Below, piece by piece: positions 1 to 24,000 of a DNA stretch of 24,000 bases. The number at the start of each line of letters is the position of its first letter. The first letter of the stretch is position 1. Source of the DNA: Arcicella sp. LKC2W. Lineage in GTDB: Bacteria > Bacteroidota > Bacteroidia > Cytophagales > Spirosomataceae. The translations under genes and the position numbers were made by a program. The notes beneath the pieces were generated by a model. The model searched no databases. It was not told the origin of the DNA and saw nothing but the letters and a program-made list of their open reading frames with translations. The DNA lies in assembly GCF_034931005.1 (NCBI RefSeq), contig NZ_JAYGIN010000004.1, positions 343,960 to 367,959 on the forward strand, given 5' to 3'.

Positions 1-896
1 ACGACATCAGTAAAAATGCTCCAGTAAACTTCAATCGTGATATCACGAATGTTTTACCTTCGGCAAACTTAACTTACAATTTCTCTGAAAAATCATTGTT
101 ACGTTTTGCTTACGGAAAAACCGTTAACCGTCCTGAATTCCGTGAAATTGCTCCATTCTCTTTCTATGATTTTGTAAATAACCGTGTAATCACTGGTAAT
201 TCAAATCTTGAAAATGCACAAGTTGACAATGCCGATTTCCGTTACGAATTCTATCCAACACCTTCTGAAATTATCTCGGTTGCAGCTTTCTATAAATATT
301 TCAAGACACCAATCGAAGTTGTTTTTGACGGTGTGAATAATAACAACATCAGTTTTAGTAACGCAGAAAGTGCTTTCAGTACAGGTATCGAATTAGAGGT
401 TAGAAAATCATTGGATAAATTGACTGACTCTAAATTCTTGAATAAAATCAATTTGGTTTTCAACGGAGCATTTATTTATAGCCGAGTGAAATTTAGTGCC
501 AATACGATTAACCAATCAGATAATCGTCCATTACAAGGACAGTCGCCGTACATCATCAATGCAGGTATTAATTACAACGATAACAAAAACAATACACAAA
601 TTAGCTTATTGTTCAACGTAATCGGAAAGCGTATTTATGCAGTAGGAAACTCATTTGCAGCAGGTTATCCAGACTGGTACGAAATGCCACGTAATGTGTT
701 AGACTTGACTTTCTCGAAAGAAGTTTACAAAAACTTAATCGTGAAAGGTGGTATTACAGATATTCTTAATAACAAAAACTTAATTCTTCAAGACGGAAAC
801 AGAGATGGTAGTTTCAATAGCGATTCAGACCAAACAATCCAGTCTTATTCTCCAGGTAGAGTTTATTCTTTGGGCGTAGTTTATACAATTCGCTAA
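1..896 (+). CDS. TonB-dependent outer-membrane receptor, C-terminal beta-barrel part (5' end lies outside the window)
   Basis: The frame is open from nt 3 (DISKNAPVNFNRDITNVLPS...), so the TTG at 96 in the ORF track is only an artefact of the window edge. Alternating beta-strand pattern, NRPEFREIAPFSFYDF motif and terminal barrel strand RVYSLGVVYTIR resemble Bacteroidota TBDRs. Confidence 0.8.
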   Translation, partial: DISKNAPVNFNRDITNVLPSANLTYNFSEKSLLRFAYGKTVNRPEFREIAPFSFYDFVNNRVITGNSNLENAQVDNADFRYEFYPTPSEIISVAAFYKYFKTPIEVVFDGVNNNNISFSNAESAFSTGIELEVRKSLDKLTDSKFLNKINLVFNGAFIYSRVKFSANTINQSDNRPLQGQSPYIINAGINYNDNKNNTQISLLFNVIGKRIYAVGNSFAAGYPDWYEMPRNVLDLTFSKEVYKNLIVKGGITDILNNKNLILQDGNRDGSFNSDSDQTIQSYSPGRVYSLGVVYTIR

Positions 897-1032
897 TTGA
901 AAATTTGATAAGCATTAAAAGAGCAGTAAGAAAGAATAAGCCGTTCCACAAAATCATAAAGAAAACAGTCAGTATAAATAAAATAAACATTATTTCAATT
1001 TAATATATTATAAACTATTCATTTCGAAACTC

Positions 1033-2772
1033 ATGAAATCTATCAAAATTATTGCTCTGTTACTTTCGGTAATAACAATGTTTCAGGCTTGTAAAGACGA
1101 TACTCCTGCTGTTGTGCCAATTCCAACAATTACGACAAGCGGAACTTTATCGGGAATTCCAGGAGCAACCGTTCAAATCAAAGCATCAATTAATGCTCCA
1201 GGTGGCGTAAAAGCAATTACAGTTTTGAAAAATGGTTCTGCTTTTGATTCTCAAACTGGAACTGGACAAACAACACTTGACTATACTAAAGATTACGTTA
1301 TTGAGTCACTTGCAGCTAACTCGGTAGTTAATTTTACCATTCAAGTAACTGATAACAATAACCAAGTTTCTTCTTTAACTACTATTCCAGTAACAGTTTC
1401 TGCAATTCCTGCTCCAACAGTAGTTACAGTTTCAGGTAATTTAGAAGGTAATATTACTTGGACGGCTGATAAAATCTATAAATTGAGCGGTTTTGTTCGT
1501 TTGGGTCAAGAAGCAGTATTTGGTACTGTTACTAAAACGGCAACATTGACAATCCAACCTGGTACAGTTATCATTGGTGAACGTGCTACAAAAGGTACTT
1601 TAGTTGTTCAAAGAGGTAGTAAATTAATTGCAGAAGGTACAGCAGCGAAACCAATCGTGTTTACATCTGAGCGTGCAGCAGGTGAGCGTGAACCAGGTGA
1701 CTGGGGTGGAATTGTAATTTGTGGTAAAGCAATCAACAACTTACCAGATGCTCAAGCAAACCGTGAATTAGAAGGTGCTTATGGTGCATTCCACGGAGGT
1801 ACAGATAATACTGATAACTCTGGTTCTTTAAAATATGTTCGTGTTGAATTTGCAGGTATTCCAATTAACCCTAACCAAGAAGTAAACTCATTCACTTTTG
1901 GTTCAGTAGGTGCTGGTACAACGTTAGAATATTTACAAGCTACTTTTGGATTAGATGATTCATTTGAATGGTTTGGTGGAAATGTAAATGCTAAATATTT
2001 GGTAGCTTACAAAGGTTTAGATGATGATTTTGACATTGATAATGGTTTCTCTGGAAATGTTCAATACGGAATTGGTATTCGTGGTGCTACACAAGCAGAT
2101 ATTTCTGGTTCAAACGGATTTGAGGTTGATAATGATGCTGCTGGTTCTTCAAATGCTCCATTCACTTCTGCAACGTTTGCCAATATGTCTATCATTGGAC
2201 CAAAAGGAAGTTTGATAACCATTAGTTCTCAATTCCAAAATGGAGCTCAATTACGTCGTAACAACAAATTGAAAATCTATAATACAGTTATTACAGGTTA
2301 TCCAAACGGTGTTTATATTGATAGCCAAAGAGGAGATGCAAAAGGTAATGCTGCCAAAGGAGATATTACGCTTCAAAACGTTATCGTTGCAGGTTTAGAC
2401 AAATGGGGAACAAATGGTTTTGGTCAAGGAGATGCTAACCTTCCACGTGGATTTGGTGTAGTAGATAACGAACAATCTACGGCTGCTCCAGCAATCTTGA
2501 TTGGTACTCAAAAGCCTTCTGAATGGTTTGTTGCTCAAACAGGAAACAAATTATTGGCTAATACTTCAACGCTTGGTTTAAACTCATCTTTATGGTCAAC
2601 TGGTCGTCCTACATTTGTTTTAGGAACTGGCTCTACTTTATTAGGTGTAAATCTACCAACAACTTTACCTGCTTTCTTCACGAAAACGACTTTTGCAGGT
2701 GCATTTAATGATACAGACTGGACACTTGGTTGGACGGAGTTTAATCCACAAACAATTGTTTACGTAAAATAA
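1033..2772 (+). CDS. Large surface lipoprotein of unknown function (579 aa), probable partner of the upstream TonB-dependent receptor
   Basis: Signal peptide ending in Cys (ITMFQAC). Thr/Val-rich Ig-like N-terminal segment. Long Gly/Asp/Asn-rich body with recurring acidic motifs (PGDWGGIVICG, DDSFEWFGG, DDDFDIDNGF, GFEVDND). It starts 136 nt downstream of the TBDR on the same strand. Confidence 0.7.
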   Translation: MKSIKIIALLLSVITMFQACKDDTPAVVPIPTITTSGTLSGIPGATVQIKASINAPGGVKAITVLKNGSAFDSQTGTGQTTLDYTKDYVIESLAANSVVNFTIQVTDNNNQVSSLTTIPVTVSAIPAPTVVTVSGNLEGNITWTADKIYKLSGFVRLGQEAVFGTVTKTATLTIQPGTVIIGERATKGTLVVQRGSKLIAEGTAAKPIVFTSERAAGEREPGDWGGIVICGKAINNLPDAQANRELEGAYGAFHGGTDNTDNSGSLKYVRVEFAGIPINPNQEVNSFTFGSVGAGTTLEYLQATFGLDDSFEWFGGNVNAKYLVAYKGLDDDFDIDNGFSGNVQYGIGIRGATQADISGSNGFEVDNDAAGSSNAPFTSATFANMSIIGPKGSLITISSQFQNGAQLRRNNKLKIYNTVITGYPNGVYIDSQRGDAKGNAAKGDITLQNVIVAGLDKWGTNGFGQGDANLPRGFGVVDNEQSTAAPAILIGTQKPSEWFVAQTGNKLLANTSTLGLNSSLWSTGRPTFVLGTGSTLLGVNLPTTLPAFFTKTTFAGAFNDTDWTLGWTEFNPQTIVYVK

Positions 2773-2782
2773 ATAAGGTTTT

Positions 2783-2845
2783 AGGTTTAGATATTAGGTT
2801 TTAGTATTCGAGAATTTTCAAACTAAAACCTAATATCTAAAACCT
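2783..2845. repeat. Long near-perfect hairpin (about 23-bp stem, one bulge) built from iterated AGGTTT(T)AG words
   Basis: 2783-2805 aggtttagatattaggttttagt pairs with 2822-2845 actaaaacctaatatctaaaacct. The loop is 2806-2821. It starts 11 nt after the stop of the 579-aa gene. There is no T-tract, so it is not a canonical intrinsic terminator. Confidence 0.8.
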
Positions 2846-2866
2846 ATACTCTCAGAAATTACCAAT

Positions 2867-3415
2867 ATGAAAACGATACTTTTAGGCTTACTGATTACCT
2901 TAACGCTCATTTCCTGTCAATCTAATAATAACGACTTTGATAATTATTTTTCTAAAAGTCAACAAGATAGCCTCTTAACCAATATTGTTACTTACCTCTA
3001 TTTACCTGCTCCAGAAGCAACCAATAAAACAAAGTTTCAGCCTCAATTTAGAGGTTTTTACGCCAAAAATATTCCTAATTTTAAAGTACAAAAGTATTAC
3101 CAAGCAGAAAATGGTTGGCATTACTTTTTCCTGATTCGCCCAGTAGGTTCAAGCTCAGCTTTTAAAAGAGGCGTTCTCGGGAAATTCAAATTAACGCCCA
3201 ATTCATTAATGCCAATAGCATTTGAAGAAGTTGCCAATACACCACATTTAGCGGAGGAAGTAGCAAAAGAACGTGGTAATTATTTATTCCAAGAATTGAT
3301 AAAAAACGGGAATTTAAACCAGCAAATTCCTATGAAACAATATATAGAATGGCCAGATGAACATTTGGCTTATGATAAAAAGACAAATCAGTGGATAACT
3401 ATAAAACCGTATTAA
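2867..3415 (+). CDS. Small lipoprotein, unknown function (182 aa)
   Basis: Signal peptide plus lipobox LISC. Clean ORF with ATG start and no competing ORF. Confidence 0.65.
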   Translation: MKTILLGLLITLTLISCQSNNNDFDNYFSKSQQDSLLTNIVTYLYLPAPEATNKTKFQPQFRGFYAKNIPNFKVQKYYQAENGWHYFFLIRPVGSSSAFKRGVLGKFKLTPNSLMPIAFEEVANTPHLAEEVAKERGNYLFQELIKNGNLNQQIPMKQYIEWPDEHLAYDKKTNQWITIKPY

Positions 3416-3480
3416 AGATTTCCTCTCTGCTACGGTAGGGAGAAAGTCCAAACGGATTTTCATATTGGTGTAATAAAGCA

Positions 3481-3510
3481 AAAGCCGAGATTTATAGTCT
3501 CGGCTTTTCT
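3481..3510 (+). terminator. Intrinsic terminator hairpin
   Basis: aaagccgaga (3481-3490) pairs perfectly with tctcggcttt (3498-3507). The loop is 7 nt, followed by T-rich sequence and preceded by an A-run. It lies 66 nt after the stop of the 182-aa gene. Confidence 0.7.
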
Positions 3511-3621
3511 GTTTCTTTAACTTTTCACAGCAATAAATAATATCTTGAGTGTGTAGTCTTGAAAGAAATTAAACTTTCAAGTTTTCGAAATACTTTGATA
3601 GCATACTTGATAAATGCCACT

Positions 3622-3629
3622 TAAATTTG
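3622..3629 (+). promoter_or_regulatory. Candidate Bacteroidota -7 promoter box TAAATTTG upstream of tag
   Basis: Exact match to the TAnnTTTG consensus 25 nt upstream of the tag ATG. No well-spaced -33 TTG (candidates give 12- and 24-nt spacers). Confidence 0.3.
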
Positions 3630-3653
3630 TAAATAGTTAAACAACACTCTAAT

Positions 3654-4229
3654 ATGACTATCGAAAAAGAAACTATAACCCGTTGTCAATGGGCTGGAAA
3701 TGATGCACTTTACATAAAATATCATGATGAAGAATGGGGCGTTCCACTTTATGATGATGATAAGTTATTTGAATTTTTAATCCTTGAAGGTTTTCAGGCA
3801 GGATTGAGTTGGATAACCATTTTACGGAAAAGAGAGAACTTTAGAAAAGCATTTGATAATTTCGATGCCTTAAAAATTGTTAAATATGATGCTCAAAAAG
3901 TAGAAGAACTCATGCAGGATGCAGGTATCATCAGGAATCGTTTGAAAATAGAAGGAACAATCATCAACGCTCGTTTATTTCTTGAAATACAACAAGAATA
4001 TGGCAGTTTTAGAGAATATATTTGGCAGTTTGTAGGAGGTCAACCCATTGTAAATCAGGCGAATAGTTTAGGTAGTGTGCCTGCAAGAACCGATATTTCA
4101 GATGCCATGAGTAAAACTCTCAAGAAACGAGGATTCAAGTTTATTGGTACTACAATTTGCTACGCCTTTATGCAGGCAACAGGTATGGTCAATGACCACA
4201 TTATAAATTGTATCTGTTATAACCGATAA
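3654..4229 (+). CDS. tag: DNA-3-methyladenine glycosylase I
   Basis: Length of 191 aa and N-terminal CQWAGNDALYIKYHDEEWGVP plus FEFLILEGFQAGLSW match the Tag family signature. Confidence 0.9.
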   Translation: MTIEKETITRCQWAGNDALYIKYHDEEWGVPLYDDDKLFEFLILEGFQAGLSWITILRKRENFRKAFDNFDALKIVKYDAQKVEELMQDAGIIRNRLKIEGTIINARLFLEIQQEYGSFREYIWQFVGGQPIVNQANSLGSVPARTDISDAMSKTLKKRGFKFIGTTICYAFMQATGMVNDHIINCICYNR

Positions 4230-4258
4230 TCTATCCCATAAAATTGACTTAGCTTTTG

Positions 4259-4266
4259 TAACTTTG
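4259..4266 (+). promoter_or_regulatory. Candidate -7 promoter box TAACTTTG upstream of the glycosyltransferase gene
   Basis: Matches TAnnTTTG 50 nt upstream of the ATG at 4316. A TTG lies at 4244-4246 but the spacer is only 12 nt. Confidence 0.3.
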
Positions 4267-4315
4267 CATATAAGAACGGTTCGAATCACCAATCTTCAAA
4301 ATAAAACTAAAATAA

Positions 4316-5056
4316 ATGAATTCACGTATCGTCATCATTCCTACTTATAACGAAATAGAAAACATTGAAGCCATTATACGTAAAGTGATGAGCCTTGAAC
4401 CTGCTTTCGATTTATTGATTGTAGATGATGGTTCTCCAGATGGAACTGGAAAAAAAGTTAAAGAATTACAAACCGAATTTGGGACAAATCGTTTGCACTT
4501 ACAGGAACGTAAAGGTAAATTAGGTTTAGGTACAGCTTATATTCATGGTTTTAAATATGCTTTAGGACTGAACTATGAGTATATTTTTGAAATGGATGCC
4601 GACTTTTCGCATAATCCAGATGATTTGGTAAGATTGTATAATGCTTGTGCCAATGACGGTGCAGACATGGCGATTGGTTCAAGATACATCAATGGTGTCA
4701 ATGTGGTAAACTGGCCAATGAGCCGTGTATTAATGTCATATTTTGCAGGATATTATGTAAGATTTATTACTGGTATTCCTGTAATGGATGTTACGGCAGG
4801 CTTTAAATGTTATACCGCTAAGGTTTTGAAAACCATTAATTTAGATTCTATAAAATTTGTTGGTTATGCGTTTCAAGTAGAAATGAAATTTACCACATGG
4901 AAATACGGTTTCAAAATTGTTGAAGTGCCAATTATTTTCACAGACCGTACAAAAGGACAATCTAAAATGTCTGCCAATATATTCCGTGAAGCAATTTTAG
5001 GAGTTATTCAAATGAAAATCAATAGCTTCTTTAAAAAATATAAGAGAAGTTTATGA
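4316..5056 (+). CDS. GT2-family polyprenol-phosphate mannosyltransferase (Dpm1-like)
   Basis: IVIPTYNEIENI, LLIVDDGSPDGT, EMDADFSH and GSRY motifs typical of the dolichyl/polyprenyl-phosphate mannose synthase-type GT-A fold. 246 aa. Confidence 0.85.
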   Translation: MNSRIVIIPTYNEIENIEAIIRKVMSLEPAFDLLIVDDGSPDGTGKKVKELQTEFGTNRLHLQERKGKLGLGTAYIHGFKYALGLNYEYIFEMDADFSHNPDDLVRLYNACANDGADMAIGSRYINGVNVVNWPMSRVLMSYFAGYYVRFITGIPVMDVTAGFKCYTAKVLKTINLDSIKFVGYAFQVEMKFTTWKYGFKIVEVPIIFTDRTKGQSKMSANIFREAILGVIQMKINSFFKKYKRSL

Positions 5057-5128
5057 GTTTAGCGTTTATGAGTAAAAAAAGGAATATTCTTTATTCAGTT
5101 AAGACTCATAAACTCATGAATTCATAAA
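5049..5128. repeat. Hairpin/inverted repeat built from iterated TTTATGAGT words, overlapping the stop codon of the preceding gene
   Basis: gtttatgagt occurs at 5049-5058 and 5064-5073. Its complement actcataaac is at 5104-5113, followed by the degenerate tcatgaattcataaa. The TGA stop (5054-5056) sits inside the first word. The loop contains the palindrome gaatattc. Confidence 0.7.
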
Positions 5129-5142
5129 TTTACAAACTCAAA

Positions 5143-5685
5143 ATGACTTACGAACACATTAAAGCCATTCATATTATCTTCGTAACCAGTTGGTTTGCAG
5201 GACTTTTTTATTTGCCACGCCTTTTTGTGTATCATACTGAAGCTAATGATAAACCAGATTTGGAGCGTTCTATTATTCAAGAACAATTCAAAAAAATGGA
5301 AAAAATTCTGTTCAATGCCATCATGGTTCCTGCCATGTGGTTGACGGTTATTTCTGGGATTACAATGGTTTATTGGACTTGGTGGGATTCTTTCTCAGCT
5401 CATGGTTGGTTACATATCAAATTGAGCTTTGTGGTTGGACTAATCATTTATCATTTTTATTGTAGAAAACTGATTGCCGAATTACGCCAAGATAAATTTA
5501 GGTTTACTGGTTTTCAGTTAAGACTGTTTAACGAAATAGCTACTATTTTCCTTTTCGCCATTGTATTTTTAGTAGTTCTCAAAAATTCAGTGGATTGGAT
5601 TTGGGGTATTTTAGGCTTAGTTCTTTTCGCCGTAATCATTATGTCAGCGGTAAGAATTGTGAAGAAAATTCGGGAGAAGAAGTAA
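5143..5685 (+). CDS. hemJ: Protoporphyrinogen IX oxidase HemJ (UPF0093/CopD-like membrane protein)
   Basis: 180 aa with four or five TM segments. N-terminal IKAIHIIFVTSWFAGLFYLPRLFVYH, with a conserved His, is typical of HemJ. Confidence 0.75.
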   Translation: MTYEHIKAIHIIFVTSWFAGLFYLPRLFVYHTEANDKPDLERSIIQEQFKKMEKILFNAIMVPAMWLTVISGITMVYWTWWDSFSAHGWLHIKLSFVVGLIIYHFYCRKLIAELRQDKFRFTGFQLRLFNEIATIFLFAIVFLVVLKNSVDWIWGILGLVLFAVIIMSAVRIVKKIREKK

Positions 5686-5701
5686 GCTGAAATCGTAAAC
5701 T

Positions 5702-5761
5702 AAAATTAGACCACAGATTGTACTGATTCAACGGATTTACACGGAAATTTAAAGAAAAATC
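5702..5761 (+). repeat. REP-like dispersed repeat, family A (single arm)
   Basis: aaaattagaccacagattgtactgattcaacggatttacacggaaatttaaagaaaaatc. It matches 23943-24000 with 2 substitutions and one 2-nt indel. It carries ACNGATT heptads at 9-nt spacing. Confidence 0.85.
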
Positions 5762-5840
5762 AAAACTCCGTTATGGGTAAATTGTAGATGGTTTTGAAAT
5801 CATTAACGGTACGATAAAGAGTTTGTCTCAACACAAACGA

Positions 5841-5949
5841 TAGACCACTGATTGAACGGATTATACTGATTTTCGCTGATTTTTCTTTATCTGCTGTGTA
5901 AATCAGTATAATCCGTTTCATCAGTGGTCTAAATTTGTCTGCGACAAAT
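5841..5949. repeat. REP-like family A, inverted pair (32-nt arms, 30/32 complementary) plus a terminal 7-bp mini-hairpin
   Basis: 5841-5872 tagaccactgattgaacggattatactgattt pairs with 5900-5931 aaatcagtataatccgtttcatcagtggtcta. A small hairpin atttgtc-tgc-gacaaat follows at 5933-5949. The element lies between the convergent hemJ and dxs genes. Confidence 0.85.
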
Positions 5950-5967
5950 AGTTTATAGTTCTGATTA

Positions 5968-7938
5968 TTAATTCAAAACCAATTTCACATCTTCTGCTTT
6001 TTGTTGAATTTTCTTTGTTCCTAAAATAGCTCTAACGGCTTCTGCAATTCCTTCAGGGTCGAAACCACATTCACGATGAAGTTCAATTTGTTCGCCGTGT
6101 TCAACAACTCGGTCAGGAATACCTAAACGTTTGATTTGAGCCGAGTAATCATGGTCTAACATAAACTCTGCTACCGCCGAACCAAATCCACCTTGAATAC
6201 AACCATCTTCTACCGTGATTACTTTATCATAATTTTGGAAAATTTCGTGTAACATCGCTTCGTCTAAAGGCTTTACAAAACGCATATCGTAATGTGCTGG
6301 ATTGATACCTTCTTTTTCAAGGATTTTACAAGTTTCAACGGCATAATTTCCAATATGTCCGAGTGTCAAAATCGCTACATTCTCCCCGTCTTTTATCTTT
6401 CTACCTTTACCAATTTCCATTTTCTCAAATGGTGTTTTCCAATCAGGCATAACACCTTCTCCACGTGGATAACGAATTGAAATACAACTTTTTAAGTCCT
6501 TAAAATTGTCTTGCGAAACGGTAAACATAATATCTCGTAATTCCTTTTCATTCATCGGAGAAAACACAATCATGTTCGGAATACAACGCATATACGCAAC
6601 GTCATACGCTCCATGATGGGTTGGTCCATCTGCACCTGCAAAACCCGCACGGTCAAGACAGAAAATAACAGGTAATTCTTGTATTGCTACATCATGAACC
6701 ACTTGGTCAAAAGCTCGTTGCATGAACGTTGAATAAATATTACAGAAAACGGTCAGACCTTGCGTTGCCATTCCTGCTGAGAAAGTTACAGCGTGTTGTT
6801 CGGCAATACCTACATCAAAAGCACGGTCGGGCATGGCTTTCATCATCAAATTCAATGAACTCCCTGAAGGCATAGCGGGCGTAACACCCATGATTTTGGC
6901 ATTTTGCTCTGCTAATTCAACAATAGTATGCCCGAAAACGTCCTGATATTTAGGAGGTTGTGGCGTAGAATAAACTTTTTTCTTGATTTCTCCTGTGATT
7001 TTATCAAATTTCCCTGGAGCGTGCCAAAGTGTCTGGTCTTTTTCGGCAAGGGCATAACCTTTGCCTTTGGTGGTAATGCAATGAAGAATTTTAGGGCCTG
7101 GAATGTCTTTCAAATCATTCAAAACCGTTACCATATATTCCACGTCATGCCCGTCGATTGGACCAAAATAACGAAGATTTAATGATTCAAATAAGTTGCT
7201 TTGATTGAGTAAAGTTGCTTTCAGTCCATTTTCTATTTTGGAAACAATATCTTGGGCAGATTTACCAAATTTGGACATTTTGCCTAATAAATTCCAAACT
7301 TCATCTTTTACACGATTGTAGGTATGAGAAGTGGTAATATCGGTCAAATATTCTTTTAAAGCCCCAACATTAGGGTCAATCGCCATGCAGTTGTCATTCA
7401 AAATAATAATCATGTTGTTAGGAATATCTCCCGCATGATTCATCGCTTCAAATGCCATTCCTGCTGTCATTGAGCCATCACCGATAATTGCTACGTGCTG
7501 ACGGTCTTTTTCACCTTTATACTGAGAAGCCACCGACATTCCCAAAGCCGCTGAAATCGAAGTTGAAGAGTGCCCTACACCAAAAGCATCGTATTTACTT
7601 TCCTTTCGTTTTGGAAAACCCGAAATGCCTCCATAAAGACGATTGGTATGAAAATTGTCTCGTCTCCCTGTCAAGATTTTATGTCCGTAAGCTTGATGAC
7701 CAACATCCCAAACTAATTGGTCATTTGGGGTATTGAAAACGTAATGAAGTGCCACCGATAGCTCAACCACGCCCAATGAAGCACCAAAGTGTCCTCCAAA
7801 AACAGACACATCATCAATAATATATTGACGAAGTTCATCACAAATTTGGATTAATTCCGAGCGGTCTCTATTTCTTAAATCCTCTGGGGAGTTAATTTGA
7901 GCCAATATTTTGCCAGGGGTGATTTGCATGGGTTTCAA
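5968..7938 (-). CDS. dxs: 1-deoxy-D-xylulose-5-phosphate synthase
   Basis: GGHFGASLGVVEL, DVGHQAYGHKILTGR and IGDGSMTAGMAFEAMNHAG (TPP-binding) motifs, plus transketolase-like C-terminal domains. An alternative ATG at 7929 is possible. Confidence 0.95.
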   Translation of the reverse strand: MKPMQITPGKILAQINSPEDLRNRDRSELIQICDELRQYIIDDVSVFGGHFGASLGVVELSVALHYVFNTPNDQLVWDVGHQAYGHKILTGRRDNFHTNRLYGGISGFPKRKESKYDAFGVGHSSTSISAALGMSVASQYKGEKDRQHVAIIGDGSMTAGMAFEAMNHAGDIPNNMIIILNDNCMAIDPNVGALKEYLTDITTSHTYNRVKDEVWNLLGKMSKFGKSAQDIVSKIENGLKATLLNQSNLFESLNLRYFGPIDGHDVEYMVTVLNDLKDIPGPKILHCITTKGKGYALAEKDQTLWHAPGKFDKITGEIKKKVYSTPQPPKYQDVFGHTIVELAEQNAKIMGVTPAMPSGSSLNLMMKAMPDRAFDVGIAEQHAVTFSAGMATQGLTVFCNIYSTFMQRAFDQVVHDVAIQELPVIFCLDRAGFAGADGPTHHGAYDVAYMRCIPNMIVFSPMNEKELRDIMFTVSQDNFKDLKSCISIRYPRGEGVMPDWKTPFEKMEIGKGRKIKDGENVAILTLGHIGNYAVETCKILEKEGINPAHYDMRFVKPLDEAMLHEIFQNYDKVITVEDGCIQGGFGSAVAEFMLDHDYSAQIKRLGIPDRVVEHGEQIELHRECGFDPEGIAEAVRAILGTKKIQQKAEDVKLVLN

Positions 7939-8025
7939 TTATCGAAAAGTGTAAAGATATAACTACAAATATTTTAAAATGTTTGGAAGCAATATCTATC
8001 TGGAAAGATTCTAACAACTTCTGAA

Positions 8026-8033
8026 CAAATTTA
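8026..8033 (-). promoter_or_regulatory. Candidate -7 promoter box TAAATTTG (minus strand) upstream of dxs
   Basis: The plus strand reads caaattta, so the minus strand reads TAAATTTG. A TTG lies 22 nt upstream on the minus strand. The box is about 88 nt upstream of the dxs ATG. Confidence 0.3.
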
Positions 8034-8051
8034 CGGAAATTTTTTGAGGTT

Positions 8052-8104
8052 CTTACAACGCAAAACGGTCAAGCGTTTTAGGCTTGACCGTTTTGCGTTG
8101 TAAG
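8052..8104 (-). terminator. Perfect 23-bp stem hairpin downstream of the 303-aa rhomboid gene
   Basis: cttacaacgcaaaacggtcaagc (8052-8074) pairs perfectly with gcttgaccgttttgcgttgtaag (8082-8104), with a 7-nt loop. It lies 15 nt past the stop at 8119. There is no U-tract on the minus strand, so termination is inferred from position only. Confidence 0.5.
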
Positions 8105-8118
8105 TATCAATTTTAATG

Positions 8119-9030
8119 TTATTTCTGCGAAGCTTTAAATAACTTTTGTTTTTCTTCTTTGGTCAAACTTTCATAACCTGAGCGAGAAATTTTATCTAAA
8201 ATCTCATCAACCTCATCATCGTCTGGATAACCTCCGCCAACGCCCGCAGGGGTACTACTATAAGTGGATTCTTTTTGACGATAAGCCACTTTAATCGTTG
8301 GTTTTTCAGTACGCTTAAAGATATTTTGGAAAAAATCAAAAGTGGCATCCAGTGGGGTTCCCCAATCTCTGCCCACTTGCAATTGTTTTACATACAAATA
8401 ACCTAATAACGCTCCTCCTAAATGGACAATTCCTCCGCCTGCATTTGTACCAATTGCTCCTGCCAATGAAATCAAGAAAAAGAAAAACGCAATGTATTTA
8501 ATCCGAACAGGACCAATCAAGAATAAAAAGAAGGTATAATCAGGCATTAAGGTTGCGGCTGCAAAAACAATCGCCATAACGCTTCCAGATGCTCCGATGA
8601 TGGTTGTACTAAGGGCTACTTGATAATACGGAATAAAATTGAAGGCAGCTAAGGCTAAGATTCCACCAAATAATGCTCCAAGAATGTATAAATTAATTAA
8701 TCTACGGCTTCCTAAAAACTCCTGAATAATTGCCCCAAACCAATATAGCATCAACATATTGGGCAAAAGGTGAGCAATTGGATTTACCGAGTGAAAGAAT
8801 GCGTAAGTAAGTATTGTCCAAGGGCGAAAAAGGAACGTTCCCATCGCTGGCGTGAGGCTGAAATATGAAAGTACATTTTCAAAAACATCGGATTTTTTGA
8901 AAAACACCGTTAATGTTATCAAGCACAATAACATGACCACATACACCGCCACATTCAGCCAAATTAACTGAATTAAACCGTTGTTACGCTTGGCGAAAGC
9001 GTCTTTGAAGTCATCTAAAATCCCACTCAT
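8119..9030 (-). CDS. Rhomboid-family intramembrane serine protease (303 aa, with a soluble C-terminal tail)
   Basis: Multi-TM protein with catalytic GASGSVMAI (GxSG) and HLGGALLGYLY (His) motifs. The hydrophilic C-terminal tail ends in DEILDKISRSGYESLTKEEKQKLFKA. Confidence 0.85.
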   Translation of the reverse strand: MSGILDDFKDAFAKRNNGLIQLIWLNVAVYVVMLLCLITLTVFFKKSDVFENVLSYFSLTPAMGTFLFRPWTILTYAFFHSVNPIAHLLPNMLMLYWFGAIIQEFLGSRRLINLYILGALFGGILALAAFNFIPYYQVALSTTIIGASGSVMAIVFAAATLMPDYTFFLFLIGPVRIKYIAFFFFLISLAGAIGTNAGGGIVHLGGALLGYLYVKQLQVGRDWGTPLDATFDFFQNIFKRTEKPTIKVAYRQKESTYSSTPAGVGGGYPDDDEVDEILDKISRSGYESLTKEEKQKLFKASQK

Positions 9031-9074
9031 ATTTTTAGTTGTGATTTGTGAATTACGATTGGTGGTTTTCTAAA

Positions 9075-9082
9075 CAAATTTA
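9075..9082 (-). promoter_or_regulatory. Candidate -7 promoter box TAAATTTG (minus strand) upstream of the 303-aa rhomboid gene
   Basis: The plus strand reads caaattta at 9075-9082, about 45 nt upstream of the ATG at 9030. No clear -33 TTG. Confidence 0.25.
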
Positions 9083-9155
9083 TAAAATAAATTATCACCA
9101 TTTATTTTGATAACATTTTGATTAATAAAAAGTTACCAAATTTGTAAATATAATT

Positions 9156-9947
9156 TTAATAAAAATTGTTTCGCTTTGTTCCCCAAATTTTAATGAGAAT
9201 AAAAGCAAAAATCATGCCTCCAATATGGGCAAAATGGGCAACGTTATCGCCAGGCATTTTATGTAAGCCAGCATAGATTTCGTAAAGCCCATAGAAAGTT
9301 ACAAAATATTTAGCTTTAATCGGAATTGGAATGGGGAAAAGCATTAATTCTGTATTGGGAAATAAAATGGCAAAACCTGCCATTACGCCAAAAACTGCTC
9401 CTGATGCCCCAATCATTGGGGTATTCAAAACACTTTTTAAACTTTCTTCAATAACAAATACGGATTCTTTCAATGAAACGTTGCCTGTATTTTCTAATAA
9501 TCCGTAAACATTGGATGGAATTCCCTCCGAATAAAACTTTTGTATGAGACTTTCAAACTGTTTAAAATCTGGATTTTGAATATATGCTTCTGAAGCTGCT
9601 TGTAAAGCACTAATGTCGTAATATTTTAACCCCATATATAGCAATCCTGCCCCAATACCTGTTCCGAGATAAAAAGCTAAAAAACGCTTCTCTCCCCAAA
9701 ACATTTCTAAGATTGGGCCTAAAAAAAATAGCCCCAACATATTTCCGAAAATATGCCCAATGCCCGAATGGACAAACATATACGTTACCAATTGAATTGG
9801 ATTGAATTGTTCCGAAGAAAAATAGTGCAAACCAAACAGCGAAACAATCATTCTATCATATTGTGGATTAATAGATTGAACGATGAATACAATAACATTT
9901 ATGGCAATTATCGCCCTAATAATAGGCGTGATAGTGGGTGTTCTCAT
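9156..9947 (-). CDS. Rhomboid-family intramembrane serine protease (263 aa)
   Basis: GASGAVFGVMAG (GxSG) and HIGGMIFAF (His) motifs and six predicted TM segments. A roughly 70-aa hydrophilic insert separates the TM blocks. Confidence 0.85.
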   Translation of the reverse strand: MRTPTITPIIRAIIAINVIVFIVQSINPQYDRMIVSLFGLHYFSSEQFNPIQLVTYMFVHSGIGHIFGNMLGLFFLGPILEMFWGEKRFLAFYLGTGIGAGLLYMGLKYYDISALQAASEAYIQNPDFKQFESLIQKFYSEGIPSNVYGLLENTGNVSLKESVFVIEESLKSVLNTPMIGASGAVFGVMAGFAILFPNTELMLFPIPIPIKAKYFVTFYGLYEIYAGLHKMPGDNVAHFAHIGGMIFAFILIKIWGTKRNNFY

Positions 9948-9953
9948 TTTTTA

Positions 9954-10015
9954 GGGGTTGGGGGTTGGGGTTTAGGATTTAGGGAGGTGCATTGTAACTA
10001 ACCCCTAAACCCCAA
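9954..10015. other. G-run-rich hairpin / potential G-quadruplex motif between cysS and the rhomboid gene
   Basis: GGGG-TT-GGGGG-TT-GGGG-N11-GGG at 9954-9984. ttggggtttagg (9965-9976) pairs perfectly with cctaaaccccaa (10004-10015). Confidence 0.6.
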
Positions 10016-10032
10016 AACCTAACACCTTTTAT

Positions 10033-11523
10033 CTATTCCTCATACGCCCAATCAATACGAGTTTTCATGTCTTTGATTACTAAACCATTGGCTTTGAAAT
10101 ATCCTCTGATTTCATCCACTTTATCGTATTGTTTGGCTTCTTTATGTTCTTTATATAACGATAACATTCCTTTGGCAAAAGCCTCAACGGAAGTATTTTG
10201 TTCCTCAACAATTCCTAAAACACCTTCAATGATTAAGACAAATTTTTCCTTCAAAAGGTTGAAAGTAGCTTCACCAATTTGAGCAGTTTGTACTTGACCC
10301 ATGTATAATTGGTTGATTTTTTTCACGAGATTAAACAAACCTGCAATGGTTATTGCGGTGTTCAAATCATCATTTAAGCCATCATAACATCCTTGAATAC
10401 CTTTTTCAATTTCGGCAATTTGTTTTTCATCAATAACGATAGAATCATCGGCAACGTATTCTAAGTTTTTTATAATTCTTAATCCGTTAATCAAACGTTT
10501 GTAACCTTTCTGTGCCGCTTTCAAAGCATCATTTGAGAAATCAAGCGTACTTCTGTATTGCGACTGCAACATGAAGAAACGAACCGTCATTGGGCTATAT
10601 GCCTGCTCTAACAACGGATGAGTACCCGCAAAAAGTTCGGCTGGAAGGAATGAATTTCCGAGCGATTTCGACATTTTTTGTCCGTTTACCGTCAGCATAT
10701 TTGAGTGCATCCAATAACGTACAGGTTCACGGTCGTTTGCCCCTTTGGCTTGAGCAATTTCACATTCGTGGTGTGGGAATTTCAAGTCCATTCCTCCTCC
10801 GTGAATATCAAAACTGTCGCCTAAGTATTTGGTACTCATGCAAGTACATTCTAAGTGCCAACCTGGGAAGCCTTCGCCCCAAGGTGAATTCCAACGCATA
10901 ATGTGTTCGGGAGCGGCTTTTTTCCAAAGAGCAAAGTCAAGTGGACTACGTTTTTCGCCAACACCGTCTAAATCACGGGTTTCGGTTAATAAATCGTCCA
11001 AAATTCTTCCCGAAAGTTTACCATATTCACCACCTTGTTCGTTGTATTTTGCAATGTCAAAATAAACAGAACCGTTGGATTCATAAGCTAAACCTTTATT
11101 AATGAGCGTTTGAGTTGTTTCGATTTGCTCAACAATATGTCCAGTTGCTGAAGGCTCAATGCTTGGAGGAAGAAAATTAAATTGTTCTAAAACCTTATGA
11201 AAATCGTTGGTGTAACGTTGTACAATTTCCATCGGTTCGAGTTGCTCTAACTTCGCCATTTTCCCGATTTTGTCTTCGCCTTCGTCTCCATCGCCCACCA
11301 AGTGACCTACATCGGTAATATTACGAACATAACGCACTTTGTAACCAAGATGAGACAAATAACGATACAACACATCGAAAGTCATGAAAGTACGGACGTT
11401 TCCTAAATGGACATAGTTATAAACAGTTGGTCCACAAACGTAAATACCCACGTGCGGGGCGTTTAGAGGAGTAAACAATTCTTTTTCTCGGCTGAGGGTA
11501 TTGTATATTTTTAACGGTTGCAT
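10033..11523 (-). CDS. cysS: Cysteine--tRNA ligase
   Basis: Class I aaRS signatures CGPTVYNYVHLGN (HIGH-type) and KMSKSLGN (KMSKS). WHLECTCM zinc/cysteine-binding region. 496 aa. Confidence 0.95.
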   Translation of the reverse strand: MQPLKIYNTLSREKELFTPLNAPHVGIYVCGPTVYNYVHLGNVRTFMTFDVLYRYLSHLGYKVRYVRNITDVGHLVGDGDEGEDKIGKMAKLEQLEPMEIVQRYTNDFHKVLEQFNFLPPSIEPSATGHIVEQIETTQTLINKGLAYESNGSVYFDIAKYNEQGGEYGKLSGRILDDLLTETRDLDGVGEKRSPLDFALWKKAAPEHIMRWNSPWGEGFPGWHLECTCMSTKYLGDSFDIHGGGMDLKFPHHECEIAQAKGANDREPVRYWMHSNMLTVNGQKMSKSLGNSFLPAELFAGTHPLLEQAYSPMTVRFFMLQSQYRSTLDFSNDALKAAQKGYKRLINGLRIIKNLEYVADDSIVIDEKQIAEIEKGIQGCYDGLNDDLNTAITIAGLFNLVKKINQLYMGQVQTAQIGEATFNLLKEKFVLIIEGVLGIVEEQNTSVEAFAKGMLSLYKEHKEAKQYDKVDEIRGYFKANGLVIKDMKTRIDWAYEE

Positions 11524-11642
11524 TCGGCTGTTGTTAATTTTTAATATTCTACAAAACTAATAAAAGTATAACGGAATGAGATATTTTTCGTTCCAAAATG
11601 CGAGTTTATGAAAAAAGGTTTGATGACGAGTTCGTCAAATGT

Positions 11643-11670
11643 ACTTAGTTACTCCACAAGGTAACTAAGT
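11643..11670. promoter_or_regulatory. Perfect 10-bp inverted repeat with 8-bp spacer (operator-like) in the divergent cysS/acyltransferase promoter region
   Basis: acttagttac (11643-11652), tccacaag, gtaactaagt (11661-11670). It lies 64 nt upstream of the ATG at 11734 and 120 nt upstream of the cysS ATG. Confidence 0.4.
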
Positions 11671-11733
11671 TACTCTTTCCTCAATTCTCTCAAAATCCCC
11701 TATCTTTACTAAAAAATTAAACAAGCAACCACA

Positions 11734-12909
11734 ATGACCATTTTAGAAGTCGCTGACGATAAAAAATTACAACAAGAATTTCTTTTATTACCTGTAAAAC
11801 TGTACGCTGAGGATGCTAATTGGATTCGTCCGCTCGACCAAGATGTTGAGAATACGTTTAATCCAAACAAAAATAAATACTTTAAACACGGTGAGGCTAT
11901 CCGTTGGATTTTGCAAAATGAATCTGGCGAAACTATCGGTCGTGTAGCAGCTTTTATCAATCATGAAACTGCTCAAAAAGAAGAACAACCAACAGGAGGA
12001 ATGGGCTTTTTTGAGTGTATCTCAGACGAAAAAATAGCTTTTTTATTATTTGATACTTGTAAAAATTGGTTGGCATCAAAAGGCATGGAGGCAATGGACG
12101 GTCCAATCAATTTTGGCGAACGTGATGCTTTTTGGGGCTTAATGACTAAAGGTTGGCAATACGAACCAACTTACAAAATGGCTTGGACAAAAGAATATTA
12201 CATTCCATTTTTTGAGAATTATGGCTTCAAAGATTATTTCCAACAATTTGTGTATGTTTCGCCAATCAGGGCGGCATCGGTGGCGGATACTGTGGAAGAC
12301 AAAGCTCGTAAGGTTTATGCAAATCCTGATTATGATTTCAGGCATATTGAAAAACGTAAATTAGAAAAATACGGGGAAGATTTTAGAACGGTTTTTAATG
12401 AAGGTTGGGCAAAATTTCCTGGAGTAAAAGCTATGAGTTCGGAACAGGCTCAGAGTTTGGTAAAAACAATGAAACCTATCATTGACGAACAATTGACTTG
12501 GTTTGCTTACGCAGGCGAGCGTCCGATTGCTTTCTTTATCGTTATCCCAGATATTAATCAGATTGTCAAGCACTTGAATGGTAAATTTGGTTGGTACGAA
12601 AAAGCAAAATTCGCTCTTTTGCTCATGCGTGGCGTGGTTACTCGTACTTGTGGGATGATTTTTGGCGTTGTACCCGATTTTCAAGGAAAGGGAATTGAGT
12701 CGGCAATTGCTTTGCGTTTCCGTCAGGCTGGGCGAGATAATCCACATTATCAATACGAAACTATCGACATGAACTGGGTGGGCGATTTTAACCCTAAAAT
12801 GAACCGTTTTGTGTCGCAATTGGGTACAAGTCGTGACAAAGAATATATCACTTATCGTTTTCTTTTTGATAGAACAAAGGAATTTAAACGTTGTCCAAGA
12901 GTGGGATAA
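11734..12909 (+). CDS. GNAT-superfamily acyltransferase-like protein, uncharacterised family (391 aa)
   Basis: Clean 391-aa ORF. GVVPDFQGKGIESAIALRF resembles the acyl-CoA-binding Q/RxxGxG/A segment of GNAT folds. The functional call is tentative. Confidence 0.55.
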   Translation: MTILEVADDKKLQQEFLLLPVKLYAEDANWIRPLDQDVENTFNPNKNKYFKHGEAIRWILQNESGETIGRVAAFINHETAQKEEQPTGGMGFFECISDEKIAFLLFDTCKNWLASKGMEAMDGPINFGERDAFWGLMTKGWQYEPTYKMAWTKEYYIPFFENYGFKDYFQQFVYVSPIRAASVADTVEDKARKVYANPDYDFRHIEKRKLEKYGEDFRTVFNEGWAKFPGVKAMSSEQAQSLVKTMKPIIDEQLTWFAYAGERPIAFFIVIPDINQIVKHLNGKFGWYEKAKFALLLMRGVVTRTCGMIFGVVPDFQGKGIESAIALRFRQAGRDNPHYQYETIDMNWVGDFNPKMNRFVSQLGTSRDKEYITYRFLFDRTKEFKRCPRVG

Positions 12910-12968
12910 TCTTTCTTAAAAATTCTTAACGGAGTAAAATCTATACAAATTCGCAGTAAATTTGAATT

Positions 12969-13379
12969 ATGAGATTTAGAATTATTTTACTTGTATTTGC
13001 CCTTTGTGCTTGCAGTTCTGACGATAAGCCAAAAGATTTGATTGCTGAGGATAAAATGGCGGTCATTTTATCAGATATTCACATACTGGAGTCGCAGGTG
13101 AATGATATGCACATTAGCAATACTGATTCTGCCCTTTTTATTTATCAAAAATTAAAGGGAAAAACGTTGAAAAAATACAACATTGATACGGCAAACTTTA
13201 ATATGAGTTTGCGGTATTATATTGCCAATCCTGCATCGTTGAAGAATGTTTATGTTGATGTAAAAAAACTTTTGGAAGAAAAAAAGAAGAAAATCCCAAC
13301 GATTAAAGCAGGACAATACAGTAGAAAACAACCTGCTGATTCTACAAAAAGAGATTCGGCAAGACATAAATTGCCGTAA
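12969..13379 (+). CDS. Small lipoprotein, DUF4296-like (136 aa)
   Basis: Signal peptide with Cys (LCACSSDD). DLIAEDKMAVILSDIHILES and a Lys-rich C-terminus recall the Bacteroidota DUF4296 family. Family assignment is from memory only. Confidence 0.55.
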   Translation: MRFRIILLVFALCACSSDDKPKDLIAEDKMAVILSDIHILESQVNDMHISNTDSALFIYQKLKGKTLKKYNIDTANFNMSLRYYIANPASLKNVYVDVKKLLEEKKKKIPTIKAGQYSRKQPADSTKRDSARHKLP

Positions 13380-13432
13380 CACAGACTTTAGTCTGTATGT
13401 CGATGATTAACATACAGACTAAAATCTGTGTT
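13378..13432. terminator. Bidirectional hairpin between convergent genes; both stop codons lie inside the stem
   Basis: aacacagactttagtctgtatg (13378-13399) pairs with catacagactaaaatctgtgtt (13411-13432), 21/22 complementary. Each arm is itself a small palindrome (acagac-N4-gtctgt). Confidence 0.65.
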
Positions 13433-14435
13433 ACGCTCTTACTTGTTCAATAATTTTGATTTGCTCCAAAACCTCCTCAGGTTTGATAAATAACGCTTTG
13501 CCATCAACAATTACATCATGTAGATTTTGGAATAATAAAGCCCAATTTCCAGTCAAAGTATCAACTGTTCCTCTAACGCCTAAGCCATTCATATCAGTGT
13601 TCAAAACTCCCATTTGAGAACTCGGCTCAATACCAAAACCTATATCATTTGGCTGTAAACCTGCTTTTAGGTGGTCTTCTTGTACATCAATTCCATATTT
13701 TACGAATGACCCCTTTGTTCCATGAATAATATATCTTGGAGAATCTTCACGAACTAATAAACTCGACCTGAGCGTAACTTTCAATTTGCCATAATCCAAA
13801 CGAATATCAAACGCATCTTCAATTTCAGAACCTTCTCTTTGCGTAAAAGACTGTCCCCAAACGCTTTGTGGAGAACCGAAAAGAACAATGGCTTGGTCGA
13901 TGATATGAGCTCCCAAATCGTATAAAATTCCATTGGCAGGGCTAACCGTTTCTTTCCATTTTTTAGGATTCAAAACAGGTTTAAATCGGTTAAAATGAAT
14001 TTCAAAATTCAAAATTTCACCCAATAAACCATCTTCAATGATTTTCTTTACGGTCATAAAATCACTGTCAAAACGGCGATTTTGGAAGATTGTCAATAGT
14101 TTTCCTGTTTCTTTTCCCAACGCAATGAGTTCTTCCGCTTCTTCGATAGTTGCGGTAAAAGGTTTTTCTACCAAGACATTTTTGCCTGCCAATAACGTTT
14201 TTTTAGCATACTCAAAATGCGTTGAATTGGGTGAACAAATACTTACCAAGTCGATAGAATCATCTGTCAAAACTTCCTCTAAACTTTTGGCAACATTGAC
14301 ATTGGGGAAATATTCCTTCGGATTTTGACTATTAGAAACAATCGTTTTAAGATTGAAATTTGGATTGGTTTCAAAAAAGGGAGCTTGTAAATATCTACCC
14401 GATAAACCAAAACCAATAAGAGCGACGTTGAGCAT
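13431..14435 (-). CDS. Gfo/Idh/MocA-family NAD(P)-dependent oxidoreductase
   Basis: N-terminal Rossmann motif VALIGFGLSGRY, conserved VLVEKPF motif and a C-terminal alpha/beta dimerisation domain. 334 aa. Confidence 0.85.
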   Translation of the reverse strand: MLNVALIGFGLSGRYLQAPFFETNPNFNLKTIVSNSQNPKEYFPNVNVAKSLEEVLTDDSIDLVSICSPNSTHFEYAKKTLLAGKNVLVEKPFTATIEEAEELIALGKETGKLLTIFQNRRFDSDFMTVKKIIEDGLLGEILNFEIHFNRFKPVLNPKKWKETVSPANGILYDLGAHIIDQAIVLFGSPQSVWGQSFTQREGSEIEDAFDIRLDYGKLKVTLRSSLLVREDSPRYIIHGTKGSFVKYGIDVQEDHLKAGLQPNDIGFGIEPSSQMGVLNTDMNGLGVRGTVDTLTGNWALLFQNLHDVIVDGKALFIKPEEVLEQIKIIEQVRA

Positions 14436-14445
14436 GATTATTTTA

Positions 14446-14482
14446 TTTTGTAACCCGATGCCTCTGCATCGGAATATTATTC
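14446..14482. repeat. Hairpin repeat family B, copy 1
   Basis: ttttgtaacccgatgc-ctct-gcatcggaatattattc is 32/37 identical to 14967-15003. The stem is ccgatgc/gcatcgg. It lies 11 nt upstream of the oxidoreductase ATG. Confidence 0.8.
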
Positions 14483-14514
14483 ACTGTAAAATCGGCTGGA
14501 AGCCTGTTAATAGT

Positions 14515-14538
14515 GGTAACTCGCAAGATGCGAGCTAC
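14515..14538. repeat. Hairpin repeat family C, copy 1
   Basis: ggtaactcgcaagatgcgagctac is 23/24 identical to the core 14627-14650. The stem is ctcgca-aga-tgcgag. Confidence 0.8.
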
Positions 14539-14611
14539 TGGGTGAGATTGGCTGACGAATATTCCTTTGTATGGGATTGCTGAGATGCTTTAGTACGGTT
14601 ATTATTGACTA

Positions 14612-14666
14612 TAAATCTCTAACATCGGTAACTCGTAAGATGCGAGCTACCGATGTTAGGGATTTG
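14612..14666 (-). terminator. About 25-bp stem hairpin containing family C copy 2, immediately downstream of the tautomerase gene
   Basis: taaatctctaacatcggtaactcgta-aga-tgcgagctaccgatgttagggatttg has one A/C mismatch and three G-T wobbles on the plus strand. It begins 4 nt after the stop at 14670. Confidence 0.6.
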
Positions 14667-14669
14667 TAG

Positions 14670-14876
14670 TTACTTTTGTTTGTTCAATTCTTCTTTTATT
14701 TTTTGTACACTAACACCCCCAACAGCGATATCTTCGTCAGGTTTTTCATTTATTGTTATAAAAAACAAATGTTTTGGTATTCCTGTAATTTCTACTGAAA
14801 TATCTGTCAGTTGTGTTATAAGTTTCTCTTTTACTTCTTTTGTTAATTTCCCTGCTGTAAATTCAATTATTGGCAT
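14670..14876 (-). CDS. 4-oxalocrotonate tautomerase-family protein (68 aa)
   Basis: Starts MPIIEF (catalytic Pro1 after Met removal). Beta-alpha-beta pattern with GIP and a terminal GG, typical of the tautomerase superfamily. Confidence 0.8.
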   Translation of the reverse strand: MPIIEFTAGKLTKEVKEKLITQLTDISVEITGIPKHLFFITINEKPDEDIAVGGVSVQKIKEELNKQK

Positions 14877-14966
14877 ATTTCAGAAAGTTGTTTTGCGTAA
14901 GCATACACAGCAAACGGCTTTATAATAATCATGCTCAGTGTGTTGCTTTCGTTAATGTTGTTTGTT

Positions 14967-15029
14967 TTTTGTAGCCCGATGCTTCCGCATCGGAATATAA
15001 TTGCGTTCGATGCGAAAGCATCGGGTTAC
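14967..15029. repeat. Family B copy 2 plus an inverted partner (double hairpin), overlapping the ilvA stop codon
   Basis: gtagcccgatgc-ttcc-gcatcgg (14971-14993) and cgatgc-gaaa-gcatcgggttac (15008-15029). The outer arms gtagcccgatgc and gcatcgggttac are also mutually complementary, so two short hairpins or one long hairpin are both possible. Confidence 0.8.
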
Positions 15030-16294
15030 ACCAATACCGAAAATAAATCAGGTTGTTCGTTAAGTTCTTGATAAACAATATTTTCTGCTTTCATTCTGTC
15101 GATGAGGGCAGCGTAATCTTCTCTGGTTTTTAGTTCTATTCCTAATAAAACTGGCCCTGATTCTCTACTTGTTTTCTTCTGATATTCAAAGAAAGTAATG
15201 TCGTCGTCTGGCCCTAAAACGTTATTCAAAAAGTTACGTAATGCTCCTGCACGTTGCGGAAAACGTACCATGAAATAATGTTTTAGCCCTTCGTAAAGTA
15301 AAGACCGTTCTTTGATTTCTTCGGTGCGAGTGATGTCATTATTGCCCCCAGAAACCAAACAAACCACATTTTTACCTTTGATTTGCTCCTTCATAAAATC
15401 CAAAGCCGCAATGGTCAAAGCTCCTGCGGGTTCGGCCACGATGGCAGATTCGTTGTATAACTCCAAAATGGTTGTACAAACTTTTCCTTCGGGAACAATG
15501 ATGATGTCGTCTAAATTTTTTTGACAAATCGCAAAAGGAATCTCACCTACTTTTCCTACCGCCGCACCGTCCACAAATTTGTCAATTTTATCTAATCCCA
15601 CCACATGACCTGCATCAATACTTGCTTTCATAGACGCCGCCCCCGCAGGTTCAACGCCAATGATTTTGGTATGTGGCGATAACTGTTTGAAAACCGTAGA
15701 AATCCCCGCAGAAACGCCTCCGCCACCAATGGCAAGGAATAAATAATCAATTTTTATATCGGCATCTCTAAAAATCTCCAGTCCGACAGTAGCCTGCCCC
15801 GTAATAACATCAATATCATCAAATGCCGACACGAAAGTAGCGTGATGTTCTTCACAATATTGTTTGGCGGCATTGGCGGCATCATCGTAAGTATCGCCTA
15901 CCATCATTACTTCAATATCGTTTTTACCAAACATTTTTACCTGCTTGATTTTCTGATTTGGGGTAGTTGTAGGCATAAAAATGGCTCCTTTTACACCCAT
16001 TTTGTGGCAAGCATACGCCAATCCTTGAGCGTGATTTCCCGCAGAAGCACAGACTACACCTTTATCTAATTCCGATTTAGAAAGTCTTGCCATTTTGTTG
16101 TACGCTCCTCTGATTTTGTAAGAACGAACAATTTGTAAGTCTTCCCTTTTCAAGAAAATATTTGCCTCATAACGCTCCGAAAGAATTAAATTTTCCATCA
16201 AAGGTGTGTGTACGGCTATTCCACGTAGTTTTTCAGCAGCTTCGTAGATGCTTTCTAAACTTGGTGCAACGATTGTTTTAGTTTTATTGCTCAT
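15026..16294 (-). CDS. ilvA: Threonine ammonia-lyase (threonine dehydratase), single ACT-like regulatory domain form
   Basis: PLP-lysine motif SYKIRGAYNKM, GGGGVSAGI glycine loop and a C-terminal ACT-like domain. I prefer the ATG at 16294 (MSNKTKTIV...). The ORF-track start at 16333 adds 13 basic residues not expected for this family. Confidence 0.9.
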   Translation of the reverse strand: MSNKTKTIVAPSLESIYEAAEKLRGIAVHTPLMENLILSERYEANIFLKREDLQIVRSYKIRGAYNKMARLSKSELDKGVVCASAGNHAQGLAYACHKMGVKGAIFMPTTTPNQKIKQVKMFGKNDIEVMMVGDTYDDAANAAKQYCEEHHATFVSAFDDIDVITGQATVGLEIFRDADIKIDYLFLAIGGGGVSAGISTVFKQLSPHTKIIGVEPAGAASMKASIDAGHVVGLDKIDKFVDGAAVGKVGEIPFAICQKNLDDIIIVPEGKVCTTILELYNESAIVAEPAGALTIAALDFMKEQIKGKNVVCLVSGGNNDITRTEEIKERSLLYEGLKHYFMVRFPQRAGALRNFLNNVLGPDDDITFFEYQKKTSRESGPVLLGIELKTREDYAALIDRMKAENIVYQELNEQPDLFSVLV

Positions 16295-16342
16295 GAAGTG
16301 TTTGTGTTTTGATGTTCGGGGTTTGAATCTCAAATTGCATCC

Positions 16343-16444
16343 AAATTAGACCATTGATAATACGGATTGGACTGATTTACACGGACTATAATAATTTTAA
16401 TCTGTGTGAATCAGTCCAATCTGTGCTATCTGTAGTCTAATTTT
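16343..16444. repeat. REP-like family A, inverted pair
   Basis: The left arm is aaattagaccattgataatacggattggactgatttacacgga. The right arm (reverse complement) is aaaattagactacagatagcacagattggactgattcacacaga. It lies between the end of the 144-aa lipoprotein gene and the ilvA start. Confidence 0.85.
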
Positions 16445-16501
16445 AAGGAGTTTTAAAATCATCGGATGCGTAAATCAATTCTACATTCTAAACATCGAAA
16501 A

Positions 16502-16936
16502 TTATTCTAAAACTATCTTCCCGTCACGGTCGATATTTGTTCTTTTGTCGAAATGAAAATCATAGAAACCTGCATTGCCCGATTGAGTGTCAACTTTTAT
16601 TGAGCTACGTCCCATTTCTAAGCCATCGTTGTCGTAAGCTTTGGCGGTAACTTTTCCTTTGAATTTTTTAGAGAAAATTAAATAGACACTCAAAAGATTG
16701 TCTGTTCCTCCATCTTTATCACTTTTCAGCGTTACTTTTCCGTTGGTAATCCCTTTATCGATGAGGGCTTCTGTATAAGTTAATTTAATGGCACGAGCTT
16801 TTTTTACACCTGTTTCAATGCCTTTTACCATTGTGCCAGCGGTTTCTCCAATTTTTTCGGTAGAGTTACTCAATCTGTCGCAAGATGAAACCATGGTTGA
16901 GAAAGCTAAAATACTGAGAATTAATACTTTTTTCAT
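16502..16936 (-). CDS. Small lipoprotein, unknown function (144 aa)
   Basis: Signal peptide plus lipobox VSSC. Beta-rich mature part. Clean ORF. Confidence 0.65.
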   Translation of the reverse strand: MKKVLILSILAFSTMVSSCDRLSNSTEKIGETAGTMVKGIETGVKKARAIKLTYTEALIDKGITNGKVTLKSDKDGGTDNLLSVYLIFSKKFKGKVTAKAYDNDGLEMGRSSIKVDTQSGNAGFYDFHFDKRTNIDRDGKIVLE

Positions 16937-17389
16937 GATGTTGGAATTATAGATTCTTCCTCCAAATTTAGTGAAAATAAATGGTTCATTTAATATTTAT
17001 CCGTTAGGGTAAAATATGACACTTTTGGCAATTACCGTTTAACCAATTTATAATCGAATTTTCTGCTTTGAGTCGCAGGAACTTTGCCAAAGGTTTTAAC
17101 TATTTGGAAGCGATAATTTGGGCGTAAAATTACTTCTATATATTGGGGGCTTATAGATATTTAAAGTACCATTTGCTCAATAATCTCTAATTTTATTTGA
17201 TTGTACTAAAATTTACAATATTTTTACATATCTCTTCTAAGTAGTTAATTCTTAAATACTCACCAGAATTAATATTCAGCATCACTAATAGGCATTTAAT
17301 TTTTTTACATTTCAACGATTGGCTATTCTCCCTCTGATTAGCACAGAGGATAGCGTGTATATCTTAGTAAACTTTAAACAATTTCAATC

Positions 17390-18292
17390 ATGAAAAAAAA
17401 CAATTTCTTACGTTTGTTAACCATAGCAAGCGTAACCGCCATGACTATTTGGGCTTGCCAAACCAACGATTTAACAAGTCCTGTTTCGTCAAATGAAGAA
17501 ACCAATGTATCAAGTGCCAAAGTGGCGGCTTGTCCTCCTGTGTATGCTTTGGTTTTATTGGGAAGTGCTGGCTCGCCTGTTCCTGCGGGTTTTGCATCGT
17601 ATATTTATAAAGTAAATCCTTGCTCGTCGCCTGTTGGTTTTACACCAGTTTCACAAATTAAAATTGGAGGTACTCCTGTGTATTCGGTAACAGGTCTTTG
17701 TGATATGTATGGCGTAGCTGATATGGCTTGGGCAGTTACGGGCATTAATTCAAATTTCCCTCAAAAATTGTTGAGAGTAAAAATATCAACTGGAGTTGCT
17801 TCTGTGGTAAGCACAACGACTGCTCCTTTGCAAGATATTGAAAACTATGGCAATACATCCTTATTTGTAGCCATTAAGGAAGGAACTTCCCAGCTTTTGA
17901 AAGTGGCAGTTCCCAGTGGAGTTACGACTATATTTGCTCCTGCTGGACCAACAGCACAATATAATGGATTGACTGTGGTGGGTACTAAATTTCAAGCTAT
18001 TTCGGGTTTAACCAATTTAATTTGTAGTCCAAACAGTGGAGATATTTTTGAGTATCCAAATACTGGAGGAGCCTATACAGGTAAATATTCGTATAAAAAT
18101 TTACCTGCTAATGGTATTTGGACGATGAAAGAATTAGGCTTCCATTTTGATAGTTGCTGTAGTAAACGTTGGATGGTTGGTAGTTCGTCTAATATTCTGT
18201 CTCACAATATAAATGTTACCGCTTGTTTGCCATCAAATCCCGTATTGTTATTTCAAACTCGCCCAATTTATGATTTCATGGTAAAACCCTAA
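17390..18292 (+). CDS. Cys-containing lipoprotein, unknown function (300 aa)
   Basis: Signal peptide MKKNNFLRLLTIASVTAMTIWAC. Seven further Cys in the mature part, including a CC pair. Repetitive beta-strand-like V/T/G-rich segments. I recognise no family. Confidence 0.6.
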   Translation: MKKNNFLRLLTIASVTAMTIWACQTNDLTSPVSSNEETNVSSAKVAACPPVYALVLLGSAGSPVPAGFASYIYKVNPCSSPVGFTPVSQIKIGGTPVYSVTGLCDMYGVADMAWAVTGINSNFPQKLLRVKISTGVASVVSTTTAPLQDIENYGNTSLFVAIKEGTSQLLKVAVPSGVTTIFAPAGPTAQYNGLTVVGTKFQAISGLTNLICSPNSGDIFEYPNTGGAYTGKYSYKNLPANGIWTMKELGFHFDSCCSKRWMVGSSSNILSHNINVTACLPSNPVLLFQTRPIYDFMVKP

Positions 18293-18341
18293 ACGAGAAC
18301 TTAAATTTTTATATTGGGGTTTAGTTTAATATGCTTTAGGC

Positions 18342-18389
18342 AGTAAGCCGTATGCAATAAGCAAGTTTAGCCTATTGCATACAGCTTAC
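18342..18389 (+). terminator. 17-bp stem hairpin downstream of the 300-aa lipoprotein gene
   Basis: gtaagccgtatgcaata (18342-18358) pairs with tattgcatacagcttac (18373-18389), 16/17 complementary, with a 14-nt loop. No T-tract. Confidence 0.5.
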
Positions 18390-18422
18390 GATATTAACCA
18401 ACCATTCACGATTATATCCCCG

Positions 18423-20183
18423 ATGAAAATACTATTACGTTATCTGAAAAAACACCAAACAACCGTTTTTGGAGCTTTGTTTTTAGCAGCAATCAATCAA
18501 ATTTTTTCTCTTCTTGACCCATTTATTTTTCGCAAAATTATTGACGATGTAGCAAATGTGTATCGCTCAAATACACATACCGTTGAAGATTTTTTACACG
18601 CTATTATTCCACTAACATTAGCGTCTATCGGAGTGGCATTTGTGAGTCGGGTAGCCAAAAATTTTCAGGATTATTTTATCAATACCGTTACTCAAAAAGT
18701 GGGGGCTCAAATCTATGCAGACGGTATTAGCCATTCTTTAGAATTACCTTATGAATCTTTTGAAGACCAACGTTCGGGAGAAACTTTAGGGAAATTGCAA
18801 AAGGTACGTACCGACGTTGAGAAAATTATCACCGTAGGAATTAATATTCTTTTCCAATCGGTTATTGCTCTAATTTTCATTTCGATTTATGCATTTTCGG
18901 TACATTGGATGATTTTGCCTTTGTTTTTGATAACGGGCCCACTCATTGCATGGATTAGTTCAGTGTTGAGCAAAAAAATCAAAACGATTCAGATTCAAAT
19001 CGTGAAGGAATCAACGGGTTTGGCAGGTTCAACGACCGAATCTTTACGTAATATCGAATTGGTAAAATCATTGGGTTTGGCAAAACAGGAAATTGCTCAG
19101 TTGAATGCCACGACTCAAAAAATCTTAAAATTAGAACTCAAAAAGGTGCGTTACGTGCGTTCAATGTCGTTTGTACAAGGAACGGTCGTAAACTTCTTGC
19201 GTGCGATGATGGTGTTGGTTTTGATTTATTTGATTTACGAAAACAAAATTACACTTGGACAATTTTACTCCCTGAACATTTATTCATTCTTCTTATTTGG
19301 GCCACTCCAAGAAATTGGTAACGTAGTAAATACTTACCGTGAGGCGGAGGTTTCACTGCAAAACTTTGAAGATATTTTCAAGATTCCAGTGGAAGTAAAA
19401 CCTGCTAATCCATATCCAGTGATTAGCATTGATTCGCTTGAATTTCAAGATGTTAAGTTTAAACATCAATCTGCGAATAAAGACGCTTTGCGTAAAATTA
19501 ATTTCAAGGCACAACGTGGCGAAACCATTGCTTTTGTAGGGCCATCGGGGTCGGGAAAATCTACTTTGGTGAAATTATTGGTTGGACTTTATCGTCCGAA
19601 AGAAGGAAAAATTTTGTACAACGGACATAATTACGACGAAATTGACTTCGACCAACTCCGTGAACGCATCGGTTTTGTAACGCAAGATACGCAGTTATTT
19701 TCGGGAACAATTCGAGAAAATTTATTATTCGTAAATCCAACGGCAACCGACGAACAATGTTTGGACGTATTGAGAAAAGCCGCTTGTCATACCCTTTTAG
19801 ACCGTGCTGAAAATGGCTTAGATACCATCATCGGAGAAGGTGGCGTAAAAGTATCGGGCGGAGAAAAACAACGTTTGAGTATCGCCAGAGCCTTATTACG
19901 TAATCCGAATTTATTGGTTTTTGACGAAGCAACCTCTTCATTAGATTCATTGACGGAAGAAGAAATTTCAGAAACCATCCGTGAAGTTTCGGAAGGCACA
20001 ACGCATTTAACCATCGTAATTGCTCACCGCCTCAGTACCATCATGCACGCCACCAATATTTTTGTGTTAGAAAAAGGAAAAATAGTAGAAAACGGCTCGC
20101 ATGAAGAATTATTGGAAAACAAAGGTTTGTACTATGCGATGTGGAGACAACAGGTTGGCGAAAAAGATTTAATCGAAGAATAA
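18423..20183 (+). CDS. ABC exporter, fused permease/ATPase half-transporter (MsbA/type I exporter-like)
   Basis: Six N-terminal TM helices. Walker A GPSGSGKST, signature VSGGEKQRLSIARA, Walker B LLVFDEATSSLD and H-loop IAHRLST. No N-terminal C39 peptidase domain. I prefer the ATG at 18423, because the TTG at 18375 lies inside the upstream hairpin. Confidence 0.9.
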   Translation: MKILLRYLKKHQTTVFGALFLAAINQIFSLLDPFIFRKIIDDVANVYRSNTHTVEDFLHAIIPLTLASIGVAFVSRVAKNFQDYFINTVTQKVGAQIYADGISHSLELPYESFEDQRSGETLGKLQKVRTDVEKIITVGINILFQSVIALIFISIYAFSVHWMILPLFLITGPLIAWISSVLSKKIKTIQIQIVKESTGLAGSTTESLRNIELVKSLGLAKQEIAQLNATTQKILKLELKKVRYVRSMSFVQGTVVNFLRAMMVLVLIYLIYENKITLGQFYSLNIYSFFLFGPLQEIGNVVNTYREAEVSLQNFEDIFKIPVEVKPANPYPVISIDSLEFQDVKFKHQSANKDALRKINFKAQRGETIAFVGPSGSGKSTLVKLLVGLYRPKEGKILYNGHNYDEIDFDQLRERIGFVTQDTQLFSGTIRENLLFVNPTATDEQCLDVLRKAACHTLLDRAENGLDTIIGEGGVKVSGGEKQRLSIARALLRNPNLLVFDEATSSLDSLTEEEISETIREVSEGTTHLTIVIAHRLSTIMHATNIFVLEKGKIVENGSHEELLENKGLYYAMWRQQVGEKDLIEE

Positions 20184-20187
20184 TATC

Positions 20188-20213
20188 AGTAGAGACGTTG
20201 CCTGCAACGTCTT
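20188..20213 (+). terminator. Left arm of the 26-bp perfect inverted repeat; a self-folding hairpin 5 nt after the ABC stop codon
   Basis: agtag-agacgttgc-ct-gcaacgtct-t: the internal 9-bp palindrome agacgttgc/gcaacgtct is followed by tttat. It is the exact reverse complement of 20540-20565. Confidence 0.6.
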
Positions 20214-20486
20214 TATCGCAACGTTTTGACCCACAATGTCTTTATCACAATGTTTTGACCCACAACGTCTTTATCGCAGTTTTGACCCACAACGTCTTTA
20301 TCGCAACGTTTTGACCCACAACGTCTTTATCGCAACGTTTTGACCCACAACGTCTTTATCGCAACGTTTTGACCCACAACGTCTTTATCGCAACGTTTTG
20401 ACCCACAACGTCATTATCGCAACGTTTTGACCCACAACGTCTTGATAGCAACATTTTGACCCACAATGTCTTGATAGCAACGTTTA
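20205..20486. repeat. Tandem array of a 29-bp unit, nine full copies plus one partial (consensus CAACGTCTTTATCGCAACGTTTTGACCCA)
   Basis: Copies start at 20205, 20234, 20263 (27 nt, AC deleted), 20290, 20319, 20348, 20377, 20406, 20435 and 20464 (partial). Copies 1 and 4-7 are identical. Copies 2, 3 and 8-10 are diverged. There are no spacers and no ORF. Confidence 0.95.
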
Positions 20487-20539
20487 ATTTAGATTATTCA
20501 ATAAATTTATTATGAATATTGTTGCCTGTAATGCCCTCT

Positions 20540-20565
20540 AAGACGTTGCAGGCAACGTCTCTACT
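20540..20565. repeat. Right arm of the 26-bp perfect inverted repeat; a self-folding hairpin 29 nt upstream of the MFS ATG
   Basis: a-agacgttgc-ag-gcaacgtct-ctact is the exact reverse complement of 20188-20213. Confidence 0.9.
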
Positions 20566-20593
20566 ATAAATATTGATTCTCAAACACGCCACG

Positions 20594-21754
20594 ATGAAAC
20601 GGATTTTACCCATTATTGTCATTTCTCAATTTTTCTGTACGTCGCTTTGGTTTGCAGGAAATGCCATTTTACCTGATTTAGCCAAACATTTTAATATTGA
20701 GGCGAATAATATCGCTCATTTAGTAAGTGCCGTTCAGTTTGGTTTTATATCGGGAACTTTCGTTTTTGCTCTTTCTGGACTGGTGGATAGATTTGTGGCT
20801 ACTCGTATATTCTTTGTTTGCTCCATTTTGGCGGCTTTGTGCAATATTAGCGTTGTGATTTTGCCAACAACAGAAGCTATTTTGTTGATTTCTCGCTTTT
20901 TAACGGGTTTTTTCTTGGCAGGCATTTATCCCGTAGGCATGAAAATAGCTTCCGACCATTACCAAAAAGGTTTGGGCAAATCGTTGGGTTTATTAGTAGG
21001 AGCTTTGGTATTGGGAACGGCTTTCCCGCATTTTTTGAAAGGATTTAATACCAATTATTCGTGGGAATTTGTCCTTTGGGCTACTTCTGGACTTTCGGTT
21101 TTGGGTGGTTCAATGATGTTAATTTTTGTACCCAAAGGTCAATTTTCATCAGTTTCTAAGAAAATTGATTTCAAAGCGATTAGTAACGGCTTTAAAATCC
21201 ACAATTTCCGAAGTCCAGCTTTGGGATATTTTGGACACATGTGGGAATTATACACTTTTTGGGCATTTTTGCCCGCCTTGATTTTGTCTTATAAAAATCA
21301 GCATTATCAAACAGATATTAATGTTGCTCAATGGTCGTTTGTGATAATTGCTTCTGGTTCGGTGGCTTGTGTTATTGGAGGTTATCTTTCTGAATATTTT
21401 GGAATGAAAACTGTTGCTATTTCTGCTCTTGGTTTGTCTTGTCTCTGTTGTTTGATTTCTCCAATTTTACTTACTTATGCCAATGCTCCTGCTTTATTTT
21501 GTTTCCTATTATTTTGGGGAATGGTCGTTATTGCAGATTCGCCATTATTTTCAACTTTAGTCGCTCAAAATGCCCCAGTAGCATCAAAAGGGACATTGTT
21601 GACCATTACCAATAGCATTGGTTTTTCTTTAACAATTATCAGTATTCAGTTTTTAGGACTATTGTCAAGTGTGATAAATACCAATTATTTATACACTTTT
21701 TTGGCTATTGGTCCATTGTTGGGGATAGTTATGCTTCTTAAAAAAGAATCTTAA
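20594..21754 (+). CDS. MFS-family transporter (12 TM)
   Basis: About 386 aa and highly hydrophobic, with the two-times-six TM layout and an MFS-like loop motif (RFLTGFFLAGIYPVGMKIASD). I prefer the ATG at 20594 over the TTG at 20573 in the ORF track. Confidence 0.8.
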   Translation: MKRILPIIVISQFFCTSLWFAGNAILPDLAKHFNIEANNIAHLVSAVQFGFISGTFVFALSGLVDRFVATRIFFVCSILAALCNISVVILPTTEAILLISRFLTGFFLAGIYPVGMKIASDHYQKGLGKSLGLLVGALVLGTAFPHFLKGFNTNYSWEFVLWATSGLSVLGGSMMLIFVPKGQFSSVSKKIDFKAISNGFKIHNFRSPALGYFGHMWELYTFWAFLPALILSYKNQHYQTDINVAQWSFVIIASGSVACVIGGYLSEYFGMKTVAISALGLSCLCCLISPILLTYANAPALFCFLLFWGMVVIADSPLFSTLVAQNAPVASKGTLLTITNSIGFSLTIISIQFLGLLSSVINTNYLYTFLAIGPLLGIVMLLKKES

Positions 21755-22413
21755 AATTTGAATTTATAGCCTAATCCAATAATCGCTCCAGATGATTCTG
21801 TTCCAACTAAATCCACATTAGAAAATACCGATACATCAACAGCATGGTGTTTGTTAAACTTATAAGAAATACCTGCTTTAGGGCGTATTTGGTCAATTTT
21901 TGCTCCAATTTCATAGAATATATCTCCCGAAATATAAGGCGTGAATTTCGACTTATTCGGATATGATATTTCTAATTTGTTTCTTAAATAACTGGTATCA
22001 AAATCAGTTTCTCCGTCATTATCTTTAAATTGACTTTGATAACGTAATCGGTTTTCAAATTTCAAAAAGCCTAATTTTCGTTCATAGGATAAATCTGCAT
22101 AAAAACGATGACGACTTTTAAACTCCTTTGTTTCATTTTTTCTTCGCTCAGTATAACGGTAGTTTCCTGAAATTTCAAAGTTTTTTAGAAATTTATAAGA
22201 TAAACCAATCTCTCCAATATAGGTCTGAGCATAAGAGACATTCTCTACAATTCTTGCTTGACCGCTGAGAGATACGGATAATTTTTTGGTTATTTTTTTC
22301 TCTACACTAATGCTATTCCACAAAGCTAAACCCTCATTTTGGGCATAGAGTTGATTGAAAGTGAATGTCAATAATAAGAGAATAATGAAAGGGTGAAATG
22401 ATGATATTTTCAT
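21751..22413 (-). CDS. Outer-membrane beta-barrel protein (220 aa; possibly DUF2490-like)
   Basis: Signal peptide ending YAQ. Alternating hydrophobic/polar strands, Tyr/Arg-rich girdles and a C-terminal GLGYKFKF with terminal Phe. It starts 2 nt after the upstream gene's stop. Confidence 0.65.
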   Translation of the reverse strand: MKISSFHPFIILLLLTFTFNQLYAQNEGLALWNSISVEKKITKKLSVSLSGQARIVENVSYAQTYIGEIGLSYKFLKNFEISGNYRYTERRKNETKEFKSRHRFYADLSYERKLGFLKFENRLRYQSQFKDNDGETDFDTSYLRNKLEISYPNKSKFTPYISGDIFYEIGAKIDQIRPKAGISYKFNKHHAVDVSVFSNVDLVGTESSGAIIGLGYKFKF

Positions 22414-22415
22414 GT

Positions 22416-23042
22416 TTATTTTTCGTAATAATACATAATCAGTTGTACAGAGTCTTTCAAAAAATCATAATCCTGGATTTCTACTCGATGAATATTTAGT
22501 CCTGTTCTTGCACTCAAATCTTCTATTAAAAGTTCTCTATTGGCAGGACTAATCAATCCTATTTTATCATAAGTTACTACTTTTGTATGTTCTTTTTTGA
22601 TAAGCCAACTTCCTTCTAATAAGGCAGTTATCAGTAATAAAATAGTTGTTGTAAATAGTAGCTCTTCCCAAGAATTCTTACTGATTGCCGAAATCAAACC
22701 GATAGCAATAACAATAAAAAGATAGGTCATGTCTTTGGTAGAAATCCCTTCAGTACGGTAACGTAGCATCGAAAAAACTGCAAACAAACCAAAGGCTGCT
22801 CCCATGCTCATTTCTACTTTATTGAGAAGGTAGGTAAGCAAAAATATAATTACATTGAACCCAAAAAAAGTAAGAAAATGGTCTGTCCGACGATAATGTC
22901 TGAAATAAATAATTCTGATTAAAATAAAAACTGCAATAATGTCAAATGCAAATTGTGTTAAAAATTGGGCTGACGAAGCACTAAGCCATTGAATATTCAG
23001 AAGGGTGTGGGATGAAAGTGTTATTGATTGTAAATAAGTCAT
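22416..23042 (-). CDS. Inner-membrane protein with soluble C-terminal domain (DUF4956-like)
   Basis: Four or five TM segments followed by an approximately 70-aa hydrophilic domain (KVVTYDKIGLISPANRELLIEDLSARTGLNIHRVEIQDYDF). Size and its partnership with a VTC-domain gene fit DUF4956. Family assignment is from memory. Confidence 0.6.
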   Translation of the reverse strand: MTYLQSITLSSHTLLNIQWLSASSAQFLTQFAFDIIAVFILIRIIYFRHYRRTDHFLTFFGFNVIIFLLTYLLNKVEMSMGAAFGLFAVFSMLRYRTEGISTKDMTYLFIVIAIGLISAISKNSWEELLFTTTILLLITALLEGSWLIKKEHTKVVTYDKIGLISPANRELLIEDLSARTGLNIHRVEIQDYDFLKDSVQLIMYYYEK

Positions 23043-23805
23043 ATTGGTTAATGGTCTTTTGTAAATGTAAATATTTCGATTTGAAACGGTTATATTTTAT
23101 GGTAGGTTGAGTGCTGATAACCCCCAAACAATACTTGCTAATTGAGCCTTCACGTAGGTTGTATTTTCTGAAAATATCAATAATTGGAGATGACCCCAAT
23201 TGTTCTTGTTTTACCTCAGCAATAGCGATTTTAGGAAAATTTACTTCTTGATTATTTCCTTGAAATTGTAAATTAATATCAATCGTTAAACGCTCAGGAC
23301 TTGTTCTGTTGACGAAGGTCATTCGACGGTAATTTACGCCTAAATTCTCTTGAATGTCATAAGGTCTGTACGGACTTGTTTTTTCTAAAAATTGAGACAT
23401 TTGTGGGCTAAATACCTCATCAGGACTTCCTTCTATTCGTTTTTTGATGGTTCTTCCTTTATTATTTTTATGCTTAATTTCTAAAAACGATAATGACGAA
23501 TTAAGATATGTTCGAAATCTGATTTTATACCGACTACCCCTTCCAGATTGATGATGATGATATAATTCCAATTGTTGAGTATCAAAATAGCGACTTTCAT
23601 AAGCAGATAATCGTTCCCCTTTCACTTCTAAAATTCGGTAAAGTGGCAACGCTTCTTCCAAAATTTGCGGTAAAAGATGAATAGGAATAATATATTTTAC
23701 GTCAACTCGATTCATCAGGCTAACACCATCCATTTGTTTGAGGTCAATTTTTTCAAACTTCGAGGTAATAACTTTAATTTCTTCTATATAAAATGCTGGA
23801 TTCAT
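22981..23805 (-). CDS. VTC-domain / triphosphate-tunnel (CYTH-like) polyphosphate polymerase-like protein
   Basis: Charged residues alternate on predicted beta-strands, typical of tunnel metalloenzymes: RVDVKY, YESRYFDT, RYKIRFRTY, FLEIKHK, RLTIDINL and IAEVK. The size of 274 aa fits bacterial VTC-domain proteins. Confidence 0.7.
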   Translation of the reverse strand: MNPAFYIEEIKVITSKFEKIDLKQMDGVSLMNRVDVKYIIPIHLLPQILEEALPLYRILEVKGERLSAYESRYFDTQQLELYHHHQSGRGSRYKIRFRTYLNSSLSFLEIKHKNNKGRTIKKRIEGSPDEVFSPQMSQFLEKTSPYRPYDIQENLGVNYRRMTFVNRTSPERLTIDINLQFQGNNQEVNFPKIAIAEVKQEQLGSSPIIDIFRKYNLREGSISKYCLGVISTQPTIKYNRFKSKYLHLQKTINQYDLFTINNTFIPHPSEYSMA

Positions 23806-23923
23806 AGTATTTGCAAAATCTATAACTGCTTGATTACAAGTGGAAACGACTTGTTTTGGTCGTTTTGGTTGAACTAAAGTTTGATAAATTTAAGATAGAG
23901 ACATAAAATCAAATCGGAACTAT

Positions 23924-24000
23924 CTACAATTTGTCGCAGAATAAAATTAGCCCACAGATTGTACTTATTCAACGGATTTACACGGATAAATTTAAAGAAA
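23924..24000 (+). repeat. REP-like family A copy (runs off the window end)
   Basis: ctacaatttgtcgcagaataaaattagcccacagattgtacttattcaacggatttacacggataaatttaaagaaa. The 3' part matches 5702-5760. The tttgtcgcaga 11-mer matches the reverse complement of 5936-5946. Confidence 0.85.

Follow-up and report, generated by a model that had tools for sequence, protein, structure and literature searches.

Organisation of the locus

The DNA analysed here, referred to as the window, is the whole stretch of 24,000 nucleotides from Arcicella sp. LKC2W. The genes neighbouring the element encode an ABC exporter, an MFS transporter, DUF2490 and DUF4956 proteins, VTC, IlvA and CysS, and their synteny is kept on chromosomal contigs. 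The 411-nt intergenic region between the ABC exporter and the MFS gene holds an element of 378 bp, composed of a tandem array, two hairpin-forming arms and a further, decayed hairpin (Table 1). No rep, par, replication-initiator or ParB/SopB-type genes are found near the element, whose context is that of chromosomal housekeeping genes. Its present neighbourhood is peculiar to LKC2W, as in relatives the element lies upstream of a GH43 gene situated between the ABC exporter and the MFS gene. A deletion in LKC2W took out this GH43 gene, with homology ending at about 20570 on the GH43 side and beginning at 20582 on the MFS side, and only through this deletion does the MFS gene adjoin the element. 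Regarding expression signals, the intergenic region contains no exact copy of the Bacteroidetes -7 box (TAnnTTTG), and a scan for sigma-70 promoters and terminators found nothing usable in it.

Table 1. Features of the element and its borders in window coordinates.
Feature	Position	Strand	Details and basis
ABC exporter stop codon (TAA)	20181-20183	+	MsbA-like gene 18423-20183; translation, NCBIfam MsbA-like matches
Left REP	20189-20212	+	GTAG foot 20189-20192; stem AGACGTTGC 20193-20201; loop CT 20202-20203; stem GCAACGTCT 20204-20212
Minisatellite, 9.8 x 29 nt	20205-20485	+	CAACGTCTTTATCG + CAACGTTTTGACCCA; TRF
AT-rich spacer	20486-20516	+	AATTTAGATTATTCAATAAATTTATTATGAATA; conserved in A. 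aurantiaca (L146) and in L148, the array-free allele (alignment)
Decayed third REP copy	20517-20540	+	core GTTGCCTGTAATG 20521-20533; sequence, alignment
Right REP	20541-20564	-	stem AGACGTTGC 20541-20549; loop AG 20550-20551; stem GCAACGTCT 20552-20560; CTAC foot 20561-20564 (minus-strand GTAG)
Strain-specific deletion junction	20568-20581		gene maps, blastn, local alignments
MFS transporter gene	20595-21754	+	386 aa from ATG; 100% match to the Arcicella sp. LKC2W MFS transporter

The tandem array

The array stands out in the window, as TRF assigns it a period of 29, 9.8 copies, 93% matches and a score of 478 (consensus CAACGTCTTTATCGCAACGTTTTGACCCA), every other array scoring at most 52. This agrees with the original prediction, made from the sequence, of about 9.8 tandem 29-bp units. 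When set in register, the array resolves into ten units: units 1 and 4 to 7 equal the consensus exactly, unit 3 carries a 2-nt deletion, and units 2, 8, 9 and 10 carry substitutions. The units are contiguous, their start-to-start distance of 29 nt being the unit length, and the lack of spacers bears out the earlier view that this is not a CRISPR; the earlier rejection of an ORF reading is likewise upheld. Each unit is made of two alternating sub-units (GCAACGTCTTTATC and GCAACGTTTTGACCCA), and one hexamer site per 29-nt unit is the palindrome AACGTT. The predicted recurrence of CAACGT every 14-15 nt is correct in its spacing and slightly generous in its count of about 20, since 19 CAACGT-like hexamers are present in the array, of which 15 are exact and four are one-off variants (CAATGT or CAACAT) in a hand count of the unit listing.

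The arms and their REP signature

The two arms (20188-20213 and 20540-20565) are, as predicted, exact 26-nt reverse complements made of hairpins with 9-bp stems, and at 89% the inverted repeat extends to 35 nt (20179-20213 and 20540-20574). The left hairpin reads AGACGTTGC-CT-GCAACGTCT and the right one AGACGTTGC-AG-GCAACGTCT; the pattern GACGTTGCNNGCAACGTC occurs in the window at these two arm sites only, with a chance expectation of 0.00. The array starts inside the 3' half of the left hairpin, at 20205, which also matches the earlier description. Three features had been overlooked. The outer ends of the arms carry GTAG on the left and CTAC on the right, which is the signature of a REP; a third, decayed hairpin copy lies directly to the left of the right arm; and each half of the 29-mer is a diverged version of the REP 3' half, GCAACGTCTCTAC. 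The minisatellite is thus a run of about 20 diverged copies of this 3' half, in tandem and in one orientation, which overlaps the 3' arm of the left REP.

According to the rule for REPs in PMC6006769, GT[AG]G lies 0-2 nt 5' of a hairpin whose paired basal stem measures 7-20 nt and whose loop measures 2-5 nt. In the left arm, GTAG abuts a 9-bp stem with a 2-nt loop, and the mirror copy at 20541-20564 has the same structure on the minus strand. The left REP follows the stop codon of the ABC exporter closely, with the foot at 5 nt and the stem at 9 nt, and its 3' foot is degenerate (TTAT for CTAC). Together, the left and right REPs form an inverted dimer with the GTAG feet outside. The decayed third copy is oriented like the left REP, differs by C-to-T changes from GTTGCCTGCAACG and is also found in the relatives L146 and L148, as GTTGCCTGCAATGTCTTAC. 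This cluster of REPs is the only one in the 24-kb window.

The arms also account for the folding of the element. The predicted RNA of the whole element reaches z = -6.95, a value owed to the arms, and the array alone yields z = -0.43, no better than shuffled sequence; its sub-units all share one orientation and therefore cannot pair with each other. At the gathering threshold, Rfam has no match in the window, the best sub-threshold candidate being whalefall-1 with 15.3 bits vs 37, and matches at E <= 10 are noise only. The earlier suggestion of a structured RNA hence holds for the two hairpins and fails for the array.

A hairpin family shared across phyla and its link to RAYT proteins

The arms belong to a family of palindromes of the form GTAG-AGACGTTGC-NN-GCAACGTCT-CTAC, with identical sequence across many phyla. 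GAGACGTTGCNNGCAACGTCT is present in 18 viral stretches and in at least 120 genome stretches. Among the matches listed, these comprise Cyanobacteria, Acidobacteriota, Bacteroidota (including Spirosomataceae, Runella and Emticicia), Chloroflexota, Desulfuromonadota, Patescibacteria, Gammaproteobacteria and others, and several genomes hold two to four palindrome loci each. The family consensus is GTAGAGACGTTGC-NN-GCAACGTCTCTAC, with unrelated flanks. In the wider family, the 9-bp base is conserved and the inner stem varies in a complementary manner (TAGC, CAAA, TAAC, CGCC, GGGC and others).

The placement of the palindromes is REP-like. Among the matches listed, 86 of 126 are intergenic according to a crude ORF call, many lie 0-25 nt past stop codons, and the 69 with called genes on both sides are flanked by co-directional (45), convergent (19) or divergent (5) genes. 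No match was found in Rfam for the canonical palindromes of 18 loci. The literature gave no relevant match to the palindrome string, which is absent from the supplements of PMC6006769 and PMC3733652, as are the Cytophagales genera searched for there. A 28-nt palindrome that is exactly conserved over many phyla merits a dedicated survey.

REPs are non-autonomous and are thought to be mobilised in trans by RAYT transposases. Among the matches listed, the only recurrent neighbour that bears the palindrome is a RAYT-like (IS200-like Y1/HUH) protein of about 186 aa with the motifs MPNHIHGI, WQ and YIxxNP; gene clustering around these palindromes gave no other recurrent flanking family, the biggest clusters being generic signalling and kinase domains. 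In four loci (L047, L111, L121 and L079, the last of them split), the palindrome lies in frame within the RAYT-like gene, directly after the HUH motif. With a REP inside its own putative transposase gene, REP and enzyme can travel together. The RAYT-like proteins match the NCBIfam model NF047646, 'REP-associated tyrosine transposase', with E values from 6e-16 to 2e-17 but scores too low for the family cutoff, and reach 21.9 and 23.9 bits against Pfam Y1_Tnp (cutoff 23). A search of the window and of some 150 kb of Arcicella-related loci found no RAYT homologue.

In Quentin et al. 2018 (PMC6006769), TnpA_REP proteins of subclass 2.4 are characterised by the motifs NH[IFV]H, WQ and YIxNNP and occur in Cyanobacteria, Bacteroidetes and various other phyla, and their REPs are described as 'long' and 'double foot' and as inserted also within tnpA_REP. 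Both the palindrome inside the RAYT-like gene and the protein motifs fit Table 1 and the REP sections of that study. Judged by sequence, the arms match the REP type associated with RAYT/TnpA_REP subclass 2.4.

Allelic series in Arcicella relatives

A REP occupies the identical position past the ABC exporter stop in the relatives L143-L149, and its surroundings differ among them. L148/L149, whose ABC exporter is 95% identical, carry an array-free REP dimer whose cores are about 107 nt apart, and L143/L144 and L145 (99%) carry a lone, decaying REP followed by a classical terminator. In Arcicella aurantiaca (L146/L147, 98%) there are two arrays, one of 23 nt x 4.6 and one of 19 nt x 6.9. The former extends from the loop and 3' arm of the left REP, the latter leads into the 5' arm of the right REP, so that both grow from an inner REP half. 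L146 and L148 share the identical right REP, and in both 1-2 nt separate its end from the GH43 start codon that follows. Finally, the REP is absent from L150/L151 (98%) and from L152-154 (90%).

Arcicella relatives harbour a second REP dimer about 8 kb off, past a radical-SAM gene, with an unrelated spacer. This dimer contains a vestigial two-copy repeat in L143/L145 and an array of 22 nt x 3.7 (CCTGCAACGTCTTTTTTATATA) in A. aurantiaca. The observations at both sites suggest that one REP arm can seed minisatellites with fixed polarity. With alleles that lack the REP, hold a decaying REP or a bare dimer, or bear dimers with three or four different arrays, the series represents a compact natural example of how REP clusters diversify. 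The locus would serve as a hypervariable marker for strain typing, and points to a site at which strains might differ in how the downstream gene is expressed.

The viral, JGI metagenome, plasmid and phage collections (the last two searched by blastn) contain no copy of the 29-mer array unit, and scans with an interior 20-mer and 22-mer returned nothing from the viral set and two single chance matches in coding DNA from the metagenomes. A multi-copy REPIN- or MITE-like unit that would include the interior was considered and rejected: apart from these chance matches, the interior was found in neither the viral nor the metagenome set, and the spacer of the second dimer differs. In other phyla, half-REP tandem duplications were found at L014 (17 nt x 5.1), L050 (21 nt x 3.5), L141 (15 nt x 3), L052 (18 nt x 2.1) and L125 (52 nt x 3). 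Across all phyla, tandem repeats overlap palindromes in 7 cases vs 3.8 +/- 1.9 at random positions, an excess of about twofold that is not significant.

Origin of the element and alternative readings

Taken together, the element is read as a REP cluster, consisting of an inverted pair with GTAG outside, a decayed third copy and a minisatellite that derives locally from a REP arm; we assign this reading a probability of roughly 0.78. The element is best regarded as an unstable by-product of selfish hairpin DNA, that is, a REP/BIME-like cluster with a hypervariable minisatellite. Slippage or unequal exchange at the hairpin probably gave rise to the array. Tandem duplication, local and repeated, would have acted on the 3' half of the left REP along with a few flanking bases; the first unit would have measured about 14 nt and would have diverged into the 29-nt dimer, which slipped-strand mispairing or unequal exchange would then have amplified and kept uniform. 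The hairpin itself may promote such duplications: on extrusion in single-stranded DNA at the fork it could cause stalling or slippage, or a RAYT could introduce nicks. The array would serve no dedicated function, and any effect on the transcripts of the ABC exporter or the MFS gene would be incidental. The hairpins themselves, by analogy, may act on the transcript as other REPs do: a 3' stem-loop 9 nt past the ABC exporter stop might stabilise the mRNA end, attenuate transcription or brake translation. The MFS gene may be transcribed by read-through across the cluster. Recognising the array as an outgrowth of a REP prevents its mis-annotation as an iteron, a CRISPR-like array or a riboswitch.

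A further-reaching and doubtful proposal is that REP hairpins of the subclass 2.4 type are active generators of minisatellites, by cleavage and rejoining at the hairpin by the HUH nuclease or by fork stalling at the extruded hairpin. The duplicated segment would in that case run from the loop or 3' arm into the flank, always opposite the GTAG foot. That the hairpin favours array formation in general is supported chiefly by the four independent arrays in Arcicella, because the enrichment over all phyla is only about twofold. If true, it would mean that hypervariable arrays arise beside genes and alter the 5' region of the downstream gene from strain to strain, and it would tie a domesticated transposase system to the genesis of tandem repeats, with possible contingency-locus behaviour; to our knowledge, such a mechanistic link has not been described before. 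An alternative that gives the array a role, and that is considered unlikely, is that of a regulatory spacer of variable copy number: the extent of the array would set the level of read-through, or the spacing and phasing of an upstream promoter relative to the downstream gene, and so create heritable, unstable expression states. Close relatives do differ in unit sequence and copy number, the cluster stands directly upstream of the next gene (1-2 nt from the GH43 ATG to the right REP in L146 and L148), and the stretch from the array to the MFS ATG is free of a canonical -7 box, which makes read-through transcription plausible. The downstream gene is inconstant, however, being GH43 in relatives and MFS in LKC2W after the deletion, so that a spacer dedicated to the MFS promoter, as originally proposed, does not survive. 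Furthermore, several relatives lack the array or the REP altogether, and arrays grow also at the second, unrelated REP dimer; the change of gene and the arrays at the second dimer point to a property of the REP rather than of a regulated gene. Copy number and unit sequence vary between lineages, and an incidental effect on expression is possible.

The exact 26-nt inverted arms with GTAG and CTAC outside have the geometry of a REPIN (a name used in PMC6006769), and the REP family is tied to RAYT-like transposases, so the arms might be the ends of a mobile, non-autonomous REPIN- or MITE-like unit that transposes as a whole with the array as cargo. This proposal came closest among the four in the original prediction, in that the arms are REPs in REPIN or HH-dimer geometry, but it is very unlikely as a whole: the arms do not delimit a unit that would move together with the array, which is a local outgrowth found nowhere else in the viral, JGI metagenome, plasmid or phage collections. 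The dimer shares its site across 95-98% ABC exporter identity with a different interior in each case, the spacer of the second dimer is unrelated, and the element stayed put while the adjacent gene was deleted. An iteron- or centromere-like binding array (compare sopC or parC), or an array that titrates a regulator recognising CAACGT/AACGTT, could be suspected from the regular hexamer, found about 19 times at 14/15 nt, and from the AACGTT palindrome in each unit. It is highly improbable, and the earlier suggestion of this kind is abandoned, since no replication, partition or regulator gene is adjacent in this conserved chromosomal housekeeping context, searches of plasmids and phages turned up nothing alike, the hexamer is the core of the REP arm, and the array is absent or replaced by unrelated units in relatives with 95-99% identical ABC exporters, even at 99%. 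Almost no credence is given to the idea that the array acts as a structured non-coding RNA or as a riboswitch-like leader for the MFS gene: the good folding of the whole element (z = -6.95) stems from pairing of the arms, Rfam offers no match at the gathering threshold, and relatives do not conserve the array. Just as little is given to a copy number created by assembly. Short-read assemblers could collapse or inflate the four identical central units (116 bp), but six of the ten units are anchored by private variants, and similar arrays with the same anchor are present in the independent A. aurantiaca assembly GCA_003148625.1 and in the Logan assembly of another run (L147). A generic selfish satellite, which the original prediction had named as the outcome that would undo it, is approached by these data, as the hairpin is found at many unrelated sites with variable arrays (at least 120 stretches, and the second dimer about 8 kb off), and this weakens the readings that invoke a special function. 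The original prediction is thus partly supported: its description is accurate, and none of its four interpretations is exactly right.

Comparison with known systems

The array resembles plasmid iterons and the sopC and parC sites in being built of direct tandem repeats in which a short motif returns about every 1.4 helical turns. Unlike them, it is chromosomal, has no linked rep or par gene and is not kept in close relatives, and its motif can be traced to the core of the REP arm. It shares with CRISPRs short repeats that are partially palindromic, but it has no spacers, and there are no cas genes among the neighbours according to NCBIfam and Pfam annotation.

In the BIMEs of E. coli, REPs of alternating orientation and conserved linkers form mosaics, whose tandem units vary in number among strains and which reside in the 3' untranslated regions of operons. 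Their units are complete REP hairpins in both orientations, and they bind IHF, gyrase or Pol I. The cluster described here resembles them in its mosaic structure, its linkers, its strain-variable tandem units and its 3' location, and differs in that its array is made of half-sites of the same orientation, which cannot fold.

Within the GTAG REP superfamily, dimers with GTAG outside are common and were named HH by Di Nocera et al. 2013 (PMC3733652), who also report REP clusters that are reiterated in tandem along with flanking DNA segments and list no GTAG families in Bacteroidetes. The element shares with this superfamily the GTAG-outside inverted dimer and the location 3' of coding regions, between co-directional or convergent genes. 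The dimers of PMC3733652 are typically 1-100 bp apart, whereas the gap in the window measures 326 bp because of the array, and the reiterated unit is a half-REP instead of a whole REP or dimer.

The REPs of subclass 2.4 as presented in PMC6006769 are a close likeness: their 5' foot reads GT[AG]G, the stem spans 9-13 bp and the loop 2 nt, the canonical family form has GTAG at the 5' and CTAC at the 3' end, and they occur in Bacteroidetes, Cyanobacteria and scattered other phyla. Half-REP arrays are not described in that study, and, unlike the double-foot REPs presented there, the copies in the window bear the outer foot only. The study also notes that a double-foot REP could arise from an inverted dimer by central deletion, and the inverted dimer that would be its precursor is the arrangement found in the window.

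A minisatellite nested within a REP dimer

TRF detects a single strong tandem array in the window, as expected from the original prediction of 29-bp repeats, and the exact inverted hairpin arms that it described are equally recovered by a repeat search, which finds both of them to be self-folding. The arms account for the two sites of GACGTTGCNNGCAACGTC in the window, with a chance expectation of 0.00 (pattern search). The ABC and MFS proteins encoded on either side match proteins of Arcicella sp. LKC2W (Cytophagales) at 100% identity. In register, the array comprises ten units: units 1 and 4-7 match the consensus exactly, unit 3 is 2 nt short and the rest carry substitutions. The number of identical units at the centre of the array, four, is given as assembled. 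Each unit is composed of a sub-unit A (GCAACGTCTTTATC) and a sub-unit B (GCAACGTTTTGACCCA), both diverged copies of the 3' half (GCAACGTCTCTAC) of a repetitive extragenic palindrome (REP), and hexamers resembling CAACGT occur 19 times with a 14/15-nt spacing. Because all sub-unit copies share one orientation, they are unable to pair with one another. RNA folding of the array by itself is no better than that of shuffled sequence (z = -0.43), and the arms account for the z of -6.95 of the complete element.

CpG positions represent 6 of the 29 positions of the array unit. Half of the substitutions in the variant units (5 of 10; units 2, 9 and 10, 20234-20492) are CpG-to-TpG or CpG-to-CpA transitions that turn CAACGT into CAATGT or CAACAT; the decayed third REP copy differs by changes of the same kind. 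Judging from the sequence, such a bias could come from cytosine methylation at ACGT/AACGTT sites in the LKC2W genome.

Features of the element and of the compared loci (L001-L018, viral contigs; L023-L142, genome stretches; L143-L154, Arcicella relatives)
Feature	Sequence	Position	Details
Minisatellite	window	20205-20485	TRF; period 29, 9.8 copies, 93% matches, score 478
Inverted repeat	window	20179-20213 / 20540-20574	repeat search; 35 nt, 89%
Exact core of inverted repeat	window	20188-20213 / 20540-20565	repeat search
Gap holding the element	window	20181-20183 to 20595	411 nt; MsbA-like ABC exporter stop to MFS ATG
Foot of left REP	window	20189-20192	GTAG
Foot of right REP	window	20561-20564	CTAC
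Third REP copy, decayed	window	20521-20533	GTTGCCTGTAATG; directly left of right REP
Exact Bacteroidetes-type -7 boxes	window	3622, 4259, 8026(-), 9075(-), 11552(-), 12957, 16963(-)	TAnnTTTG, mostly TAAATTTG
28-nt palindrome, example copies	L094; L038	4940-4967; 3886-3913
TTGC + TAGC/CAGC palindrome pairs	L095; L096	4676-4740; 2358-2420	Acidobacteriota
TTGC + TAGC/CAGC palindrome pairs	L093; L123; L105/L130		Acidobacteriota
RAYT-like genes with in-frame palindrome	L047; L111; L121; L079	2154-2714 (+); 5142-5684 (-); 3543-4109 (+); 5101-5642 (-, split)
Compared intervals	window vs L143; L146; L148	20566-20594 vs 11954-13163; 12108-13971; 4923-7500
ABC-exporter site	L148/L149		ABC 95%; left REP, ~107-nt spacer including decayed copy, right REP; array absent
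ABC-exporter site	L143/L144 and L145		ABC 99%; single decaying left REP, then ordinary terminator
ABC-exporter site	L150/L151		ABC 98%; REP absent after stop codon
ABC-exporter site	L152-154		ABC 90%; REP absent after stop codon
ABC-exporter site	L146/L147 (A. aurantiaca)		ABC 98%; left REP running into 23-nt x 4.6 array (CCTGCAACGTCTTGCCTGTCTTA), same conserved spacer, then 19-nt x 6.9 array (TCTTAAACCTAAGAGGTTA) into right REP 5' arm
Second REP dimer	L143; L145; L146	19433-19541; 19430-19539; 20612-20763

A palindrome family linked to RAYT transposases

A pattern scan finds GAGACGTTGCNNGCAACGTCT in 18 viral-contig stretches and in at least 120 genome stretches from many phyla. The matches correspond to a 28-nt palindrome, GTAGAGACGTTGC-NN-GCAACGTCTCTAC, with wholly unrelated flanks. 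Among the matches listed (L001-L018 and L023-L142), it is base-for-base identical across genomes of widely differing G+C content, and its hosts include Cyanobacteria, Acidobacteriota, Bacteroidota, Chloroflexota, Desulfuromonadota, Patescibacteria and Gammaproteobacteria, in addition to viral contigs. This cross-phylum identity suggests horizontal spread along with the gene containing it, which encodes a REP-associated tyrosine transposase (RAYT, or TnpA_REP). Among the same matches, the loops seem taxon-typical: AT is the commonest and is the loop of most copies from Cyanobacteria, TT/AA is frequent among Acidobacteriota, and Bacteroidales-type MAGs repeatedly show GC. When the inner stem is relaxed, a wider family appears, in which the 9-bp base (GTAGAGACG/CGTCTCTAC) is kept and the inner 4-5 bp vary complementarily. 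According to a crude ORF call, the palindromes among the matches listed are mostly intergenic; the genes on their two sides are chiefly co-directional or convergent, and a stop codon often lies 0-25 nt away. At least eight palindromes across all loci end an ORF of 90 aa or more, the TAG of the REP foot being its stop codon.

Several loci present distinctive arrangements. In Runella defluvii (L094, 4940-4967 and 7374-7401), two tandem paralogous genes of ~800 aa, which we take to resemble FtsX/MacB-type ABC permeases, each stop at the TAG of the GTAG foot of a REP, and the following gene begins ~27 nt past the REP. The ~10.6-kb viral contig IMGVR_UViG_3300014914_000039 (L018) holds seven or more GTAGAGACG...CGTCTCTAC-family hairpins between 2181 and 9460, with CAAA, CAAG, CAAGG, TTG and TTGCA as inner stems. 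In Acidobacteriota, the TTGC-stem palindrome is often located 15-40 nt from a sister palindrome with a TAGC or CAGC inner stem (e.g. GAGACGTAGCAAGCTACGTCTCTAC). By their sequence, these pairs are putative REP dimers of two sub-families and recall the Y/Z pairs that REPs form in E. coli.

All-against-all clustering of the ORFs flanking the palindromes yields one recurrent neighbour and no other, a ~186-aa protein with the motifs MPNHIHGI, WQ and YIxxNP, which matches Pfam Y1_Tnp and the NCBIfam family 'REP-associated tyrosine transposase', the NCBIfam scores lying below the curated cutoff. Its gene holds the palindrome in frame right behind the HUH motif MPNHIHGI, translated as DVACNVST, DVASNVST or VETLHATSL; in L079, the gene is broken into two ORFs in the stretch past this motif. 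TnpA_REP subclass 2.4, with the motifs NH[IFV]H, WQ and YIxNNP, is found in Cyanobacteria, Bacteroidetes and various further phyla, has 'long' and 'double foot' REPs and is unique in REPs inserted within the tnpA_REP gene (Quentin et al. 2018, PMC6006769), a feature that the RAYT-like genes of L047, L111, L121 and L079 fit. GTAG-tagged REPs, dimers with GTAG outside and clusters tandemly reiterated with flanking DNA have been described (Di Nocera et al. 2013, PMC3733652). The palindrome match, together with the outer GTAG and CTAC feet, thus identifies the arms as a GTAG-outside dimer of the RAYT-linked REP family. The 29-mer itself is absent from the viral contigs and from the plasmids and phages searched, and JGI metagenomes gave only two chance matches, both in coding DNA.

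Orthologous sites and growth of the arrays

The site was compared in relatives that share 90-99% identity with the window in the ABC exporter. These carry a GH43 glycoside hydrolase gene, lost from LKC2W, between the ABC exporter and the MFS gene. Homology on the GH43-start side stops at ~20570 and MFS-upstream homology resumes at 20582, which places a deletion junction (~20568-20581) immediately beside the foot of the right REP. Some relatives add a 224-227-aa minus-strand gene to this interval and one adds a DinB_2 gene, neither of which is present in LKC2W. In one Arcicella-like lineage, L150 (2543-2615) and L151 (2457-2529), the REP gives way, directly after the ABC stop, to a long and imperfect palindrome unrelated to it (GACAAAGCTTGGACGCTTTG ... 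CAAAGTGTCCAAGTTCTGTC). Upstream of close homologues of the MFS transporter, at 93% and 87% identity, there is neither REP nor array.

In relatives, a second dimer of this REP type, again with CT and AG loops and the GTAG feet on the outside, follows a radical-SAM gene ~8 kb away from the first dimer and ~3 kb past the VTC gene, i.e. ~2.9 kb beyond the right end of the window. Its repeat is vestigial in L143/L145, a decayed two-copy version, and in A. aurantiaca it is a 22-nt x 3.7 array (CCTGCAACGTCTTTTTTATATA) whose unit joins the loop and 3' arm to a T-rich flank. LKC2W and A. aurantiaca together therefore contain four arrays that are independent of one another and whose units have unrelated tails, and each begins in the REP arm opposite the GTAG foot. 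The comparison shows that the REP dimer at the ABC-exporter site is ancestral and that the arrays, each specific to its lineage, grew out of a REP arm and flank. Comparable half-REP duplications are found in other phyla (L014, L050, L141, L052 and L125); across all loci, tandem repeats overlap palindromes at only about twice the random expectation, which is not significant.

Duplication may be promoted by the palindrome extruded in single-stranded DNA, by means of slippage, unequal exchange or template misalignment, or, alternatively, by nicking of the palindrome by a RAYT. The identical central units would reflect recent homogenisation, and the variant units a decay biased towards CpG transitions.

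Possible effects on transcription and alternative readings

The left REP is located 9 nt past the stop codon of the ABC exporter. By analogy with established REP biology (PMC6006769, its references 27-30), it could act on the ABC-exporter transcript, as a stabiliser or terminator, or on terminating ribosomes, by slowing them. Within the window, exact TAnnTTTG boxes precede several gene starts by ~5-80 nt. The 411-nt gap before the MFS gene contains no exact Bacteroidetes -7 box, so this gene may be transcribed by read-through from farther upstream.

Regarding the nature of the element, the iteron or centromere array, structured RNA and whole-unit MITE readings each fail a defining test, as does CRISPR. 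A role of the array as a variable regulatory spacer, also put forward in the original prediction, is conceivable but not favoured, because lineages differ in the gene that lies downstream and the array is missing from many relatives.

REPs, REP dimers, BIME-like clusters and subclass 2.4 RAYTs are already known; a minisatellite built solely of same-orientation half-REPs and nested within a dimer, and the recurrence of such half-REP minisatellites with a fixed polarity in one genus, appear to be undescribed.

What the first reader, a model, noticed from the sequence alone, without database searches (positions are those of the whole stretch)
21751..23805. Compact operon: VTC/tunnel-fold polyphosphate-polymerase-like protein + DUF4956-like inner-membrane protein + outer-membrane beta-barrel
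Three minus-strand genes are packed with a 62-nt overlap and a 2-nt gap. The first has the alternating charged beta-strand motifs of triphosphate tunnel metalloenzymes of the VTC type (RYKIRFRTY, FLEIKHK, IAEVK). In eukaryotes this is the catalytic fold of the vacuolar polyphosphate polymerase Vtc4, which couples synthesis to membrane translocation. Here the soluble domain is encoded next to a 4-5 TM protein with a small cytoplasmic domain, and a signal-peptide-bearing barrel ending in Phe. From memory, bacterial VTC/DUF4956 pairs are often linked to CotH-like kinases. No CotH gene is present in this window, and an OM barrel follows the pair instead. By inference, this may be a split, envelope-spanning analogue of the VTC complex that makes and exports polyphosphate or another phosphoanhydride polymer, independent of PPK1/PPK2. 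I am not aware of any experimental characterisation of such a trio.
Basis: partly seen in the sequence, partly recalled or inferred. Interest (0 to 1): 0.65.

Follow-up and report, generated by a model that had tools for sequence, protein, structure and literature searches.

The report
Bacterial VTC-like polyphosphate polymerase envelope operon
A tightly packed three-gene operon in an Arcicella genome encodes a bacterial look-alike of the yeast polyphosphate-making enzyme Vtc4, an inner-membrane partner and a positively charged outer-membrane barrel, and this widely conserved but unstudied set may be a PPK-independent way for bacteria to make polyphosphate and move it into or out of the cell envelope.

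Summary
Three minus-strand ORFs (274, 208 and 220 aa; 62-nt overlap, 2-nt gap) match Pfam VTC (E=3e-27), DUF4956 (1e-51) and DUF2490 (4e-26).

- **VTC protein:** The AlphaFold model (pLDDT 91) is closest to the yeast Vtc4 catalytic domain. All nine residues needed for Vtc4 activity are invariant in the bacterial family, including the Lys458 equivalent that inactive Vtc2/3 lack.
- **Conservation:** VTC+DUF4956 is an obligate pair across four phyla. In 80 Bacteroidota genomes DUF4956 follows VTC in 78 and the barrel lies in the same locus in 69.
- **Barrel:** Its conserved positions are almost all Arg or Lys. In a Pseudoalteromonas, a phosphate-selective OprO/P porin occupies the barrel's place.
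The barrel does not replace CotH, because relatives carry exported CotH kinases alongside it. DUF4956 shows no detectable homology to the Vtc1-type channel.

Export is inferred, not shown. Phosphate uptake or storage remains a live rival. The only genetics (S. intermedius) found no phenotype for the VTC gene. No biochemical study of the bacterial system was found. I rate it a new variant of a known kind, moderately to highly interesting.

The parts
22981..23805 (-). Gene for a 274-aa soluble VTC-type triphosphate tunnel metalloenzyme (Vtc4-like polyphosphate polymerase catalytic domain; no SPX domain and no TM domain)
   Evidence: Pfam VTC matches at E=3.1e-27. The AF2 model has pLDDT 90.8, and its best PDB matches are yeast Vtc4 at E=1e-12 and TM 0.56-0.60, ahead of YgiF and other TTMs. 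The residues K37, K94/R96/R98, K111, Y159, R161, E197, S223 and K224 correspond to Vtc4 K200, R264/R266, K281, Y359, R361, E426, S457 and K458. All are invariant in the family.
22416..23042 (-). Gene for a 208-aa DUF4956 inner-membrane protein: five TM helices (N-terminus outside, C-terminus inside) plus a cytoplasmic ACT-like beta-alpha-beta-beta domain
   Evidence: Pfam DUF4956 matches at E=1.1e-51. The AF2 model has pLDDT 69, with helices 22-50, 56-72, 78-97, 102-120 and 125-143 and a C-terminal domain at 151-206. K/R residues cluster in loops 47-55 and 94-104 and in the C-terminal tail. The core motif SMGAAFGLFAVFSMLRYRTE..KDMTYLF is nearly invariant. The gene is adjacent to VTC in 78 of 80 surveyed loci.
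21751..22413 (-). Gene for a 220-aa DUF2490 outer-membrane beta-barrel precursor (putative porin family TC 1.B.81), with signal peptide at residues 1-24
   Evidence: Pfam DUF2490 matches at E=3.8e-26, with weak hits to OM barrel families. The signal peptide is followed by Gln25, which is invariant in alignment A4 and present in 93% of 75 homologues; an amphipathic strand pattern runs through the rest. Thirteen positions are at least 80% basic, twelve of them K/R in the window protein (K43, R54, K74, K77, R86, R103, K113, R122, R144, K146, K156, R177), against one conserved acidic position. The pI is 9.5. The literature describes the family's AlphaFold models as OM beta-barrels with Sec signal peptides.
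22981..23042 (-). 62-nt overlap between the end of the VTC gene and the start of the DUF4956 gene, implying translational coupling
   Evidence: The same overlap occurs in the closest relatives, and overlaps of 0-30 nt occur in others. The overlapped part encodes the low-confidence C-terminal tail of VTC.
23806..24000 (-). Upstream intergenic region, presumed promoter, cut by the end of the window
   Evidence: In the 94%-identical contig, the next gene is a divergent 151-aa ORF 465 nt upstream. The sigma-70 consensus scan is at chance level, as expected for Bacteroidota.

Best explanation
The three genes form one conserved envelope module for phosphate-polymer metabolism.

**Step 1 (inferred from homology and residue conservation).** The soluble 274-aa protein is a Vtc4-type tunnel enzyme. 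At the inner face of the cytoplasmic membrane it transfers the gamma-phosphate of ATP, with Mn2+ or Mg2+, onto a growing polyphosphate chain.

**Step 2 (inferred from obligate pairing, overlapping genes and topology).** The enzyme docks on the DUF4956 protein. That protein's basic cytoplasmic loops and ACT-like domain face the enzyme. DUF4956 takes the chain into or across the inner membrane, favoured by the inside-negative membrane potential.

**Step 3 (inferred from gene linkage and from the basic character of the barrel's conserved residues).** The DUF2490 barrel provides an anion-selective passage through the outer membrane.

**Step 4 (relatives only).** In related genomes, exported CotH-family kinases encoded in the same locus probably use or act on the exported phosphate polymer. 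The window lineage carries only the minimal three-gene core.

**Confidence by claim.** I put about 0.85 on a real, conserved functional module acting on condensed phosphate at the envelope. I put about 0.6 on the enzyme being a polymerase rather than a hydrolase. I put about 0.4 on the complete synthesis-coupled export route.
For: **Domain identities and fold.** Pfam supports all three assignments. The high-confidence model is closest to the Vtc4 catalytic domain, ahead of hydrolytic TTMs.

**Catalytic residues.** All residues whose mutation lowers polyP in yeast have invariant counterparts (for the list; for the mapping). Lys458, which is Ile/Leu in inactive Vtc2/3, corresponds to K224.

**Acidic patch.** Two of the acidic-patch positions that define hydrolytic TTMs are basic here, as in Vtc4: R33 corresponds to R196 and K199 to K428. 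The same residues are conserved in Deinococcus and Rhizobiales homologues.

**Obligate pairing.** DUF4956 is adjacent to VTC in 78 of 80 Bacteroidota genomes. The same 16 plasmid/chromid records hold both genes. The gene overlap is conserved.

**Barrel linkage.** The barrel is directly downstream in 55 loci and elsewhere in the locus in 14 more. ORFs that run DUF4956 straight into DUF2490 or CotH exist. A phosphate-selective Porin_O_P gene lies 1 nt after DUF4956 in Pseudoalteromonas.

**Barrel chemistry.** The barrel's conserved residues are almost all Arg or Lys.

**DUF4956 topology (N-out, C-in).** This is supported by positive-inside charge, by N-terminal signal peptides in some homologues, and by internal signal peptides in the merged ORFs.

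**Exported CotH.** Linked CotH kinases all carry signal peptides, lipoboxes or T9SS tails. Their substrate or phosphoryl donor must therefore be outside the cytoplasm.

**Genetics.** In S. intermedius, deleting the DUF4956-type and CotH genes changes a cell-surface matrix phenotype.
Against: - No activity, localisation or transport has been measured for any bacterial member.
- Position 35 is Asp or Glu in all bacterial members, where Vtc4 has Thr198. This is one of the acidic-patch positions of hydrolytic TTMs.
- DUF4956 has no detectable similarity to the Vtc1 channel or to any solved transporter, and its model is only moderately confident. It could be an anchor or regulator rather than a conduit.
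- Neighbours in other phyla (phytase-like esterase, PiT, acid phosphatase, PhnCDE, OprO/P) are typical phosphate-acquisition genes.
- DUF2490 also occurs unlinked to VTC. A published survey finds a buried salt-bridge network inside some DUF2490 models, which could mean a plugged barrel.
- Deleting the streptococcal VTC gene gave no reported phenotype, whereas deleting its two neighbours did.
- The barrel's structure was not predicted here.
Confidence: 0.4

Rival explanations
1. Phosphate acquisition and storage module. The basic barrel lets phosphate, pyrophosphate or short polyphosphate IN through the outer membrane. The VTC enzyme polymerises cytoplasmic phosphate into a store, acting as a sink that pulls uptake, as the PHO-regulated VTC genes do in yeast. 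DUF4956 is a membrane anchor or ACT-domain regulator rather than an export channel. The polyP stays inside or on the membrane.
For: OprO/P-type porins are uptake porins, and one replaces the barrel in Pseudoalteromonas. A PiT phosphate transporter, phytase-like esterases, HAD acid phosphatases and PhnCDE flank the pair in Rhizobiales and Deinococcus. DUF4956 has an architecture of five TM helices plus an ACT-like domain, described in the literature as MgtC-like and regulatory. It has no similarity to known channels.
Against: This reading does not explain why exported CotH kinases and T9SS-secreted proteins are linked in about half of Bacteroidota loci. It does not explain the link to an exopolysaccharide operon in Gram-positives. 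The near-invariant intramembrane core of DUF4956 looks more like a functional conduit or active site than an anchor. Sequence comparison with a real MgtC-family protein found nothing.
Confidence: 0.25
2. Uptake and hydrolysis. The tunnel enzyme is a tri- or polyphosphatase like YgiF or AtTTM3. The barrel and DUF4956 import extracellular condensed phosphate, which the enzyme degrades to phosphate for growth.
For: Most characterised TTM enzymes are hydrolases. An Asp or Glu at position 35 retains one acidic-patch residue. The neighbours in other phyla are of the phosphate-scavenging type.
Against: The fold and profile are closest to Vtc4, not to hydrolases; there is no CYTH hit. The other mapped acidic-patch positions are basic, as in Vtc4, and the polymerase-specific Lys458 equivalent is invariant. 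Importing a polyanion against an inside-negative potential would need an energy source that the operon does not encode.
Confidence: 0.12
3. The enzyme makes or cleaves a different triphosphate compound, such as a nucleotide signal, thiamine triphosphate, or a phosphorylated glycan or protein. DUF4956 and the barrel serve that product, so polyphosphate is not involved.
For: The TTM superfamily includes cyclases, RNA triphosphatases and thiamine triphosphatases. The link to Pel polysaccharide loci and to CotH kinases could point to modification of matrix components.
Against: Every polyP-contacting residue of Vtc4 is conserved, including those that lead the chain out of the tunnel. No additional nucleotide- or sugar-handling domain is present in the 274-aa protein.
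Confidence: 0.1
4. The three genes are merely neighbours with no common function.
For: DUF2490 can occur alone. Nine of 80 loci show no barrel within 8 kb.
Against: Order and orientation are conserved across 80 species whose flanking genes differ. The coding sequences overlap or abut. Merged ORFs exist.
Confidence: 0.03

Closest known systems
Yeast/protist VTC complex (Vtc4 catalytic TTM domain with the Vtc1/2/3 membrane channel)
   Same: The enzyme has the same Pfam family and the same tunnel fold. It has the same triphosphate-, Mn- and chain-binding residues, including the catalytic Lys458 equivalent. It is obligatorily associated with a small multi-helix membrane protein, which suggests coupling of synthesis to membrane passage.
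   Different: There is no SPX sensor domain. There is no fused three-helix DUF202/Vtc1 domain. The membrane partner, DUF4956, is a separate protein with five helices plus an ACT-like domain and no detectable homology to Vtc1. An outer-membrane barrel is added. Position 35 is Asp or Glu instead of Thr198. The target compartment would be the periplasm or exterior, not a vacuole.
CotH / 'polyphosphate polymerase' / DUF4956 accessory genes of Gram-positive Pel exopolysaccharide loci (Streptococcus, Clostridium, Bifidobacterium; C. perfringens NELoc-2)
   Same: The VTC+DUF4956 core is the same. In Bacteroidota relatives such as Runella, the same CotH partner is present.
   Different: The window has no CotH and no pel genes. 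A DUF2490 outer-membrane barrel is present, as expected for a diderm. In Bacteroidota, the extra conserved partners are a MORN-like secreted protein and a small lipoprotein. The published authors reported that they could not find the synteny outside Pel loci. The survey here finds it widely without Pel.
OprP/OprO phosphate- and pyrophosphate-selective porins (Pfam Porin_O_P)
   Same: It is an outer-membrane barrel whose conserved polar residues are mainly Arg or Lys. A true Porin_O_P gene occupies the barrel's position right after DUF4956 in Pseudoalteromonas.
   Different: There is no sequence relationship. DUF2490 is much smaller, about 196 residues when mature against about 400. Its pore, selectivity and oligomeric state are untested.
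Hydrolytic triphosphate tunnel metalloenzymes (E. coli YgiF, AtTTM3, CYTH family)
   Same: They share the same superfold and the same triphosphate-binding basic residues.
   Different: There is no CYTH profile hit. The four-Glu acidic patch is not complete: R33 and K199 are basic. The fold match is weaker than to Vtc4.
MgtC family (PF02308)
   Same: Both have about five TM helices followed by a small cytoplasmic ACT-like domain. The published description of the streptococcal homologue calls it MgtC-like.
   Different: Profile comparison with E. coli YhiD shows no similarity (probability 0.1%), and there is no Pfam MgtC hit.

Membership tests
VTC domain family (Pfam PF09359), Vtc4-type polyphosphate polymerase catalytic domain | Profile match above the curated threshold | tested here: met
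   96.1 bits against a cutoff of 23, E=3.1e-27, covering profile positions 1-232 of 235.
VTC domain family (Pfam PF09359), Vtc4-type polyphosphate polymerase catalytic domain | Closed beta-tunnel (TTM) fold closest to Vtc4 | tested here: met
   The AF2 model has pLDDT 90.8. The top Foldseek PDB hits are 3g3r, 3g3q, 5iig and 8i6v (Vtc4) at E=1e-12 and TMq 0.56-0.60. YgiF scores 8e-9 and other TTMs 1e-7 or weaker. This rests on a predicted structure, not a solved one.
VTC domain family (Pfam PF09359), Vtc4-type polyphosphate polymerase catalytic domain | Triphosphate- and Mn-binding residues K200, R264, R266, K281, Y359, R361, E426, S457 | tested here: met
   They map to K37, K94/R96 (or R96/R98, a 2-residue register ambiguity in an all-basic strand), K111, Y159, R161, E197 and S223. 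All are invariant in 27 homologues and conserved in Deinococcus and Rhizobiales, except that Y159 is Cys in Deinococcus.
VTC domain family (Pfam PF09359), Vtc4-type polyphosphate polymerase catalytic domain | Catalytic Lys458, which is Ile/Leu in the inactive paralogues Vtc2/Vtc3 | tested here: met
   K224 is invariant in all bacterial sequences aligned.
VTC domain family (Pfam PF09359), Vtc4-type polyphosphate polymerase catalytic domain | Absence of the four-Glu acidic patch (second metal site) of hydrolytic TTMs | tested here: inconclusive
   R33 (=R196) and K199 (=K428) are basic, as in Vtc4. Position 35 is Asp or Glu where Vtc4 has Thr198. The fourth patch position could not be mapped without a structural superposition.
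VTC domain family (Pfam PF09359), Vtc4-type polyphosphate polymerase catalytic domain | ATP-dependent polyphosphate synthesis | not testable with these tools
   This needs a biochemical assay. No published assay of a bacterial member was found.
Eukaryotic VTC complex (Vtc1/Vtc3/Vtc4) | SPX domain sensing inositol pyrophosphates | tested here: not met
   The 274-aa protein consists of the tunnel domain only, and no other Pfam hit is found.
Eukaryotic VTC complex (Vtc1/Vtc3/Vtc4) | Three-helix Vtc1/DUF202-type transmembrane channel domain | tested here: not met
   This domain is absent from the enzyme. DUF4956 gives no DUF202 hit even at E<=10, no PDB profile hit to VTC chains, and no Foldseek hit.
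DUF4956 (Pfam PF16316) | Profile match above threshold | tested here: met
   175.4 bits against a cutoff of 30.6, covering the full profile 1-169.
MgtC family (PF02308) | Sequence relationship to MgtC/YhiD | tested here: not met
   hhalign of the DUF4956 profile against E. coli YhiD gives probability 0.1%, and there is no Pfam MgtC hit. The architecture (five TM helices plus an ACT-like domain) is nonetheless similar.
DUF2490 (Pfam PF10677; TCDB 1.B.81 putative outer-membrane porins) | Profile match above threshold | tested here: met
   92.4 bits against a cutoff of 29.8.
DUF2490 (Pfam PF10677; TCDB 1.B.81 putative outer-membrane porins) | Sec signal peptide and amphipathic beta-strands of an outer-membrane barrel | tested here: met
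   The signal peptide has a conserved A|Q cleavage motif. An alternating hydrophobic pattern runs through about 10-12 segments, and the protein ends in Phe. A published survey describes the family's AlphaFold models as OM beta-barrels.
DUF2490 (Pfam PF10677; TCDB 1.B.81 putative outer-membrane porins) | Open pore conducting solutes | not testable with these tools
   The function is stated as not established in the literature. Some models show a buried charge network.
CotH/PPP/DUF4956 accessory module of Pel loci | Adjacent CotH kinase gene | tested here: not met
   There is none in the 24-kb window. There is none within 10 kb in the 94%-identical contig. One is present in 38 of 80 related loci.
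CotH/PPP/DUF4956 accessory module of Pel loci | Adjacent pelDEAFG genes | tested here: not met
   No such genes are in the window, and none are among the recurrent neighbour clusters of the 80 loci.

The most novel reading that the evidence does not exclude
Bacteria possess a third polyphosphate synthase that is independent of PPK. It is the prokaryotic counterpart, and possibly the ancestor, of the eukaryotic VTC machine. It couples synthesis to secretion through a dedicated inner-membrane protein (DUF4956) and, in diderms, an arginine-lined outer-membrane barrel. The result is periplasmic or extracellular polyphosphate, which serves as matrix polyanion and/or as phosphoryl donor for exported CotH kinases that have no access to cytoplasmic ATP.
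Probability: 0.25. Interest if true: 0.85.

Novelty: new variant of a known kind. Interest (0 to 1): 0.62.

Why it matters
Textbook and review accounts assign bacterial polyphosphate synthesis to PPK1/PPK2 and treat VTC as eukaryotic. A 2023 review mapped the VTC domain only across eukaryotes.

Here a Vtc4-like enzyme with an intact catalytic set is found in thousands of bacterial protein clusters. It is always paired with the same membrane protein. In Bacteroidota it is also paired with a basic outer-membrane barrel.

If the enzyme is a polymerase coupled to export, three things follow:
- It would give a genetic handle on how bacteria place polyphosphate outside the cytoplasm.
- It would explain why exported CotH kinases and cationic Pel polysaccharide loci travel with these genes.
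- It would bear on the origin of the eukaryotic VTC complex.

If it is instead an uptake or storage device, it would be a new phosphate-scavenging route. Either result is directly testable with one small soluble enzyme and two small membrane proteins.

Tried and rejected
1. An exact-sequence look-up of the window's VTC protein found no record. Context was obtained from a 94%-identical protein and from the DUF4956 protein instead.
2. Single-sequence PDB searches of all three proteins found nothing. A 27-sequence profile reached Vtc2/Vtc4 only weakly, at E=0.014 and 0.99. hmmalign and hhalign aligned only part of Vtc4. The full residue map relies on a MAFFT alignment that agrees with those partial alignments and with the motifs.
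3. NCBIfam has no model for any of the three proteins.
4. My first CotH HMM drifted onto T9SS C-terminal sorting domains and over-counted. I replaced it with a core-only HMM.
6. Foldseek and PDB-profile searches for DUF4956 and DUF2490 gave no significant hits. The KdgM hit at E=0.37 is only a hint and is not used as evidence.
7. The promoter/terminator consensus scan was at chance level.
8. The MgtC relationship proposed in the literature for the streptococcal homologue was not reproduced at the sequence level.
9. The DUF4956-DUF2490 and DUF4956-CotH 'fusion' proteins were considered as Rosetta-stone evidence. I downgraded them because each keeps an internal signal peptide, often with its own Met, so they may be merged adjacent genes.
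10. Ten literature searches found no biochemical characterisation.

Full report
**1. Observation**

The window (about 36% G+C) carries three minus-strand ORFs at 22981-23805 (274 aa), 22416-23042 (208 aa) and 21751-22413 (220 aa). The first two overlap by 62 nt, and a 2-nt gap separates the last two.

- Pfam assigns them to VTC (PF09359, E=3.1e-27), DUF4956 (PF16316, E=1.1e-51) and DUF2490 (PF10677, E=3.8e-26). All score far above the curated cut-offs. NCBIfam has no model for any of them.
- Downstream lie a convergent MFS transporter gene and an MsbA-like ABC exporter gene. The rest of the window is housekeeping.
- The window ends 195 nt upstream of the VTC gene.
- The organism is an Arcicella (Cytophagales, Spirosomataceae). 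The VTC protein is 90% identical to that of A. aurantiaca and 94% identical to a metagenomic contig.
- In that closest contig the trio stands alone. The next upstream gene is a divergent 151-aa ORF, and there is no CotH within 10 kb.

**2. The enzyme**

An AlphaFold2 model built on 27 homologues is confident (pLDDT 90.8, pTM 0.87). Its best matches in the PDB are all yeast Vtc4 catalytic-domain structures (E about 1e-12, TM 0.56-0.60). Next come Vtc2/3, then the tripolyphosphatase YgiF (8e-9), then other tunnel enzymes (1e-7 or weaker).

The cryo-EM study of VTC lists the residues that hold the triphosphate and Mn2+ and whose mutation lowers cellular polyP: K200, R264, R266, K281, Y359, R361, S457, K458 and E426. 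It notes that K458 is the one residue replaced (by Ile or Leu) in the inactive paralogues Vtc2/3.

I wrote the Vtc4 190-481 sequence from memory and verified it as 100% identical to the PDB chains. I then aligned it to the bacterial family.

- Every listed residue has an invariant counterpart: K37, K94/R96/R98 (an all-basic strand with a 2-residue register ambiguity), K111, Y159, R161, E197, S223 and K224.
- Further tunnel residues also match (R33=R196, K121=K294, R172=R373, K199=K428).
- The same residues are conserved in homologues from Deinococcus and four Rhizobiales.

Martinez et al. showed that hydrolytic and cyclase tunnel enzymes carry a four-Glu acidic patch forming a second metal site. 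In Vtc4 those positions are basic residues that lead the chain out. They also showed that the Lys458 equivalent is dispensable for hydrolysis.

In the bacterial family two mappable patch positions are basic, as in Vtc4 (R33, K199). Position 35 is Asp or Glu where Vtc4 has Thr. On balance the enzyme looks like a polymerase, but that one residue leaves room for doubt.

**3. The membrane partner**

The DUF4956 model is of moderate confidence (pLDDT 69). It shows five TM helices and a C-terminal beta-alpha-beta-beta domain.

Three lines of evidence place the N-terminus outside and the C-terminal domain in the cytoplasm:
- K/R residues cluster in loops 47-55 and 94-104 and in the C-terminal tail.
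- Some homologues have N-terminal signal peptides.
- Internal signal peptides follow the C-terminal domain in the merged ORFs.

The core SMGAAFGLFAVFSMLRYRTE..KDMTYLF is almost invariant.

There is no significant match to any solved structure or to the Vtc1/DUF202 domain. Only weak ACT-like hits to the C-terminal domain appear. The published description of the streptococcal homologue as 'MgtC-like plus ACT' fits the architecture. However, a profile comparison with E. coli YhiD, a true MgtC-family protein, finds nothing.

**4. The barrel**

The protein has a signal peptide with a conserved A|Q cleavage motif. It shows an alternating amphipathic pattern over about 10-12 segments and ends in Phe.

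Among 75 homologues, thirteen positions are at least 80% basic, and twelve of them are K/R in the window protein: K43, R54, K74, K77, R86, R103, K113, R122, R144, K146, K156 and R177. Only one conserved position is acidic.

The literature lists DUF2490 as a putative porin family of unknown function. It describes the AlphaFold models as outer-membrane barrels, some with a buried charge network.

**5. Conservation**

A scan of one genome per species returned 80 loci, all from Bacteroidota. I annotated them with HMMs built in-session.

| Feature | Loci out of 80 |
|---|---|
| DUF4956 directly follows VTC | 78 (the other two end at contig edges) |
| DUF2490 directly downstream | 55 |
| DUF2490 elsewhere in the locus | 14 |
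| DUF2490 not seen | 9 (several truncated) |
| MORN-like secreted protein (about 155 aa) just upstream of VTC | 62 |
| Prealbumin-like lipoprotein (about 134 aa) | 34 |
| CotH kinase genes | 38 |
| LytTR-type two-component system | 14-19 |

Unbiased clustering of neighbours revealed the further recurrent partners in the table. All full-length CotH proteins carry signal peptides, lipoboxes or T9SS sorting domains. Runella has CotH-VTC-DUF4956-DUF2490 in a single row. The window lineage lacks the MORN-like gene and CotH, so it carries the minimal core.

Outside Bacteroidota, tblastn against plasmid and chromid records found VTC and DUF4956 together in the same 16 records.

| Organism | Arrangement |
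|---|---|
| Deinococcus taeanensis | CotH-VTC-DUF4956 |
| Deinococcus sp. QL22 | VTC-DUF4956 beside an acid phosphatase and phnDCE |
| Aminobacter, Shinella | DUF4956-VTC-phytase-like esterase |
| Nitratireductor | as above, with a PiT phosphate transporter in between |
| Pseudoalteromonas | a VTC remnant, DUF4956 and, 1 nt later, a phosphate-selective Porin_O_P gene (E=2e-47) |

A profile search of 1.84 billion representatives found 1,857 DUF4956 clusters. Four long hits are DUF4956 joined in frame to DUF2490 (three) or to CotH (one).

Conversely, a Bacteroides finegoldii record has a DUF2490 gene with no VTC nearby. The barrel family is therefore wider than this system.

**6. Literature**

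Only five papers in the library mention DUF4956, and none is functional.

- Whitfield et al. noted CotH, a 'polyphosphate polymerase' and DUF4956 as accessory genes of Gram-positive pel loci. C. perfringens NELoc-2 has the same set.
- The 2025 S. intermedius study gives the only genetics. Deleting the DUF4956-type gene or the CotH gene halved aggregation in sputum medium and changed Pel levels. Deleting the VTC gene had no reported effect. The authors could not find the three-gene synteny outside Pel loci.
- B. thetaiotaomicron BT3498-99 (DUF4956, DUF2490) appear only in an iron-stimulon table.
- No biochemical work and no description of the diderm trio were found.

**7. Interpretation**

*What is shown.* The three genes are a real, conserved module. 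The enzyme is a VTC-type tunnel protein with a complete Vtc4-like catalytic set. The partner is an N-out/C-in membrane protein. The third protein is an exported, strongly basic barrel.

*What is inferred.* Polymerase activity, hand-over to DUF4956, and passage through the barrel are all inferences.

*For export.* The polymerase signature points this way. So does the membrane potential, which favours polyanion exit. So does the extracytoplasmic location of the linked CotH kinases and secreted proteins, and the link to a cationic exopolysaccharide in Gram-positives.

*Against export.* The phosphate-acquisition flavour of neighbours in other phyla argues the other way. Also against are the lack of similarity of DUF4956 to any channel, the Asp/Glu at position 35, the possible plugged state of some DUF2490 barrels, and the silent streptococcal VTC deletion.

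*Probabilities.*
- About 0.4 for the full synthesis-coupled export route.
- About 0.25 for an uptake-plus-storage reading.
- About 0.12 for uptake plus hydrolysis.
- About 0.1 for a different phosphorylated product.
- Very little for coincidence.

**8. Novelty**

The domain pair and its CotH link are already noted in passing in the literature, and databases name the enzyme a 'polyphosphate polymerase domain-containing protein'. The following appear to be undescribed:
- the conserved diderm trio with a basic barrel;
- replacement of that barrel by an OprO/P porin;
- the breadth of the module across phyla without Pel;
- the intact Vtc4 catalytic signature in bacterial members.

I class the finding as a new variant of a known kind: a split bacterial analogue of the VTC machine. 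It is of moderate to high interest because it is directly testable.

Noticed in passing
L006:7538-8008 (+) and the equivalent position in 62 of 80 surveyed loci; absent from the window lineage: A secreted repeat protein of about 155 aa (signal peptide, YD..GK..E repeats, weak Pfam MORN_2 hit) lies immediately upstream of VTC, often overlapping its start. It looks like a fourth core component of the Bacteroidota operon. Its function is unknown.
   Followed up: partly
L039:7091-7492 (+) and 33 other loci: A lipoprotein of about 134 aa with weak prealbumin / CarboxypepD_reg-like hits recurs next to the module, sometimes in two copies.
   Followed up: partly
L087:7664-9660 (Pseudoalteromonas sp. 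CuT4-3 chromid): DUF4956 is followed 1 nt later by a phosphate-selective Porin_O_P gene (E=2e-47). The VTC gene upstream is reduced to a 104-aa remnant that still shows IAELKQ and SFSKYCIGC. A lamin-tail-domain protein lies in front.
   Followed up: partly
P0255, P0315, P0365 (DUF4956+DUF2490) and P0288 (DUF4956+CotH): These are single ORFs that join the inner-membrane protein in frame to the barrel or to CotH. Each keeps an internal signal peptide or lipobox before the second part. They may be true fusions, stop-codon loss or assembly artefacts.
   Followed up: partly
L089-L092 (Aminobacter, Nitratireductor, Shinella chromids): In Rhizobiales the gene order is reversed: DUF4956, then VTC, followed by a phytase-like esterase, with a PiT phosphate transporter in between in Nitratireductor. 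An ECF sigma/anti-sigma pair and an S8 peptidase lie upstream, except in Shinella, whose upstream genes are a phospholipase D-like and a lysylphosphatidylglycerol synthase domain protein. No outer-membrane barrel is adjacent.
   Followed up: no
L040:5816-7483 (+) and 15 other loci: A protein of about 556 aa, with only a T9SS Por_Secre_tail hit, occupies the position where CotH sits in other loci. It could be a very divergent CotH or a different secreted partner.
   Followed up: no
L065:5888-6697, L072:4178-4993, and many representatives of 244-275 aa: Some DUF4956 homologues carry an N-terminal extension of 50-70 aa with a cleavable-looking signal peptide and a Lys-rich linker. This is unusual for a polytopic inner-membrane protein.
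   Followed up: no
L006:2196-3936 and 13-18 other loci: A LytTR response regulator and a LytS-type histidine kinase recur a few kb upstream of the module in Spirosomataceae. They are possibly its regulators.
   Followed up: no
PMC12345266 compared with loci L003, L093 and 38 of the 80 surveyed loci: The 2025 S. intermedius paper states that the CotH / polyP-polymerase / DUF4956 synteny was not found outside Pel loci. Here it is common in Bacteroidota and present in Deinococcus, with no pel genes nearby.
   Followed up: partly
window 20184-20572 and 17390-18292, compared with L001: Relative to the 94%-identical contig, the window lacks a GH43 glycoside hydrolase gene between the ABC exporter and the MFS gene. 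It also has an extra 300-aa ORF without a Pfam hit next to the ABC exporter, so there are local indels between close strains.
   Followed up: no
window 8119-9030 and 9156-9947 (-): Two rhomboid-family protease genes lie in tandem. The first has a DUF6576 C-terminal extension.
   Followed up: no
window 96-896, 1033-2772, 2867-3415, 11734-12909, 16502-16936 (and 17390-18292): Six ORFs of 144-579 aa have no Pfam hit at E<=1e-4.
   Followed up: no
L036 (Arcicella rigui) compared with L005 (A. aurantiaca) and the window: Within the genus Arcicella there are two locus types. One is a stand-alone trio (the window and A. aurantiaca). The other is a CotH x2 / MORN-like / VTC / DUF4956 / DUF2490 locus whose VTC is only 48% identical. 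This suggests either paralogous systems or replacement.
   Followed up: no
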